From positions 480,001 through 544,000 of the forward strand of contig CAVTRC010000001.1 of the NCBI GenBank assembly GCA_963737065.1: 64,000 nt of DNA, written 5' to 3'. The notes beneath the pieces are model-generated. The model saw only the letters and a list, made by a program, of their open reading frames with translations. It did no database searches and was not told the DNA's origin. The position numbers and the translations under genes were made by a program. Shown here piece by piece: positions 1-64,000 of the stretch; within the stretch, counting starts at the first letter, position 1, and every line of letters begins with the position of its first letter. This DNA is from Candidatus Eremiobacteria bacterium. Lineage in GTDB: Bacteria > Vulcanimicrobiota > Vulcanimicrobiia > Vulcanimicrobiales > Vulcanimicrobiaceae.

Positions 1-559
1 CGGGTATGCCGTCCACGCGCAAGACGACAAATGCCGCGCCATGTAACGCCAGCGTTACGAGGGCGAAGAGGCCCACCAAGAGCGCGTACCAGTTCAGCAA
101 GAACGCGAACGTTCCCATAAAATAGCCGTCGCGGTCGAGCGGAACGCCACGTATCAGATTGCCGAGTGCAACGCCGAAGAACAGAATCAATAGCGCGCTC
201 GCAGCCGTGAAACAAAAGTCCCAAAACTGATGCCACAGCGGGCTCTCGTAGTGCTCGCGCAGTTCAAGCGAGACGCCCCGGCCCATGAGCAGCCACAGCA
301 CAACCATGAACGGCAGATAAAAGCCCGAAAACGACGACGCATAGCCTTTCGGGAACAGTGCGAAGAGCAGCGCGCCCGCCGCCACGAGCCAGACCTCATT
401 GCCGTTCCAGAAGGGCCCGATGGCCTGCATTGCGGCCAAACGTTCGCGATCGTTTTTCGCGAGAAGCGGTGTAATGGATGCAACGCCGAGATCGTATCCG
501 TCGAGCACTACGAAACCGGCGATCATGAACCCGACGAGTAGAAACGCGACGATGCTCAC
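1..559 (-). CDS. cydB: Cytochrome bd ubiquinol oxidase subunit II (3' end outside window)
   Basis: Manually translated from GTG at 559, overlapping the cydA stop (GTGA): MSIVAFLLVGFMIAGFVVLDGYDLGV...IGPFWNGNEVWLVAAG, the CydB signature. Absent from the ORF track because it is truncated. Confidence 0.93.
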   Translation of the reverse strand, partial: MSIVAFLLVGFMIAGFVVLDGYDLGVASITPLLAKNDRERLAAMQAIGPFWNGNEVWLVAAGALLFALFPKGYASSFSGFYLPFMVVLWLLMGRGVSLELREHYESPLWHQFWDFCFTAASALLILFFGVALGNLIRGVPLDRDGYFMGTFAFLLNWYALLVGLFALVTLALHGAAFVVLRVDGIP

Positions 560-1905
560 GACACCGCCTCGACCGTGCCTTCATCGAGCGAAGTCGATGC
601 GGGACCTTGCCCGATCTCGCGCAGCACCAAATACAGATAGAGTAGACCGAGAATGAAGTACATCCCGACGAAACCGATGATCGTAAAGATCGTTTCACCG
701 GACACGACGGTCGGCGAAACCGCGTCGTTCGTTCGCATCAGACCGTAGACGATCCAGGGCTGTCGTCCGACTTCGGTCACGACCCAGCCCGCTTCGTTCG
801 CGACATACGGAAACGGCATCGCAAGCATCAAGATCCATAAAAGCCATCGCATGCGAAAGAGCTTGTTGCGCCACAGAAGCAACGCCGCAACGACCGCAAT
901 TGCCGCAAAAACGCTCCCAAGGCCGACCATCACGTGATACGCGTAATATGTCAGCTCTACCGGCGGCCACAACGCGTGGGCGTACGCGCGAAGGCCCTTG
1001 ACGTTGGCCGTGAAGTTCCCATACGCGAGAAAGCTCAGCACGCCGGGCACGACGATCGGATCGATGAGTTGGCGATTTCTCACATCCGGCATGCCGATGA
1101 TGGCGAGCGGCGCACCGTCCTTCGTTTCGAACAGCCCTTCCATCGCGGCCAGTTTGATCGGCTGAAATTGCGTGACATTCTTGCTGTTTTGATCCCCGGT
1201 CGGAAACGTGGACATGACCGAGAACACGAGCGCCACGACGACGCCGACCCGAAGAAAACGCCGGCCATACTCTTGGTTGCGCTGCGATAACAGATAATAC
1301 GCGCCGATCCCGCTTACGATGAATCCACCGGTCACCAGCGCGCCCGAAATGACATGCGTGTATTGCCAAAATGCAAACGGCGACGCGAGCACGGCCCACA
1401 AATTGCCCATTTGAAATGAGCCGTCGCGCGCGACGGTGTATGCGACGGGATGCTGCATCCACGCGTCGGTGGCGACGATGAAGAATCCCGACGTCCACGA
1501 TCCGAGCCAAACGAGCACCGCAGCGACCGCCTGGAATGCGGACGGCACGGCGCGCCGCCGGTAAAATAGCGCGCCGAGAAACACCGACTCGAGAAAGAAT
1601 GCGTATATGGCTTCCATCGAAAGCGGCTGCCCGACGACGGAACCCGCGCGTGCGGCAAATGCCGCCCAATTTGTGCCGAATTGAAATTCCATCGGAATGC
1701 CGCTCACGACGCCGATCGCAAACCCGATCGTGAAGAGCTTCGTCCAAAATTCGGCGGCCGCCGCTTCAATTGGATCGCGCGTGCGATATGCACGCCATGT
1801 GAACCACGCGACGAACGGAGCGAGCCCCATCGTCGTGATCGGAAACAAATAGTGGAACATGATCGTGAAGGCAAACTGCAAGCGGTCCGCGATCACGACG
1901 TCCAT
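556..1905 (-). CDS. cydA: Cytochrome bd ubiquinol oxidase subunit I
   Basis: RLQFAFTIMFHYLF, MEFQFGTNW, QPIKLAAMEG, EAGWVVTEVGRQPW motifs. Confidence 0.97.
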   Translation of the reverse strand: MDVVIADRLQFAFTIMFHYLFPITTMGLAPFVAWFTWRAYRTRDPIEAAAAEFWTKLFTIGFAIGVVSGIPMEFQFGTNWAAFAARAGSVVGQPLSMEAIYAFFLESVFLGALFYRRRAVPSAFQAVAAVLVWLGSWTSGFFIVATDAWMQHPVAYTVARDGSFQMGNLWAVLASPFAFWQYTHVISGALVTGGFIVSGIGAYYLLSQRNQEYGRRFLRVGVVVALVFSVMSTFPTGDQNSKNVTQFQPIKLAAMEGLFETKDGAPLAIIGMPDVRNRQLIDPIVVPGVLSFLAYGNFTANVKGLRAYAHALWPPVELTYYAYHVMVGLGSVFAAIAVVAALLLWRNKLFRMRWLLWILMLAMPFPYVANEAGWVVTEVGRQPWIVYGLMRTNDAVSPTVVSGETIFTIIGFVGMYFILGLLYLYLVLREIGQGPASTSLDEGTVEAVS

Positions 1906-1914
1906 GGCTCTACT

Positions 1915-3048
1915 CTACGACGACGGAATGGCCGGGGTTAAGACCTTTCGCGCTTCCGGCGAGTCCTGATATTCGATCGTCAAGAGCGAGCGCAAGCGTG
2001 CCTGCGAGCTGTTCGTCTCAGGCGTACTCATCCGTTTCAACGTTGTAATTTCAGCATACAGCAACTTCGGCATGTCGCGATCGCGCGGATAGATGCGCTG
2101 CATTCCTTCGATCGCATCCGCAATAAGGAGCGCCTGACCCGCCTCACGGTTGCCGTAGTTATAGTCCAGCATGAAGTTCACGTGCTTTAGTTCGTTTTCA
2201 ATGCCGAGCACGGAGTACCCCATTCGTCCGAAATATTCGTCGGCAGGAGCGAGCGTCGAGAGATAGACGTCGTGCGGAACGGCTTTGACGCTCGCAATAA
2301 TGAGCGGCGACGTCATATTCTTTAGGCGCTGCAGAATCGTGTCGGCGTTTGCCTTGTCGCCCGGCGCATCGGAGCTCAGCGTGCCGGCCGACGCCATCTG
2401 GACGGCCCGCACGAATTCCGGCCCGTAACTCGTCGGCAAATGGGCTAACGGAAAGTTCGCGCCGGCGGCGCGCTGGAACGCAACCGTGCGCCACGACGGA
2501 TCTCCCGTCAAAATCCACGCACGCCACGGTGCTTCTACTTGTTGGAGCGCTGCATCAACGTCGCCGGGATAGTCGTGCGCGTTTGCCGTCGCGTCATCGT
2601 CCGCGAGCCGAGCGAGCGTCGCCGGGGAATCTTCCGCATCGGCACGCTGCAAGAGATCCTGCGCATTACGAACCATTGCCGAATCGGCTGAATTCTTGAT
2701 AACCCAGTTCGCTGCTTCGCGCACGTACCACGCCGCTCCGTCGTGATTGAGCAACGGATCGTAATGCAATCCCGTGCCGACCTGTACGGCGAGCGTCGCA
2801 ATTTCGCCGTACGCGGGATCGGTCGGACGCTGCAGCGAGTACGCGCGTCCGGCATCGAGGATGGTCGAGAGGTACTGTTGCTGATCGGCGAAGTCCCAAT
2901 TGCGCTGCGCAGCCCTTTGATACGCCGCCTTCATTTGATTGTAGAGCACCTGCGGGTCAGCTTCGATCGCAGCCCGCGCCACGACGGGCGAAAGCATCAG
3001 TGTCGCGAGCGCCGCCGCGGCAATCGTTTTATAAAACGCTCGAGTCAT
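1915..3048 (-). CDS. Hypothetical exported alpha-helical protein
   Basis: 377-aa ORF with signal-peptide-like N-terminus (IAAAALATLMLSPVVARA); start overlaps the purP end by 20 nt; no family recognised. Confidence 0.75.
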   Translation of the reverse strand: MTRAFYKTIAAAALATLMLSPVVARAAIEADPQVLYNQMKAAYQRAAQRNWDFADQQQYLSTILDAGRAYSLQRPTDPAYGEIATLAVQVGTGLHYDPLLNHDGAAWYVREAANWVIKNSADSAMVRNAQDLLQRADAEDSPATLARLADDDATANAHDYPGDVDAALQQVEAPWRAWILTGDPSWRTVAFQRAAGANFPLAHLPTSYGPEFVRAVQMASAGTLSSDAPGDKANADTILQRLKNMTSPLIIASVKAVPHDVYLSTLAPADEYFGRMGYSVLGIENELKHVNFMLDYNYGNREAGQALLIADAIEGMQRIYPRDRDMPKLLYAEITTLKRMSTPETNSSQARLRSLLTIEYQDSPEARKVLTPAIPSS

Positions 3049-4051
3049 CCAACACTAAACGAAGATTGTTCGTCAAAAGTGCATTCTTGATCTCGCGCGC
3101 GATGCGCCGGCCGGTCGACATCGGCTCGGAATAATTCAGGTAAGAGTATGGTGATCCGTCGATGAAGAGGTTCGTTCCGGCGACGATGCGCGCCGAGATT
3201 TCCATAACGTAGAACTGCATGTCCGGAGTGATAATCGTTTCGATGCAAAACGCGCCGAAGAGCCCTTTCGGACCCGCAATATCCTTGCTGACACGTACCA
3301 CGTTTTCACCCATACGTAACGCCTCCGCGAGCATCGACTCGCGCAGGCTCACCGGCTGGTTGCCGACGACGACGTACGAAGGGCTGACGTCCATGCCCTC
3401 TTGCGCGGCAGCCGGAATGCGTCCCAGCGAATCAACGTTTGTTTCGTAACGCCGATCCATCGACATGATTTCGAGGCGGTCTTGCAACGGTGAATAGAAA
3501 TAGTGGATGTAGACCGGAACGCCGATGATGTACTCCTGAATCGTGTACGCCTTCTGCAGTTCCTTTGAACGCTTCTCGAAATCCCGGGCGTCACGAATAA
3601 ACATGTAACCCTTTCCACCGCCGGCGCCATAGAGCTTGACGATGACGGGCCGATCGATCTCCGCGCCGCTTTTGAATTGCCGCGGCATCAAGATGCCGGC
3701 CGTGATAAGCCACTCCCGTTGCAGTTCGCGGCTCGCTTCCCAGTCGAGCACGGCTTTGTTTCCGAAGTACGGGATCGTCATCTTCTTATGCTCTTCGAGC
3801 GACAGATACGCAACGAACGAGCCGTGCGGAACGATGATGACCTTGCGCTTGTCCAGCTCACCCATCAACGATGGAAATTCGGAATACGCATCGACGCCGA
3901 TTACTTCGTCGATGAACGCAAACGAGCGGTAGAGCTTCTCCGTATCGCGATTCGCAACGGCAAGCGTCTTGAATCCTTCATCGTGCGCGCCTTTGAGGAT
4001 CTGGAGCGCGGAATGCGAGCCGAGCGTTGCAATCGTATAGGGACGGTTCAT
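3029..4051 (-). CDS. purP: PurP-family ATP-grasp formate-dependent AICAR formyltransferase (archaeal type)
   Basis: IATLGSHSALQILKGAHDEGFKT, VPHGSFVAY, MDRRYETNVD, VVVGNQPVSLRES, EISARIVAGTN, MSTGRRIAREIK; located in a pur operon. Confidence 0.9.
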   Translation of the reverse strand: MNRPYTIATLGSHSALQILKGAHDEGFKTLAVANRDTEKLYRSFAFIDEVIGVDAYSEFPSLMGELDKRKVIIVPHGSFVAYLSLEEHKKMTIPYFGNKAVLDWEASRELQREWLITAGILMPRQFKSGAEIDRPVIVKLYGAGGGKGYMFIRDARDFEKRSKELQKAYTIQEYIIGVPVYIHYFYSPLQDRLEIMSMDRRYETNVDSLGRIPAAAQEGMDVSPSYVVVGNQPVSLRESMLAEALRMGENVVRVSKDIAGPKGLFGAFCIETIITPDMQFYVMEISARIVAGTNLFIDGSPYSYLNYSEPMSTGRRIAREIKNALLTNNLRLVLDDSSVL

Positions 4052-4500
4052 TCTTTTCCTTCGTAGCGAGCCATTTCAATGGCGGGGTTGCACAGCAGCC
4101 GTTCTGCCGCCATGCGCACCACCGACGCATCGACCGCCGCACCGCGTCGATCCAGCAAACGCCATGCGACGAAACGGCGCGGCTGCGAAATGCCGGCAAT
4201 GCGCTTCCCGCCAAGATGTTCGCGCGCCTCATCGTGCGCACCGTGCTCGGCGATCCATACTTCACCAGGCCGCGGCCGGTCGACTCCGAGATCGGCTAAA
4301 CGATGCGTATTCGGGTTGAAGATCGTCTCATTCGATTCGATCCGCGCAATGAAATCGTCGCGTGCGCCTTCGTCTTCGACCACCCAAATTTCACTGCGTT
4401 CGACGTGCGCGACGTCGACGCTCAGACGCTGCAGCGTCGTCAGCGTCGTGTATGCCGCGTTGTCCGGAATCTTCAGGGAGATCGCGATCGTACGCTTCAA
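4048..4500 (-). CDS. purS: PurS-like FGAM synthase subunit, apparently two tandem PurS-like halves
   Basis: TTG start overlaps the purQ stop; 150 aa; NP motif twice (TIFNPNTH and RLLCNPAIE); directly follows purL-purQ. Confidence 0.65.
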   Translation of the reverse strand: MKRTIAISLKIPDNAAYTTLTTLQRLSVDVAHVERSEIWVVEDEGARDDFIARIESNETIFNPNTHRLADLGVDRPRPGEVWIAEHGAHDEAREHLGGKRIAGISQPRRFVAWRLLDRRGAAVDASVVRMAAERLLCNPAIEMARYEGKE

Positions 4501-5267
4501 CGGCTTTGCACTCCGATGACAAAGCTGCGAAACAGGACCGCTCCACCCGAGGGTTCGAGGATCGAATGGCTGCCGCGGCGCTCGGGATGATTGAACGTCC
4601 ACCCGTCGCGTTCCGGGTGCGGCATGATCGCGAGCACGTTGCCGCGCGCGTTGACGAGCGCGGCCGCATTGAGCGCCGATTGATTCGGCGTTGCGGCCGG
4701 ATCGACGCGGCCGTCGGAATGCGCGTAGACGAACGCGATATGCCCACTGTCTTGCAATTGCCGTAAATGCTCGTCATCCGCCGCGAGGCGCCCCTCGCCG
4801 TGCGCCGCCCATGCGGGAATCAATTCGTTCGGACCGAGCGCTGCGGTGATAGGCGAACGCGCGGGATCGAGCGACAGCTTCACCCACGTGTGCTCGCAAA
4901 TAAAGTGCGGCATGGGCCGGTTCTTCGTGAATGCCGCCGTCGGCCTGCGCACTGGACCCGTACCGGGCACGAGGCCGGACTCGAGCAGGATCTGCGCGCC
5001 GTTGCAAACGCCGAGCACGAGCTTTCCTTCGCGCGCGCCGTCGATGACGTAATCCATCATCTCGTCGTGCGCGGCGATCGCGCCCGCGCGAATCCGGTCT
5101 TCGTACGCGAACCCGCCCGGTAATACGTATGCCTCAAACTTCGGCAACATCGACGCGCGGCTCCAATGGACGAGGTGCGCGTCCCCTCCGCAGTCGCGCA
5201 GCAATCGCAGCGTTTCCTCTTCCGAATTCGTACCGGGGAAAACCAGAACGGCGATGCGCTTGCTCAC
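4497..5267 (-). CDS. purQ: Phosphoribosylformylglycinamidine synthase I (glutaminase subunit)
   Basis: FPGTNSE, LPGGFAYEDRIRAG, GVCNGAQIL, AHGEG, MPHPER; GTG start overlaps the purL stop. Confidence 0.96.
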   Translation of the reverse strand: MSKRIAVLVFPGTNSEEETLRLLRDCGGDAHLVHWSRASMLPKFEAYVLPGGFAYEDRIRAGAIAAHDEMMDYVIDGAREGKLVLGVCNGAQILLESGLVPGTGPVRRPTAAFTKNRPMPHFICEHTWVKLSLDPARSPITAALGPNELIPAWAAHGEGRLAADDEHLRQLQDSGHIAFVYAHSDGRVDPAATPNQSALNAAALVNARGNVLAIMPHPERDGWTFNHPERRGSHSILEPSGGAVLFRSFVIGVQSR

Positions 5268-7537
5268 GGGTACACCTCGCGCAAGGGCGCGATCCACAAC
5301 TCCTGCAAGCGCTTCAAGTCGAAGGCTTCATCGTCAATGGCGAGCACCGGCTGATCGACCGTAACGCCGATTTCGTGTACGCCTTCGACGTCGTCGGCCA
5401 TCCCCTCGAATGCATCGACATCGTCCGCCGCGACTTCGACGATGAAGCCACCTGATTCGCCGAAGAGTGCCTCGATGTCCCCGACGCTGCCGTGCGTCCA
5501 CTGCCACGGATCATCGACCTGCGCGCCCACCGGCTTTTCACCGCGGCGCAACGTCGGGAACGCCATCTCGCAGAGCGCGGCCAGCAAGCCGCCGTTTCCG
5601 ATTGAGTGCGCGGCTCGCAACACGTCTGCTAGCGCCGCCTCCAACAGCAACCCGTGTTGCGCGCGTGCACTATCGTAGTGGATGCGCGGCACGCGCGGAT
5701 CGTGCCGGCCCAGCACATCGAGCACGACGGAACCACCGAGCGCGGGACGAGGCGTACCAACCAAATACAGCACGGACCCCGGTTGTTTGAGACGCATCGT
5801 CACGACGTTCGCAACATCCATCATCGACCCGACACACGCGACGATCGGCGACGCGGGTATCGCGTTGCCGCTCTTCGACTCGTTGTACAGGCTCACGTTA
5901 CCGGATACAAACGGCGTCTCGAACGCGCGCGCCGCGGTCGCAAGCCCGTCGATCGCCGCGACGAATTCGCCGAGATGCGCCGGATTTCTCGGATTCCCAA
6001 AGTTCAAACAATCGGTCAAACCGATGGGACGTGCGCCGGCTGCGACGCACTTGCGTACCGCCTCGTACACGGCGTGCTCGCCCGCAAGCCGCGCATTCAA
6101 TCGTCCGAAGCGGGGGTTTCCCGCGACGGAAAGTGCGACACCGAGCGTCGATCCGAACACCGGCGCCAGCACGCCGGCGTCGCCTCTGCCGCGCGGCACA
6201 ACCGTTGCACCGCGAACGACGCAATCGTAACGGCGGTAGAGCGGTTCTCGGGAACAGACGTCGCGATGCTGCAGCACGCGCTCGAGCAGTTCGTCCAGTT
6301 GCATGCCGGTCACGAGCGGCGCTTCGTCGACCACCTGATCCGTCACGCGAATGTCGTCGTGCGCCAAATCATCGCGAATGGCGCCGGTGAGAAAATCGCT
6401 ACCAACGTCCATCACGACCCGGCCGTGATGTCGCAGCACGTAGCGCTTTTCCGCCGTCACCTTCCCCACGACGACCGCGCGCGCGTTGTACGCGATCTGC
6501 GGCAGTGTGAATTCCTCGTTGTAGATGCGCAGAATGTCGGACGTGATCTCCGGCGGCACGACCCAAATCAGTCGCTCTTGCGTCTCGCCGACCGCGATGA
6601 CTTCGGGTCGGAGATTCTCAACGGCCACGTTGACCTTATCCAGATCGATATCCGCGCCGTATCCGCCGGCCGACGTAATCTCCGCCGAACACCCCATGAT
6701 GCCGCCGGCGCCAAGATCTTTGAATCCCGCCGTAACGTTACGATCGCGCAAGAAGCCGAACGTCGCGTAACTCGCGCGCATCAACACGTTCTTTAAGAAC
6801 GGATCGGGAACTTGGACGGCGCCGCGATTCGATTCCTCATCCGCCGCGTCGAGCGTCAGCGACGAGAACGATGCGCCGCCGAATCCGCTCGGATCCGTCG
6901 CCTTGCCGACAAGAACGATATCCCAGCCATCGGCGCCTTCGGGCGCGTACGAATGGATGATCTCAGATTCCTTGACGATGCCCATAGCGACGACGTTTAC
7001 CAAGCAATTGTCGTCGAACCGCTCGTCGAAATACACGTCGCCCGCGATATTGGGAACGCCGATCGCATTACCGTACGCGCTGATTCCGTCGACAGCCGCT
7101 TGCGCGACGTAGCGCTGATGCGACTGCGGATCGTCGATCAAACCGAAGCGCAATGCGTCAGCGACGGCGATTACTTCCGCTCCCATGCAGAGCACGTCAC
7201 GGACGATGCCCCCGATACCGGTTGCAGCCCCCTCAAACGGGACAACTTGCGACGGATGATTGTGCGACTCGTGCGCGATAACGATGCCGTATCGTTCACC
7301 TTGATGCTCGCCAAGGTGTAAGATGCCTGAATCTTCGGAAGGCCCGAGGACAACGGTTGGTCCGTTCGTCGGCAGTTTTCGCAGATGATGCCGGCTCGAT
7401 TTATAACTGCAATGCTCGCTCCATTGCGCGTCGAACGCGTGCAGTTCGACGATCGATGGCGAACGCCCGAGCGTCTTTTCGATCGAGCGCAATTCGTCGC
7501 CGCGCAGCGCGACGCCCGACGTATCGAGTTCAGCCAA
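5264..7537 (-). CDS. purL: Phosphoribosylformylglycinamidine synthase II (small PurL)
   Basis: QWSEHCSYKSS, ESHNHPS, GAATGIGGIVRD, DLGAGG, ETQER, TDCLNFGNP, VSGNVSLYN; likely TTG start at 7537. Confidence 0.96.
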   Translation of the reverse strand: MAELDTSGVALRGDELRSIEKTLGRSPSIVELHAFDAQWSEHCSYKSSRHHLRKLPTNGPTVVLGPSEDSGILHLGEHQGERYGIVIAHESHNHPSQVVPFEGAATGIGGIVRDVLCMGAEVIAVADALRFGLIDDPQSHQRYVAQAAVDGISAYGNAIGVPNIAGDVYFDERFDDNCLVNVVAMGIVKESEIIHSYAPEGADGWDIVLVGKATDPSGFGGASFSSLTLDAADEESNRGAVQVPDPFLKNVLMRASYATFGFLRDRNVTAGFKDLGAGGIMGCSAEITSAGGYGADIDLDKVNVAVENLRPEVIAVGETQERLIWVVPPEITSDILRIYNEEFTLPQIAYNARAVVVGKVTAEKRYVLRHHGRVVMDVGSDFLTGAIRDDLAHDDIRVTDQVVDEAPLVTGMQLDELLERVLQHRDVCSREPLYRRYDCVVRGATVVPRGRGDAGVLAPVFGSTLGVALSVAGNPRFGRLNARLAGEHAVYEAVRKCVAAGARPIGLTDCLNFGNPRNPAHLGEFVAAIDGLATAARAFETPFVSGNVSLYNESKSGNAIPASPIVACVGSMMDVANVVTMRLKQPGSVLYLVGTPRPALGGSVVLDVLGRHDPRVPRIHYDSARAQHGLLLEAALADVLRAAHSIGNGGLLAALCEMAFPTLRRGEKPVGAQVDDPWQWTHGSVGDIEALFGESGGFIVEVAADDVDAFEGMADDVEGVHEIGVTVDQPVLAIDDEAFDLKRLQELWIAPLREVYP

Positions 7538-8735
7538 GTGCCGTCCCCTGCGGCGTAGGCACCTGCCCTTGCTGCTGCAGCATCGCATCGGCGTGCAACA
7601 CCGCAGAACGCGCATTTGCCTGCATCAAGAGCGTACGTCCGTAGAGCACCGTATCTTCCAGTCCAAGCAACTTTGCGCAGTCCAACGCAAGCTCTTGCGG
7701 ATCGCCGTGCCAGTCGAGAACCGGCGATGACGAGGCCGAATTGAGCATTGCGCGTAGGCTGTCGTCTTCGTCCACCGCGACGAAGAACAGCCGCGCGAAC
7801 GTCGCTTCCAACTGCTGGACGAGTTGCAACACATATCCCGGCGTCTTCGACGGGCTCGCGACATGCCGAACGGTCGGCAATCCCAGTTGCTGCAGCGCCG
7901 CGACGACGGCGTTGATCGATTCCGACCGCTCCGGAGAATCCCCGACGACGGCCGCCATGCCGGGGCGCATGACCGGAAACGTTCCGACGAGATCGGCGAC
8001 TTCTTCATACGCGGATTTCACGCGCGCAAGCGAGGCGTCATCGACGGTTTCCAGGTTGCGGTACATTTGTTTGTCCAGCATCAGCTCTTCACGGCCTTGC
8101 GGCCAAATGCGCCACGAGTCGTTATCGATCACGTCGGCGATGACGAGTTGCCCCTTGTCGGGACCTCCGGTGAGCCGGCCGTATTCGATTTTGAGATCGA
8201 CGAGCAGCACGTCGCGTTTGCGCCACGCGTGCGAGAGAATCTCGAACGTCAGCCGCGCAAGCTCCGTCATGACGCCCACTTCATTCGGATTCGCGATGCC
8301 GTTGCCGACGATCGCATCGGGCGTGATCATCGGGTCGTGCTGCGCGTCATCTTTAAGAAAAAATTCGATGACGCGCGGAACCATCAGCGCTCCGCGCTGT
8401 ACGCCGGGGTTGCGCTTGACGAACGAACCTGCGGCAACGCCACGGACGACGACTTCGAGCGGAATCATGTTGCAGCGGCGTACGAGCATCTCGTTGTTAT
8501 CGTCGTCCTCGCCGCCGTTCAAATAGTGCGTCGGAAGTCCGCACAGATTAAGCAATCGGAAGACGCGCGCGGTGGTCTGCGCAGCAAGACGGCCTTTTCC
8601 GGCGATCTCATTGCGCCGCGCACCGTCGCCTGCCGAAACTTGATCCGTCTGCGCAACGACGAGTTGGTCCGGCGAGCCGGCCGCTTCGTAGAGAACTTTC
8701 GTTTTGCCCTTCGCGATTTCGATGCCCTTATTCAC
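7530..8735 (-). CDS. purC: SAICAR synthetase of PAICS-like type fused to a degenerate PurE-like C-terminal domain
   Basis: GKTK, IPLEVVVRGVAAGSFVKRNPG, EFFLKDD, VDLKIEYG, ADVIDNDSWRIWP, DKQMYR; extra ~140-aa C-terminus with a PurE-like pattern. Confidence 0.9.
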   Translation of the reverse strand: MNKGIEIAKGKTKVLYEAAGSPDQLVVAQTDQVSAGDGARRNEIAGKGRLAAQTTARVFRLLNLCGLPTHYLNGGEDDDNNEMLVRRCNMIPLEVVVRGVAAGSFVKRNPGVQRGALMVPRVIEFFLKDDAQHDPMITPDAIVGNGIANPNEVGVMTELARLTFEILSHAWRKRDVLLVDLKIEYGRLTGGPDKGQLVIADVIDNDSWRIWPQGREELMLDKQMYRNLETVDDASLARVKSAYEEVADLVGTFPVMRPGMAAVVGDSPERSESINAVVAALQQLGLPTVRHVASPSKTPGYVLQLVQQLEATFARLFFVAVDEDDSLRAMLNSASSSPVLDWHGDPQELALDCAKLLGLEDTVLYGRTLLMQANARSAVLHADAMLQQQGQVPTPQGTALG

Positions 8736-8845
8736 TTAGAAGGCGCTCCACTTTAAGTGTAGCTTGCCCTGCGCTCCATCGAAGGGCGCCCCAAACCGGC
8801 GTGGCGCTGCGAACAGTGTTGAGATCGGGACTTCGCCGGGCGAAT

Positions 8846-10267
8846 TCACGTGTTTACCTCTACGATCTTTTGTTGCGGAAATTGCGGCAATGCGTCGAGA
8901 TCATCCGCGAGCGCGCGCGCGCGTTGTGGTGCGGTGCCGACGTGTTTGCCGGGGTCGAGCAGACGGCGAACCTCCGCCGGATCGATGAGCGCGGTGAGCG
9001 ACGGCTCCGCCGAGAGCGTTTGCGCAAGCGGATTGTCTTCGCCTGCGGCGAGCGACGTCCACGCTCGCATTGCCGCGCTGCGGATCGTCTCGTGCAATTC
9101 CTGACGATTGCCGCCGGCGCGAACGGCCTCCATCATCACCGCCTCCGTGCCGGCAAACGGCCCGTAGGTTCGGAGATTGTGCGCAATGCGCCGCTCCTCG
9201 ACCCGCAGACCGTCGATCACTTTGCGTGCGAGCGAAACGATCTCGTCGGCGCAGAGTAACGCCTCGGGAAGAATCGTTCGCCGGTTCGCGCTGTCGTCGA
9301 GCGTCCGTTCCAAGTAATTCGTTGCCGCGTTCTGCCAAGCGACGTCGGCGTAGCTCACAAGCAAACGCGCAAGCGAATCGATGCGCTCGCTGATGATGGG
9401 GTTACGTTTGAACGGCATCGCGGAACTGCCGACTTGTGATTTTCCGAACGGTTCGGCAACTTCGCCGAACTCGGGGCTCGAGAGAATACGAATGTCCGCG
9501 GCAAACTTTGAAAGCGACGCGCCGAGTCCGGCGAGCGCGGAGAGCAAAAGATAGTCCAGCTTGCGCGGGTACGTCTGGGTGCTGATTCGGCGCGCTTGCA
9601 AACCGAAGCGCTGCAATACGTCCCGTTCGATTTGTGCGGAAGCACCGGAGCGATCCAGCAAGTGCTCGTACGATGCTGCCGTGCCCACCGCACCGCGCAG
9701 CCCCTTCGTCGTCAACTGCTCGAAAACGAATCGCAAGTTGGTATCGTCAATCAACAGATCTTGCGCGTAAACCGCGAGACGGTATCCGAGCGTCGTCGGC
9801 TCGGCGGGCTGCAAGTGCGTGAACGCCATGCACACGAGCTCGCTGTACTGCCGCACGCGTCCGGCAAAGGCGTTGAGCAGCGCGCGAAGGTTCTCACCGA
9901 CCAGCGAGAGCGCACGTCGCAGCCGGTACGTTTCGACCGTGTCTTCGATATCCATCGACGTCGCGCCGAGATGCAGTTTCCCGCCTCCGCGCTTCGCCTG
10001 CGCCGCGAACACGTGAATCTCCGCCATCAGATCGTGATGGATTTCCCGCTCGATCGCGAGTGCAGCGTCGATGTCGACGTCGCCGGCGTGGGCCTCGATA
10101 TCGGCGAGTTCGTCGGCCGCTACGAGTCCGTGACATGCCTGCGCCCGTGCAAGCGCCACCCACACCGCGCGCCACAGCTTGCGTCGCTGTTCCTCGGAGA
10201 AGAGCGCGCGAAGCTCGGCACGGCCGTATCTCCAAGAGAACGGCGACGCATACGTACGGTAATCCAT
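8846..10267 (-). CDS. purB: Adenylosuccinate lyase
   Basis: LHLGATSMD, FTHLQPAEPTT, QVGSSAMPFKRNP, ERTLDDSANRR. Confidence 0.96.
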   Translation of the reverse strand: MDYRTYASPFSWRYGRAELRALFSEEQRRKLWRAVWVALARAQACHGLVAADELADIEAHAGDVDIDAALAIEREIHHDLMAEIHVFAAQAKRGGGKLHLGATSMDIEDTVETYRLRRALSLVGENLRALLNAFAGRVRQYSELVCMAFTHLQPAEPTTLGYRLAVYAQDLLIDDTNLRFVFEQLTTKGLRGAVGTAASYEHLLDRSGASAQIERDVLQRFGLQARRISTQTYPRKLDYLLLSALAGLGASLSKFAADIRILSSPEFGEVAEPFGKSQVGSSAMPFKRNPIISERIDSLARLLVSYADVAWQNAATNYLERTLDDSANRRTILPEALLCADEIVSLARKVIDGLRVEERRIAHNLRTYGPFAGTEAVMMEAVRAGGNRQELHETIRSAAMRAWTSLAAGEDNPLAQTLSAEPSLTALIDPAEVRRLLDPGKHVGTAPQRARALADDLDALPQFPQQKIVEVNT

Positions 10268-10293
10268 GGGACGAAGGCTCGGTTCGCCCCCGC

Positions 10294-12420
10294 TTAGAGT
10301 GCTGCCTCGTCGCCTTTCGTCGCAGCCGCCAAAGTGGCGGAGCGGAGTTCGAAATCCGCTAAAGCGAGCGAAAGATGTTCGGGCGAACCCGAGTCGATCG
10401 CCCGCAGGCCCGCTTTGCGAAGCGCCTCATCGGTGAAGTGCCGCAACTGTTGTTCGGTCATCCCTTCCGTCCGCGCTTCGAGCGTCTCCATCGCCGCGTC
10501 GAGATCGAACTCGAGCGGCTTGCGATCCAGCAGCTCGCGCAACTTCGCGCGGCGGCTTCCCGGGTCGAGCTCGTGCAAGTCAATCGTCTCGGTAAGGCGT
10601 TCGCGCACTTCCGGATCGACCTTTTCAGCATCCGCAACCGTGGCGAGAATGAAGATCGGCACCTTATTGGCTTCGAGTTCGTCAACGAGCACCGCGAAAT
10701 GCGCGAGTGCGCCGGGATCCGCATATTCGGGTACGTCAACCGCGACAAGCGCGCGCCCGCGATGGCGCGCGCGGAGCATAGCCTCGTCGATGTCGTCCAC
10801 GAGCGTATCGAATACGGGGAGTGACGTCTGTTCTGCAAGGCTGCGAATCACGCACTGCTTTGCGGCGTTCGAAGACCCGGCGATAAGCACCGCGCGAGGG
10901 ACCGTGATGCCTTGCGATTCCATCGTTTCGACGTGCGCGAACATCGCCGCGAGCAAACGCAGCCGCTCGACAATGAGTTCGGGCAGAACCACGTCATCAA
11001 TCGGCAAGTTGACGGCCGCGGCGGCGCCGTCGATGATCCTGGTGACCTGATCGATCGTGGCTTCGGCCGGCGTCAAATCGACGACTGCGGCGAAGCCGGC
11101 GATCATCGCCTGATCTAACGCGTCACGCGATTTCGCCGCTGCAACGATCCATACGCGATCGGTCTCGGCGAGCGATTCCCATTCCTTGACGATCGCTTGT
11201 ACGACTTCACGGCGCATCGCTTCGTATTGCATCGAGCCGCCGGATACGAAGAAACGTTCGGCCTCATCGATGAAGAGAATAGAACGCGTACGCTTCGCCG
11301 ATTCGAACAAACGCGACACCGTCGAAGCGCCTTGGCCGACGTATCCGATTTTTATTTGCGAGAACGACAGGCTGTGCAGCGATGCAGCAGACGCGCGAGC
11401 GAGCGTTTGCAACACGTCGGCCGGTTCCGCGCAATTGCCGGCGACCAAGAACAGTCCGCGTCGCGCCGAGCAATCCCCGAGACGAAACATCAGTACCTGG
11501 CGCAGCAGTTCATCCTGCACGACGGAGGAGACGGGAAGTGAACGCACGATCGCGGCGGTCCCGTCGTACTCGCGCAACTCGTCTTCCAGCTTGCGCAACC
11601 GTTCGTCGAGCGTCTTGCGCTGACCGAAGTGCTGCACGACCGTACGAAACTCCGCCGCCTCTTTTTCCACGCTGGGCAGATGCCGTTCGAGCGCGCGCTG
11701 AAACGATACCCCGTATGCGCGGATGAACGGATTTTCAAGATCGGCGTGGACGAGCGTCGGCTTCTTGTCCGGAAAGCGCGTCAAGAGCACGTTGCTGCGC
11801 CGATCGTCGATCACTTCAGCGAACGTTTCGTCGAGCGCATCCTTTTCACGAACGCCCGGGATCTTCCAGGCGCGATCCGCGATCGCCCCGTCGCGCGGAC
11901 CATCGAAACCGATCAGCGGATGGCTCAATCCGGGTTCATAATGCGTGAACGCCACGAAACGGACGTCTTTGCCGTCACGCGCGAGATATGATGAGCGCGC
12001 CTTCTTCACCGGCGCCAAACATTGATCGCGCGCAACGAAATAGCCAATCAGCGCAAGCACGATGTAGGCCGCCGCAGCGATGAAGGCGCCGGCCGCCTGG
12101 AGCAGTGCTACCGCCGCGACGGCGGCGAGCACAAACGCCGCAATGGAAAACCACTGGTATCCGATCAGCCATCCGAAGGTAAGCGCCGAGGTGATGCTCT
12201 CACGCTCGCGCGCCGCCTGCACCTTCGCGAAAACGTCGCGCCAGGTCGCAGTCGCCATCGTGTCCAGGGCAGTACGAATCTCGCCCAGCCGTTCGCGGTC
12301 GTTGACGATCTGCCGCTCCAGATCTTCGCATTCAGCGCGCGCCCGTTCGACGTCGCTCTGAAGTTCGCGCTTCGGATCACCGCCGTATGTCCCAGCCTCC
12401 TGCCGGATCATGACATCCAT
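10294..12420 (-). CDS. Membrane-anchored tandem AAA+ domain protein with degenerate catalytic motifs
   Basis: N-terminal coiled coil, two hydrophobic helices, AAA features (IKIGYVGQGASTVSRLFESAK, ILFIDEAE, GITVPRAVLIAG, RTEGMT) but no GxxxxGKT. Confidence 0.7.
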   Translation of the reverse strand: MDVMIRQEAGTYGGDPKRELQSDVERARAECEDLERQIVNDRERLGEIRTALDTMATATWRDVFAKVQAARERESITSALTFGWLIGYQWFSIAAFVLAAVAAVALLQAAGAFIAAAAYIVLALIGYFVARDQCLAPVKKARSSYLARDGKDVRFVAFTHYEPGLSHPLIGFDGPRDGAIADRAWKIPGVREKDALDETFAEVIDDRRSNVLLTRFPDKKPTLVHADLENPFIRAYGVSFQRALERHLPSVEKEAAEFRTVVQHFGQRKTLDERLRKLEDELREYDGTAAIVRSLPVSSVVQDELLRQVLMFRLGDCSARRGLFLVAGNCAEPADVLQTLARASAASLHSLSFSQIKIGYVGQGASTVSRLFESAKRTRSILFIDEAERFFVSGGSMQYEAMRREVVQAIVKEWESLAETDRVWIVAAAKSRDALDQAMIAGFAAVVDLTPAEATIDQVTRIIDGAAAAVNLPIDDVVLPELIVERLRLLAAMFAHVETMESQGITVPRAVLIAGSSNAAKQCVIRSLAEQTSLPVFDTLVDDIDEAMLRARHRGRALVAVDVPEYADPGALAHFAVLVDELEANKVPIFILATVADAEKVDPEVRERLTETIDLHELDPGSRRAKLRELLDRKPLEFDLDAAMETLEARTEGMTEQQLRHFTDEALRKAGLRAIDSGSPEHLSLALADFELRSATLAAATKGDEAAL

Positions 12421-12431
12421 ATATACCTCGG

Positions 12432-13418
12432 TTATCGGCGGCTAAGAGACGAAAGCTCCGTCGTTATCCTCTCAACCAACGTCCGATGCTCTTCAGGATC
12501 GCTTCCCGCGCTGCCGGTGACGATCGACTCTACGCCGCGAACGGCGCGCTCGTACGCTGCGCGCGCGCGCCGCTCGCCGATCCGCATCGCAATCGGGCGC
12601 AGAACCCGTTCGCGCCAGCGCGCGCGGGCCGGCAGGTCGCCGCCCGGCCGCGCGAGCTCCCAGATGAACGAACATTCCGTCGCGAGCGCAGAAAGCAGGG
12701 GGATCGCCGCGCCGCGCGGATCGTTCGTAAAAAGTTCGTGCGCGATACCCATCGCTTGCGCGGTCTTCCCGTCGACGAGTGCGCTCGCATAGAGGTATGC
12801 TTTCGGATCGTCGATCGAGAGCGATTCGCTCTCGAGCTCCTTGAACGTAATCTTCTTTCCGGTCAGCGCAAGTTTCTCGAGGTCGTTTCGCACGGCGGCG
12901 AGTTCGGCTTCACTGCGTGCAAGCTCCGAGACGACACGTGGTTCGGCGGTCGCGCGCAGTGCATCGAGCGTTTCTCGAATGAAACGCGTGCGCGTCTCTT
13001 CGTTTGCCGACGTATCGATCCGTAGTGCGGCGCGTCCCAACTGCACCCCGAGCGGTTCCGGACGCTGCGAACGCGGGGACAGCAGGTCGGTGATCACGAG
13101 CGTATTTCCCGACGGCACGTTTTCGGCAACCGCAAGCAAATCGCGGCGCGGCTGCGCTTTGAGCGATTGAGCGTCGGTAACGAGCACGACGCGCCGGTCG
13201 GCGAGAAACGGCATCGCCGAAAGCGCTTCGCGCACCCGGACTGCGTCGGACCATTCCGATGCCGGGAGGCGTTCGAGATTGAGGTCGCGCAGGTCGGAGG
13301 GCAAAAGCCGGTCGAGCACGAGTTCCACCGCGCGCTCCGCCAGCGCGCGTTCCGTGCCTTCGATCACGACGAGCGAGCCGATCTTCGGTTCTTTATCGAC
13401 GAACTCGTAGTACTTCAC
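12432..13418 (-). CDS. holA: DNA polymerase III subunit delta
   Basis: VIEGTERALAERAV, DLNLERL, AMPFLADRRVVLV, NDLEKLAL; GTG start overlaps the upstream stop. Confidence 0.8.
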   Translation of the reverse strand: MKYYEFVDKEPKIGSLVVIEGTERALAERAVELVLDRLLPSDLRDLNLERLPASEWSDAVRVREALSAMPFLADRRVVLVTDAQSLKAQPRRDLLAVAENVPSGNTLVITDLLSPRSQRPEPLGVQLGRAALRIDTSANEETRTRFIRETLDALRATAEPRVVSELARSEAELAAVRNDLEKLALTGKKITFKELESESLSIDDPKAYLYASALVDGKTAQAMGIAHELFTNDPRGAAIPLLSALATECSFIWELARPGGDLPARARWRERVLRPIAMRIGERRARAAYERAVRGVESIVTGSAGSDPEEHRTLVERITTELSSLSRR

Positions 13419-13876
13419 AGCGATTCGACGTAGCGTTTGAGCGATGAGAGCGTCCGCAGATTTTCCTTTTGGAAACCCCACACGAGCAACGGCGTTGCTA
13501 TTTTGAACAGGCCGGGCGATTCCCACGTCAGCCGCAATTCCCGAATCACTAAGGTGCTGCGGTCTCTCGGCTCAAAACTGTACCTGATGCGCGCGTCCAC
13601 GTCCACGCTAATCGGCCGCCGCACTTGCGCGACTTGATGAAAGCCTATGTGGCTCGGTGGTTCGAATTCGGTAACGACGCCCTGCTTTTCGACCGGAGGC
13701 GCTTCCACATACGTCGTTCCCACTCGGATCGGATACGGCGTGATCGTGTTCGTCCCGCCGAACGCGCTGGAGTCGGCGAGCCACCTGCTGTAGTTCGGGA
13801 GGTCGGCAACGACGGCAAAAACGATGTGCGACTGCGCCGCCATCTCGGAAGAAAACCGGAATTCCTTAACGGCCAT
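13415..13876 (-). CDS. SRPBCC / polyketide cyclase-like (START fold) protein
   Basis: VFAVVADLPNYSRW, VTEFEPPSHIGF, C-terminal helix LSSLKRYVES. Confidence 0.8.
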   Translation of the reverse strand: MAVKEFRFSSEMAAQSHIVFAVVADLPNYSRWLADSSAFGGTNTITPYPIRVGTTYVEAPPVEKQGVVTEFEPPSHIGFHQVAQVRRPISVDVDARIRYSFEPRDRSTLVIRELRLTWESPGLFKIATPLLVWGFQKENLRTLSSLKRYVESL

Positions 13877-13886
13877 CGACGCGCCG

Positions 13887-14906
13887 TTATACGAGCGCGC
13901 TGAAGCCGGCACGATATTGCAGCGGCGGAATCGTTTCATGATACGGCGGACGAACGATGCCATACTCGGTAATGAATGCGGTAACGAGGTGTCCCGGCGT
14001 TACGTCGAAAGCCGGATTGTACACCCTCGCGTCCTTCATCGACACGGTGACCGCGCCGAACGACGTGACTTCTTCAGGTTTACGCTCTTCGATCTGGATT
14101 GCATCCCCGTTTGCAATCGAAAAATCGAACGTGCTGCGCGGTGCGGCAACGTAAAACGGAATACCGTGATGCGCGGCGAGAACAGCCAGGCCGTACGTCC
14201 CGATTTTGTTGGCCGTATCGCCGTTGGAGGCAATGCGGTCGGCACCGACGATGACGAGCTCGATGCCTTTACGCTGCATCGCGATCGCGGCCGCGGCGTC
14301 CACTTGCAGCGTTGCCTCGACGTCTGCCTGCGCGAGCTCAAAGTATGTCAGCCGTCCGCCCTGAAGCAGCGGGCGGGTTTCGTCTACGTACACATGTGGC
14401 TTTTTGCCCGCGCGCGCCGCGTGAATGATCACCCCGAGCGCGGTACCGCCACCCGCGGTCGCGATAGGTCCGGTGTTGCAATGCGTAAGAACGCTCGCGC
14501 TTTTTGGTAGAATCTCGAGACCGTGGTCCGCGATCGCTTTGTCGATTGCAATCTGTTCGCGATGGATTGCTTGCGCTTCGAGCAGCATGTCGGGCGCGGC
14601 TAGAACCCGGTCCACCGCCCACGCGAGATTTACTGCGGTTGGACGTGCACGCCGCACGCGTTCGGCGGCGCGATTGAACTCGGCGTCGTCAGCGATCGTC
14701 GCGCGAAGTAACGCTACGCCGTAAGCGCCGAACACACCGATAGCCGGGGCGCCGCGCACGGCGAGCGTCTCAATGGCCTGGACGATATCCTCGACGTTGT
14801 GCGCACGTTTCCGCACGACTTCGTGCGGCAGCAGTCGTTGATCGATATACGAAACGGCCTCGCCGTCCCAAGACACAGCGGAGAGATCTTCGTCCGTAAA
14901 TGACAT
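13887..14906 (-). CDS. mtnA: S-methyl-5-thioribose-1-phosphate isomerase
   Basis: IDQRLLP, VRGAPAIG, RPTAVNL, LTHCNTG, DETRPLLQG, GADRIASNGDTANKIGT, NPAFDVTP. Confidence 0.96.
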   Translation of the reverse strand: MSFTDEDLSAVSWDGEAVSYIDQRLLPHEVVRKRAHNVEDIVQAIETLAVRGAPAIGVFGAYGVALLRATIADDAEFNRAAERVRRARPTAVNLAWAVDRVLAAPDMLLEAQAIHREQIAIDKAIADHGLEILPKSASVLTHCNTGPIATAGGGTALGVIIHAARAGKKPHVYVDETRPLLQGGRLTYFELAQADVEATLQVDAAAAIAMQRKGIELVIVGADRIASNGDTANKIGTYGLAVLAAHHGIPFYVAAPRSTFDFSIANGDAIQIEERKPEEVTSFGAVTVSMKDARVYNPAFDVTPGHLVTAFITEYGIVRPPYHETIPPLQYRAGFSALV

Positions 14907-14959
14907 CGCGCCGAGCTTTCTGGCCCGGCGCGATGAGTCCATTGTCGCCGCTTTAACGC

Positions 14960-15253
14960 TCAGACGCCGGCTGGGACATGAGCCGCGTAGCACGTTCGGC
15001 AATATACCGGGCGATCGCCGCGCGGCCGGAAGGGCAGTGTCGTGCTCACGCCGCACTGCGCGCATACCGCCTCGAAGGTTGGGCGTTGTGCCGGCGACGC
15101 AATCTCGCCGTTCTGCGAACGCCGCGCTTGGCGACACTCACGACAACGTTGCGGCTGATTTACGAAGCCTTTCTCTGCGAAAAATTGCTGTTCGCGTGCA
15201 GAGAAAACGAACTGCGTACCACAGTCCTTACAAGTGAGCATCTTGTCTTCCAC
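14960..15253 (-). CDS. Zinc-ribbon protein (zf-trcl-like plus CxxC-x17-CxxC)
   Basis: LTCKDCGTQFVFSAREQQFFAEKGF...RCRECR and VCAQCG...RPVYCRTCY. Confidence 0.9.
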   Translation of the reverse strand: MEDKMLTCKDCGTQFVFSAREQQFFAEKGFVNQPQRCRECRQARRSQNGEIASPAQRPTFEAVCAQCGVSTTLPFRPRGDRPVYCRTCYAAHVPAGV

Positions 15254-15364
15254 TGAGTAGGAGCCTCCGCGCGAGCACTACTTGGGCTTGCTCAAATGCG
15301 ACTTTGGTAAGAGAACCCCTCCTTCGGAACGGTACGCAGCCAAGCGACGGCGCTCAAAAGCGAA

Positions 15365-15577
15365 CTAGTCGCTGCGCGCGTTTTTCGCATCCTCGGCGGC
15401 TATCGTCGGGTGCGTCTCGTCGTTCGTGTTCCGCGGCTCCGCATCGTTTCGTATAATGACCGGCCGTGGGCCGTTGTCCGACTCGTCGATCGGCGGGTTT
15501 TGATCTTCGTCGCTGTCTAGCGTGCCGCGATCAACGAGCGGGTCGCCGTCGCGAGTGAATTTATTGCGATCAGTCAT
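15365..15577 (-). CDS. Small acidic, probably disordered hypothetical protein
   Basis: 70-aa D/E/N/P-rich ORF filling the intergenic space, preceded by a GGTTC-N15-GGGTAC motif. Confidence 0.6.
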   Translation of the reverse strand: MTDRNKFTRDGDPLVDRGTLDSDEDQNPPIDESDNGPRPVIIRNDAEPRNTNDETHPTIAAEDAKNARSD

Positions 15578-15600
15578 AATGCGGGGTCGTACCCACGCTA

Positions 15601-16116
15601 TTACGATCGGAACCCGGCGCGCGGCGATTCATGCTGGTGCGCGAGCGCAACGAGCGACGCGGCGGCCATGGCCGCGAAATACCCTTTATCGCCTCGCTTG
15701 GGGTCGGCACGCTCAGCTGCCTGTTCCATGTTTTCCGTCGTCAACACGCCGAATCCGATCGGAACGTTGGTGGAAAGTTGCACCGCCATGATTCCGCGAG
15801 CGCATTCGCCCGCGACAAAATCGAAGTGCGGCGTTTCGCCTCGGACGATGGCGCCGAGCGCCACGACGCCGTCCACGTTGTCTTTCGCAATGATGCACTT
15901 CGATGCGAGGGGAAGCTCAAAACAACCCGGCACGTCGTAGACCAGAATGTCGGCGGGCTTTACCCCACACTCGGCGAGCGCATGTTGCGCGCCTTCTACG
16001 AGCAAATCGCTGAGCTCGCGATAGAACCGCGCAGCGATGATTGCAAACCGTTTTCCGGTGCAATCCGGCGCGGGCGAAGCGTTGGTACTTCCGTTCTGTC
16101 CGCTCCGCGGCTTCAC
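15601..16116 (-). CDS. ribH: 6,7-dimethyl-8-ribityllumazine synthase
   Basis: VPGCFELP, LGAIVRGETPHFDFVA, FGVLTT, DKG; overlaps the ribBA stop. Confidence 0.96.
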   Translation of the reverse strand: MKPRSGQNGSTNASPAPDCTGKRFAIIAARFYRELSDLLVEGAQHALAECGVKPADILVYDVPGCFELPLASKCIIAKDNVDGVVALGAIVRGETPHFDFVAGECARGIMAVQLSTNVPIGFGVLTTENMEQAAERADPKRGDKGYFAAMAAASLVALAHQHESPRAGFRS

Positions 16117-17525
16117 GAAGCGACCGTCTCGTCGAACATGTGGCCGAGTTTGGCGCGCTTTGTCGCCATGTACCGCTTGTTGTGGACGGTCGGCTGCGTT
16201 TGCATCGGCACGCGCCCGACGATCGTCAACCCGTAGCCCTCCAGCCCAAAGATCTTGCGCGGATTGTTCGTGATCAACCGCATCTCTTTGATGCCGATAT
16301 CGGCAAGAATCTGCGAGCCGATACCGTAGTCGCGCTTATCGATCGGAAGTCCAAGCGCGACATTCGCTTCCACGGTGTCGGCGCCGCGATCTTGCAACTC
16401 GTAGGCGCGCAGCTTGTTGGCAAGTCCGATGCCGCGTCCTTCTTGCCGTAGATACAGAAAGACTCCGCGGCCTTCTTTCGCGATCATCGTCATCGCGCCG
16501 TCGCGCTGCGCGGCGCAATCGCAGCGAACCGATTGCAAAGCGTCGCCGGTCAAACACTCGGAGTGCACGCGCACCAACACGTCTTTGCCGTCGCTGATGT
16601 CTCCCATGACGAGCGCGACATGCGTATTGCCGTCGATTGTCGTTTCGTAAGCGACGCCTCTCCAATCGCCCGTCGTCGAAGGCAGCGTGAATTCGGCAAC
16701 TTTTCTTACGAGTTTTTCCGTGCGCATCCGATAGGCGATGAGGTCCTTCACGGTGATCAGCTTAAGGCCGTGGCGATCGGCATACTTGCGTAACCCCTCT
16801 AGACGCTCCATCGTTCCGTCTTCCGCCATGATTTCGCAGATGACGCCGGCCGGGTACAGTCCCGCGAGGCGCGCGAGATCGATCGACGCCTCGGTCTGTC
16901 CTGCCCTCACGAGCACGCCGCCGTCACGCGCGCGCAACGGAAACGTGTGACCGGGGCGCAAGAAATCGGTGGATGTCGCATTTGGATCGATCAGTTTTTT
17001 GATCGTCGCCGCACGATCGTGCGCTGAGATTCCGGTGGTCGTAACGCCGCGAGCTTCTACGGATACGGTAAATGCCGTCTCGTGGACAGCCGTATTTTCA
17101 TTGACCATTTGCGGAATCTGCAGTTGGTCGAGGCGCGTGCCGACCATCGGCACGCAGATGAGGCCCCCGGCCTCCTTGCGCATGAAGTTGATTGCGTCCG
17201 CGCTAACCATCTGTGCCGCCATAACGAGGTCGCCTTCGTTCTCGCGGTCCTCATCGTCGAGCACGACGACCATCTTCCCGGCGCGGACATCATCGACGGC
17301 GTCTTCGATGGAATCGAACTCGCTCTCAGGCTCTTGATCGGCCGACGGCGCGAGTTCGGGCAGCACGTTGGTGAGGCGCCGCAAGGTTCCGTACGACGGT
17401 TCTCTGCGGCCCGAACGCAGAAGCGACACAGCCGATTCCGTCACCCCTGAACGCTGGGCAAGCTCCACTGCGGAAAGACCCGCCGCATCCATCGCAGCGT
17501 TAAGGGCGTCGGCGAACAGACTCAT
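16113..17525 (-). CDS. ribBA: Bifunctional DHBP synthase / GTP cyclohydrolase II with N-terminal XRE-family HTH
   Basis: DDEDRENEGDL, TTGISAHDR, RPGHTFPL, RVHSECLTGD, RCDC, QEGRGIGL, TNNPRK; first ~58 aa are a Cro/C1-type HTH (LSAVELAQRSGVTESAVSLLRSGRREPS). Confidence 0.94.
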   Translation of the reverse strand: MSLFADALNAAMDAAGLSAVELAQRSGVTESAVSLLRSGRREPSYGTLRRLTNVLPELAPSADQEPESEFDSIEDAVDDVRAGKMVVVLDDEDRENEGDLVMAAQMVSADAINFMRKEAGGLICVPMVGTRLDQLQIPQMVNENTAVHETAFTVSVEARGVTTTGISAHDRAATIKKLIDPNATSTDFLRPGHTFPLRARDGGVLVRAGQTEASIDLARLAGLYPAGVICEIMAEDGTMERLEGLRKYADRHGLKLITVKDLIAYRMRTEKLVRKVAEFTLPSTTGDWRGVAYETTIDGNTHVALVMGDISDGKDVLVRVHSECLTGDALQSVRCDCAAQRDGAMTMIAKEGRGVFLYLRQEGRGIGLANKLRAYELQDRGADTVEANVALGLPIDKRDYGIGSQILADIGIKEMRLITNNPRKIFGLEGYGLTIVGRVPMQTQPTVHNKRYMATKRAKLGHMFDETVAS

Positions 17526-17531
17526 CTCCCC

Positions 17532-17562
17532 ACGGTATGGCGCCGACTTGACAAATGTCAAG
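17532..17562 (-). promoter_or_regulatory. Sigma70-type leaderless promoter of ribBA overlapped by a palindromic operator
   Basis: Minus strand TTGACA-N18-TACCGT-N6-ATG; inverted repeat CTTGACA-AA-TGTCAAG at 17547-17562. Confidence 0.7.
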
Positions 17563-17704
17563 CTAGGCTGCACCGCCTGACTTTGCGTATTACATAGTCC
17601 ATGGGGTTGGTTCGTAGCCGGCCGGTTAGTAGGCAGCGACTTCGCGCGTAAGCGAGCTTGGGCTTTAAACGAACACTTCTTTTGGGTACACTCCGCGTAG
17701 ATTC

Positions 17705-17723
17705 TGTAATACAATGTAGTACT
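17705..17723 (+). promoter_or_regulatory. Tandem TGTA-N-TAC(A/T) boxes, candidate RHH antitoxin operator
   Basis: TGTAATACA (17705-17713) and TGTAGTACT (17715-17723) just upstream of the toxin ribosome binding site AAGGAG. Confidence 0.5.
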
Positions 17724-17746
17724 TACACGGGGGAAGGAGAGCCCCT

Positions 17747-18032
17747 CTGCCTAGGATCACGCGACTGTATTAGGACCAAAACAATGAGGACCCATTTATG
17801 GGAGCGCCGGGTCAGTCCGGAAGACGTAGAGGAAATTCTGTTAGGATGCGACGGCGAGGAACCGACATACCGACAGCGCCGCGACAGCGACTACCTCGTT
17901 ATCTACGGAGAAACCGGAGGCGGAAGGTTACTTAAAATGGTCGGGGAGTTTCTGTCGGATGGGCACTTCAGGGTGTTCAGCGCGATCGACATGGACGACG
18001 ACGAGCGTCGAGCGTATAGAAGGGGGAAATAG
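17747..18032 (+). pseudogene. BrnT/RelE-superfamily toxin, 5' end disrupted
   Basis: Reconstruction LPRITRLY*DQNNED/HLWERRVSPEDVEEILLG...YLVIYGETGGGRLL...FRVFSAIDMDDDERRAYRRGK; TAG at 17771, extra C near 17792, CTG where a start is expected. Confidence 0.65.
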
Positions 18033-18039
18033 CAGCATC

Positions 18040-18288
18040 ATGGCAGCTGCGGGAAAGAAATCGCATGAACGGATGCTTCGGGAGCTTGAAAGATCGCAAA
18101 GCCACGAGATCGCTAACGCTGAGATCGTAACCGGGGAGCGTGGCGGAAGTGCTCCATTTTCGGTTCGCCTTAGTGCGCCGCTCCTTGAGCGACTTGATCG
18201 TATAGCGCGGCGTGAGAACCGCAAGCGCGGGAATCTAATTCAACACATTTTGTGGGAGTATGTTAGAGCCAGCGAAATGGACGCATAA
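18040..18288 (+). CDS. Ribbon-helix-helix (CopG-like) antitoxin
   Basis: FSVRLSAPLLERLDRIARRENRKRGNLIQHILWEYV; 7 nt downstream of the toxin stop. Confidence 0.8.
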   Translation: MAAAGKKSHERMLRELERSQSHEIANAEIVTGERGGSAPFSVRLSAPLLERLDRIARRENRKRGNLIQHILWEYVRASEMDA

Positions 18289-18600
18289 GCAACTATCTTC
18301 CACACAAAAGAGGACCGATTCACCCGATCCGCTCTCACGCGACGCCCTCGGCTTGGCTCCGCTGCGTGCTATTTTTTTGGATCGTGTTTTTTCTACACCA
18401 ACTGGTGACCTATATGGGACGATGCGCCGAATGTTGCGCGCGAGTCCGGACAGGCATACCGCTTGAGCGAACATGCCGGCATGGCTAGGCACTTACCGGC
18501 CGCGCCGTCTCGTCGACTCTTCGGCATTCCGCCGAACGCCACCGCCATCGCGGTGCGGCTCACGTAATGCCGGGTACCGAAACGCTCGGCACGATGCCAA

Positions 18601-18762
18601 TCACCCAGCCTGAATCGGTGTGATGCAGTGCCCGACGCCGTTCTTATTGCATTTGGGGCAATTCGTCGGGATACTGAACGCGGTTGCTCCTGCCGGCGGC
18701 TCGTTGCGAAGGCTGTCACCGTGCCACAGATGCTTGCACCAGAGGCATATTTTCTTTTCCAC
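18601..18762 (-). CDS. 53-aa Cys/His-rich putative zinc-binding microprotein
   Basis: Manual translation from GTG: MEKKICLWCKHLWHGDSLRNEPPAGATAFSIPTNCPKCNKNGVGHCITPIQAG; below the ORF-track cutoff. Confidence 0.55.
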   Translation of the reverse strand: MEKKICLWCKHLWHGDSLRNEPPAGATAFSIPTNCPKCNKNGVGHCITPIQAG

Positions 18763-18795
18763 GCTCTCAATATTCGGCACGGCGCTTTCGTCATT

Positions 18796-19242
18796 TTACC
18801 TGAGCGTTTGAACGAGCGCTTTGCGCAACTCCTGGGGCAACGGGCGGCTCTTCTTCGTCTCACGATCCATGCACGCGACGGTCAGCGACATTACGGCTGT
18901 CGCATGCTGCGTACGTTCATTGAAAATGACGGTCTTCCAGCGTACGCTCGAACCGCCGACCTTCTCGAGATGCGTGCGCATGCGAAGCCAATCGCCCATC
19001 AGCGCGGGCGCGTGATACTCCGCTTCGGCACGTACGCGCGGCAACCAAAAGTCGAGTTCATCGAAGATCCGCTCATACGGAAATCCGAGTTCGCGGAACA
19101 TTTCCATTTCAGCGTATTCCGCGAACCGCCAGTACGTCGGAAAGTACATGATGCCGGCGATATCGACATCCGCCCATTGCACCGGTAATCGGGCTTCGAA
19201 AACGCGCGCGTTTTCCGGCAGTGTGTCTTTGAATCGCGTCAC
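18796..19242 (-). CDS. Hotdog-fold acyl-CoA thioesterase (4HBT/YbgC family)
   Basis: VQWADVDIAGIMYFPTYWRFAE, AEYHAPA, SRPLPQELR; GTG start overlaps the ribE stop. Confidence 0.9.
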   Translation of the reverse strand: MTRFKDTLPENARVFEARLPVQWADVDIAGIMYFPTYWRFAEYAEMEMFRELGFPYERIFDELDFWLPRVRAEAEYHAPALMGDWLRMRTHLEKVGGSSVRWKTVIFNERTQHATAVMSLTVACMDRETKKSRPLPQELRKALVQTLR

Positions 19243-19853
19243 GCGTTCGCGTCCTTCGACAAGCTCAGGATGACACTTGCGGCGTAGCGCGCCAGCGGGT
19301 CGGCTTCGAGGTTGACCAGCGATCCCGCAACGCGATCCGCGAGAGTCGTGCGCGCCAGTGTTTCGGGAATGAGTGCCAATTCGAACCACCCGTCGCCGGC
19401 GCCCGCAACCGTCAGGCTCACGCCGTCGACTGCGATGAACGCTTTGTCGACGATCATTGGTGCAAGCGACGGCGGGCGCTCGACGCGCAGGCGTTCGCCT
19501 TGACCTTCCGGCGCGCGCGAAAGCACGTGCGCCGTAGCGTCGACGTGACCGTACACGAAGTGGCCACCGATTCGATCGCCGACGCGCAGCGAGTATTCCA
19601 GGTTCACTCGATCGCCTGGCTCCAATGCATCGAAATTGCTCCGTGCGATCGTTTCTGGAACCACGTCGAAACGAAGGCATTCGCCTTCAATCGCCGTGAC
19701 CGTCAAACACACGCCGTTGACTGCGATCGAATCTTTGACTGCCGGCTTCTCGTTTGCGACGCCCTCACATGCGAGGACGAGCGTCATCCCGCCGTTTGCG
19801 AGCCGCTCGCGTGACACGAGCGTTCCGCGGTAACTGATCAGTCCACTAAACAT
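19239..19853 (-). CDS. ribE: Riboflavin synthase (alpha chain)
   Basis: [48 protein letters not shown]. Confidence 0.96.
19251..19275. repeat. Single REP-like unit embedded in the ribE 3' end
   Basis: GTCCTTCGACAAGCTCAGGATGACA, translating as VILSLSKD / CHPELVEG, which I recognise as a widespread REP-like repeat. Confidence 0.55.
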
Positions 19854-20937
19854 CGAAAAGCCCGCTTATCACAACGTCACAGCCGATCTGGTCCATGCGG
19901 TCGAACCGCAACCTGCGCCGCAGCGTCGCAAGGTCGGCCCCGGCGAGTACCGGCACCGCAGCCGGTGCCGTCAATAGCACCGGTGCAATTGCCCAATAGA
20001 AGCGGTCGACGATGCGGGCTGCAATCGTCCTCGCAGCGAGCGTCGGTCCGCCTTCGCAGAGGACGCTTTGCACGCCGCGCTCACGCAGCGCGATCACGGC
20101 GTCGCGCAAGTTTAATTGCGACTCGTCGGCACTGCCTACAAACACGACGTCGGCAACTCCGCGCAGATTCGCAAAACGCTCCCGCGCGCCGTTCGGCGCG
20201 AGCACGATCGTCGTTGCATAGCCTTCGATGGGGGCGAATACGCGGCTGTGCTCCGAAACGCTGTCCGTTTCGCAGGCGATGATACGTTTGAACGGCTGCA
20301 GACGATGCGACGGCGGCCGCACGGTCAACTGCGGATCGTCGACACGCACCGTTCCCGCGCCGACCATGATTGCATCGTACGCGATGCGCAGATCGCGAAC
20401 GTAGAGGCGCTCTTCTTCACTCGTGATCCACTCTTGCACGCCGGGTTGCGACGTGATCCGTCCATCGAGCGACATCGCCATCTTTAGTGCGACGAACGGA
20501 CGGTCATGCGTTACCGCGTACGCAAAGGGCTCGATCAACTGGTGCGCTCGCGGCTCGTCGACGAGCTCGATTGCAATGCCGGCCTCGCGCAGCGCGTCGA
20601 TTCCGCCGCCGCTGGTCTTCGGATTCGGATCCCGCGTACCGATCACGACGCGCGCAACACCCGCTTCAATCAATGCGCGCGAACACGCCGGCGTCCGTCC
20701 GATATGGTTGCACGGTTCGAGTGTGACGTACACCGTTGCCCCGCGCGCGTCACCGGCTTGCGTCAGCGCGTTCGCTTCGGCATGCGGGTCGCCCGCGCGG
20801 TGATGATAGCCCTCACCGATGACGCGGCCGTCGCGCACGACGATCGAACCGACCGCCGGATTCGGTGACGTTGACCCAATGCCACGAGCCGCGAGTTCGA
20901 ACGCGCGGTCGAAGAAGAGCTGGTCGAGCGGACTCAC
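19846..20937 (-). CDS. ribD: Riboflavin deaminase/reductase
   Basis: [52 protein letters not shown] start overlaps the comF stop. Confidence 0.96.
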
Positions 20938-21536
20938 GCCCTCCCGTTCGCGACGGCGATAACGAATGCTTTTGCAACGCGAGCGCCGGCCGCGCGCAAC
21001 ACGCCGGCACAATCTTCCAACGTCGCGCCGGTCGTGCACACATCGTCGACAAGCGTCACCGCAACATCGTCGACGAGATCGCTCGGGCAAAGGAAGCGTC
21101 CGCGTGCCGAAAGCCGCTCGATTCGGTTGCGGCCGCGTTGCGTCTCGCGCGCGATGCAGGTCAGCACCGACAGCGTTGCGGCACCCGCGCGGATGCCCGC
21201 CACGCTCGAGATGAGCTCGATACCGTCGAAACCGCGAACGCGCCGGCGCGCGGCCGTTGTCGGAACGGGCACGAGCACATCATCCGGCCGAATCATCGCC
21301 GCCATCCGGGACGCGAGCGCCTCAGCCACGTCGCGCCGTCCGTCTTTCAACGCGTGCACGGCCGAACGCAACGGCCCTATGAAGTCGCCGAGCGCTACGA
21401 CATCGAGCGTGGCTAAACGGCGCTCGACGAACGGCGCGCGGAACGGCACGCACGCCTCGCACAATCCGCTGCCTTGTTTCATGCAGCCCGCGCACTGCTC
21501 GGGGAAGAGAACATCGATGAGCCGGTGGTACATCAC
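20934..21536 (-). CDS. comF: ComF family phosphoribosyltransferase-like protein
   Basis: LFPEQCAGC...[24 protein letters not shown]. Confidence 0.88.
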
Positions 21537-21571
21537 CCGCTCATTACCGTGAACGCGACGCCGTGGCTAGA

Positions 21572-22600
21572 CTAAATGGTTACTTCTTCATTCGCAACGA
21601 CCGCGCCGCTCAGCGACGCTGATGCTGGAACCTGATACGACTGACCGACGATCGTATCGCGAAGCGTCGCGCGTTCACCGACCCTCGAACCTTGCCAAAT
21701 GATGCTCGCGTCGAGCATGGCGCCCGGTTCGATCCGAACGTCGTCACCGATGACGGACGGCCCGGTGACGCGAACGTTTGCGCCGACGTCAGCCCGCGCA
21801 CCAACCCAGACGTTGTCGCCAATTCGCGCGGAACGGTGAACTTGTGCACTCGGGTCGACTCCATTTGCACGCGTTCCCGGGATACGAAACCGCGCGTTCA
21901 CGACGTCCGCGCTTGCACGCCGATACTCATCGGGCGTTCCGATGTCGCACCAATACGCGCCGCGCGCGTCGTATCCGTAAAACGGCTTCCCGTCCTCGAG
22001 CAGTTCGGGAAAGACTTGTTTCCCAAAGTCGTAGAACTCGTTCGCCGGAATGCGATCGAAAATTTCCGGCGAAAATGCGTAGATTCCCGTGTTAACGAGT
22101 TTGCTGCGCTCCGTCCCCCGTGCAGGCTTCTCTTGGAATCCCGTGATCCGTCCGTCACCGTCGACGACCACGACGCCGTATTGATCGACGTTCGGACGCT
22201 CGACGAGACCGATCGTTGCCACCGCGCGCTTTTCTTCGTGCATCCGCACCAATCGATCGATGGGAAGATCCGTAAGATCATCGCAGCCCACGACGACAAA
22301 ATTGTGGTCTCCGAAAAAGCGCTGCAATGGCTTCACCGCGCCGGCGCTTCCCATCAGTACCTCCTCGTGTAAGTATTCCAGCCGCACGCCGAACGCGGAA
22401 CCGCTGCCGAGTGTCTGCACGATCGCATCTGCCAGATAGTGGACGTTGATTGCGATCTCGTCGTAGCCGTATGATTGCAAATAGCGGATCAAGTGAACGG
22501 CATTCGGAACGCCGGCGACCGGCACGAGCGGCTTCGGCACCGCTTTGGTAAGCGGGTAGAGGCGCGTCGAAAGACCGCCGGCAAGAATCATCGCCTTCAC
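21572..22600 (-). CDS. NDP-sugar pyrophosphorylase with left-handed beta-helix tail
   Basis: AMILAGGLSTRLYPLTKAVPKPLVP, FQEKP, YWCDIGT. Confidence 0.92.
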   Translation of the reverse strand: MKAMILAGGLSTRLYPLTKAVPKPLVPVAGVPNAVHLIRYLQSYGYDEIAINVHYLADAIVQTLGSGSAFGVRLEYLHEEVLMGSAGAVKPLQRFFGDHNFVVVGCDDLTDLPIDRLVRMHEEKRAVATIGLVERPNVDQYGVVVVDGDGRITGFQEKPARGTERSKLVNTGIYAFSPEIFDRIPANEFYDFGKQVFPELLEDGKPFYGYDARGAYWCDIGTPDEYRRASADVVNARFRIPGTRANGVDPSAQVHRSARIGDNVWVGARADVGANVRVTGPSVIGDDVRIEPGAMLDASIIWQGSRVGERATLRDTIVGQSYQVPASASLSGAVVANEEVTI

Positions 22601-23352
22601 GTATTGCTCATTCCCTTCCCGCGGCCAGTCCTTAACTGCTCGCGTAGTACGAGCCACACAAAATACGGAAGCGCGAGCTGGCGGCGTAAGCGTTGCGGTT
22701 CGCGAATCAAGCGATACAGCCACTCCAAGCCTAGCCGCCTCCAAACCTGCGGGGCACGCTGCACGCGGCCGCTCAGCACGTCAAACGAACCGCCGACACC
22801 GACGGCAGCACCGCACCCGGTCGCTCGCAAATTGCGCGCGAGCCACATCTCTTGCCGTGGCGATCCCAACCCCACGAAGAGCAAGCCCGCGCCGCTCGAA
22901 CGAATCGCTGCTACGATCTGCGGCTCGTCGTCCGATGCAAAGAACCCGTTGCGCATACCCGCGACCTGCAATCCCGGGAAGCGCGCCTCGAGAATCGACG
23001 CCGTATCTACTGCGACGCCTTGCGCGCCGCCGAAGAAATATACGCCGACACCGTCGCTTGCGGCACGCAGACAAAGACGCTCGACCAATTCAACACCCGT
23101 TACCCGGTCGCGCAGTTGCGCGCCTCGACCGCGCGCTACGGCGAGCAATCCCACGGTGTCGCAGAGCGAAAGCGCGCAGCCGTTCACGACGTTGCGAAAC
23201 GATGAGTCACGTTGCGCGTATACCACCATTTCGGTACCGAGCGTTACGATCTGCGCCGATGCACGATCGCGAACGAACTGCATGATGCGATCGCTCGCCG
23301 CAGCGGCATCGAGCAGATCGAGGCGGCATCCGAGGATCTCGATCGATTGCAC
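22597..23352 (-). CDS. WecB/TagA/CpsF family (GT26) glycosyltransferase
   Basis: RVTGVEL, FVGLGSPRQE, GVGGSFD, RAP, GLEWLYRLIREPQR. Confidence 0.94.
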   Translation of the reverse strand: MQSIEILGCRLDLLDAAAASDRIMQFVRDRASAQIVTLGTEMVVYAQRDSSFRNVVNGCALSLCDTVGLLAVARGRGAQLRDRVTGVELVERLCLRAASDGVGVYFFGGAQGVAVDTASILEARFPGLQVAGMRNGFFASDDEPQIVAAIRSSGAGLLFVGLGSPRQEMWLARNLRATGCGAAVGVGGSFDVLSGRVQRAPQVWRRLGLEWLYRLIREPQRLRRQLALPYFVWLVLREQLRTGRGKGMSNT

Positions 23353-23362
23353 GTAGTGAAGG

Positions 23363-24250
23363 TTAAGCGTGTGCGAGATATGGTGCCAGCAGTGGACGCA
23401 AGCGTTCCGCGACGGCATTCGGAGTTTCGTCGAGCGGCAAACGGCACGATCCGGCGCTAAAGCCCATCTGGTTCATCGCCCACTTGACGGCAATCGGATT
23501 GGTCGTTGCGAACAGCGCATCGATCAATGCGAGCAGCGAACGGTGAATTGAAGCCGCCTTCCGCGTGTCGCCGGATTGAAACGACGCGTGCAGCTCGCGA
23601 TACTCGCGCGAGCATAGATGCGATGCAACGCCGACCACGCCGTCGGCACCGACCGCTAGCGACGGCAAGAATAGGTGATCGTCGCCCGCCCACACCTTGA
23701 ATCCATCGCGGCGATCGCGCACAACGGTCGCAATCTGTTTAAGGTCGCCGCTCGACTCTTTGACGCCTGCGAGGTTACGGTGTCGCCGCATGAGTTCGAG
23801 GAGCGTCTCCGGCAGCATATTGGCCGCGGTGCGTCCGGGAATGTTGTACACGACGACCGGCAACGGCGTTGCATCGGCGATGGCGCCGAAGTATGCGAGC
23901 ATTCCGCTTTGCGTCGGCTTCACGTACGGCGGTACGACGACGAGAAGCCCGTCCGCGCCCGCAGCCTGTGCGGCGTTCGCTCCGGCGATCGTTGTGCGTA
24001 CGTCGTTACTGCCCACGTTGGCAATAACGGCTGCCCTTTCGCCCACGGCCTCTTTGATCGCGCGGAATAGGTCCGCACGTTCACTCGAATCGAGCGCCAT
24101 CCCCTCGCCGGTGGAACCGGCCACCACGAGACCGTCGTTACCGCGGTCCACGAGCCACCGCGCAAGCCGTTGCGCCTCCGCAACGTGCACGTTGCCGTGG
24201 CTGTCGAACGGGGTGACCATCGCCGTGATAATGGTGCCAAGGTCGTTCAT
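23363..24250 (-). CDS. dapA: 4-hydroxy-tetrahydrodipicolinate synthase
   Basis: TAMVTPF, GSTGE, YNIPGRTA, GVKESSGD, TNPIAVK. Confidence 0.96.
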   Translation of the reverse strand: MNDLGTIITAMVTPFDSHGNVHVAEAQRLARWLVDRGNDGLVVAGSTGEGMALDSSERADLFRAIKEAVGERAAVIANVGSNDVRTTIAGANAAQAAGADGLLVVVPPYVKPTQSGMLAYFGAIADATPLPVVVYNIPGRTAANMLPETLLELMRRHRNLAGVKESSGDLKQIATVVRDRRDGFKVWAGDDHLFLPSLAVGADGVVGVASHLCSREYRELHASFQSGDTRKAASIHRSLLALIDALFATTNPIAVKWAMNQMGFSAGSCRLPLDETPNAVAERLRPLLAPYLAHA

Positions 24251-25464
24251 GGCGTTTCTCCCTCGAGATGAAATTGATCGTGCACGGCCGCTTCGGCCTT
24301 CGCGACGTCGCCTTCGGGCACCAGTACGGAGATCGTGATGTTGCTGTCGGTGCAGTGGATGATCTCCACGTTCGCGCGACTCAACGCATCGACGACTTGA
24401 TGCACGACGCCCGGAAGACAGCGCATCCCCGTGCCGACGACGGAAATCTTCGAGCATCCTTCGCGAACGCGCACGGCGAGATTGAGGTCGCCGAGCAGTT
24501 CCCGCACGTCGGTGCCCCGATCGCCGCCCACGACAAACGCAACACCCGCTTGATTGATCGTCACTTGGTCGATGGAGATCGCAGCGGCAGCAATGCGACG
24601 AAACATTTCCAGTTCCGTTTCCATACGCCGCGTGGGATTTTCGATGTCACCGCGGATCACGCGGACCCACGTCACGCTTCCGGATGCCGTAACGCCGGTG
24701 ACGGGACGTTTCTCGTCGATACGCTCGTCGACGATCGTGCCGAGATCGGTCTGTAACCCCCTGATCGAATAGCGCAAGCCGCGCCGTTGCGCGTAGCTCG
24801 CCGCCTTGTGATGCATCACCTTCGCTCCGTGCTCCGCGAGCTCGGTCATTTCTTCGAGCGAGGCACAATCGATGACATGCGCGTTCTCGACGCGCCGCGG
24901 ATCGGCGGTCATTGCACCGCTCACGTCGGTGTAAATATCCACGCGTTGCGCACTGAGCGCATGGCCGAGAGCAATTGCGGAGAGATCGGTACCGCCGCGT
25001 CCCAGCGTCGTGATTTTTCCGTGCTCGCTCACGCCTTGAAATCCCGCAATGACCGGGACGACGTCCGCGTGCAGCAACGCGAGCACCGCGTCGGGTTCGA
25101 CGCGTAACACGTTAGCATCGCCGAATCGCTCGTCGGTGATAATGCCGGCCTGCGCGCCGGTTAGCGCGCGCGCGTTAACGTTCATCGCGCAAAGTTCTTG
25201 TGCGAAGAGCCCCGCCGAGATGAGCTCGCCGCACGCAAGCACGACGTCCGCATTCGGCGTCCCGATCGTGCCGCCGATGAGCGCGAGCAGCGTGTCGGTC
25301 GCGTACGGCGCGGGCGCGCGCCCCATCGCCGAGACGACCGCTACAGGAGCATAGCCGGTTTGGCGTGCGTCGAGAATACGCGCAAACGCGACCTCGCGCT
25401 GTTCGCGGGTCGCAACCGACGTGCCGCCGAATTTGAGGACCGCAATTTTCGCCGTCACATTCAC
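24247..25464 (-). CDS. dapG: Aspartate kinase (DapG/LysC type, ACT domains)
   Basis: VLKFGGTSV, VVSAMG, TTLGRGGTD, IYTDVSG.MTADPR, GAKVMH; lies between asd and dapA. Confidence 0.88.
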   Translation of the reverse strand: MNVTAKIAVLKFGGTSVATREQREVAFARILDARQTGYAPVAVVSAMGRAPAPYATDTLLALIGGTIGTPNADVVLACGELISAGLFAQELCAMNVNARALTGAQAGIITDERFGDANVLRVEPDAVLALLHADVVPVIAGFQGVSEHGKITTLGRGGTDLSAIALGHALSAQRVDIYTDVSGAMTADPRRVENAHVIDCASLEEMTELAEHGAKVMHHKAASYAQRRGLRYSIRGLQTDLGTIVDERIDEKRPVTGVTASGSVTWVRVIRGDIENPTRRMETELEMFRRIAAAAISIDQVTINQAGVAFVVGGDRGTDVRELLGDLNLAVRVREGCSKISVVGTGMRCLPGVVHQVVDALSRANVEIIHCTDSNITISVLVPEGDVAKAEAAVHDQFHLEGETP

Positions 25465-26435
25465 GTCTGGACGAACCCGCGGGCGAGCAGAAGTTCGAGA
25501 ATCTGCACGCCGTTCGTGGCCGCGCCCTTGCGCAGCTGATCTCCGGCGCACCACAAGACGAAATGACGTTTTGAGCCTTCGTCTTCACGGCGAAGACGTG
25601 CGACGTGCACCGCATCTTGTCCCTCGACGTCACGCGGCGTTACGATGCCGTCGCGATGAAAAACGACCCCCGGCGCGCGTTCCAGTGCCATCGCCAAGTC
25701 GTCCACGCTCGTATCGCGATCGGTTTCCACCCACACGGCTTCGGAATGCGCGGTACGCACGGGAACGCGCACGGTCGTTGCGCTCACCATCAACGCCGGC
25801 AGCCCGAGCATCTTGCGCGTCTCATCGCGCACTTTTTCTTCTTCTGCGCAGTAGCCGGTCGCATTCACGCGCCCGACTTGCGGAATCACATTGCGCGCAA
25901 GCCGCGCGGGAAAGGTGTTCGGCGGTGGCTCTCCTTCGCCGTTCACGACCGCGCGTTCGCCGGCGAGCAATTCGTCGAGGCCCGCGCGCCCTGCACCGCT
26001 TGCGGCTTGGTACGTCGCAACACGGACGCAACGCAATCCCGCTACGTCGCGCACCGGAGCGAGCGCGGTGCACAAAATGATCGCAGTGCAATTGGCGACG
26101 GGGAAAAGCCGGTGTTGACCGCGGACCACGTTCGCATTGACTTCCGGGATGATAAGCGGAACATCGTCGCGCAGGCGGAAGGTGGAACTGTTATCGATGA
26201 CGACCGCTCCGCGTTCGATCAGGGCGGGCGCGTACGCCTCACTCGCGTCTTCGCCGCTCGCGAAGAAAACAACGTCGTAGGCCCGCAGCGCATCGGCGCT
26301 CGCGACTTCGATGCCGTCTCGCGCACGCGACGCAAACTTCCCGATCCGCTCAACCGGAACGCGCCGCTCCGCCAACACGCGCAATATCGTCTCACCGACG
26401 ACACCCGTCGCTCCGACGACTGCTACGCTAACCAT
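25461..26435 (-). CDS. asd: Aspartate-semialdehyde dehydrogenase
   Basis: VVGATGVVG, IDNSSTFR, ANCT, TYQAASGAG, VRVPVRTAHSE, DQLRKGAATN. Confidence 0.96.
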   Translation of the reverse strand: MVSVAVVGATGVVGETILRVLAERRVPVERIGKFASRARDGIEVASADALRAYDVVFFASGEDASEAYAPALIERGAVVIDNSSTFRLRDDVPLIIPEVNANVVRGQHRLFPVANCTAIILCTALAPVRDVAGLRCVRVATYQAASGAGRAGLDELLAGERAVVNGEGEPPPNTFPARLARNVIPQVGRVNATGYCAEEEKVRDETRKMLGLPALMVSATTVRVPVRTAHSEAVWVETDRDTSVDDLAMALERAPGVVFHRDGIVTPRDVEGQDAVHVARLRREDEGSKRHFVLWCAGDQLRKGAATNGVQILELLLARGFVQT

Positions 26436-27153
26436 CGCGCTCACGCTGAGCCGCTCGCAGCGCATCGACGTCTAACCCGACGTGTAAGCCGGTCACGTTC
26501 GTCACCGCGCGGACGGCGGCACGCATACCCGGCACGAATGACTCGCGCGAGAACGAATCGTGACGAATCGTCAGCACCTCGCCGTCCGTCCCGAACAGCA
26601 CTTCTTGATGCGCCAGTAATCCGCGTAAACGCACGCTATGAATTGAAACCTCGGCGGGACCGCCGGCTTGAGTAATGCGTTCCGCGGTGAGCCGGGCAGT
26701 ACCCGAAGGTGAGTCTTTCTTTTGGTCGTGATGCAATTCAATGATCCCAATACTGGGAAACAGCTTCGCCGCTTCTTCGGCAAAGCGCATCATCAGCATT
26801 GCTCCAATCGAAAAATTCGGTACCAGCATCGCGCCGATGCCGCGTTCGCGCGCGGCCGCATCGAGCGCCTCGCGCTCGGCCTCACGCCATCCCGATGAGC
26901 CGATGACCGGGCGCACGCCGTGCGCGAGCGCATCCATCGAGACCGTGAATGACGACGGTTGCGTCGTGAAGTCCAGCAAAACGTCCGGCTTCTCGGCCGC
27001 GAACAACTCGTGCAAGTCGTCGACGATTCGTTCGTCCGGCGCGCGCGTACGTGCAAAACCACCGGCGTACACAACGCCGGCGGTCATTTGCATTGCTCGA
27101 ACGGCGACACGGCCCATACGGCCCAACGCGCCGGCAACAGCGACGCGTGTCAT
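26428..27153 (-). CDS. dapB: 4-hydroxy-tetrahydrodipicolinate reductase
   Basis: GALGRMG, DFT, PNFSIG, ELHHDQKKDSPSGTA, IHSVRL. Confidence 0.96.
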   Translation of the reverse strand: MTRVAVAGALGRMGRVAVRAMQMTAGVVYAGGFARTRAPDERIVDDLHELFAAEKPDVLLDFTTQPSSFTVSMDALAHGVRPVIGSSGWREAEREALDAAARERGIGAMLVPNFSIGAMLMMRFAEEAAKLFPSIGIIELHHDQKKDSPSGTARLTAERITQAGGPAEVSIHSVRLRGLLAHQEVLFGTDGEVLTIRHDSFSRESFVPGMRAAVRAVTNVTGLHVGLDVDALRAAQRERDG

Positions 27154-27171
27154 GACGTCTCTCGGGTCTCC

Positions 27172-29337
27172 CTACATTTTCTCTAACGGAGCGTACTTCA
27201 ACATCAGCATCTTCTGACCGACGTTCGGGAAGTCGATTGTGATCAATCCGTCGCCGCCCGCACCGACGACGCCGCGAATCGTTCCCTCACCCCACTTCGG
27301 ATGCCGAACGCGGTCGCCGTCTTGCAGATCCATGCTCAGTCCGGCGCCTGCCGATTCGTGAATCGAGACCTCGCGCCAGCGCCCGCCGGACGGACGCGGC
27401 AGAACAACGCTCCCGCTTTCGAGATGTTCGAGACCCGGCATCTCTTCCAAGAACCGCGACTTCGGATACGCGTAGGTGTTGCCGAAGATCGCGCGCCGCT
27501 GCGCGTACGAGAGAAAGAGCCGGTCCATAGCGCGCGTCACACCGACGTAGGCAAGACGCCGCTCTTCCTCGAGCTCCGTCATGTCGGTCAGCGCGCGGCT
27601 GTGCGGGAAGACGCCTTCCTCGAGGCCAGTGAGGAACACCTGCGAAAACTCGAGGCCCTTCGCGCCGTGCATCGTCATCAGCGTGACGTAGGACGAATCG
27701 GGATCGAGCGCATCGAGATCGCTGATGAGGGCGATATTTGCGAGGAACCCGGCATGCGACGCTTCCGGTTCGGATGCCTCGTATTCGCGCGCCACGCCGA
27801 GCAGCTCTTGCAGATTCTCCATGCGAGCGCGCGCATCGTGCGTCTCTTCCGCTTGCAGCTCTCGAACGTAGCCCGAATCTTCCATCACGGTGACGAGCAG
27901 GTCGGACACCCTCGTTGACTGCGCTTGCGCGCGGAAGTTGCGGATCAGCTCCGCGAAGCGCTCAAGCTCCTTGAGCTTCTTCGGCACGGCCTCTCTGAGC
28001 AGCTCGCTATCGAACACCGCTTCGCCGACGGAAATGCCGCGCGCGTTTGCCGCGGTCACCAGCGCACCGAGCGTTTGCGCGCCGATTCCGCGACGCGGCA
28101 CGTTGACGATCCGCTTGAATGCGAGCGCGTCCGACGGATTCATCACGTAGCGCATGTACGCGATAACGTCCTTGATCTCTGAGCGCGCGTAGAACCCGAC
28201 GCCGCCGACGACGCGATACGGGATGCCGTCCGCGATCATCGCTTCTTCGAACACACGCGACTGCGCGTTCGTGCGATACAGAATCAAAAAATCGCGATAA
28301 GCCGCGCCGTCGCGTACCATCTCTTTGATTTTTTCGGTCACGTAGCGCGCTTCGTCGCGTTCCGTCGCGGCCGGGTAAACGGTAATTGCTTCGCCGTGGT
28401 CACGGCGCGTGAAGAGCTTCTTTTTCGCGCGCGTTTTGTTATTCGAAACGAGCGCGTTCGCCGCGTCGAGGATCCGTTGCGTCGAGCGATAGTTTTCCTC
28501 GAGCTTGAACACTTTCGCGCCCCGGAAATCTTCTTCGAAACGCAGGATCATCCGATAATCGCTGCCGCGCCATGAATAGATCGACTGATCGTCGTCGCCG
28601 ACGACGGTGACGTTTTTCGACTTAGCACCCAGTAGCGCAATGAGCCGATACTGCGCGACGTTTACGTCCTGATACTCGTCTACCAGGATGTATTGAAATT
28701 TCCGCTGGTATTTGTCACGAACCGTTTGCTCTTTTTCGAGCAGGTCGATCGTGCGAACGATCAAGTCGTCGAAGTCGAGGCTATTCGACTCGCGCAAGCG
28801 CCGTTCGTATTCGGTGTACACGTTCGCCATGCGTTCGCCGATGAATGACGTCTGCTTTTCGTGATACTGCTCGGGCCAAATCAGCGCGTTCTTCGCCTTG
28901 CTGATTTCGTGCAGGCATGCGCCCGCAGCGATTTGCCGTTCGTCGTAGTCCAGATCGTCGAGAATATCTTTGACGAGTTGGCGCTGATCGGTGTCGTCGA
29001 TGATCGCAAAGTTGGGCGAGATGCCGTTCTTCGTTCCATCGCGGCGCAACATACGCACGCACATCGAGTGGAACGTTCCGACCCATAGATCGCGCGAACG
29101 GGAACCGACCATACCTTCGAGACGCGTTTTCATCTCGCCGGCGGCTTTATTCGTGAACGTGACCGCAAGAATCCGATCTGCTTCGACGCCTTTTTCGTTC
29201 AACAAATGCGCGATGCGGTGCGTCAAGACGCGCGTCTTTCCGCTCCCCGCGCCGGCGAATATCAAAACAGGACCGTCGGTGTGGGCGACGGCCTTTGCTT
29301 GTACGTCGTTAAGGGTTTCGGACTCCACGATCATCAT
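27172..29337 (-). CDS. pcrA: ATP-dependent DNA helicase PcrA/UvrD
   Basis: AGAGSGKT, TFTNKAA, VDEYQD, VGDDDQSIY, LEENYRST, HGAKGLEF, EEERRLAYVGVTRA, C-terminal RVRHPKWGEG. Confidence 0.96.
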   Translation of the reverse strand: MMIVESETLNDVQAKAVAHTDGPVLIFAGAGSGKTRVLTHRIAHLLNEKGVEADRILAVTFTNKAAGEMKTRLEGMVGSRSRDLWVGTFHSMCVRMLRRDGTKNGISPNFAIIDDTDQRQLVKDILDDLDYDERQIAAGACLHEISKAKNALIWPEQYHEKQTSFIGERMANVYTEYERRLRESNSLDFDDLIVRTIDLLEKEQTVRDKYQRKFQYILVDEYQDVNVAQYRLIALLGAKSKNVTVVGDDDQSIYSWRGSDYRMILRFEEDFRGAKVFKLEENYRSTQRILDAANALVSNNKTRAKKKLFTRRDHGEAITVYPAATERDEARYVTEKIKEMVRDGAAYRDFLILYRTNAQSRVFEEAMIADGIPYRVVGGVGFYARSEIKDVIAYMRYVMNPSDALAFKRIVNVPRRGIGAQTLGALVTAANARGISVGEAVFDSELLREAVPKKLKELERFAELIRNFRAQAQSTRVSDLLVTVMEDSGYVRELQAEETHDARARMENLQELLGVAREYEASEPEASHAGFLANIALISDLDALDPDSSYVTLMTMHGAKGLEFSQVFLTGLEEGVFPHSRALTDMTELEEERRLAYVGVTRAMDRLFLSYAQRRAIFGNTYAYPKSRFLEEMPGLEHLESGSVVLPRPSGGRWREVSIHESAGAGLSMDLQDGDRVRHPKWGEGTIRGVVGAGGDGLITIDFPNVGQKMLMLKYAPLEKM

Positions 29338-29382
29338 CTCGTAAGACTTCGCCGCGCGAGGCAAATCGGCCTCGGCGGTGTC

Positions 29383-30426
29383 TCACGATGCGGCGGAGGG
29401 CTGCTTTTGTCGTAATGCCAGCGCGTACGCTGATGCAAGGTACGCGAGCGTTGACTCTGCCCCCATGTTGGCATTTGCGCCATGCGCATCGAGTCCGTCG
29501 CGGCACGCGCCTCCGGCGTCAACCAACGGTACGCCGACGATGTTGGCGCCGTGATACCATTCGTGCGCGCGCCGCGCCGCGGCCAAGCGCTCGGGACGTT
29601 CATCGGCAGCAAATGCGGCCAGCTCTGCGTCCACCATCGCGACCGCTTCCAGGGGCTGTTGTGCAAAACGAGCCCGCGTTCCGCCGCGGCGATACCACTC
29701 GTCGTTACCGATCGGAACGAAAATGCCGTTTTCAAAAACGACCGTTTCGAGAAAATCGAGCGTTCGCAGTCCCGCGCGCACCATATCGTCGTTGCGCAGC
29801 GAACTGCCCGCGACGAGCAGCGCCTCCGGCAGGCGCGCGTTATCGTAGGTCATTAGGTCTTCGAACCAGCACCACGTCTCGTCGGCGGATTCATGAAGCC
29901 GTGCGAGAGACGACGTCGCCAGACGCTCCATCGCCGCGCGATAGAGCGGACGCGGCGCGACGGCGTACGCGTGATGCAATCCCAAGACCGCGTACGCCTG
30001 AGCGCGCGCGAACTGCAGCCACTCGAGCGAGGAAAGCGCCCGATCGAACATTTGCCCGCACAGGATGCGCCACTGTTCCGTCGGCGCAAATCGGAATCCG
30101 TATCCAAGCGCCCAGATCGCGCGTCCCACGCTGTCGTGCGTTCCGACCTCGTCGAGCCACTCCCGCGCATAGCTCATGAAATTATGAAAGCGCCCGTCAT
30201 CCAGCTGCGCATCGTGCAAGAATGAAAGATACGTCGACGCGAGACGCACTGACACGTCATCTCCGCACAATGCATGATGCATCAAGGCGACGATGAACGC
30301 GCGTGCGACATCATCCGTACAGTAACCGGTGGACCGGTTCGGCACGGAGTATGTCGCATGTTGGATGATACCGGTGTCGTCGCTCAGGACGGCGACGTGA
30401 TGAAGCGGGGGAAGTCCGGAGGTCAA
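29383..30426 (-). CDS. Glycosyltransferase-associated helical (six-hairpin-like) domain protein
   Basis: DDTGIIQHA, GYCTDDVARA, GRFHNFMSY, YDNARLPEAL, QQPLEA, NMGAESTLA; TTG start overlaps the GT stop. Confidence 0.75.
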   Translation of the reverse strand: MTSGLPPLHHVAVLSDDTGIIQHATYSVPNRSTGYCTDDVARAFIVALMHHALCGDDVSVRLASTYLSFLHDAQLDDGRFHNFMSYAREWLDEVGTHDSVGRAIWALGYGFRFAPTEQWRILCGQMFDRALSSLEWLQFARAQAYAVLGLHHAYAVAPRPLYRAAMERLATSSLARLHESADETWCWFEDLMTYDNARLPEALLVAGSSLRNDDMVRAGLRTLDFLETVVFENGIFVPIGNDEWYRRGGTRARFAQQPLEAVAMVDAELAAFAADERPERLAAARRAHEWYHGANIVGVPLVDAGGACRDGLDAHGANANMGAESTLAYLASAYALALRQKQPSAAS

Positions 30427-31628
30427 GCGCTCGTGACGAGTTCGACGTGCGACGGAGGCGCGAGCTCGAGGAAGATTTCCCCGTATCGGCGCGCAACGTG
30501 CGACCACGTCATTTGACGGCCGAACCGGTACGCGCGGCGTTCCGTTGCACGGCGAAGCGACGGATCGTCGAGGAGCATCAGCAGACGATCGGCAATCGAG
30601 CCCGCGTCGCGGAACCCACACAAGAATCCGCGGCCGTGCGCGAGTAATTCTTCCGCATACAGGTACGGCGTCGAGATCACCGCCTTTCCGCAACCGACGG
30701 CATACGCGAGCGTGCCGCTCACGATCTGCACCGGATTGAGATACGGCGTGAGATAGATGTCGGTGGCCGCGAGATACGTAACCAGTTCATCAAAGTCGAG
30801 ATACTTATCGATCAACTGGACGTTGTTTTGCAACCCGTAATCACGCACCATCTGATGCAGTGATTCGCGGTACGATTCGCCTTCGTGCCGGCGAACGACC
30901 GGATGCGTTTCACCGAGAATGAGGTACAGCGCTTCGGGATGCCGCTTGACGACCTTACGCATCCCTTCGATCGCGTATTCGAGCCCCTTTCCGCGATTGA
31001 TCAATCCGAATGTCGAGATGACGAGCCGTTCTCCGATACCGAACGAGGCTTTCGCTGCATCAGTGGGTTGAAACGGCACGTCGGGCACGCCGTGATGAAT
31101 CAACGCGAGACGCGACGGGTCGATCCCGTAGACGCCACGCAGGAGTTCGCAGCCGGTGCCGGAGAGGGAAACTACTTTATCGGCGCGCTCGCACAATTTT
31201 CGGGTCACGCGCAACATCGTGTCGTCGGGGTCGGGAAGCACCGTATGGAGCGTGATGACGACGGGCTTGCTCACCTCGTCAAGGAGGTCACACAGCCATT
31301 CGCCGCGCTCGCCGCCGAAGAGCCCGTACTCGTGCTGAATGTTCAGCAGCTGTGCCGGGTCATCGTTGATGAAGCGCGCGATGTCGCGATAGCTGTAGCG
31401 ATCCTGTTCGCTCAGACGTGCCACGACTTCGCGCGGATAGCGCCGCGTCTCACCGCCGGGTTCGTCGATGGCGATGACGTCGCTCTTCGAACCAAAGGCG
31501 CGGTCGAACGACGTGACGACGTCGTGCGTAAACGTGGCAATACCGCATTCGCGCGGCGGATACGATCCGAGCAGAAGGACGGGCGGCACCGCGTGTAGTT
31601 CCAGTGCGTCGGCCGTTCTCGGCGTCAT
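30423..31628 (-). CDS. GT4 family glycosyltransferase
   Basis: YPPRECGIATFT, IQHEYGLFGG, HGVP, TFGLI..GKGLEY, TPY, SGTLAYAVGCGKAVISTPY; GGAGG SD before ATG 31628. Confidence 0.92.
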   Translation of the reverse strand: MTPRTADALELHAVPPVLLLGSYPPRECGIATFTHDVVTSFDRAFGSKSDVIAIDEPGGETRRYPREVVARLSEQDRYSYRDIARFINDDPAQLLNIQHEYGLFGGERGEWLCDLLDEVSKPVVITLHTVLPDPDDTMLRVTRKLCERADKVVSLSGTGCELLRGVYGIDPSRLALIHHGVPDVPFQPTDAAKASFGIGERLVISTFGLINRGKGLEYAIEGMRKVVKRHPEALYLILGETHPVVRRHEGESYRESLHQMVRDYGLQNNVQLIDKYLDFDELVTYLAATDIYLTPYLNPVQIVSGTLAYAVGCGKAVISTPYLYAEELLAHGRGFLCGFRDAGSIADRLLMLLDDPSLRRATERRAYRFGRQMTWSHVARRYGEIFLELAPPSHVELVTSA

Positions 31629-31706
31629 CGTTCCTCCATTCTGCGACAACAGGGCATAGGGGAGCCACGATATTAGGAAGCTCCTCCCTGGTTCGATAGT
31701 ACAAAT

Positions 31707-31734
31707 GTACCCGTCCGCGTCGCCGCGATAAACC
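31707..31734 (-). promoter_or_regulatory. SigB/SigF-like stress promoter
   Basis: GGTTT-N17-GGGTAC on the minus strand upstream of the GT4 gene. Confidence 0.6.
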
Positions 31735-31760
31735 TGCGGAACGGTTAACGCTTGGTTTAA

Positions 31761-32846
31761 CTAGCGCTGGATCGGTTGGGTTGCACCAACCCGGGCGCCC
31801 AAGTCGAGCATGGCTCCAGGTTCGACCACGGCGTCATGTCCGATGACGCCGCCGGCCGGCACGTGAGCACGCGCGCCGACGACCGCGTTGCTCGCGAGAA
31901 TGCTGCTTTCAACGCTTGCTTCTTCCTCTATACGGACGCCATCCCACAGCACGCTGTTGCGCACGGTGGCGCGGGCGCCAATCGTAACGCCCGTGCCGAG
32001 CACGACGTTCGGGCCGACGTTTGCGGTCGGGTCGACCGCGACGCCGGCGTCGGCGTGCACCGGCAGCGTGAGGTTTTTCACCGGGTCGAGCGCCCTAGCT
32101 CCCTTGCCGGTCGCACCCGGCTCGATCTCGAGCATCGGCATACGTCCGGCAAGAATGTCGACGTGCGCGGCGAGATACTGCTCGGGACGTCCGAGGTCGA
32201 TCCAGTAGTCATCGGTGGTGTAGGCGTAGAGGCCTTTGCCGCGCGCAATGATTTCGGGAAACGTCTCGCGCTCGATCGAGACGTTCCGTCCGGCGGGAAT
32301 CATGTCGAGGATCTCCCGCTCGAACAAATACGTGCCGGCATTGATTTCATTCGTCGGCGCGGTTCCGGGCGGCGGCTTCTCGACGAATGCGCTGATACGG
32401 CCCTGATCGTCGTGAACGACGCACCCGAACGATGAAGGATCGTCGACCCGAATGAGATGCAGCAAGCCGATGCCGCCTTCACGCTCGTGATCTTCGACCA
32501 TCGCGCGCAAATCCAGGCTCGTGAGAATGTCGCCGTTGAGCACGAAGAACGGACCGGTAATGTGCTGCTCGACGTTCTTCAGCGCGCCCGCGGTACCGAG
32601 CGGCGTTTCCTCGATCACGTAGGTAATGTTCATCCCGAGTTGCGAGCCGTCGCCGAAGTACCGCGTGATCGCTTCGGGCATATAGCCGGCCGGCAAAATG
32701 ACGTCCCGGATGCCCGCCTCATAGAGCCGCTCCATCGTCCGCGCGAGAAACGGAACGCCCAGGATCGGAACCATCGGCTTGGGCGTGCCGTACGTGAGGG
32801 GACGCAGCCGGGTGCCTTCACCACCGACCAGGACTATCGCTTGCAA
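31761..32846 (-). CDS. Mannose-1-phosphate guanylyltransferase-like NDP-sugar synthase
   Basis: AIVLVGGEGTRLRPLT..PKPMVP, PLGTAGA, VLNGD, FVEKP, INAGTY, SIERETFP, YWIDLG. Confidence 0.92.
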   Translation of the reverse strand: MQAIVLVGGEGTRLRPLTYGTPKPMVPILGVPFLARTMERLYEAGIRDVILPAGYMPEAITRYFGDGSQLGMNITYVIEETPLGTAGALKNVEQHITGPFFVLNGDILTSLDLRAMVEDHEREGGIGLLHLIRVDDPSSFGCVVHDDQGRISAFVEKPPPGTAPTNEINAGTYLFEREILDMIPAGRNVSIERETFPEIIARGKGLYAYTTDDYWIDLGRPEQYLAAHVDILAGRMPMLEIEPGATGKGARALDPVKNLTLPVHADAGVAVDPTANVGPNVVLGTGVTIGARATVRNSVLWDGVRIEEEASVESSILASNAVVGARAHVPAGGVIGHDAVVEPGAMLDLGARVGATQPIQR

Positions 32847-32956
32847 CGAGGGCTCCTTTCAGGGGAAGCCGCTTCTTAGTCGATAGACCGCGCCGACCCT
32901 ATGCGTGCTAGTCGCGCGTGCGGCAATAATGCAGTAACATTCCGTTTACAGGCGTG

Positions 32957-32977
32957 CGAACGTATGTTCGATATACT
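32957..32977 (+). promoter_or_regulatory. LexA (SOS) box and -10 element
   Basis: CGAAC-GTAT-GTTCG at 32957-32970 (perfect Gram-positive-type SOS box), TATACT at 32972-32977, ATG after a 6-nt gap. Confidence 0.8.
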
Positions 32978-32983
32978 AACGGT

Positions 32984-33574
32984 ATGCCGCGGCGCATCTA
33001 CGATTGGAAAGCCATTCAGGAATACCACGATGAGGGCAACGATTTCGTCGAGTGCCAGAAAAAATTTCAATTCTCGCATACGGCGTGGATCAAGGCCGTC
33101 AAACGCGGGCGACTGATCGTTGAGAAACGACAGTTCGCAGATCGCCGGCGCCGCTATAATTGGTCGGAAGTCCAGACATATTACGACGAGGGCCACACGT
33201 TTAGAGAATGTCGCTTACGGTTTGGCTTCTGCGCGGCTGCGTGGGCGAAGGCCGTTCAACGCGGCGAGCTTACCGCTCGATCGCGTCTTTGGCCATGGCG
33301 AAAAGTCGTGACCCAAAGCAAATCGCGGTTGTCTGTAAAGCGCGCGCTATTGCGCGAGGGCATCCTTTCCAACAAATGCGACGAGTGTGGCCTCGATGAA
33401 TGGCGGGGAAAGCCACTCTCCATTCACGTTGATCACATCAACGGAATCCACGACGACCACCGGTTAGAGAATTTGCGAATGCTGTGTCCGAACTGCCACA
33501 GTCAGACCGAAACGTATGGCGCTAAGAACCGTCGACGTCTCCGGCTCTTGCAAGACCCGGCGCGAGGCTTGTAG
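32984..33574 (+). CDS. HNH endonuclease with two N-terminal ~45-aa repeats
   Basis: KCDECG...IHVDHING..DDHRLENLRMLCPNCHSQT; repeats YDWKAIQEYHDEG...WIKAVKRGRL and YNWSEVQTYYDEG...WAKAVQRGEL. Confidence 0.9.
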   Translation: MPRRIYDWKAIQEYHDEGNDFVECQKKFQFSHTAWIKAVKRGRLIVEKRQFADRRRRYNWSEVQTYYDEGHTFRECRLRFGFCAAAWAKAVQRGELTARSRLWPWRKVVTQSKSRLSVKRALLREGILSNKCDECGLDEWRGKPLSIHVDHINGIHDDHRLENLRMLCPNCHSQTETYGAKNRRRLRLLQDPARGL

Positions 33575-33577
33575 TAT
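33548..33577 (+). promoter_or_regulatory. Sigma70 promoter for the tRNA pair
   Basis: TTGCAA-N18-TAGTAT within the last codons of the HNH gene; its TAG stop is part of the -10. Confidence 0.65.
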
Positions 33578-33592
33578 TACCGTCGCTGCCAT

Positions 33593-33667
33593 TCCCGGAT
33601 GGTGAAATGGGTATCACGCGACACTCTGGATGTCGTTTTCCTCGTTCGAGTCGAGGTCCGGGAGCCA
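33593..33667 (+). tRNA. tRNA-Gln(CTG)
   Basis: Acceptor TCCCGGA/TCCGGGA, anticodon arm CGACA-CTCTGGA-TGTCG, TTCGAGT T loop, encoded CCA. Confidence 0.95.
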
Positions 33668-33668
33668 T

Positions 33669-33744
33669 GGCCCTATCGTCTAGAGGCCTAGGACGCCGCC
33701 CTCTCACGGCGGTAACACCGGTTCGAATCCGGTTGGGGCTACCA
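33669..33744 (+). tRNA. tRNA-Glu(CTC)
   Basis: GGCCCTA...TGGGGCT-A-CCA, anticodon arm CCGCC-CTCTCAC-GGCGG, GGTTCGAATCC. Confidence 0.96.
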
Positions 33745-33971
33745 TTTTCGGAAACGTTCGAGAAAGCATCGTCGGCCGTGCGCCGGGACGGAGAGGACGC
33801 CGTGGCGTGCGTTTCGTTCAAGAGTGGCGCCCGGAATACGGCGACACGCGTGCTTTTTTTTCAGCTGGTAAACGATCACGCGAAATTCGCAAAATACGAA
33901 ATCAAGTATTGTCGATTACGCCGATGGTACGACTTCGAACGAACATTCACCATAAAAGAAAGGCTACAGCC

Positions 33972-34337
33972 ATGACTGCGCGCGTCCTTCCAATCCTTAT
34001 GCTGCTTGCGACGGTTGCACTCACTGCATGCGGCGGTGGAAGCAGCAACAACACACCAGAAGCGCCAAATGCGAGTTCGAGCACGATCACTGTCACCGTT
34101 GGCGGCGCTCCGACCGCGGGCATCAGCGTGACCCTTTCGACCAGCTTGAACGGCTCGATGCCGTCGGGAACGACGATAGCGACCGGCACGACCAACGGCT
34201 CAGGCCAAGTGACCTTCAATAATCTGCCGGCGTCCGGCGCCATCTGCGATAGCGCGGAGCGCAGCAACAACAACCAAGCGCAGTTCGTCGGCGCATGTCA
34301 TCAGCCGTTTCCTTCAAGCACTACTCTCGATTTCTAG
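33972..34337 (+). CDS. Small lipoprotein with an Ig-like/transthyretin-like beta domain
   Basis: Lipobox ALTAC-GGG, Thr/Ser-rich beta strands, TGTTNGSGQVTFNNLP; AAAGG SD. Confidence 0.8.
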   Translation: MTARVLPILMLLATVALTACGGGSSNNTPEAPNASSSTITVTVGGAPTAGISVTLSTSLNGSMPSGTTIATGTTNGSGQVTFNNLPASGAICDSAERSNNNQAQFVGACHQPFPSSTTLDF

Positions 34338-34352
34338 CACTCCCATTGTGGC

Positions 34353-34372
34353 GTACGGCATCATTGCCGTAC
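34353..34372 (+). terminator. Hairpin after the lipoprotein gene
   Basis: GTACGGCA-TCAT-TGCCGTAC; no U-tract. Confidence 0.4.
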
Positions 34373-34513
34373 CGCCGCGCTGGTATCGCGGCCGCCTCAA
34401 GCGCTGCGACTTCGCGCGCAATTCGCCCAGGCGTCTACGGGCAGGTTGATGCTCGAAGCGGTTCGTGCGTCGGTTCGCAGTGAAGTCTAAGCATTGGCCG
34501 TTACGCTGCCGTC

Positions 34514-34831
34514 ATGATGTCCAACGGTACGATTATTACTGCGGAACCGACGGTGAAAATGTCCGGCGATATCGATATTGCGTGCGGGCCGGAACTGTCG
34601 CGTTTAGAGAAACGCCTCGTGAAATCCGATTCCGTCGTTGTGGACGTTTCGAACGTGCAATATGTCGACACGACGCTTTTGCGCTTTCTTCTCCGATTGC
34701 GGCACCATGCGAATAAAAAAGAACATAGCGCCATCAAAGTCATCGGTGTCGGAGCGCGCTTGCGGCGTATCTTCGAAATCACCGGAATGATGCGTCTGTT
34801 CGACGTCGAGTGCGCTACGTCGATGCTTTGA
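34514..34831 (+). CDS. STAS-domain anti-sigma-factor antagonist
   Basis: SGDIDIA, VVVDVSNVQYVDTT, LRRIFEITGM. Confidence 0.88.
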   Translation: MMSNGTIITAEPTVKMSGDIDIACGPELSRLEKRLVKSDSVVVDVSNVQYVDTTLLRFLLRLRHHANKKEHSAIKVIGVGARLRRIFEITGMMRLFDVECATSML

Positions 34832-35093
34832 AACGCGCGGCGGTCAGTCCATTCCGGCGCTCGCCGCACGCGTCGGCGTGACTTTCGCACGAGTTCGGCA
34901 CACAAGGGCAATGCTGCACGAACCGGTTCGCTGAGTTCAATGATCACCCACATCCCCGCACGCATCGGCGCGAGGTATCCCCGATTCTAGGGCGGCGCGA
35001 AGCATTTTTGGAATACTCGCCGTCGCGCACAGGGAGCGACCGATTTCCCGATCTTCGCAGGGAACGCAGTTCGCGGGTTCACACTGGAAGCGA

Positions 35094-35918
35094 ATGTCGC
35101 CGCCCAATTCTCATCCGCGTTCCTATCACTACGGTGAACTGACCTGGCCGCAAGTGAAAGAAGCGGCCGCGCAACCCGTCGTCGCCGTCGTGCCGATTGC
35201 GACGATCGAGGATCACGGTCCACATCTTCCGGTCGATACCGATTTACGACTATGCACGGCGGTAGCTGAAGCGGCCGTATCGCATGCGCGCGATCGCGCG
35301 TTGCTCGTACCGCCGATCAATCACGGCTATAGTCCGCACCATATGGATTTTCCGGGCGCCATTACGATCGGCGCCCATACATTGATCGATTACGGTGTCG
35401 ACGTCTGCCGTAGTTTGGCGCATCACGGATTCCGCAAGATCCTCATCGTGAACGGTCACGGTAGTAACACGCCGTTCATCGATATCATCGCGCGCTTGAC
35501 GGTCGTCGAAAGCGATGTCCTCGCTGCGGCCATCAATTACTGGGCCGCGCCGGGCGTGCGGGAAGTGGCGGAATCGTTACGCGAGTCGGAACCGATCGGC
35601 GGGATGAACCACGCGTGTGAATTTGAAACGTCGCTGTATCTCGCGATTCGTCCCGATCTGGTCGACATGTCGAAAGCCGTTCACGAACTTTCGCACCGGC
35701 CGACGAAGAACTATTGGACGGATCTGATCGGTGGTGACGGACCGCTCGTGATGATGGAGCAATGGAGCACGCTTTCGAACTCGGGCGTGATGGGCGATCC
35801 GACGAAAGCAACCGCTGAAAAGGGCAGAAAATTGCTCGATGCCGCGTCGAACGGAATCGTTGAGGTCATCGATGAGATGCTGGCTCGCACGCCCGTGCAA
35901 CGAGTCGATCGCCACTGA
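35094..35918 (+). CDS. Creatininase/amidohydrolase family protein
   Basis: IEDHGPHLPVDTD, GYSPHHMDFPG, NGHGSN, HACEFETS, GVMGDPTKATAEKG. Confidence 0.92.
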   Translation: MSPPNSHPRSYHYGELTWPQVKEAAAQPVVAVVPIATIEDHGPHLPVDTDLRLCTAVAEAAVSHARDRALLVPPINHGYSPHHMDFPGAITIGAHTLIDYGVDVCRSLAHHGFRKILIVNGHGSNTPFIDIIARLTVVESDVLAAAINYWAAPGVREVAESLRESEPIGGMNHACEFETSLYLAIRPDLVDMSKAVHELSHRPTKNYWTDLIGGDGPLVMMEQWSTLSNSGVMGDPTKATAEKGRKLLDAASNGIVEVIDEMLARTPVQRVDRH

Positions 35919-35975
35919 GCGCCGCTCTGCGGCCCAGCCGCAGGAGCACCCCGCAGCGGTCGCCGATACCAGGGA

Positions 35976-36992
35976 ATGAACACGCTCGCAGCCTTCGCAA
36001 CTGTCCTGCTGTTGTTGCCGCTTTCGACGCAGGCGCCCATCGCAAACTATCACGTAACGGCGACGTATCTACTGGGTGGTGAGGGCGGCTGGGACTACCT
36101 TACGTACGACACCTCAGCGCGGCGGCTGTTTATCTCGCGCGCAACGCACGTGATGGTTGTCGACCCGGAAACGGGCAAAATGATCGGTGACGTCGCGAAG
36201 ACGCCCGGCGTGCACGGAATCGCACTCGCGCCCGAACTCAATAAGGGGTTCACGTCGAACGGAGCCGACGGAACGGTTACGGTCTTCGAACTATCCACGC
36301 TGAAGGCGCTCGATACGATTGCGACCGGCGCGAAAAATCCCGACGGCATCGCGTACGATTCCGTCACGCAACGAGTCTTCACGTTCAACGGCGGCAGCAA
36401 CGATGCCACGGCCATCGACGCGAGGACGAACCGCGTCGTTGCGACGATTCCGCTCGGCGGCCGCCCCGAATTTCCGGCGGTCGACGGACGAGGCACAATT
36501 TACGACAACGTCGAGAGCACGAACGAAATTGTCGCGATCGACGCGCGAACCGCGCGAATCATCAAACGGTATCCGCTCGGAAGTTGTAAGAGCCCGTCGG
36601 GACTCTCAATGGATCAAGCGCATCGGCGGCTCTTCACCGCCTGCGACGGTGAGATGGGAATCGTCGACGCCGACAGCGGCGATGTCATCGCCACGGTGCC
36701 GACGGGCGCCGGAACCGACGCGACGCGATTCGATGCCAACACGGGATTCGCATTTGCATCGAACGGACGCGCCGCCACGCTGACCGTCGTTCACGAGGAC
36801 AATCCCGACCACTACACGGTCGTACAAAACGCACAAACCGTCGCCGGCGCGCGCACGATGGCACTCGACCCGGCTAGCGGCAACGTGTTTCTCGTTACCG
36901 CGAAACTCATCGAAAATCCGAACGCAACGTCGTATCGCGACCGGTACCGGGTCGTCCCCGGCACGTTCGAGCTGCTCGTCGTGTCGCCCTGA
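35976..36992 (+). CDS. Secreted YncE/YVTN-type beta-propeller protein
   Basis: Signal peptide; GGEGGWDYL, GVHGIAL, NPDGIAYD, GARTMALD. Confidence 0.88.
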   Translation: MNTLAAFATVLLLLPLSTQAPIANYHVTATYLLGGEGGWDYLTYDTSARRLFISRATHVMVVDPETGKMIGDVAKTPGVHGIALAPELNKGFTSNGADGTVTVFELSTLKALDTIATGAKNPDGIAYDSVTQRVFTFNGGSNDATAIDARTNRVVATIPLGGRPEFPAVDGRGTIYDNVESTNEIVAIDARTARIIKRYPLGSCKSPSGLSMDQAHRRLFTACDGEMGIVDADSGDVIATVPTGAGTDATRFDANTGFAFASNGRAATLTVVHEDNPDHYTVVQNAQTVAGARTMALDPASGNVFLVTAKLIENPNATSYRDRYRVVPGTFELLVVSP

Positions 36993-37053
36993 ACGACTGC
37001 TTGCGAAGCGAGCTGAACGCCGCGCAGTGACGTTTCACCGCATGTCATGTAAG

Positions 37054-37081
37054 GAAGCCGCCGGAGTACTCCGGCGGCTTC
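37054..37081. terminator. Perfect 28-bp palindrome between convergent genes
   Basis: GAAGCCGCCGGAGTACTCCGGCGGCTTC. Confidence 0.75.
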
Positions 37082-37103
37082 GTGTTGCTTGCGTCGGAGA
37101 TCG

Positions 37104-40100
37104 TTAGATCTTGACCGTAAGCTGGAAGAACGCGGTGAACGGATTCGGGATGGTGCCTGCCGCGTTTCCGAAGGCCTGGCTCGGGATATACGATTGTGTT
37201 TGCCACGGCCGCGGAGCGACGCCGTTGGCCGCCACATCGTTTGGACTCGTACCGTTGTAGAAGTTTGAGACGTATTCGCCGACGCCCGGTGGACCATTTG
37301 TATAGTAGTCGCAAACGTTCGGTCCCGGCGCGTAGGCTGTCGTCCACGGTGCCGACGTTCCGCCGAAGCACGTGTGGAACAGGTTCGCGAGCGTTACGTT
37401 AACGGAAATCCGCGGCGAAACATCATACGACAAGCCGAGATTGCCGACCATGATCCACGGTTCGCGGAACTGGCCGGGTAGCGCAAACGAGCCCGTTTGC
37501 GGATTCGGGATGTACAACTGACCCGCGGCGTTCGACAAGGTGCCGACGGCCGTCAGTGCATCGCACTTGAACGGATCGGTACCCGGCGAAAGGGCCGTGA
37601 TTGGAGCGATCGGAACCGTCGCTCCACCGACGACGCGCGTCGCTGAACTGGAATTGGCGCCGCACGTGCGCGGGTCGATCCCGATGATGTCGAGTGGGCC
37701 GCCATAACCCGGCCCCTGAGCGAGCGACATCGAGAAGGTCGCGGCGAACTTTTGTTTGCGCCAATTCAGGAGCCACGAGAGGTTCCACGGGACATCGAAG
37801 TACGTCGTTCCTGGATTGCTGGTAGGCGACAATCCGAGATTGCCGGCCGGATACCACCCGCTCGTATTGAGCAACCCTTGAGTGGGGCTGTTGTAATAGG
37901 GGTTGGTGATCGGTGTACCCGGCGTCGGGAGCGTGGCGCATGTTGCGGGCGTTGCAGTTCCCGGCGAGACCGTTCCGGCTGCATCAGTGCCGCCCGAGCA
38001 GTAGAATGGCGAACCGCCGCCGCCCTTCGTCAGGACGTTGTATTGCGAGATCGCTTGATTTACGGCGTTCAACTGATTTTGCCCGAACCACGGCACGTAT
38101 TGAACGCGCGCGAAGGTGTAGGTAATGGCGACTTGCGTTGAGAGACCGTCTTTTGCAAAATCGCCCTTGGTGAATGCAAACTCCGCGCCTTCCGAACGGA
38201 AGTTGCCAACCGGCGCTTGCGTTACGAAGTTCGGTCCGAGGTAATTCTGCTCTTGATAGCCATAGGTCCAGTTGTAGAACGGCGTCAGCTTTAGGTTCAT
38301 ATCCGTTCCGCGGAAGTGGTGCTCGAATGAGAGATCGGCTTGCGTTGCACTCATCGCGGGGATCGGATGGAACGGCGAGTAGAAGCCCAGTGGCAACGTA
38401 GCATTCCACGTGTTCAACGAGTTGCCTGAGACGTTAAGATACTGCACCGACGCCGAGATCGGCGGCTGCGTAAAGCGCCCGATCGATGCGCGCCACACGG
38501 TGTCCGGAGACTGCGTGTACGTCATTGAGAGACGCGGAGAGAGATCTGAGATCGTGTATTGCGCGGGCGAGATTGCCGAGAACGGCGGATGCGCATATCC
38601 TGCCGGGATCCCTGCCGGATAGTTGTCCGCGGCCGGAAGGGGCGTTCCTGCAGCGCACGTAGGCGTAAAAATCACCTTTGCGGGCGGAGGCTGCCCCGGC
38701 AACAACGCACGCGTCAGCACGGTGCCCGACGCATTCGTGCAAACGTCGTTCTGTACGATTTGCGCGTAGAAGTCGGTCGCTATGCCCGGATTGGACACGA
38801 GATCGTACTCGTAGTTTTCGTAGCGAAGCTGCCCATTGAAGAGCCAGCGATCGTTGGGGCGCCATTGATCGCTCAGCGACACGAACGTAAACTTCGGCTT
38901 GACGGTATTGTACGTACCGCTCGCGTTCCCGTTCCACAGCGTCACGTACTGTGCACCGGCCAATGCTGCCGCACTTCCAGCGGGCACCCCCGGAACACCG
39001 CTCGACTGGATCGTCGCCGCATCCGTTATCGATGCTGAGGAACACGGCAGCGCCGTGCCCGTCGCGGCGTAACACGTGAAGAGTCCGCCGCTTTGTGAGA
39101 CGAGACCAACCGGAGAGGCGCCCGCGATGTATCCGGTGTTGTTGAAGCGGACGACGTTCGCGGTCGTATAATTTGCAGTGAGTTGCAACAGATGTTTGCT
39201 CGTCAGTTGATCGACGAGTTCGAGTTGTCCGCCGCCGGTATGCGTGATCAGGTCGTAATTTGCGGCGATTGCGCCGGCGCCGGGACACGGACCGGTGCAG
39301 CCGATGAAGTACGTCTGCAACGCGTTTTGCGCGCCGGATTGCGTCCAGTCCGAGAAGAACGTGTACCCGAACACACGCGCAAATGCATTGCTGGAGAATT
39401 GGTGGGTGTACTGCAATTTCACGATGCTTGTGTCGTTGAAAATGCCGTCGCGATTATCCGCAGGTATTTCGGCATTGAACGCACGGTTCGGATTGCTGTC
39501 CGGCTGATAGTAGCTCTGAGCCTTCAGACCCGCGACCGGTGTTCCGAACGGCGCGTTGAAGACGATGGCGTCCGTGTACGCTGGGTACGTGGGCGCCGAA
39601 AAGCTATTCGGCACCGGTGTACACGCTGCGCCACTGGCGAGAAGACCCGTTGCCGGATTGCAATACGGTTGCCCGAACATTGCAAGCGTTGCCAGTCCGT
39701 ACCCGCCGATGTCGTTGAACGAGCTATAGTACTGAGAGTTCAGCATCGACGTGCTGCCGAGCAGCTGAATATCGTCCGACGTGCCGTTCTTTTGCGGGAT
39801 GCGGAAGTGGAAGTTCGCGACGTTCTCGCGGTCGGCGATCTGCGCGAGGTTGATTGCGGACGGCACGACGATTCCCGGATAAGGGATGTAGCAATTCGGT
39901 GCGCCGCCCAGGTCGGCTTGATAGTATGTAAGCGGAGTCGCCGGTACGCCGCCGCCCCACAGCGGGTTTGGATCGAGCGTTGTTCCCGGCGTGCATTCTG
40001 CGCTGAGCGACGGTATTCCGAGGCCGTATGTCGCTCTCGCGGCGTTGCTCTGACCCGTATAAACGTTGTTCGGATCGGTTGTCCACGGTGCGCCGTTGTC

Positions 40101-41006
40101 ATTGTTGAGCGGACGGAAACCTTGGTTGTATCCGCTCAAGCCGACATAGTAGCTGAAACGCCGATCGGGCGTAGCGCCGCCCGCTTCAACTTTCGCTTGG
40201 TGATAATACGTAGGCGTCCCTATGCCGCCTGACAAAGCTAAATACCCGGGATACGTTCCGGTCTTGAAAACCTGATTGATGAACCCGGACGTACCGGAGG
40301 AAGCTGACGAGGACGGACCGCCGCCGGTGTAGACTTGCAGCTCTTGCAACCCGAGGTTGGACTCCGTCGAAGAGTTGTAATTGTCGAACGCACGGTTTAC
40401 CGGAATACCGTCATACTCGAAGCCGGTAAAGAACGACTGCGACCCGCGCACGTATGTCGACTGGTTCCAGCCCGCGCCACCCGCAGGGACGACTGCGCCG
40501 GGAACCGATGAAATCGCGGAATACGCACTGTTCAAGTTGCCGCCGCCGCCGAGCGCGCCGGCGGTCGTGATTGCTTGCGAGTTGACGCTGTAGATATCCG
40601 ACCCGACGCCGGACTTCACGAGATTGCCGGCGGACGTCGCCGACACTTTGGCAATAGTTTTCAGCGCTTTCGTCATTCGAAACGAGAGCGTGAGCTGGTT
40701 ATCTGCAAAAACGGTCACGCCGGCGTATGAAACCGGGTTATATCCGTCTTTGTCGATCGACACCGTATATGTGTCCGGCGCTAAGGAGAGGAAGGTGAAT
40801 CTTCCTCCGGCGTCCGTGGTTCCGGACGCGCTTTGCGAAGCCGAGACGATTCTTATTGACGCCCCGGCGACTGGTGCTCCGGCTTCATCCGTTACCGAAC
40901 CGGTGATACCACCCGTCGTACCGGCCAGTGCCCATGTTCCCTGACCGATGAACGCGATGGTCAACATCAGCGCGAGTAAAGGATTCCGGAACGCGTATCG
41001 CTTCAT
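37104..41006 (-). CDS. TonB-dependent receptor-like outer membrane protein with N-terminal carboxypeptidase-regulatory-like domain
   Basis: Signal peptide, TTGGITGSVTD..GAPVAGA, plug-like SSVPGAV / YVRG / YDGIPVN / SGFINQV, beta-barrel strands, terminal FFQLTVKI; 1300 aa. Confidence 0.85.
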   Translation of the reverse strand: MKRYAFRNPLLALMLTIAFIGQGTWALAGTTGGITGSVTDEAGAPVAGASIRIVSASQSASGTTDAGGRFTFLSLAPDTYTVSIDKDGYNPVSYAGVTVFADNQLTLSFRMTKALKTIAKVSATSAGNLVKSGVGSDIYSVNSQAITTAGALGGGGNLNSAYSAISSVPGAVVPAGGAGWNQSTYVRGSQSFFTGFEYDGIPVNRAFDNYNSSTESNLGLQELQVYTGGGPSSSASSGTSGFINQVFKTGTYPGYLALSGGIGTPTYYHQAKVEAGGATPDRRFSYYVGLSGYNQGFRPLNNDNGAPWTTDPNNVYTGQSNAARATYGLGIPSLSAECTPGTTLDPNPLWGGGVPATPLTYYQADLGGAPNCYIPYPGIVVPSAINLAQIADRENVANFHFRIPQKNGTSDDIQLLGSTSMLNSQYYSSFNDIGGYGLATLAMFGQPYCNPATGLLASGAACTPVPNSFSAPTYPAYTDAIVFNAPFGTPVAGLKAQSYYQPDSNPNRAFNAEIPADNRDGIFNDTSIVKLQYTHQFSSNAFARVFGYTFFSDWTQSGAQNALQTYFIGCTGPCPGAGAIAANYDLITHTGGGQLELVDQLTSKHLLQLTANYTTANVVRFNNTGYIAGASPVGLVSQSGGLFTCYAATGTALPCSSASITDAATIQSSGVPGVPAGSAAALAGAQYVTLWNGNASGTYNTVKPKFTFVSLSDQWRPNDRWLFNGQLRYENYEYDLVSNPGIATDFYAQIVQNDVCTNASGTVLTRALLPGQPPPAKVIFTPTCAAGTPLPAADNYPAGIPAGYAHPPFSAISPAQYTISDLSPRLSMTYTQSPDTVWRASIGRFTQPPISASVQYLNVSGNSLNTWNATLPLGFYSPFHPIPAMSATQADLSFEHHFRGTDMNLKLTPFYNWTYGYQEQNYLGPNFVTQAPVGNFRSEGAEFAFTKGDFAKDGLSTQVAITYTFARVQYVPWFGQNQLNAVNQAISQYNVLTKGGGGSPFYCSGGTDAAGTVSPGTATPATCATLPTPGTPITNPYYNSPTQGLLNTSGWYPAGNLGLSPTSNPGTTYFDVPWNLSWLLNWRKQKFAATFSMSLAQGPGYGGPLDIIGIDPRTCGANSSSATRVVGGATVPIAPITALSPGTDPFKCDALTAVGTLSNAAGQLYIPNPQTGSFALPGQFREPWIMVGNLGLSYDVSPRISVNVTLANLFHTCFGGTSAPWTTAYAPGPNVCDYYTNGPPGVGEYVSNFYNGTSPNDVAANGVAPRPWQTQSYIPSQAFGNAAGTIPNPFTAFFQLTVKI

Positions 41007-41218
41007 GCGTTGGGATCCTCTCAAGTGAAGAGTGAGTGATCGTCGACACCCGCCGACTAGACGCAACTCGACACATGGAACAGAAGCAACCTTTCCTCTC
41101 TTATGAAAACGTCGGATAGTTGGCACCGTTGATTTTTTTTAAAACACGTGGAGCGTATGCTAAGGGCTGTGATCGCGTTTTGACGGCTTTTTTGAGACAC
41201 CAATGACGTTGAAAGCGG

Positions 41219-43027
41219 TTGATGACAGTAAAGGCTACCATGATGGTGTTGACACTTGATTTGCCGGCCACCGAGCGATACGTACGTGCGATGCTGCGCC
41301 GGGCACGCAATTTGGAACGCCTCAGCACGATACCGGTCGTAGGTTCGCTGTGTGCAGCGCTCGACGAAGAAAGCCCGGTCGCAATGGTGCGGGCGCTGAC
41401 CGAGTCGTCATTCGGCGTGGGTCGCGTCGATCGCGAACTCTACGAGCTGGTGCGCGCGTGCGACCTCGATGGAACCGCAACCCAGGAGGGGCTCTCGCGG
41501 CAATACGGCCTGTCCCGACGCCAATTCTTCCGGCGGCGTGCAATCGCGGTTCGGGCGATTGCGCACCGCGCACGTGAACTTCTGCGCGGCGTGGAGATCG
41601 GCGTACAACCGACGAGCAGTGCCGACGCGCTCGTGACACATGCGCTTTCCGAAACGGAACCCGCTTCGGTGTTGCGTCTCTACCCCGTACTCGACGTTGA
41701 GACGAAAGCGCGCCACACCGCCGCACTTTTTCGCGCGCGGCTCGATTCGGGCGAGCATATTGCGCTGGCAAGCGCGCTTGATGCCCCGCGCGAACACCGC
41801 GCTGTCGCTCTCGCCCTCGCGGCGCAGTCACAAACGATTGCGGGCGACGAAAACGGATGCGCCGCGACGCTATCCGAACTTCGCACGATGTTGCGAGAGC
41901 CGAGTGAGAATGACGGGAATGAAGTGCGGTTCGAACTTGAATTTCTGAATTTCTCGCGTGCACGTATTCGTGGATACGTTCACGGAATGCGTAGCGCCGC
42001 TGAACGTATGCGCCGCCTCGCAGCTCCGCGATCGCGTTTCTCAACGCGGGCCGAGCGTGCGGCCGTCGAAACAGAACTCTGTGAAGGCAGGCTCGAGGAC
42101 GCCCGCCGGGACACGCAAGCGTTGGAGAGCATCGCATTGCAAAGCAATGATCTGCGAAGCGTCGCATGGTGCAGACTCTTCGACGCGCTGATCGCGCTTC
42201 GCACCGGTGCGGTCGAAGAGGCGCAGGCGCTCGTGCTGCTTGCGGACGTCGCACTCTCGCACGTTCACCCGGACGCCGCGATCGCACGCGGCATCGCGGG
42301 CGAAATTTCATTGCGCACGGGCCATCCGTGGTCGGCAGAAGATCTTCTTGCGACGCGACCGCGGTTGTCGTGGGACCGCACCGTGCTGCTCGTGTGGCTC
42401 GCCCGTCACCTCCTCCAAGAAAACGACATCGCGCGAACGCAAGCTCTTGCCGAAGAAGCGCTTACGATCGCGTCGGCACAGGAATACAACGCCGTAGCCG
42501 GATTAGCGGCGACGACCCTTGGAGCAGCGTTCGATGCGCGCGGCGCGGCGGCGACCGCGCAAAGATGGTATCGCCACGCACTCGCTCTTTCGGCCGCTAA
42601 TGCGAATGTGCTCGACGCGATCCGGATGTTCGCTATCCCCGGGCTGCCGCAACGCGCGTTCGGCCCCTTTGAGGATATCGGTGCCGTCGCAAATGCGCTC
42701 GCGGAACGAATCGATATCGGATACCCGCTAGAGGTCGGCGGTGTGCCCGGATCCGATCCGTCGCTCTGCGCGTATTTCGAAGCCGTGCTCCGCTTCGCGC
42801 GTGGCGATGGATTGAGCATCGTGATGTCGGCGACCGCGGCGTTCAAAAACGCGGCACCACGTCGATTCGCACAGTTCGTGCGTAACGCGCCCGACATTAC
42901 ATCCGTTGTGCTGCTCGGCAGCACGATGCTGCTTCCTCAGAACGAGCGCAGCGACTTCGCGCGTCAAGTGCGTGTCGCTCTGCAACTCTCCGGTATCACG
43001 GACGCGTCAATGCCCATAGCGAGATGA
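41219..43027 (+). CDS. Hypothetical regulator-like protein (N-terminal HTH-like segment, TPR-like helices); start uncertain
   Basis: ATQEGLSRQYGLSRRQFFRRR resembles an HTH; Ala-rich helical repeats; ATGA overlap with the next gene. Confidence 0.6.
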   Translation: MMTVKATMMVLTLDLPATERYVRAMLRRARNLERLSTIPVVGSLCAALDEESPVAMVRALTESSFGVGRVDRELYELVRACDLDGTATQEGLSRQYGLSRRQFFRRRAIAVRAIAHRARELLRGVEIGVQPTSSADALVTHALSETEPASVLRLYPVLDVETKARHTAALFRARLDSGEHIALASALDAPREHRAVALALAAQSQTIAGDENGCAATLSELRTMLREPSENDGNEVRFELEFLNFSRARIRGYVHGMRSAAERMRRLAAPRSRFSTRAERAAVETELCEGRLEDARRDTQALESIALQSNDLRSVAWCRLFDALIALRTGAVEEAQALVLLADVALSHVHPDAAIARGIAGEISLRTGHPWSAEDLLATRPRLSWDRTVLLVWLARHLLQENDIARTQALAEEALTIASAQEYNAVAGLAATTLGAAFDARGAAATAQRWYRHALALSAANANVLDAIRMFAIPGLPQRAFGPFEDIGAVANALAERIDIGYPLEVGGVPGSDPSLCAYFEAVLRFARGDGLSIVMSATAAFKNAAPRRFAQFVRNAPDITSVVLLGSTMLLPQNERSDFARQVRVALQLSGITDASMPIAR

Positions 43028-44349
43028 ACAACGAAGCTCGAGGACCGTACGGACCAGCAGCGGCGGCGCATTACGCATTCGGGTCGTTCACGTATGATGC
43101 CAAACGGACGAAATTGCAGTGCTATGGCGTCGACATTCCGCTCAAACCGAAAACCGGCGCGCTTCTGCATTATTTTCTGCAGCATCCGCACCGGGTGATC
43201 ACCAAAACCGAACTCCTCGACACACTATGGCGCAATGAAGACGTGATCGAAGCGAACCTCGCGCAGCACGTCTTCCTGCTTCGTCAAGCATTCGCGACGT
43301 ATTCCCCGGGCGAGACGTTCATCGTGACGACTGCGCGTCAAGGCTATTGCTTCGTCGCGCCCGTACAAACCGTCGCGCAACCGCGCCCGGTCCGCGGTGC
43401 GCCATGGAAATCGTATGTCGAAGGCCGCTTCTTCCTGGACCCACGCACGAAGACGTCGCTCGAGCGCGCCATCGGCGCGTTTGAGCGGACGGTCGCGGAA
43501 GATGAGGCGCATGCCGGCGCGCACGCGGGAATCGCGGAAGCACTCGTGCTGGCAGTCGAACATCTTTTCCTCAAACCGCTCGCGGCGTTCACACGGGCGC
43601 GCGACGAAGCGCAGCGCGCACTCGAACTCGATCCAGAGAACGTCGAAGCGTATATCGCGCTCGGAAACATCCATCTCTTTTACGACTGGGATTTCGTTGC
43701 CGCATACGAAGCGCTCGAACGAGCAACGTGGCTCGACCCCAGCCACGCATCTAGCCGGCTGCATAAAGCGCGCTTCTTGGCAGTCGTCGGAAACTATGAG
43801 GCGGCCGTCTCAGAGATCGAGTCGGTGCTCTCGCGCAAACCGTACTCGCTCAGAGCAATGACCGAATACGCCGCCGCCGCGCTGCTCCACGACGACTTCG
43901 AGACCGTCTACGAAATGACTGACGCCGCGATTTCGCTCGACCCGACGCACGCGATCGCAGGCTACTATCGTATCGCCGCACTTGCGCTCACGGGCCGCTA
44001 CGAAGACGCATTACGATTGCACGAGTCAAGCGATAGTACAACGTACGAACCGCAGTCGCTCGCAATTGCGGCCTACGCGGCCGCGCGCGCCGGCGAACTG
44101 CGCCGTGCTCGTGAATTTGCCGAAAAAATTGACGATGAATCGCGCTGGCCGTTCGTATCGTCATTTCCCCGAGCTCTCTCGCGCATCGGCTTCAACGAAC
44201 TCGAAGAGGCACGCGTTATTCTCGAAAGCGGAATTCAACGGCGCGACCCATTGAGCGTTTTCATTCTTCGGCACCCGGCGTTCCGCGAGGTGCCGCACAT
44301 CGATCAGCTGCGGCACGCGATCGGCCCACTCCATCGCATTCATCAATAG
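43024..44349 (+). CDS. Winged-helix (OmpR/CadC-type) DNA-binding protein with TPR repeats
   Basis: YAFGSF, LKPKTGALL, VITKTELLDTLW, EANLAQHVFLLR, IVTTARQGYCF; TPRs such as AQRALELDPENVEAY. Confidence 0.88.
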   Translation: MNNEARGPYGPAAAAHYAFGSFTYDAKRTKLQCYGVDIPLKPKTGALLHYFLQHPHRVITKTELLDTLWRNEDVIEANLAQHVFLLRQAFATYSPGETFIVTTARQGYCFVAPVQTVAQPRPVRGAPWKSYVEGRFFLDPRTKTSLERAIGAFERTVAEDEAHAGAHAGIAEALVLAVEHLFLKPLAAFTRARDEAQRALELDPENVEAYIALGNIHLFYDWDFVAAYEALERATWLDPSHASSRLHKARFLAVVGNYEAAVSEIESVLSRKPYSLRAMTEYAAAALLHDDFETVYEMTDAAISLDPTHAIAGYYRIAALALTGRYEDALRLHESSDSTTYEPQSLAIAAYAAARAGELRRAREFAEKIDDESRWPFVSSFPRALSRIGFNELEEARVILESGIQRRDPLSVFILRHPAFREVPHIDQLRHAIGPLHRIHQ

Positions 44350-44599
44350 TTATCATCGCTGCCAACGTTCGCACACCGGCGCGGTACGCAGTGCGGCCAC
44401 GTCTAAACATACGGACATCGACTTGATAGCCCTCAGTCGATCGAAGTGAGCACGATCCTCCACAACCCGTGCTCGCTTCTTTTTTACTCTGTCCGGCTCG
44501 CATATCGTCCGGCGCTCTCGCCAAGCAAGTGCTCCGTTCGAACGTCACACGCGCGTCGTCCAAACGTTTACGGCGACTCTTTTCGGGCATCTTTCACGA

Positions 44600-46690
44600 A
44601 TGAGACGAATCGCCGCCTGGCTTGCTGCCGCGCTGCTGCTTACGGCATGTCAAAATAACGCTTCGAGCCAGCAAACGCAGTCGTCGGGATCACCCGCTGT
44701 AACGGCGTCCGCGGCAACGCCGCAATCATCAGCCACCGATTGGTCGATGCCGGGCGGAAACCCCGGCGGAAATCGCACGACGGCGCTCACGCAGATCACG
44801 CCGGACAACGTTTCGCAGTTGAAAAAAGCATGGATCACGGCGGTTGCCGATGACGGCGAGGAAGAGTCGAATCCGATCGAAGCCGGCGACACGCTGTATA
44901 TTACGACCGCGCATGATAACGTGCTCGCGATGAGCGCGCTCGACGGCAAACTGAAGTGGGCATTTACGTATAACCCGCAGTACGAACTTCAGTATCCGGT
45001 CAATCGGGGCGTCGGCGTCGATAACGGCAAAGCATATATTTTTACGCAAGACTGTCGTTTGATAGCGCTCGATACGTCAACGGGGAAGATGGCGTTCAAC
45101 GTCCCCGCGTGCCACGACACCACAAATACTTGGTATTCGAGCGCCGCATATATCTACAATCACGCGATCATTGTGGGCACGTCCGGCGGCGATCTCGGAA
45201 GCGATGGGTTGATCAGCGCGTTCGATGAGAACGACGGCCATCGTCTGTGGGATTGGAACACCGTCGCACACCCGGGCGAAGCGGGTGCCAACACATGGCC
45301 CGGCAATTCGTGGCAGCACGGCGGCGCAGCGGTATGGGCCGGGCTCTCCGCGGGCGCGGATCCGAATATCGTGTACGCCGCGCCGGGAAACCCCGAACCG
45401 AATCTGACGACGTACGGTCACCAAGGCCGCAACTTGTATTCTGATTCCGTCGTCGCGCTCGACATTTCAGGCGCGAAGCCGGCGTTGAAATGGTACTACC
45501 AAATCATGCAAGGCGACACGCACGACGCCGATCCCGCGATGCCGCCGGTCATCTTCAACGCCAATGTGAACGGTTCGCAACGAAGCCTGCTCGCCGTCGG
45601 CGATAAAGCCGGAGATTTCATCATCCTGGATCGCAGTAACGGTAAAGTCGTCTATCGCATGTCGGTCAGCAAACAAACGAACATCTTCACGACGCATCCG
45701 ACGGTGAGCGGAACGTTCGCCTGCCCCAATCACGGGGGCGGAATCGAATTCAACGGCGGCGCGTACTCAGCGCAGACGAATATGTTCTATATTCCGAGCA
45801 CGCAAGAGTGCGCAACGTGGAAGCTGATCTATACGAAGGCGGTTCCATACGTTGCGGGGCAACCGTATACGGCCGGGCCGCTCCCGAAGCGCCGTGCCGC
45901 GACGGGCGTCTTGAGCGCCGTGGACGTAAACAGCGGAAAAGTCGCATGGACGTTCGCGATGCCGTATTCCGCGCAAGGCGGCGCGTTGACGACGAGCAAC
46001 GGTCTAGTCTTCACCGACGATCTGCGCGGTCGCGTGTACGCGCTCGATGCTAAAACCGGCAAGGAATTGTGGCACGATGACGTCGGCGCGGCAATCGTCG
46101 CACCGCTTGCCGCATATCAAGGCTCTGACGGCAACGAGTACATCGTCGTGATGGCGGGCGAAGCGGGAAATCAGCAAACGGCAAACCTGCCGCCGACGCC
46201 CGGCAAAGCGCGCCTCGTCGCCTACCGGCTGAACGTGACGCAGACGACGCAAAACGGGACGAGCGGTCAAACCGTCCCCGTCGTCGCGAAGGCTTCGACG
46301 GGAAACAAGACGGAAAGCGGTGGGGTCGCGAGCGTCGTCGGTGCGGGGACCGCGCCGTACACCGCGGCGCAAGTACAGCAAGGACAGTCGCTCTATCAAG
46401 CGCACTGCGCGTCTTGTCACGGCGCAAAGCTACAAGGCGTCTCCGCGCCTGCGCTCACCGGTCCGACGTTTGCGCGCGCGCACCTGAACGTTTCGCAGAT
46501 GTTCGATATCGTGCGTCAGCAGATGCCGCTCAACGCACCGGGTTCACTCTCGCAAGACAACTACGCCGCAATCATGGCGTTTCTCGTCAAAGGTGATTGC
46601 GTGAAGCCGAGCGGAAGCAATGAACCGTTCCCGAGCACGAATTCACCCGCACTCACGAAGGTAACGATCGGCACTAAGAGTTGTCTTTAG
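44600..46690 (+). CDS. PQQ-dependent dehydrogenase lipoprotein with C-terminal cytochrome c domain
   Basis: Lipobox LTAC, LTQITPDNVSQLKKAW, VNRGV, GGAAVW, ALDAKTGKELW docking repeats, CASCHG and QMP. Confidence 0.9.
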   Translation: MRRIAAWLAAALLLTACQNNASSQQTQSSGSPAVTASAATPQSSATDWSMPGGNPGGNRTTALTQITPDNVSQLKKAWITAVADDGEEESNPIEAGDTLYITTAHDNVLAMSALDGKLKWAFTYNPQYELQYPVNRGVGVDNGKAYIFTQDCRLIALDTSTGKMAFNVPACHDTTNTWYSSAAYIYNHAIIVGTSGGDLGSDGLISAFDENDGHRLWDWNTVAHPGEAGANTWPGNSWQHGGAAVWAGLSAGADPNIVYAAPGNPEPNLTTYGHQGRNLYSDSVVALDISGAKPALKWYYQIMQGDTHDADPAMPPVIFNANVNGSQRSLLAVGDKAGDFIILDRSNGKVVYRMSVSKQTNIFTTHPTVSGTFACPNHGGGIEFNGGAYSAQTNMFYIPSTQECATWKLIYTKAVPYVAGQPYTAGPLPKRRAATGVLSAVDVNSGKVAWTFAMPYSAQGGALTTSNGLVFTDDLRGRVYALDAKTGKELWHDDVGAAIVAPLAAYQGSDGNEYIVVMAGEAGNQQTANLPPTPGKARLVAYRLNVTQTTQNGTSGQTVPVVAKASTGNKTESGGVASVVGAGTAPYTAAQVQQGQSLYQAHCASCHGAKLQGVSAPALTGPTFARAHLNVSQMFDIVRQQMPLNAPGSLSQDNYAAIMAFLVKGDCVKPSGSNEPFPSTNSPALTKVTIGTKSCL

Positions 46691-46711
46691 CGGTGGAGAA
46701 GCACGCGGTCG

Positions 46712-47509
46712 ATGAACAAGACCGCAGTCTACGTCGGCAACGACCGCGTGCTTCTCCGGACCGTGAACGGTTACAAAATGTTCGTCGATGCCCGCGACGT
46801 TTCGATCGCTCCGCATCTCATTCTCGACGGCGCGTTTGAAGAATATACGGACGCGGTACTGCGCTCGATCCTCCAACCGGGCATGGACATCCTCGAAATC
46901 GGCGCAAACGTCGGCGTCTTCACGTTATTGATGGCGCATCGCACGGGGCCCAAAGGTTCCGTCTTATCGTTTGAGTGCGATCCCGAACTCGCGCAAATCG
47001 TACGCGACAACCTCGAAATTAACGGCCTCTCGCACATCGGAACGGTTGACGAGCGCGCCGTGAGCGACACTGCCGCAACGCTTCGCTTCTTCAGCGCGGC
47101 GCATCATCGCGGAAACGGAACGCTCGTGGAAGGTCTCGAACAGATTCCCCGCATGGCGCTCGAACGCCGTGAGATCACGGTACAAAGCACGACCGTAGAC
47201 GCAATCCTGAAGGAACGCCGGCGCGCATTCGATCTCGTAAAGATCGACGCGGAAGGCGCGGAGAGCGCGATCTTCCGCGGCGGTTCATCGCTCTTCGCCG
47301 ACCGCAGCCGGCCCCTGCGCGTGATCGTCGAATTCGCGCCGGAGTTCATCGCAAAATCCGGCGACGACCCTTGCGCATACCTCGATCGGTGGGAGTCGAG
47401 CGGATTCACGATCCAACGTATCGACGAGCGCAAAAAGAAAGCGCTGCCCGTAACACGAGACACGTTACTGGCAACGCATATTTCCGACATCTTACTTACG
47501 CGAACGTGA
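46712..47509 (+). CDS. FkbM family methyltransferase
   Basis: EIGANVGVFT, AVSD, VKIDAEGAE. Confidence 0.9.
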   Translation: MNKTAVYVGNDRVLLRTVNGYKMFVDARDVSIAPHLILDGAFEEYTDAVLRSILQPGMDILEIGANVGVFTLLMAHRTGPKGSVLSFECDPELAQIVRDNLEINGLSHIGTVDERAVSDTAATLRFFSAAHHRGNGTLVEGLEQIPRMALERREITVQSTTVDAILKERRRAFDLVKIDAEGAESAIFRGGSSLFADRSRPLRVIVEFAPEFIAKSGDDPCAYLDRWESSGFTIQRIDERKKKALPVTRDTLLATHISDILLTRT

Positions 47510-47520
47510 TCGCCACAGTG

Positions 47521-48537
47521 TTACGTGGCGGCCTTCTCTAAGTGGCCGCCGAATTCGTAGCGCATTGCGGAAAGAATGCGATCCTGAAATTCTGCGTCAC
47601 CGCGTGACGAGAAGCGTTCGTAAAGCGCACAGCTGAGTACGGGCGCCGGCACAGCTTCGTCGATCGCCGCTTTGATCGTCCAGCGACCTTCACCGGAATC
47701 GGAAACGCGGCCGGCAAATTCACTCAAATTCGCGTCCTTGACGAACGCTGCTGCGGTGAGGTCCAGCAGCCACGACGCAATCACCGAACCGCGGCGCCAT
47801 ACCTCCGTCACTTCAGTGAGATCGATGTCATATTGATAATGTTCCGGATCGCGCAGCGGCGTCGTTTCCGCGTCTGATTCTTGCTGATGCTTCCCAACGT
47901 TCGCATTCTTCAGAATGTTCAATCCTTCGGCGTATGCAGCCATGACGCCGTACTCGATCCCGTTGTGTACCATTTTTACGAAGTGACCGGCGCCGCTCTG
48001 ACCGCAGTGAAGATAGCCTTCTTCCGCAGTTCCTTTGTTTTCAGGGCGACCGGGCGTACGGTCGATCGCGCCGCGGCCGGGCGCGAGCGCTTTAAAAATC
48101 GGATTCAAGTAATCGACGGCGTCATCCGGACCGCCGATCATCATACAATAGCCGCGTTCGAGTCCCCATACTCCACCGCTCGTTCCAACGTCGACGTAAT
48201 CGATACCGCGCGCATGCAGTTGGTTCGCGCGGGCGATGTCGTCGATGTAGTACGAGTTGCCGCCGTCAATGAGAATGTCGTCGCGTTCGAGCAGCGGCGA
48301 AATTTCCGCGATGCTGTCGTCGACGACGCCCGCGGGAACCATCATCCACACGGCACGGCGCTTGTTCAACTTAGCAACGAAGTCTTTGAGTGACGACGAT
48401 CCCGTCGCGCCCTCGGATGCCAAATCACGTACGGCATCGGGATTTCTGTCGTAGACCACGCAGTCGTGTCCGGCGCGCATTAGCCGGCGGACCATATTTG
48501 CGCCCATGCGGCCAAGTCCGATCATGCCCAGTTGCAT
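47521..48537 (-). CDS. gnd: 6-phosphogluconate dehydrogenase (short YqeC type)
   Basis: [48 protein letters not shown]. Confidence 0.95.
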
Positions 48538-48658
48538 CGTGCAAGGCTCTCCTCTTCGTTCGGAAAGCCAGGGTAGTTCGTCGCATTTTTCCATGCTCCC
48601 GGGAATAGTACAAAGGGCCGCACGCTCCAGCGCGGGAACCCGTCGCACCGGCATACAT

Positions 48659-49660
48659 ATGGATAACGACGACCTCACAGCGGGCCACTCCAATCAAATC
48701 GTTCCGCGGCCGGAAGCGCCGCTCGCGGAATCCGCGCCCGCACCGCTCAAGGCGCTACCCGAGCAGCCCGAAGCGGAGACAACCGAAGCAGCGCCGGCAG
48801 AACCTCCGGCGCCGACGCTACAGCAGACACAAGCCGCTGAAGGCCGCAAGCGCGCGCAAGAAACGTGGACGCGCATCTCGGGTGCTAAAGAGAGCGGTGA
48901 AACGATCCCCGCAAAAGTCAAATCGGAAATCAAGGGTGGCTTGCTTCTCGACGTCGAGGGCTACCGCGCATTTCTTCCGGCATCGCAAACGCGCGTACCG
49001 AAAGGCGAATCGTTCGCATCGCTCGTCGGCAAAGAGATCGCCGTTAAAGTCATCGACGTCGATCAAAAGCGCAAACGTCTCGTCGTGTCGCATCGCCGCG
49101 CCGCAGAACAAGAACGCCGCGCCGCGCGTCAAGCGTTGCTCGGATCGTTGCGGGTCGGCGAAGAACGCAGCGCGACCGTCGTACGGATCGCAGACTTCGG
49201 CGCATTCGTCGATCTCGGTGGCGTCGATGCGCTCGTACCGATCGGCGAACTCGCATTCGAGCGGCTAGAAAAGCCGACCGATGCGGTCAACATCGGCGAT
49301 AGATTTCAAGTCAAAGTGTTGCGGATCGACGAAGGCGGCAAGAAAATCGCCGTATCGCGTAAAGCCGCGCTTCCCGACCCGTGGCGCGATCATTCGAACT
49401 TGTTGAAGCACGGCACGGTAACCGAAGGCCGCGTCGTCGCGAAAGAACCGCGGCTCCAAGTCGAGATTGCACCCGGTGTGATCGGCAGCATTTCGGATCG
49501 CGAAGCGAATCCTGAGGAGTACGAGATCGGCGAGCCGATCGAGGTAACGGTACGTTCCGTCGACTATCGCAACCGGCGTATCCGCTTAAGCACGACGCAT
49601 TCCGCCAGCGCGTTCTCGTCAACGTCGTTCGCGCCGCTTGGGAAAGAACTCGGCGGGTAG
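48659..49660 (+). CDS. Three-S1-domain RNA-binding protein (short RpsA-like)
   Basis: IKGGLL...[40 protein letters not shown]; Pro/Glu-rich N-terminus. Confidence 0.85.
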
Positions 49661-49850
49661 CTCCAGCTCCTGTTCAAATTGTGCGAGGAGAAGCTAGGCC
49701 CTCGATCCGGGAGACGCAGAAAAATGACATCGTGTCGCTTTTCTGCTCGACTGATTTTTGCGCGGAGCAAGCTTTGAAACACACATCCTGTGTGGGCGCA
49801 AAAATCAGACGCTCCCGGCTCGACGCCTACGCGCCTGCCCGGATGAGCTA
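49658..49850. other. Nested inverted-repeat element (candidate ncRNA or MITE-like repeat)
   Basis: At least seven nested complementary pairs, including 13-bp CTGATTTTTGCGC/GCGCAAAAATCAG and 8-bp GCAGAAAA/TTTTCTGC. Confidence 0.55.
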
Positions 49851-49858
49851 AACCTACG

Positions 49859-50969
49859 TTAGTGCGTGATTGCGGTTTCTTGCGCGGAAAGCGCGTGCCA
49901 CTTGCCATCGCGCATGGCATAGACGTCGGTGTAACGGAGACGGAGTACGGGGCGGCCGTTTTGCGTGATGGTGTTGAGACCATGGACGATGGCGACGTTT
50001 CCGACGATGTCTACGGTTTGTTCGCTTGTCTTTTGCTGGTACGGTTTCGGCTGGCGAACGAGCTGCAGTTCCTCGTTGCGGTAGCGAACGCGGCCTTGAT
50101 AATTCGTATGCACGAAGTTGTCGTCGAGGATGGTAGCGAGCGCGGCGGCATTTCGATCTTGAATCGCTTGCGTCCATCGTGCTTCCGTTGCGAGGACGGC
50201 TTGCGCAGCAGGGCTCGCGCTTGCGCGCACCGCGGTCGGCAGCGCGAGAATCGCGAGCGCAAGGGCGATCGCTCGAATGATAACGTGTGCGCGCGCGAAT
50301 GCGTCGCGGATGCGCCGCGCGAACGCGACCGCATGCGGGCTGTCGCCGTGGAGACAAATCGTTTGTGCGTGGCCGCGTTCGACGAGATCGAGAGCTTGTT
50401 GTACGGCTTCGTCTTCATCGTCGATGAGCGCGTCGGGGCGCGAACGCGGAACGAGCGTGCCGTCGAGGCATGTAGCGCCGATCGGCGAATCCTTCGCCGA
50501 CCGTGCGCAGCCCGTGCGCGCGACCGCTTTCGATTTGTGCGCCGCCCGCAAGCGCGTACACGAGCAGCGATGTCGAGACATCGGCAACGGCGCGTGAAAC
50601 GGCGTCCGCGACGGCGACATCGCGCGCCGCCAAATTGTAGAGCGCACCGTGCGCCTTGACGTGATGGAGCCTTGCGCCTTGCTTGCGCGCGATCGCGCAA
50701 AGCGTCTCGATCTGCGAACGAACGTCTTCATAGATTTCATGCGGTGCGCGCGGCATTTCGATCCGGCCGAAGGTCTCGCGATCGGGGAACGAGGGATGCG
50801 CGCCGATCGCGACGCCGTTGCGCTCTGCAAGCCGGATCGTCTCACGCATCGTTTCCGCATCGCCCGCATGCGCACCGCACGCGATGTTCGCGGACGTCAC
50901 GATTCCCATCAGCGCGCCGTCGTCGCCGCATCCCTCGCCGAGGTCTGCGTTCAGATCGATTTCCTTCAT
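49859..50969 (-). CDS. pxpA: 5-oxoprolinase subunit A (LamB/YcsF), frameshifted near 50467, reading through into a DUF4440/NTF2-like domain
   Basis: [47 protein letters not shown]; continues in another frame as DGTLVPRS...TICLHGD, then a hydrophobic helix and an NTF2-like domain (RYTDVY..RDGKW). Confidence 0.85.
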
Positions 50970-51938
50970 CGCCCACTCCGTTCGATCGCAAGCCTTCGTA
51001 TTGCCGTTACGTACTTCCGCCGGTCGTCTGCGGCCTGGTACGCTTCTTCGTCGGTCGCGGCTACGAACTGCACCAAGTCGCCCGGACGGCGTTGTGCCAC
51101 GAGCGGTAGATCTGGGTCGATAACGACGCCGGCCTTTGGATAGCCGCCTGTCGTGTGCGCGTCGGCGAGCAACACGATCGGTTCACCGGACGGCGGCACT
51201 TGTATCACGCCCGGAAAGACGCCGTGTGATGGAAGCTCTTCGCCGGTGTAGCGCAAAGCGCGACCCTCTAATCGGTAGCCCATACGGCTGCTTTGGTGCC
51301 CGACTCGCCATCGTTCTTGCCAGATCTGCGCGCGGGAGCGCTCGTCGAAGCGATCGATCTCGCCGCCGGGCATCATGCGAACAGCCGTTATGCCGTCGCG
51401 TTCTGCGCGCACGAACAGATTGAGTTGCGGCGGAGCGATTGCGAACGCCGGGCCCGCCGGAAGAGTCGACGCGCGCATCACAAGTCGATCGCCTGCGCGC
51501 AGCGCGCGTCCGGCGAATCCACCGAACGCCGCGGTTACGTCCGTCGTTCGCGATCCGAAGACCAGCGGAACGTCGATCCCTCCAGCGACCGCGATGTACG
51601 AATATACATCGCGCGCGGGACGCGCGAATCGCAGCACCGAGCCCGCGCGCGCGATGTGCTTGGCCCAATTCGCGCATCTGCGCCCATCGAGTATCGCATC
51701 GCATTGTGCGCCGGTGATAGCGAAAGCGACCGCCGACGTGAAGCGTACCACGCACGCGCCCAACGTGAGCTCGATCGCGGCGCAATCGAACTCGTTGCAT
51801 AGCAAAACATTTGCGATATCGAATGCGAGCGCATCTGCCGCCCCGCACCATGCGATGCCCTCGTGACGATGTCCGACGCGCCCGCGATCGACGACGAGCA
51901 TCTGCGCCGCGGCCCGCTCGACGATGCAGCTCGCTCAC
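50966..51938 (-). CDS. pxpC: 5-oxoprolinase subunit C, apparent frameshift near 51926
   Basis: DRGRVG.RHEG, YIAVAGGIDVP.VFGSRTT, SSRMGYRL, PGVIQVPPSGEPIVLLAD..TTGGYP; GTG at 51938 is out of frame with the body. Confidence 0.88.
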
Positions 51939-52588
51939 GTTCGCTCGCGGAAACGGACGCGATCGCCGGGGGCAAATAGCGCCGCCCCGCGGGAAGCGTC
52001 GAAGACCTCGACGTCGGTGCGGCCGATGATGTGCCATCCACCCGGTGACGCAAACGGATAGATGCCGGTATGATCGTGCGCGATCGCAACGGACCCGGCC
52101 GGGACGACGGCGCGCGGCACGTCGCGTCGCGGAAGGCGTAGCCGTTCGTCAACGTCACCCAAGTACGCGAATCCCGGCTGGAAACCGAGGAAATACACGA
52201 CATACTCGACCGACGTATGCAGCGCCACGATCTCGCGTTCGCTCACATCCGCGGCGTGCGCAACGGCCGAAATGTCGGGACCGCCCTCGCCGCCGTAGCG
52301 GACGTCGACAACCCGCACGGCGTGCGATTGCGCCGGCGACGGAACGTCACTCGCCCATGTTTCGCGCAGGCGGCGTTCTAAATCGCCGGCAGACGCGCTG
52401 CGTTCGTCGTAGAGCAGCGTCAGATTGTTCATGCCGGGTACGGATTCGCGCACGCCCGCCCACGTACGCGCATCGGCGTGCAACCGCCATATCCGCTCTT
52501 GGTTTTCCAAACGCTGCGAACCATGCACATCGACGATCAAGACGTTGGCACCGAGCCGCCGGAATTTAGGCGGGCCGAATTGATTCAT
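51935..52588 (-). CDS. pxpB: 5-oxoprolinase subunit B
   Basis: VPGMNNL, VRYGGEGGPD, FLGFQPGFAYL, VPAGSVAI, GIYPFASPGGWHIIGRT. Confidence 0.93.
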   Translation of the reverse strand: MNQFGPPKFRRLGANVLIVDVHGSQRLENQERIWRLHADARTWAGVRESVPGMNNLTLLYDERSASAGDLERRLRETWASDVPSPAQSHAVRVVDVRYGGEGGPDISAVAHAADVSEREIVALHTSVEYVVYFLGFQPGFAYLGDVDERLRLPRRDVPRAVVPAGSVAIAHDHTGIYPFASPGGWHIIGRTDVEVFDASRGAALFAPGDRVRFRERT

Positions 52589-52614
52589 ATGGAAGGCCAT
52601 TCGCTGGATCGGAT

Positions 52615-53448
52615 ATGAACCACCGCTCTATGCCGTCTCAGGAAGATCCCGCGTTGACGCCGCCCGTTACGGAAATTGTCGTCGATGTCCCGGGCTGGCA
52701 TCGAGTGAAGCCGCGCATCCCCGATACGCCGCAACGCCGTCAGTTGGAACGCCAGCGCAGCGTGCGTGAGATCGTGTTCGGCGTGCAAGACGGTATTCTA
52801 ACAACGCTTGGAATCATTACCGGCGTGGGCGTCGCGGAGGGCGATCGGGCTCCCGTCTTCATTAGCGGATTTCTCGCGCTGCTCGCCGGCGCACTCTCGA
52901 TGGGCGTCGGCGAATATCTCGGCGGAAAATCGGAACGCGAAGTCGTCCAAGCAACGATCGACATGGAACGCGGCGAGATGGCCGCCGATCCGCAAGCCGA
53001 ATTCGCCGAGCAAGTGGCGTATTACAAACTCAAGGGCTTCAGCGCGCAGGAAGCGCAGATGATCGTCACCCGCTTGACGCAACATCCGGAAATCTATCTG
53101 TATGAGATGATGCGCGATGAATTCGGCATCGATCCGCGCGTTGCCGAGGACCGCAGCCTCCGCGCGCCCTTTGCGATGGCGGCATCGTTCGCGGCCGGCT
53201 CGCTCTTGCCGATCGTCGCGTTCTTTTTGCCGATTTCGATGATGGCATCGGCGGTCGTAGCGCTCGGACTCGCCGTCATCGGGCTCTTCGGCGTCGGTGC
53301 ATATGCCGCGCGCACGAGCAATCGCCATCCAATCGGCAAAGGATTCGAAATCGTCGCGTATGGCTGCGTTGTGTTCGTCATCTCGTACTTGGCGGGGCAC
53401 TTCATTCCGCCGCTGTTCGGACACGCTCCCGTCGCGGTGGGCGGCTAG
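52615..53448 (+). CDS. VIT1/CCC1 family Fe/Mn transporter
   Basis: REIVFGVQDGILT, AGALSMGVGEYL..KSE. Confidence 0.92.
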   Translation: MNHRSMPSQEDPALTPPVTEIVVDVPGWHRVKPRIPDTPQRRQLERQRSVREIVFGVQDGILTTLGIITGVGVAEGDRAPVFISGFLALLAGALSMGVGEYLGGKSEREVVQATIDMERGEMAADPQAEFAEQVAYYKLKGFSAQEAQMIVTRLTQHPEIYLYEMMRDEFGIDPRVAEDRSLRAPFAMAASFAAGSLLPIVAFFLPISMMASAVVALGLAVIGLFGVGAYAARTSNRHPIGKGFEIVAYGCVVFVISYLAGHFIPPLFGHAPVAVGG

Positions 53449-53470
53449 TACGTAGCGTTCGTGCAACTCC

Positions 53471-53900
53471 TGGTGGGCATGGAAGCTCGCCATCGACAAA
53501 CCGGTCGTTATGGGCATATTGAATCTAACGCCGGATTCGTTTTTCGACGGCGGTCGCTACAGGACGACAGATCGCGCGCACGAGCGCGCGCTCCTACGCG
53601 AAGCACGTCGCGCGGATCGTCACGCACAATCCGACGGCGCTGAACAGCGGCACGCTGATCGCGTATCTGGACGTCGTGGACGAAGTGAAGCGCCAGCTGG
53701 AGCGTGCGGCATCCCAAAGGAGCGCGCTGCGGCGTGGACGGTGCGTCGGTTTATCCCTCGATCCCGGTCTCGAATTCCGAAAGCAGCCGAGCTGCTTCCC
53801 GCATCACTTGCGGGGGCAGCGCTCGCTGTTCTCAGGGACGGCAACCGTGCGGACCCATGGTGTAGGGGAAACGACGCAGTTCCTCAGAGCCTTTGGGCCC
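53471..53900 (+). pseudogene. folP: Dihydropteroate synthase remnant
   Basis: PVVMGILNLTPDSFFDGG, then fragments in other frames (DVVDEVKRQL, LDPGL, VRTHGV) within ~430 nt. Confidence 0.7.
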
Positions 53901-53935
53901 CATCGCCGCGCGGCAACATTGGGTAGGCTAAAGAA

Positions 53936-54184
53936 GTGGACATCGACCTTGAACTGGCAAAGGCAAGTTTCCTCATTGCGCATGCCGACGATGCATTCCA
54001 GCGGTACCCGCACGGCAGCATCCAACGCGTCGCGTGGGAGAACTTGAAAGCGCACGTCGCAGCGTGGCGCGCGCAGCAATTTGCGCCGGATCCGACCGTC
54101 CGCATCGCGCAAGTCCACAACCTGCGCAAGCAATTCGATAACGTCAAAGCGTTACTATCCGAAGCGGGATTGATCGGCCGCTGA
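53936..54184 (+). CDS. Small hypothetical protein
   Basis: 82-aa ORF filling the gap before ettA; GGGTAG upstream. Confidence 0.6.
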   Translation: MDIDLELAKASFLIAHADDAFQRYPHGSIQRVAWENLKAHVAAWRAQQFAPDPTVRIAQVHNLRKQFDNVKALLSEAGLIGR

Positions 54185-54231
54185 CGCGTCCGAAGATGTG
54201 TTAAGACGCTTCAGCCCGAAGCGTCGGTGCC

Positions 54232-55899
54232 GTGTCGCAATACGTCTACTCTATGTATCGCGTCGGCAAGGCCGTTCCGCCGAAGCGACAGATCCTCAAA
54301 GACATCTCGCTCAGCTTCTTCCCTGGTGCGAAAATCGGCATCCTCGGCCTCAACGGCGCAGGGAAGTCGTCGTTACTGCGCATCATGGCGGGCGTCGATA
54401 CCGAGTTCGACGGTGAAGCGGCGCCCGCACCCAATTTGACGATCGGATATCTCGAACAAGAGCCGAAGCTCGATCCCGACAAAAGCGTGCGCGAAACCGT
54501 TGAAGAGGGACTCGGCGAACTCGTCGAGGCGCGCAATCGTCTGGATGCGCTCTACGCCGAGTATGCGAATCCGGATGCTGATTTCGATAAACTGGCCGAC
54601 GAACAATCGCGGTTGGAAGCGATCATTGCAGCGGCCGGCGACGATCCCGACCAGCAGTTGGAGATTGCGGCGGACGCGCTGCGCCTGCCGCCGTGGGACG
54701 CGAAGATCGGACCGCTTTCCGGCGGCGAAAAACGTCGCGTTGCACTCTGTCGTTTGTTGCTTTCCAAACCCGGCATGCTGCTGCTCGACGAACCGACGAA
54801 TCATCTCGATGCGGAGAGTGTCGAATGGCTGGAGCAGTTTTTGCAGCGCTTTCCCGGCACGGTCGTCGCCGTCACCCACGACCGCTACTTTCTCGATAAT
54901 GCCGCGCAGTGGATTCTCGAGCTCGATCGCGGACGCGGAATTCCGTGGAAGGGCAATTACAGCTCGTGGCTTGACCAAAAAGAACAGCGCTTGAAGCAAG
55001 AAGAGGCCGCTGAATCAGCGCGCCAAAAAGCGATCAAACGCGAACTCGAATGGGTGCGTCAAGGCACGAAGGCGCGGCAATCGAAGAGCAAAAGCCGTAT
55101 CGCGCGTTTTGAAGAACTTTCGAGTTACGATTATCAGCGGCGTAATGAAACGCAGGAAATCTTCATCCCCGTTGCGGAGCGCCTCGGCGACAAAGTGATC
55201 GAATTCAAAAAGGTTCGCAAAGCGTTCGGTGACCGGCTGCTCATGGACGACGTCACGTTCGCTATTCCCGCCGGCGCAATCGTCGGCATCATCGGCCCAA
55301 ACGGTGCGGGCAAAACGACGATGTTCAGAATGATCGGCGGTGAGGAACAACCGGACTCCGGCGAGATCGTCATCGGATCGAGCGTAAAACTCGCAACGGT
55401 CGATCAGAGCCGGGAATCGCTCGACGATTCGAAGACGGTGTGGGAAGACGTCAGCGGCGGGCTCGATATCCTGCAAGTGGGCCGATTCGAAATGCCCTCG
55501 CGCGCTTATCTCGGACGATTCAATTTCAAGGGCGGCGATCAACAAAAACCGGTCGGGTCGCTCTCAGGAGGCGAGCGCGGGCGGCTCCATCTCGCGAAGA
55601 CGCTTGTCACGGGCGCGAACGTACTGCTGCTCGACGAACCTTCGAACGATTTGGACGTCGAAACGCTGCGCGCGCTCGAAGACGCGCTTGCCGAGTTCGC
55701 GGGAACCGTCATGGTGATCAGTCACGACCGATGGTTCCTCGATCGGATCGCGACGCACGTTCTCGCGTTCGAAGGCGACAGTCAGGTCTATCTCTTCGAA
55801 GGCAATTATCAAGAATACGAAGCGGACAAAATTAAACGGCTCGGCGAAGAAGCCGCGCGTCCGAAGCGGATTCGATATCGGCCCCTAAGCCTGAACTAG
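54232..55899 (+). CDS. ettA: ABC-F energy-dependent translational throttle protein
   Basis: ILKDISLSFFPGAKIG.LGLNGAGKS, LSGGEKRR, LLDEPTNHL, second NBD LSGGERGR; 555 aa. Confidence 0.97.
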   Translation: MSQYVYSMYRVGKAVPPKRQILKDISLSFFPGAKIGILGLNGAGKSSLLRIMAGVDTEFDGEAAPAPNLTIGYLEQEPKLDPDKSVRETVEEGLGELVEARNRLDALYAEYANPDADFDKLADEQSRLEAIIAAAGDDPDQQLEIAADALRLPPWDAKIGPLSGGEKRRVALCRLLLSKPGMLLLDEPTNHLDAESVEWLEQFLQRFPGTVVAVTHDRYFLDNAAQWILELDRGRGIPWKGNYSSWLDQKEQRLKQEEAAESARQKAIKRELEWVRQGTKARQSKSKSRIARFEELSSYDYQRRNETQEIFIPVAERLGDKVIEFKKVRKAFGDRLLMDDVTFAIPAGAIVGIIGPNGAGKTTMFRMIGGEEQPDSGEIVIGSSVKLATVDQSRESLDDSKTVWEDVSGGLDILQVGRFEMPSRAYLGRFNFKGGDQQKPVGSLSGGERGRLHLAKTLVTGANVLLLDEPSNDLDVETLRALEDALAEFAGTVMVISHDRWFLDRIATHVLAFEGDSQVYLFEGNYQEYEADKIKRLGEEAARPKRIRYRPLSLN

Positions 55900-56234
55900 C
55901 GTTTCGCGAAAAGCCGCTGGTTCGTTCGCTTGCCGGGCCGTGGCGGGCGAACGGCTTCCGGCCCGCTCCGATGCGTCCAACCAAAGACATCCGGGCGTCG
56001 TAGAATATCGATCGCCAATTCACGCGGAACGGCGAGCGGCAAACCGCACTCGATGCAGCGGTCGAGAAACTCGCTTAGCCAGCCTTGTGGCTGCTCATGC
56101 AGGGGAGTCTCGTAGAGCGTCCGGGCGAATTCGAGGTACAGGCGCGCGAACAACAGCCGCTGCTCTTCAGTGATCTCGTATCCGAAGAGCCATTGCGGAG
56201 CTGGCATCGCCGTAATTTCGAGGGTGGGGTCCAT
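55896..56234 (-). CDS. Hypothetical protein
   Basis: 112-aa ORF with protein-like composition, convergent with ettA; no family recognised. Confidence 0.5.
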   Translation of the reverse strand: MDPTLEITAMPAPQWLFGYEITEEQRLLFARLYLEFARTLYETPLHEQPQGWLSEFLDRCIECGLPLAVPRELAIDILRRPDVFGWTHRSGPEAVRPPRPGKRTNQRLFAKR

Positions 56235-56576
56235 TGGTAGACCTCGACTTTTACATGGCAGGCGCGGCTAAGGTATTCGTTATCACCCCCGGAACGATCA
56301 TTGTAGCGTATAACGGGGCTGTCGAGGACCCCCCGCTTGGCTTCATTATCGAAATACGGGACGTTGCTCCATCATCTTGCCCGAGCAGAAGCCGTACCTC
56401 AGGTGGTTGGCCGGGTCGTGACACTTCGGCGCAATGAGAGGGGACCGTCTCCATCGCGTGATGCGCCGCTCTGACGCGCACTGCTCGCGCAGCGTCTTGC
56501 GGTGATGCTTTAGCGCGTGCGCGACGCGCGCTTTGCGAGCGGAGGAATCCGCGAAACCGCGCGCTAGCTTACGCGC

Positions 56577-57398
56577 ATGCTTCGGTTCGGAATCGATCTT
56601 GGCGGCACAAAGACGGAGCTCATCGCACTTAGCGCAGACAACGAACCGCTGCTTCGCCGGCGAGTTCCAACGCCGCGCGGCGACTACGATGCAACCATTG
56701 CAACGATTGCGACGCTGGTGCGCGATGCAGAACGGAACCTTGGTGCCCGTGGCAGCGTCGGCATCGGAACGCCGGGCGCGCTCTCGTTGGCAAACCGCCG
56801 CATCAAGAACGCGAACAGCACGTGGCTCTTGGGGAAAGCGCTGCAAGACGACCTCGAATCGGCGCTCGGGCGCGCCGTGCGAATCACGAACGATGCAAAT
56901 GCATTCGCGCTTTCCGAAGCGACCGACGGCGCCGCCTCGCACGCCCGCTTTGTGTTCGCGGTTATTCTCGGCACCGGGGTCGGTGGCGGCATTGCCGTCG
57001 ATCGCCGGGTTCACGACGGCCCGAACGCAATCGGCGGCGAGTGGGGACACGTGTCGCTTCCGTGGCCGAACGCCGGCGAACTTCCGGGACCGTCGTGCTA
57101 TTGCGGGAACAACGGGTGCATCGAAACGTTTTTGTCGGGACCTGCGCTCGAACGCGATCGATCGATCGAACGCTATGAAGACCGTCTGGCACGCGCGCTT
57201 TCGATGATCGTAAATATCATCGACCCCGACACGATCGTTCTCGGGGGCGGCGTTTCGAACCTCACCCGCCTATATGAAACGACACCCGCATTGATGCGGG
57301 CGCACGTTTTCTCGGACACATTCGCGACGCCGATCGTGCGCGCGATGCACGGAGACTCGAGCGGTGTACGGGGCGCCGCAATGCTTTGGAATGGATAG
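56577..57398 (+). CDS. ROK family sugar kinase (Mak/fructokinase-like)
   Basis: GIDLGGTK, NDANAFALSE, ILGTGVGGG, GEWGH, CYCG..GCIE, GDSSGVRGAA. Confidence 0.93.
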   Translation: MLRFGIDLGGTKTELIALSADNEPLLRRRVPTPRGDYDATIATIATLVRDAERNLGARGSVGIGTPGALSLANRRIKNANSTWLLGKALQDDLESALGRAVRITNDANAFALSEATDGAASHARFVFAVILGTGVGGGIAVDRRVHDGPNAIGGEWGHVSLPWPNAGELPGPSCYCGNNGCIETFLSGPALERDRSIERYEDRLARALSMIVNIIDPDTIVLGGGVSNLTRLYETTPALMRAHVFSDTFATPIVRAMHGDSSGVRGAAMLWNG

Positions 57399-57469
57399 GC
57401 GACGGTGCTCTCCGCCTGGATTGCGCGCCCGGCGATTCCCCAGGACGAGCGAGTGGGTACAGGAGCACT

Positions 57470-58381
57470 ATGGCGGATCAAAAACCGGCGCCGTCGTTCG
57501 GCAACAATCCGTTCTTCGACGTCATCGTTCGTGCTACGCAAGACCAACCGGTTCTTCAAGAGCTTGCCGGTGCCGTTCAACCCGCGATCAAACGCGCGTT
57601 GGGCACTCCGCGCCCGTTAAAGGACTTCCTCCACGGGGTTTGGGTGGGACACCCGCTCCACCCCGTCTTGACCGACGTGCCGATCGGCGCGTGGACGATG
57701 GCATGCGTCTTCGATGCGCTCTATACGGTGGACGGACGCGCCGATACGGCTCGCGCGGCCGACATCTGCATCGCGACCGGCATCGCGGGCGCGGTGGGCG
57801 CCGCATTGACCGGGCTCGCGGACTGGAGCGAAACATACGGCCGACCTGCTCGCATCGGCGTCGTGCATGCGACATCGAACACGATCGCGCTCTCGCTCTA
57901 CACTGCGTCGTTCTTCTTGCGCAGACGTAATCGTCGGAGGGGAATCGTTGCGTCGATTGCGGGCTATGCGTTCGCGACGATCGGCGCCGGACTCGGGGGC
58001 CACCTCGTCTTCGGCGAAAACCAGGGCGTCAACCACGCCGCCGCCGATGATCTGCCGACGGAGTGGCTCCGGTTGCTGCCGATGGACGAACTGATGGATG
58101 GCAAACCACACCGGGCGAAATTGAAAGATCGCGACATCGTTCTCGTCCGTAACGGCGGCAGTACGCATGCGCTCCTCGATGCATGCGCGCACCTCGGCGG
58201 CCCGCTGCACAAAGGCACCGTGGATGAGTGTAGCATCACGTGTCCTTGGCACGGTTCCCGCTTTTCACTCATCGACGGCCGCGTGATGAACGGCCCGGCG
58301 ACGTTAAGTCAGCCAACACTCGAAACGCGTATCGTCGACGGCTACGTCGAAGTCCGGGCGTTCGCATCCGAAGCGCCGTAG
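57470..58381 (+). CDS. DUF2231-like membrane domain plus Rieske 2Fe-2S protein
   Basis: GHPLHPVLTDVPIGAW, TGLADW, LGGHLVF; CAHLGGPL...CPWHGSRF; AGGAG SD. Confidence 0.9.
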   Translation: MADQKPAPSFGNNPFFDVIVRATQDQPVLQELAGAVQPAIKRALGTPRPLKDFLHGVWVGHPLHPVLTDVPIGAWTMACVFDALYTVDGRADTARAADICIATGIAGAVGAALTGLADWSETYGRPARIGVVHATSNTIALSLYTASFFLRRRNRRRGIVASIAGYAFATIGAGLGGHLVFGENQGVNHAAADDLPTEWLRLLPMDELMDGKPHRAKLKDRDIVLVRNGGSTHALLDACAHLGGPLHKGTVDECSITCPWHGSRFSLIDGRVMNGPATLSQPTLETRIVDGYVEVRAFASEAP

Positions 58382-58396
58382 ACCGCGTGCGTCGCC

Positions 58397-61300
58397 TTAG
58401 CGTTCGCTCTTCGCTTTATCGAGCAGCGGCTGCAGCTCGCGGCCGATGTCGTCCAGTTGCTTCGCGTACGTGTTCATCGCGTCGGCCTGCGCCTGCGTCG
58501 GGCCGGTGAACGACGTTCCCATGATGTGTCGCAGGTAGGCGATTTGATCGACGACTTGCGCGGGCTGTTGGTAGCCCGCATTTTGGCTTCCGTTGCCGTT
58601 GCGCAGTTTGTCTTCTTCGGTGCTCAGTTGTGCGGTAAGTTTAGGATCGCGTTTCGCCAAACGCTTCTTGTCGTCGTCCACTTGGGCAATCCACGTTTCG
58701 CCGCGTTCTTGCATGTCTGCGAGTTTCGCGATCGTGTCGTACTGCGCGTGCAGGTCTGCTAAGGTTGAAGTGACGGACGGGTCCATCTTCACGGTAACGG
58801 GCACGGTAAGCGTTTGGCCGCGCGCTTTGAGCTGCACGGTGTACTGACCGGGCAATACCTCCGGACCTTCAACGTCGAGCGGATAGAACACGTAAAACGG
58901 GCGTTTGTCTTGCTTTGCGTTTTTACCGGCGCTCGTGTCGGTCGTCAAATCCCACGTGACCCGGTTGATGCCGTCCCCGGTCGTGGCCTTTAGATGCTTG
59001 ATGATGCGCGTACCGTCGAGAATATTGATCTCGATGGTTTCCTTCGGCGCCTTTTTTTTCGGCGGCGCCTTCGGTTTTGGTGTGGGCTTCAGGTAGTACG
59101 AAATGACGGTCGCGTACGCTTTATTATCCGAAATGAATTCGCCCCGCCCGACATATCGGAACGGCCTGGCCGTATAGCGCCAAGCTACCGGAGGCGCGAA
59201 GAGCGCCACGCCGGACTGCGTTGCCCGCGCGAGGTTTTCGAGCGGCGCGATGTCGTCGAGGATCGTGAAACCGCGGCCATGCGTGCCCGCAATGAGGTCG
59301 TTGAAATCCGGTTGGATTTGCAGATCGTAGACGGGAAGGTGCACGAGATTCAGATGCAGGTCGCTCCAATGTCCGCCCGCGTCAAACGAAACGTAAATGC
59401 CGTCTTCGCAGCCGGCAAAGAGCAGATTCGGTTGTCGCGGATCTTGGCGGATCGCATATGCCCATAGATTCAGGCCGTTGACGATGGACGTCCACGACTT
59501 TCCGCCGTCATGCGTCACGTAAACATACGGTTTCGTGTCGCCGAACCGGTGGCGATCGAAGGTAATGTAGACGACGTTCGCGTCGCTTTGCGATGTGTCG
59601 ATCGATTGAACCCAAGACTGTGCCGGAAGACCCGGGAAAGCGTTGCTGACATCGTGCCAGGTTGTGCCGCCATCGGTCGTATAGTCGACGTGACCGTTGT
59701 CCGTACCGGCCCACAATGCGGTCGCATTTTCTGCTAACGCGTAGATCGTGCAATAGGCTTCCGCGTTGGTGTTGTCGTGCGAAATCGGTCCACCGCTGCG
59801 GCCGAGATCCGAGGACGGACACGGTTGCGAAAGATCGCTGCTAATGGCATCCCACGCCTGTCCGGCATTGCGCGTGCGAAATAAAACGTTGCCGCCGAAA
59901 TACACCGTGCCCGGCGAAACCTGCGATACCATCAACGGTGCGCTCCAATTGAAGCGGTAACGCCACGCGCCCGCTCCGGTGCCGAACGTGATGAGCGGCT
60001 GCGGTCCGATCAACCGCGCTTCACCGGTCGTCAAGTTTCGCAACGTGATGTCGCCGAAGTGCGTGTTCGCATAGATGATATTCGGGTTCGCAGCATCCGG
60101 TTTGGCGTACTGACCGTCGCCCCACTCGACGATGTTCTTCCAGGCGCCGTTCCCAACGCCCGCACCGTTCCATACGCTATTCGGTCCCCACCAGACTTCG
60201 TTGTCTTGAAATCCGCCCATGATATGGTACGGGACGTCGCGATCGTATCCGACGCGATAGACTTGACCGAACGGAACGATATTGTCGTAGTCCCACGTCT
60301 TGCCGTCGTCCATTGACATGCTGAAACCTTGATCGAATCCGAGCAGCACGCGTTTCGTATTCGTCGGATCGATCCAAAGGTCGTGATTGTCGCCGCCGGC
60401 CTCAACCGACTTGAACGTTTTGCCGCCGTCTTTCGAGCGCTTCAGTCCCCCGGAAACGATCCAGACGTCGTTCGGATTATCCGGGTTGACGCGAACTTGC
60501 GAAAAATAAAACGGGCGGAAGACGAGATCTTTGTCGGCGTTCACGAGCTTCCACGACGTTCCGCCGTCATCCGAGCGGTACAACGTGCTCTTCGCCGTCG
60601 GCACGATCGCATAGACGACGTTCGAGTGATGTGCGCAAAGCGACACGCCGACGCGGTTGATGATCCCGCCGGGAAGCCCGTTATGCAGATTTCCATCCGT
60701 CAGTCGTTTCCACGAGCTTCCGCCGTCGGTCGACTTCCACAGTCCGCTTCCGACGCCGCCGCCGCGAAACGTCCACGGCCGGCGCAAATAATCGAACGTG
60801 CCCGCGAACGCAACCGACGCGTTCGTCGGATCGAAGATGACGTCGGCGCCGCCCGTGGTCGCATTGACGTACAACGTGCGCGTCCACGTTTTTCCGCCGT
60901 CAGTCGTCCGATAAATTCCACGATCGCCACCCGGCGTAAACTCCGTTCCCATGGCGGCCACGAGCGCCGTATTCGGATCGTGGGGATCGACCGCGATGCG
61001 CGCGATGTGCTGCGTGTTTTCGAGCCCGATGTGATGCCACGTTGCGCCGGCGTCGTGCGAGATGTATACGCCGTCACCGATGGCTGCGGTGTTGCGCGGA
61101 AATCCTTCGCCCGTTCCGACGTAGAGCGTTTTCGCATCCGACGGCGCGACGGCGACGGCACCGATCGACGACGAGCGGCCTTGATCGAAAATCGACGTGA
61201 ACGTCGTTCCCGCGTCGGTGGATTTATACAGTCCGCCGGACGAGTGCCCCAAATAGATCGTCGTCGCATCGCCCGGGATGCCCGCTACCGCATCGAGCCG

Positions 61301-61510
61301 GCCACCCATCACGGCGGGGCCGACTTCACGCCACGCGAGTGCGCCGAAATCCTTCGGCGCAATCGTTGCGCTCGCGTTGACGACCGGACCGAACGCGGCC
61401 TGCGGCAACGCGCTCTGCGTCGCTTGCGGCGATGACGTTGCTCCCGGTTGTTGCGGCGTGCAGGCAGCAACGGAAATGCATGCGGACATAACGATCCACC
61501 GAGCGTTCAA
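58397..61510 (-). CDS. VPS10/sortilin-like BNR-repeat beta-propeller protein (putative glycosyl hydrolase, probable lipoprotein)
   Basis: WREVGPAVMGGR, many S/T-x-D-x-G-x-T/S-W Asp boxes, GTHGRG..ILDD; lipobox-like VAAC. Confidence 0.88.
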   Translation of the reverse strand: MNARWIVMSACISVAACTPQQPGATSSPQATQSALPQAAFGPVVNASATIAPKDFGALAWREVGPAVMGGRLDAVAGIPGDATTIYLGHSSGGLYKSTDAGTTFTSIFDQGRSSSIGAVAVAPSDAKTLYVGTGEGFPRNTAAIGDGVYISHDAGATWHHIGLENTQHIARIAVDPHDPNTALVAAMGTEFTPGGDRGIYRTTDGGKTWTRTLYVNATTGGADVIFDPTNASVAFAGTFDYLRRPWTFRGGGVGSGLWKSTDGGSSWKRLTDGNLHNGLPGGIINRVGVSLCAHHSNVVYAIVPTAKSTLYRSDDGGTSWKLVNADKDLVFRPFYFSQVRVNPDNPNDVWIVSGGLKRSKDGGKTFKSVEAGGDNHDLWIDPTNTKRVLLGFDQGFSMSMDDGKTWDYDNIVPFGQVYRVGYDRDVPYHIMGGFQDNEVWWGPNSVWNGAGVGNGAWKNIVEWGDGQYAKPDAANPNIIYANTHFGDITLRNLTTGEARLIGPQPLITFGTGAGAWRYRFNWSAPLMVSQVSPGTVYFGGNVLFRTRNAGQAWDAISSDLSQPCPSSDLGRSGGPISHDNTNAEAYCTIYALAENATALWAGTDNGHVDYTTDGGTTWHDVSNAFPGLPAQSWVQSIDTSQSDANVVYITFDRHRFGDTKPYVYVTHDGGKSWTSIVNGLNLWAYAIRQDPRQPNLLFAGCEDGIYVSFDAGGHWSDLHLNLVHLPVYDLQIQPDFNDLIAGTHGRGFTILDDIAPLENLARATQSGVALFAPPVAWRYTARPFRYVGRGEFISDNKAYATVISYYLKPTPKPKAPPKKKAPKETIEINILDGTRIIKHLKATTGDGINRVTWDLTTDTSAGKNAKQDKRPFYVFYPLDVEGPEVLPGQYTVQLKARGQTLTVPVTVKMDPSVTSTLADLHAQYDTIAKLADMQERGETWIAQVDDDKKRLAKRDPKLTAQLSTEEDKLRNGNGSQNAGYQQPAQVVDQIAYLRHIMGTSFTGPTQAQADAMNTYAKQLDDIGRELQPLLDKAKSER

Positions 61511-61568
61511 TCAACGTCCTCCCTAAAGTTGATAATCGCGTTTCGTTACGGGGTAACCTATTGCCGCT

Positions 61569-61733
61569 ATGAGTATCCTGTTGGAAATGCCGCGGCCCGA
61601 CCCGGGGCCGGTCTCGCCGAATCCGCCCAACCCCGCACCCGGCGAACCGACGATTCCGGAAAACGAGCCGATCGATCCGGTCAGCGATCCGATGCAGTCG
61701 GACGATCCGGTTTTCCCGGGCCCGGGCGCCTAA
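61569..61733 (+). CDS. 54-aa Pro/Asp-rich microprotein
   Basis: MSILLEMPRPDPGPVSPNPPNPAPGEPTIPENEPIDPVSDPMQSDDPVFPGPGA; GGGTAA upstream. Confidence 0.5.
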   Translation: MSILLEMPRPDPGPVSPNPPNPAPGEPTIPENEPIDPVSDPMQSDDPVFPGPGA

Positions 61734-61740
61734 TGTTCGT

Positions 61741-64000
61741 CTACGGCGTCATCGGCTTGGGCATTGGTATGTCATCGTAACCGCCCGATTTTAGTTTCGC
61801 GTTGAGCGCCGGAAGCGTTGTCAAGTAGTCATTGAACGCTTTGGCGTCTTGCGCGAACTCGGCGAACGTCCGATTCTGCACATCGGTTGCGGCGGGCGTC
61901 ACGATGCCGGTTCCCGCGATTTGCTGCAGGTCTTCGCGAACCTTGCCCGGACGTTGAATGAAATCTTCGAATCCCTGGTAGTTTGCGGTTAATTGATCTT
62001 GCACGATTCTGACGATTTTGCAGCGCGGTGTCGATCTCGGCCACCGTTGCCGAGTCATTCTTGGCTTCCGCGGACGCTCTGGCTTTATCGAGCGCGGATT
62101 TCACGCCATCGAGCGAGTTCAGTGAAACGTCGAGTGCCGAAAATTTCGCGTTTACCCGCATCGAGTAGTTGTACGATGCGACAAGTTGCGCTTGCGTGAA
62201 TTTCGTGTCCGGATCGGCTTTCACGACGAAGTGTCCGGTGAACGTTTTTCCGTCGACGGTCATGCGGTAAGCCGTATTTTCCCGGCGCAACGATCGCACT
62301 GGTATCCGGTCCTTTGAAGAACTTACCGGCGCCGTTCCACTTCACGGGACCATCGGCACCGAAGTTCCACGTGTACGTTTGCAGCCCGGCATCATTCGAA
62401 ATCGCCGGCTGCGCTTTGGCATCCGGCGCCGGCGGCGGTCCGAAAAGCGGCGGCTCTTTCATGCCTTGTATCGTGCGGATCACCCGATTGCGATCGTCGA
62501 GAATTTGCAGCGCGGCGGTTTCGTACCCGGCTTGGTCTGATAGTAATAGAACGTCGCCCCGTACTCGGGGTTTTGGCCGGCGTAATCGGTGTAGATGCCC
62601 TCATCGTCACCGTGCATGTTGTAGAGGTATGCCGTTCGCGGAGAGACGACGAACGGTTGATCGGGTTTCGAGCATCCCATCATTTGTAGCGGACGCAAGT
62701 CGTCCATTACATAGAGTGCCGGCCGTGCGTCGCGACGACCATGTCGTCCCATTGTGGTTGATACCGAATGTCGCGCACGGAAACCGTCGGCAGATCGTTC
62801 TTGAAATCGTGCCAGCTGCCGCCGTTGTCGCACGAGATATAGAGTCCGGTCTCGGTCCCGCATACACGATGTTCGGATTATGCATGTCCTGACGAACCGA
62901 ACGCGCGTACCATGCGTCGCTCGGCATGTGCGTTCCGATTTGCGTCCAGGTCTTTCCGAAATCGTTCGAGAACGAGCAGATACGGTTTATAGTCGCCGAG
63001 CAAATGCCGGTCGATGCTGACATACACCGTGCCATCGTGAATCGTCGACGGCGCAACCGTTTCCACGGCGCCGTGGTCCGGCACGCTCTTCGGTGTGACG
63101 TTGTGCCAGTGTTTTCCGCCGTCGACGGTGTATTGCACTTGCCCGTCATCCGTACCGGCCCAAATCTCGCCTTTCGTGCAGCGACGAGCCTTCGATATCG
63201 AGGACGGTGTTGTAGTTTTCAGCACTTGAAACGTCGTGCGTGATCGGTCCACCAGGCGGCGCCTGATGAACCTTTTCGTTGAGCGTGAGATCGGGACTGA
63301 TCCGCGTCCAGTGGATTCCGTGGTCGGTACTTTGGAAAATGACGTTGCCGCCGACCCACGCAACGTGTCCGTCCCATGGCGCGAACGCGATCGGCGAATC
63401 CCAATTGAACCGATACTTTGCTTTGCGCAAATCGAACTGTTGACCGGTGAGCGCGGTATACGGCTGTGCTCCTAATCCGTCGCGCGTTGCCTTGTTGTAG
63501 ACGATTACCGACGCGCCTTGCGAGTCGGACCACATGATGTTCGTGTTCAGCGGATCGGGGACGGCCCACTCGCCATCGCCGCCGTTTACGTTGATCCAGT
63601 CTTTGTTCAGTACGCCGGATGGATCGGTCGACTGTGACGGACCGCACCACGCATTGTTGTCTTGCCATCCGCCGCATACCCAATACGGATTGCCGGTCAT
63701 GGCTACGCCGACGTGATACACTTCGCCAACGGGAAGATTGCGCGAGAAATACCACGTCATGCCCCCGTTGAGCGACTGCGTCACCCCGCCGTCTTGCGCG
63801 ACGGCCATTCGCTTGGGATCGTTCGGCGCGATCCACAGATCGTGGACGTCGCCATGCGGAAGGCTGAAAACCGGACGCCACGTCTTTCCGCCGTCGTGCG
63901 AGGCGACGAGCAGCATCGAAACACCGAAGACGTGATTCGGATCGGTCGGATCGACGGTGATATGCGAGAAATAAAACGGACGCTGGTCTACCATCGTCTC
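61741..64000 (-). pseudogene. Second VPS10/BNR-repeat gene (5' part outside window), broken by multiple frameshifts (pseudogene or sequencing errors)
   Basis: Consecutive short ORFs (63146-63994, 62878-63363, 62607-63149, 62480-62863, 62085-62483, 61829-62299, 61741-62058) carry collinear segments similar to 58397-61510 (RPFYFS, YRFNWDSP, WAGTDDG). Confidence 0.8.

Follow-up and report, generated by a model that had tools for sequence, protein, structure and literature searches.

The HTH-RibBA locus

The window is a stretch of 64,000 nucleotides from a Candidatus Eremiobacteria genome (contig CAVTRC010000001.1). Between positions 15,601 and 17,562 it carries, on the minus strand, a gene in which a small DNA-binding-type domain is joined in frame to RibBA (here HTH-RibBA), followed by ribH and preceded by a palindrome that lies across the promoter. 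The features, in window coordinates, are as follows:

17547..17562, no strand assigned: candidate operator, palindrome CTTGACA-TT-TGTCAAG (sequence and conservation; family consensus TTnACA-NN-TGTnAA)
17556..17561, minus strand: -35-like hexamer TTGACA, forming the left palindrome arm (sequence; conserved in relatives)
17532..17537, minus strand: -10-like hexamer TACCGT, which fits TANNNT and is separated by 18 nt from the -35 hexamer and by 6 nt from the ATG
16113..17525, minus strand: coding sequence of HTH-RibBA, 470 amino acids plus stop, ATG at 17525-17523 and stop at 16115-16113 (open reading frame and translation)
17352..17525, minus strand: XRE-type helix-turn-helix domain, residues 1-58 (Pfam, AF2, Foldseek and diversity by codon position)
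17310..17351, minus strand: linker, about residues 59-72, variable and of low confidence (pLDDT and alignments)
16731..17306, minus strand: DHBP synthase (RibB) domain (PF00926, 288 bits)
16206..16703, minus strand: GTP cyclohydrolase II (RibA) domain (PF00925, 233 bits)
15601..16116, minus strand: ribH (lumazine synthase), second gene of the proposed controlled unit (Pfam DMRL_synthase)

Pfam places HTH_3 at residues 10-55 (31.5 bits, cut-off 23) and overlapping it HTH_31 (30.5 bits, cut-off 27), both matches lying within residues 4-55; DHBP_synthase follows at residues 74-265 (288 bits) and GTP_cyclohydro2 at residues 275-440 (233 bits). With a sub-threshold DUF7553, this is the complete Pfam content of the protein. 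Is the enzyme half intact? Residues 66-466 reach 617.5 bits against the NCBIfam RibBA equivalog NF006803, whose cut-off is 569, and residues 69-463 can be aligned throughout with the canonical RibBA of Mycobacterium tuberculosis, RibA2 (PDB 4i14, E = 3e-138), whereas neither 4i14 nor the other solved chains found have anything corresponding to residues 1-68. In 57 fusion proteins C324, C335 and C337 of the GTP cyclohydrolase II domain are invariant, as are the D90-D99 acidic loop, H193 and T211-E212; all of them agree with 4i14 in the alignment, and we take them to be zinc ligands or catalytic residues. Profile searches of the whole genome returned a single match to DHBP synthase and a single match to GTP cyclohydrolase II. 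Because it supplies the only RibA and RibB of a genome that keeps ribD, ribE and ribH, the enzyme half is predicted, indirectly, to be active. The preliminary description of a catalytically intact RibBA with an in-frame head of about 58 residues thus stands.

The GTG of ribH overlaps the ribBA stop codon as GTGA, and ribH comes after ribBA in 24/24 fusion loci. The ribD gene overlaps a comF-like gene in the same manner (GTG and stop as GTGA), as had been described. Since an opposite-strand gene pair lies between ribBA and ribD-ribE in this genome, ribBA-ribH probably depends on a promoter of its own.

The N-terminal head

AF2 models the head as four helices (residues 3-15, 19-26, 30-38 and 45-54, the third being the recognition helix), with pLDDT of 81-91 over residues 1-40 in the full-length model. 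Modelled alone, the domain has a pLDDT of 83.8 and its four helices reach 84-93. The linker falls below 50 at residues 61-67 and is gapped and variable in alignments. PDB neighbours found by Foldseek are mostly XRE DNA-binding domains (TMq 0.64-0.80, probability 1.00), among them RghR, C.BclI, SinR, CapH, ClgR, HigA, DdrO, P22 c2 and 434 Cro; two enzymes, HppE (1zz6) and cyanase (6xgt), also appear. Throughout the 57 fusion proteins G27, A32, S34, L36, R37, G39, R41, P43 and S44 of the head are invariant, and in the alignments the recognition helix is almost so.

But is the head translated at all? One could suppose that the gene is mis-assembled or mis-started, and that the HTH is a separate small gene or an untranslated stretch. 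We found no point in support of this explanation, which is hardly conceivable and is refuted at the sequence level. A single uninterrupted frame runs through head and enzyme in more than 100 genomes from many assemblies. Over HTH codons 4-56 of 44 loci nucleotide diversity is 0.30/0.19/0.57 at codon positions 1/2/3, a coding pattern of substitution which makes a translation start after the HTH implausible. There is also no start codon in the interval between the head and the enzyme domain, the next methionine being residue 85, within DHBP synthase. Together with the near-invariant recognition helix, these observations uphold the assumption of the preliminary description that the translated protein includes the head.

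Where does the head come from? A profile of it, searched against 1.84 billion representatives, matched multi-HTH repeat proteins and pieces of this same fusion; of the 150 matches listed 16 were checked, and none of these was recognised as a second enzyme fusion. In the fetched loci of HTH-less relatives, tblastn found no stand-alone ancestor of the head beside the rib genes.

Distribution of the fusion

An HTH family and DHBP_synthase occur together in all 120 proteins listed, of 123 matches. The fusion is present in 24/24 same-family (f1) and 5/5 same-order (f2) relatives and in 0/11 of the relatives in group f3, so it is not peculiar to this assembly, a possibility that had been raised earlier; these loci come from kin genomes, and such numbers overstate their independence. 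In the sample of the phylum, all listed f1 rows but four begin at query residue 1-4, and among these exceptions G058 is truncated where its contig ends. Three f1 genomes (G110, G165 and G178) are HTH-less and represent natural losses of the head. Within this sample, about 110 genomes have the fusion; it is confined to a single order of uncultured soil-type bacteria, where almost every genome sampled carries it, and does not extend to the phylum as a whole. In an f3 genome an apparent match to residues 24-277 was rejected as a fusion: the ribB gene there stands alone, and the match reads on through non-coding DNA. A quick RibBA tree of 38 rows (computed without four duplicate loci and two loci from unpublished genomes, and with two rows labelled HTH-less only through contig ends) lacks resolution at its base, and no order of gain and loss is claimed from it.

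A conserved palindrome over the promoter

In the direction of the gene the promoter region reads TTGACA (17561-17556), 18 nt, TACCGT (17537-17532), GGGGAG, ATG. The palindrome, CTTGACAAATGTCAAG on the plus strand and CTTGACATTTGTCAAG in gene direction, covers the -35 box of this TTGACA-N18-TACCGT-N6-ATG arrangement with perfect 7-bp arms, exactly as first described. A TANNNT hexamer lies 16-19 nt past the first hexamer in 36/44 fusion loci, and 29 of these have the start codon exactly 6 nt after it. The ribBA promoter apparently has a leaderless-type layout, a type in which the -10 stands about 6-7 nt before the start codon and no Shine-Dalgarno spacing is left. A scan for E. coli-type promoters made no call here; TACCGT agrees with TATAAT at only 3/6 positions.

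Is the palindrome more than a coincidence? The window contains 15 palindromes with perfect 7-bp arms and a 2-bp spacer; shuffled sequences contain 5 on average. By itself, then, the palindrome is not beyond chance. It is conservation across relatives that sets the candidate operator apart. A TTnACA-NN-TGTnAA site stands at the same position in 24/24 fusion loci (23/23 without L018, which belongs to the unpublished genome G014). It is also found in 20/20 held-out genera absent from matrix construction, where it is the top match per 601-bp stretch, scores 12.4-31.4 bits and lies between -29 and -39 relative to residue 1. As the left arm is what a -35 box would conserve anyway, only the right arm counts as independent evidence, and it is kept in 44/44 fusion loci, three held-out sites having one mismatch each. 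Thirteen complete HTH-less loci, fronts of rib operons included, gave no match above 10 bits except one of 10.8. The claim that palindrome and fusion go together is therefore borne out. In G110, which has lost the head, the promoter is kept (TTGACA-N17-TAGCCT-N6-ATG) and the right arm is gone. Conversely, TTGACA is absent in two genomes, yet perfect palindromes (TTTAC..GTAAA and GTTAAC..GTTAAC) stand in the same register, so the symmetry is kept apart from the -35 box.

Within the 3.08-Mb genome the operator scores 31.4 bits in the matrix scan, against 18.8 for the next site, and just 49 positions exceed 12 bits; of 424 occurrences of TTGACA, this is the only one followed by the right arm. By both measures the operator is single-copy. 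Neither ribD nor ribE has such a site, and control would thus extend over only part of the pathway. A wider regulon was considered and rejected: the next-best genome matches (at most 18.8 bits) lie mostly inside long open frames, and an intergenic one (C1:449251) precedes the gene of a small secreted protein with no evident link, so all were put down to chance. A looser pattern (TTGACRNNYGTNAA) was discarded as too permissive, and the extra strict-motif matches in HTH-less genomes proved to lie in two other promoters, one serving an ArsR-type operon and one a Fur-like gene.

When the recognition helix is compared with the operator variants no covariation is seen, the helix being constant while the operator varies. 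Sequence-specific DNA binding by the head is something that we infer, and the evidence that points to it is the co-occurring palindrome.

FMN riboswitches

Bacterial riboflavin synthesis is a textbook example of riboswitch control. The FMN riboswitch (RFN element, RF00050), which is the usual control of bacterial rib operons, is RNA-based and senses FMN directly, whereas HTH-RibBA, which may partly fill this role, is a protein. Rfam finds nothing at threshold in the window except two tRNAs. RF00050 has no match in the whole genome (95% complete), and none in 41 relatives or 141 sampled genomes of the phylum, the larger searches having been run with stricter filters. The preliminary description had argued that there is no room for an FMN riboswitch before ribBA. 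This is true, and as an argument it is weak: relatives that have no HTH (f3, three f1 genomes, members of other classes) are also without the riboswitch, as is the rest of the phylum in the genomes sampled, so the head is not a necessary replacement for it.

Proposed mechanism and alternatives

How could an enzyme of riboflavin synthesis control its own gene? HTH-RibBA is probably a bifunctional protein that represses its own ribBA-ribH promoter, a proposal in which DNA binding, the sign of regulation and the dimeric mode are all presumed. The C-terminal 400 residues are the cell's only RibBA, responsible for the two entry steps of riboflavin synthesis, and the N-terminal 58 residues are a four-helix XRE-type domain, tethered by about 15 residues of flexible linker. 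Going by its homology to RibBA and DHBP synthase proteins of solved structure, the enzyme should be a dimer and would present two heads together, one for each arm of the palindrome TTnACA-NN-TGTnAA (14-16 bp). Stand-alone XRE/Cro-C1 repressors are dimers that bind short palindromes. If transcription starts from the ATG, the site would extend from about -37 to -22, across the -35 hexamer and into the spacer, and when occupied it would keep RNA polymerase off, giving negative autoregulation of ribBA-ribH.

Must the head bind DNA at all? It might instead be a structural, oligomerisation or protein-contact module, in which case the palindrome might belong to the promoter as such or be bound by some other factor. 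The presence of HppE and cyanase among the fold neighbours would fit, as the XRE-like domains of these enzymes are not known to bind DNA, and so would the missing covariation and the identity of the left arm with the -35 box. This reading is nonetheless quite unlikely. Against it, the right arm is found in all 44 fusion loci and is missing together with the head, even in G110 where the promoter stays, and it follows TTGACA nowhere else in the genome; moreover, perfect palindromes survive the loss of TTGACA, and residues in the recognition helix are invariant. If the head does bind, is it a repressor? Activation, with the head recruiting RNA polymerase to a weak promoter, would suit the poor -10 hexamer (judged by the E. 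coli consensus), and ClgR and the C-proteins of the XRE-family neighbourhood are activators, although Foldseek speaks for the neighbourhood only. Most loci, however, have a perfect TTGACA and seemingly need no activator, and the site would be centred at about -29.5, over the -35 and the spacer, which is the usual place for steric repression. A self-activating enzyme would also drive a cofactor pathway into runaway positive feedback. Activation is therefore improbable, and autorepression remains the preferred reading.

What, if anything, would the autorepressor sense? It is conceivable, and here the proposal is tentative, that RibBA serves as the flavin-pathway sensor of the order, occupancy of its active sites by GTP, ribulose-5-phosphate, a product or a downstream flavin setting how tightly the heads clamp the operator. 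Autorepression without a ligand, in which the protein level is held constant and metabolites go unsensed, is likewise a possibility to be kept in mind rather than expected. It agrees with a single site per genome at the protein's own promoter, with the lack of any additional sensor domain in Pfam and with ribD and ribE lying outside the regulon. Against it, a phylum without FMN riboswitches has an unfilled need for flavin feedback, and the known enzyme-repressor fusions RbkR, BirA and NadR are ligand-gated, going by the account of RbkR (PMC5397151). Overall, the earlier reading of an autorepressing ribBA-ribH trigger enzyme is supported, with binding, repression and ligand gating as the parts that we infer.

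Relation to known systems

The head shares its fold, with weak sequence likeness, with XRE/Cro-C1 repressors (434 repressor, Cro, P22 c2, SinR, ClgR, DdrO and C-proteins). Those proteins stand alone and have dimerisation parts of their own, whereas the partner in HTH-RibBA is a two-domain enzyme. Among bacterial enzymes that double as regulators, BirA and PutA have DNA-binding folds other than XRE. BirA, NadR and PutA are listed as bacterial trigger enzymes in the RbkR paper (PMC5397151), and they come close to what is proposed here: each is an active enzyme of metabolism that carries a DNA-binding domain at its N-terminus and represses genes of the pathway in which it works. None of the three acts in riboflavin synthesis, and their ligands and mechanisms are established. 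As in a trigger enzyme, a putative operator conserved with the fusion (24/24 and 20/20 loci, unique in the genome) stands at the promoter of a pathway gene.

The closest parallel is RbkR of Archaea, in which a riboflavin kinase is joined to a winged-HTH (Rodionova et al. 2017, PMC5397151). That work describes, much as is proposed here, a riboflavin-pathway enzyme with an N-terminal DNA-binding domain that controls its own gene, and lineage-specific palindromic operators at riboflavin genes in organisms without FMN riboswitches. RbkR is archaeal and combines a CTP-dependent kinase with a winged helix, controls several operons and is experimentally validated, with effects of CTP and FMN, whereas HTH-RibBA is bacterial, combines RibBA with an XRE domain, has a single site and is assigned its regulatory role from sequence. 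Pfam does not find in HTH-RibBA the CTP-dependent riboflavin kinase and winged-HTH that define the RbkR family. HTH-RibBA is an analogue of RbkR, not a member of its family. The preliminary description knew of no account of such a system, and our search of the literature found no description of this HTH-RibBA autorepressor either. The kind of trigger enzyme is known (RbkR, BirA, NadR); the HTH-RibBA variant is new.

If the proposal is true, a protein regulator built into the first enzyme of the bacterial pathway would be a second solution beside the riboswitch. Should RibBA also be the sensor, this would be the first protein-based feedback on the committed steps of bacterial riboflavin synthesis: a single polypeptide doing the FMN riboswitch's job in a phylum whose sampled genomes yielded none. 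The regulator would parallel archaeal RbkR with an independent origin, the enzyme and the DNA-binding fold both being different. The system would be compact, a single protein acting at a single 16-bp site in one promoter and so coupling the state of the enzyme to transcription, and the head losses in G110, G165 and G178 offer ready-made comparison cases. It would also bear on how genes are controlled in this mostly uncultured phylum, its apparently leaderless type of promoter included.

The HTH-RibBA protein

The preliminary description had read this locus as a RibBA joined in frame to an XRE-type helix-turn-helix (HTH), and one uninterrupted frame with three Pfam domains bears this out:

17525 (ATG) to 16113 (stop), minus strand: HTH-ribBA, a single open frame of 470 codons
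Residues 10-55, minus strand: XRE-type HTH (Pfam HTH_3, 31.5 bits, cut-off 23; HTH_31, 30.5 bits, cut-off 27)
Residues 74-265, minus strand: DHBP synthase domain (Pfam)
Residues 275-440, minus strand: GTP cyclohydrolase II domain (Pfam)
16116-15601, minus strand: ribH, whose GTG start overlaps the ribBA stop

Residues 66-466 pass the NCBI RibBA equivalog model (617.5 bits, cut-off 569), and Mycobacterium tuberculosis RibBA (PDB 4i14) aligns end to end with residues 69-463; over residues 1-68, the PDB comparison found no solved chain apart from weak matches to 434 repressor-type domains. Whole-genome searches find no DHBP synthase or GTP cyclohydrolase II other than this protein, and ribD, ribE and ribH are intact by Pfam. 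Judged by gene content, the enzyme half must therefore be functional. Is the N-terminal domain (residues 1-58, the head) translated at all? Nucleotide diversity at codon positions 1/2/3 (0.30/0.19/0.57 for HTH codons 4-56 in 44 loci) and residues invariant in 57 proteins (G27, A32, S34, L36, R37, G39, R41, P43 and S44) indicate that it is translated and under selection, which places the start ahead of the HTH as originally proposed. AlphaFold2 gives the head four helices (3-15, 19-26, 30-38 and 45-54), with pLDDT 81-91 over residues 1-40 and a low-confidence linker after it.

Distribution of the fusion

A search with residues 1-75 returned 123 proteins. All 120 listed combine an HTH family with DHBP synthase, 119 of them also with GTP cyclohydrolase II, and the source names suggest Vulcanimicrobiota or 'Candidatus' metagenome assemblies. 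Among 40 relatives, the N-terminal part is found in 24/24 of the source genome's family (f1) and 5/5 of the sister family of the same order (f2), some on split contigs, and in 0/11 of a third family of the class (f3); the fusion is not confined to the source assembly. Of 201 genomes sampled across the phylum, 163 had RibBA matches. The f1 matches begin at query residues 1-4, save in G058, where the head is missing only because the contig ends there, and in G110, G178 and G165, from which it is truly absent. Since f1 and f2 carry the head whereas matches in f3 (15/15 genomes) and other classes start near residues 50-70, the fusion, on this sampling, marks one order and not the entire phylum. 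In G011, G013, G170 and G183 the ribBA match falls into two pieces in different frames or contigs, which may reflect a frameshift, an assembly break or a natural split between the enzyme halves. One f3 genome (G201, locus L072) carries an additional stand-alone ribB that encodes 216 aa; it lacks an HTH and has a leader of Shine-Dalgarno type.

A candidate operator ahead of HTH-ribBA

The palindrome and promoter layout given in the preliminary description match the sequence as written:

17562-17547, upstream of the HTH-ribBA ATG: candidate operator, CTTGACA-TT-TGTCAAG in gene direction
17561-17556 (TTGACA), 18 nt, 17537-17532 (TACCGT), GGGGAG, ATG, minus strand: promoter layout, from sequence

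By itself this palindrome is unremarkable: the window holds 15 with perfect 7-bp arms and a 2-bp spacer, where shuffled sequences average 5. What sets it apart from chance? The pattern TT[G/T/A]AC[A/G]-NN-[T/C]GTNAA stands at a constant distance ahead of the start codon in 24/24 fusion loci of an initial set (23/23 excluding L018, from an unpublished genome). A 22-bp matrix derived from these 24 sites was tested on 20 additional genera outside the matrix set; its best match in a 601-bp stretch fell between -29 and -39 relative to residue 1 in 20/20 (12.4-31.4 bits), the core pattern being exact in 17 and one mismatch away in 3. Fusion relatives are kin, and such counts overstate independence. 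Only 49 positions exceed 12 bits in the 3.08-Mb source genome. Apart from one match at 10.8, nothing above 10 bits turned up in 13 complete HTH-less loci or in a fusion locus truncated at its contig end, a set that includes ribD-ribE-ribBA operon fronts. The anticipated co-occurrence of palindrome and fusion is thus borne out. Lookalikes with no relation to ribBA were discarded in the f3 loci L045 (G037) and L046 (G033) and in L049 (G010): perfect TTGACA-NN-TGTCAA palindromes belonging to promoters of an ArsR-type regulator/arsenic-type operon, and a similar site ahead of a Fur-like gene.

The left arm doubles as the -35 box, which fixes its free position as G. Is the right arm also promoter sequence? 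G110, which has lost the head, retains TTGACA-N17-TAGCCT-N6-ATG and lacks the right arm; in two genomes without TTGACA the palindrome stays perfect and in register (TTTAC..GTAAA and GTTAAC..GTTAAC); and, of 424 TTGACA in the source genome, NN-TGT-N-AA comes after the one at the HTH-ribBA site alone (read on either strand). These observations speak against the right arm being promoter sequence alone, and the symmetric consensus they point to is TTnACA-NN-TGTnAA. A scan for E. coli-type promoters called none here (TACCGT agrees with TATAAT at only three positions). TANNNT lies 16-19 nt past the first hexamer in 36/44 loci, with the start codon exactly 6 nt further on in 29/36 and 5-9 nt in the other 7. 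So constant a spacing typifies leaderless transcripts, and HTH-ribBA is predicted to have one. With transcription from the ATG, the palindrome would span about -37 to -22, a place for steric repression. Just upstream of the operator, by ~20-60 nt, loci L008 (G015) and L009 (G012), of two genera, have in common a further palindrome, which is longer and has 13-bp arms. Some fusion genomes (L022, L024 and G020:C7:61118) show another operator-like sequence 30-95 nt ahead of the main site, which may act as an auxiliary operator.

Possible function of the head

How might the head act? We consider it probable that two heads of this bifunctional enzyme bind the palindrome and repress their own promoter. 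The enzyme dimer, suggested by homology to 4i14 with its two chains, would bring the heads together. Binding may be gated by a metabolite; autoregulation that needs no ligand is a serious alternative. Counting against autorepression, covariation between the recognition helix and operator variants was not seen, and the left arm is shared with the -35 box. Activation by the head is quite unlikely. The head's PDB fold neighbours are in the majority XRE DNA-binding domains (RghR, C.BclI, SinR, CapH, ClgR, HigA, DdrO, P22 c2 and 434 Cro); HppE and cyanase, two enzymes that contain an XRE-like domain, are also among them, so a non-DNA role could be envisaged, and we hold it improbable. An artefactual fusion is refuted by the sequence data.

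The preliminary description had further argued from the FMN riboswitch. Its absence stands: RF00050 has no match in the window, the genome, 41 relatives or 141 genomes across the phylum (with stricter filters and a subset of candidates scored in the larger sets), whereas in 7 control genomes the same search does pick it up. HTH-less lineages likewise lack RF00050, so its absence does not require the head.

Predicted regulon and gene neighbourhood

Fusion genomes typically have the order ribD-ribE-(YbgC/FadM-type thioesterase)-site-HTH-ribBA-ribH, and f3 a gapless ribD-ribE-ribBA-ribH; the thioesterase lies between ribE and HTH-ribBA in 9/24 fusion loci versus none of the f3 loci. The source genome has:

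17784-18288, plus strand: small pair of overlapping genes separating the ribD-ribE half from the ribBA-ribH half
18796-21536, minus strand: comF-like gene, ribD, ribE and YbgC/FadM-type acyl-CoA thioesterase, linked by GTGA start/stop overlaps

The pair, between thioesterase and ribBA, looks toxin-antitoxin-like: its second gene encodes a ribbon-helix-helix domain that faintly resembles BrnA antitoxins, and its first matched no family. In L004 and L007, of the same genus, the thioesterase is ~200-450 bp from ribBA, too near for such a pair. As this opposite-strand pair splits the rib genes, ribBA-ribH probably depends on its own promoter in the source genome. The HTH-ribBA site scores 31.4 bits and runners-up in the genome at most 18.8, mostly within long open frames, so control would be limited to ribBA-ribH. 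Among intergenic operator-like sites, the second-best (18.6 bits) is found beyond the window, on contig C1 near 449251; the gene for a small secreted protein without assigned function follows ~70 nt downstream.

Relation to known systems

No published account of the fusion was found in full-text searches of literature outside subscription journals, including searches on Eremiobacterota riboflavin and riboflavin trigger enzymes, and a 2026 riboflavin review yields no term match for XRE, HTH or RbkR. The bacterial trigger enzymes named in PMC5397151 are BirA, NadR and PutA, none of the three in riboflavin synthesis. That paper also describes the nearest analogue, RbkR of archaea, in which a winged HTH is joined to riboflavin kinase; RbkR autoregulates, and its DNA binding is affected by CTP and FMN. 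By Pfam, HTH-RibBA does not belong to the RbkR family. The comparative genomics of fusion and site is solid, and the regulatory function is putative. HTH-RibBA would follow the same logic as RbkR with a different enzyme, a different fold and in a different domain of life.
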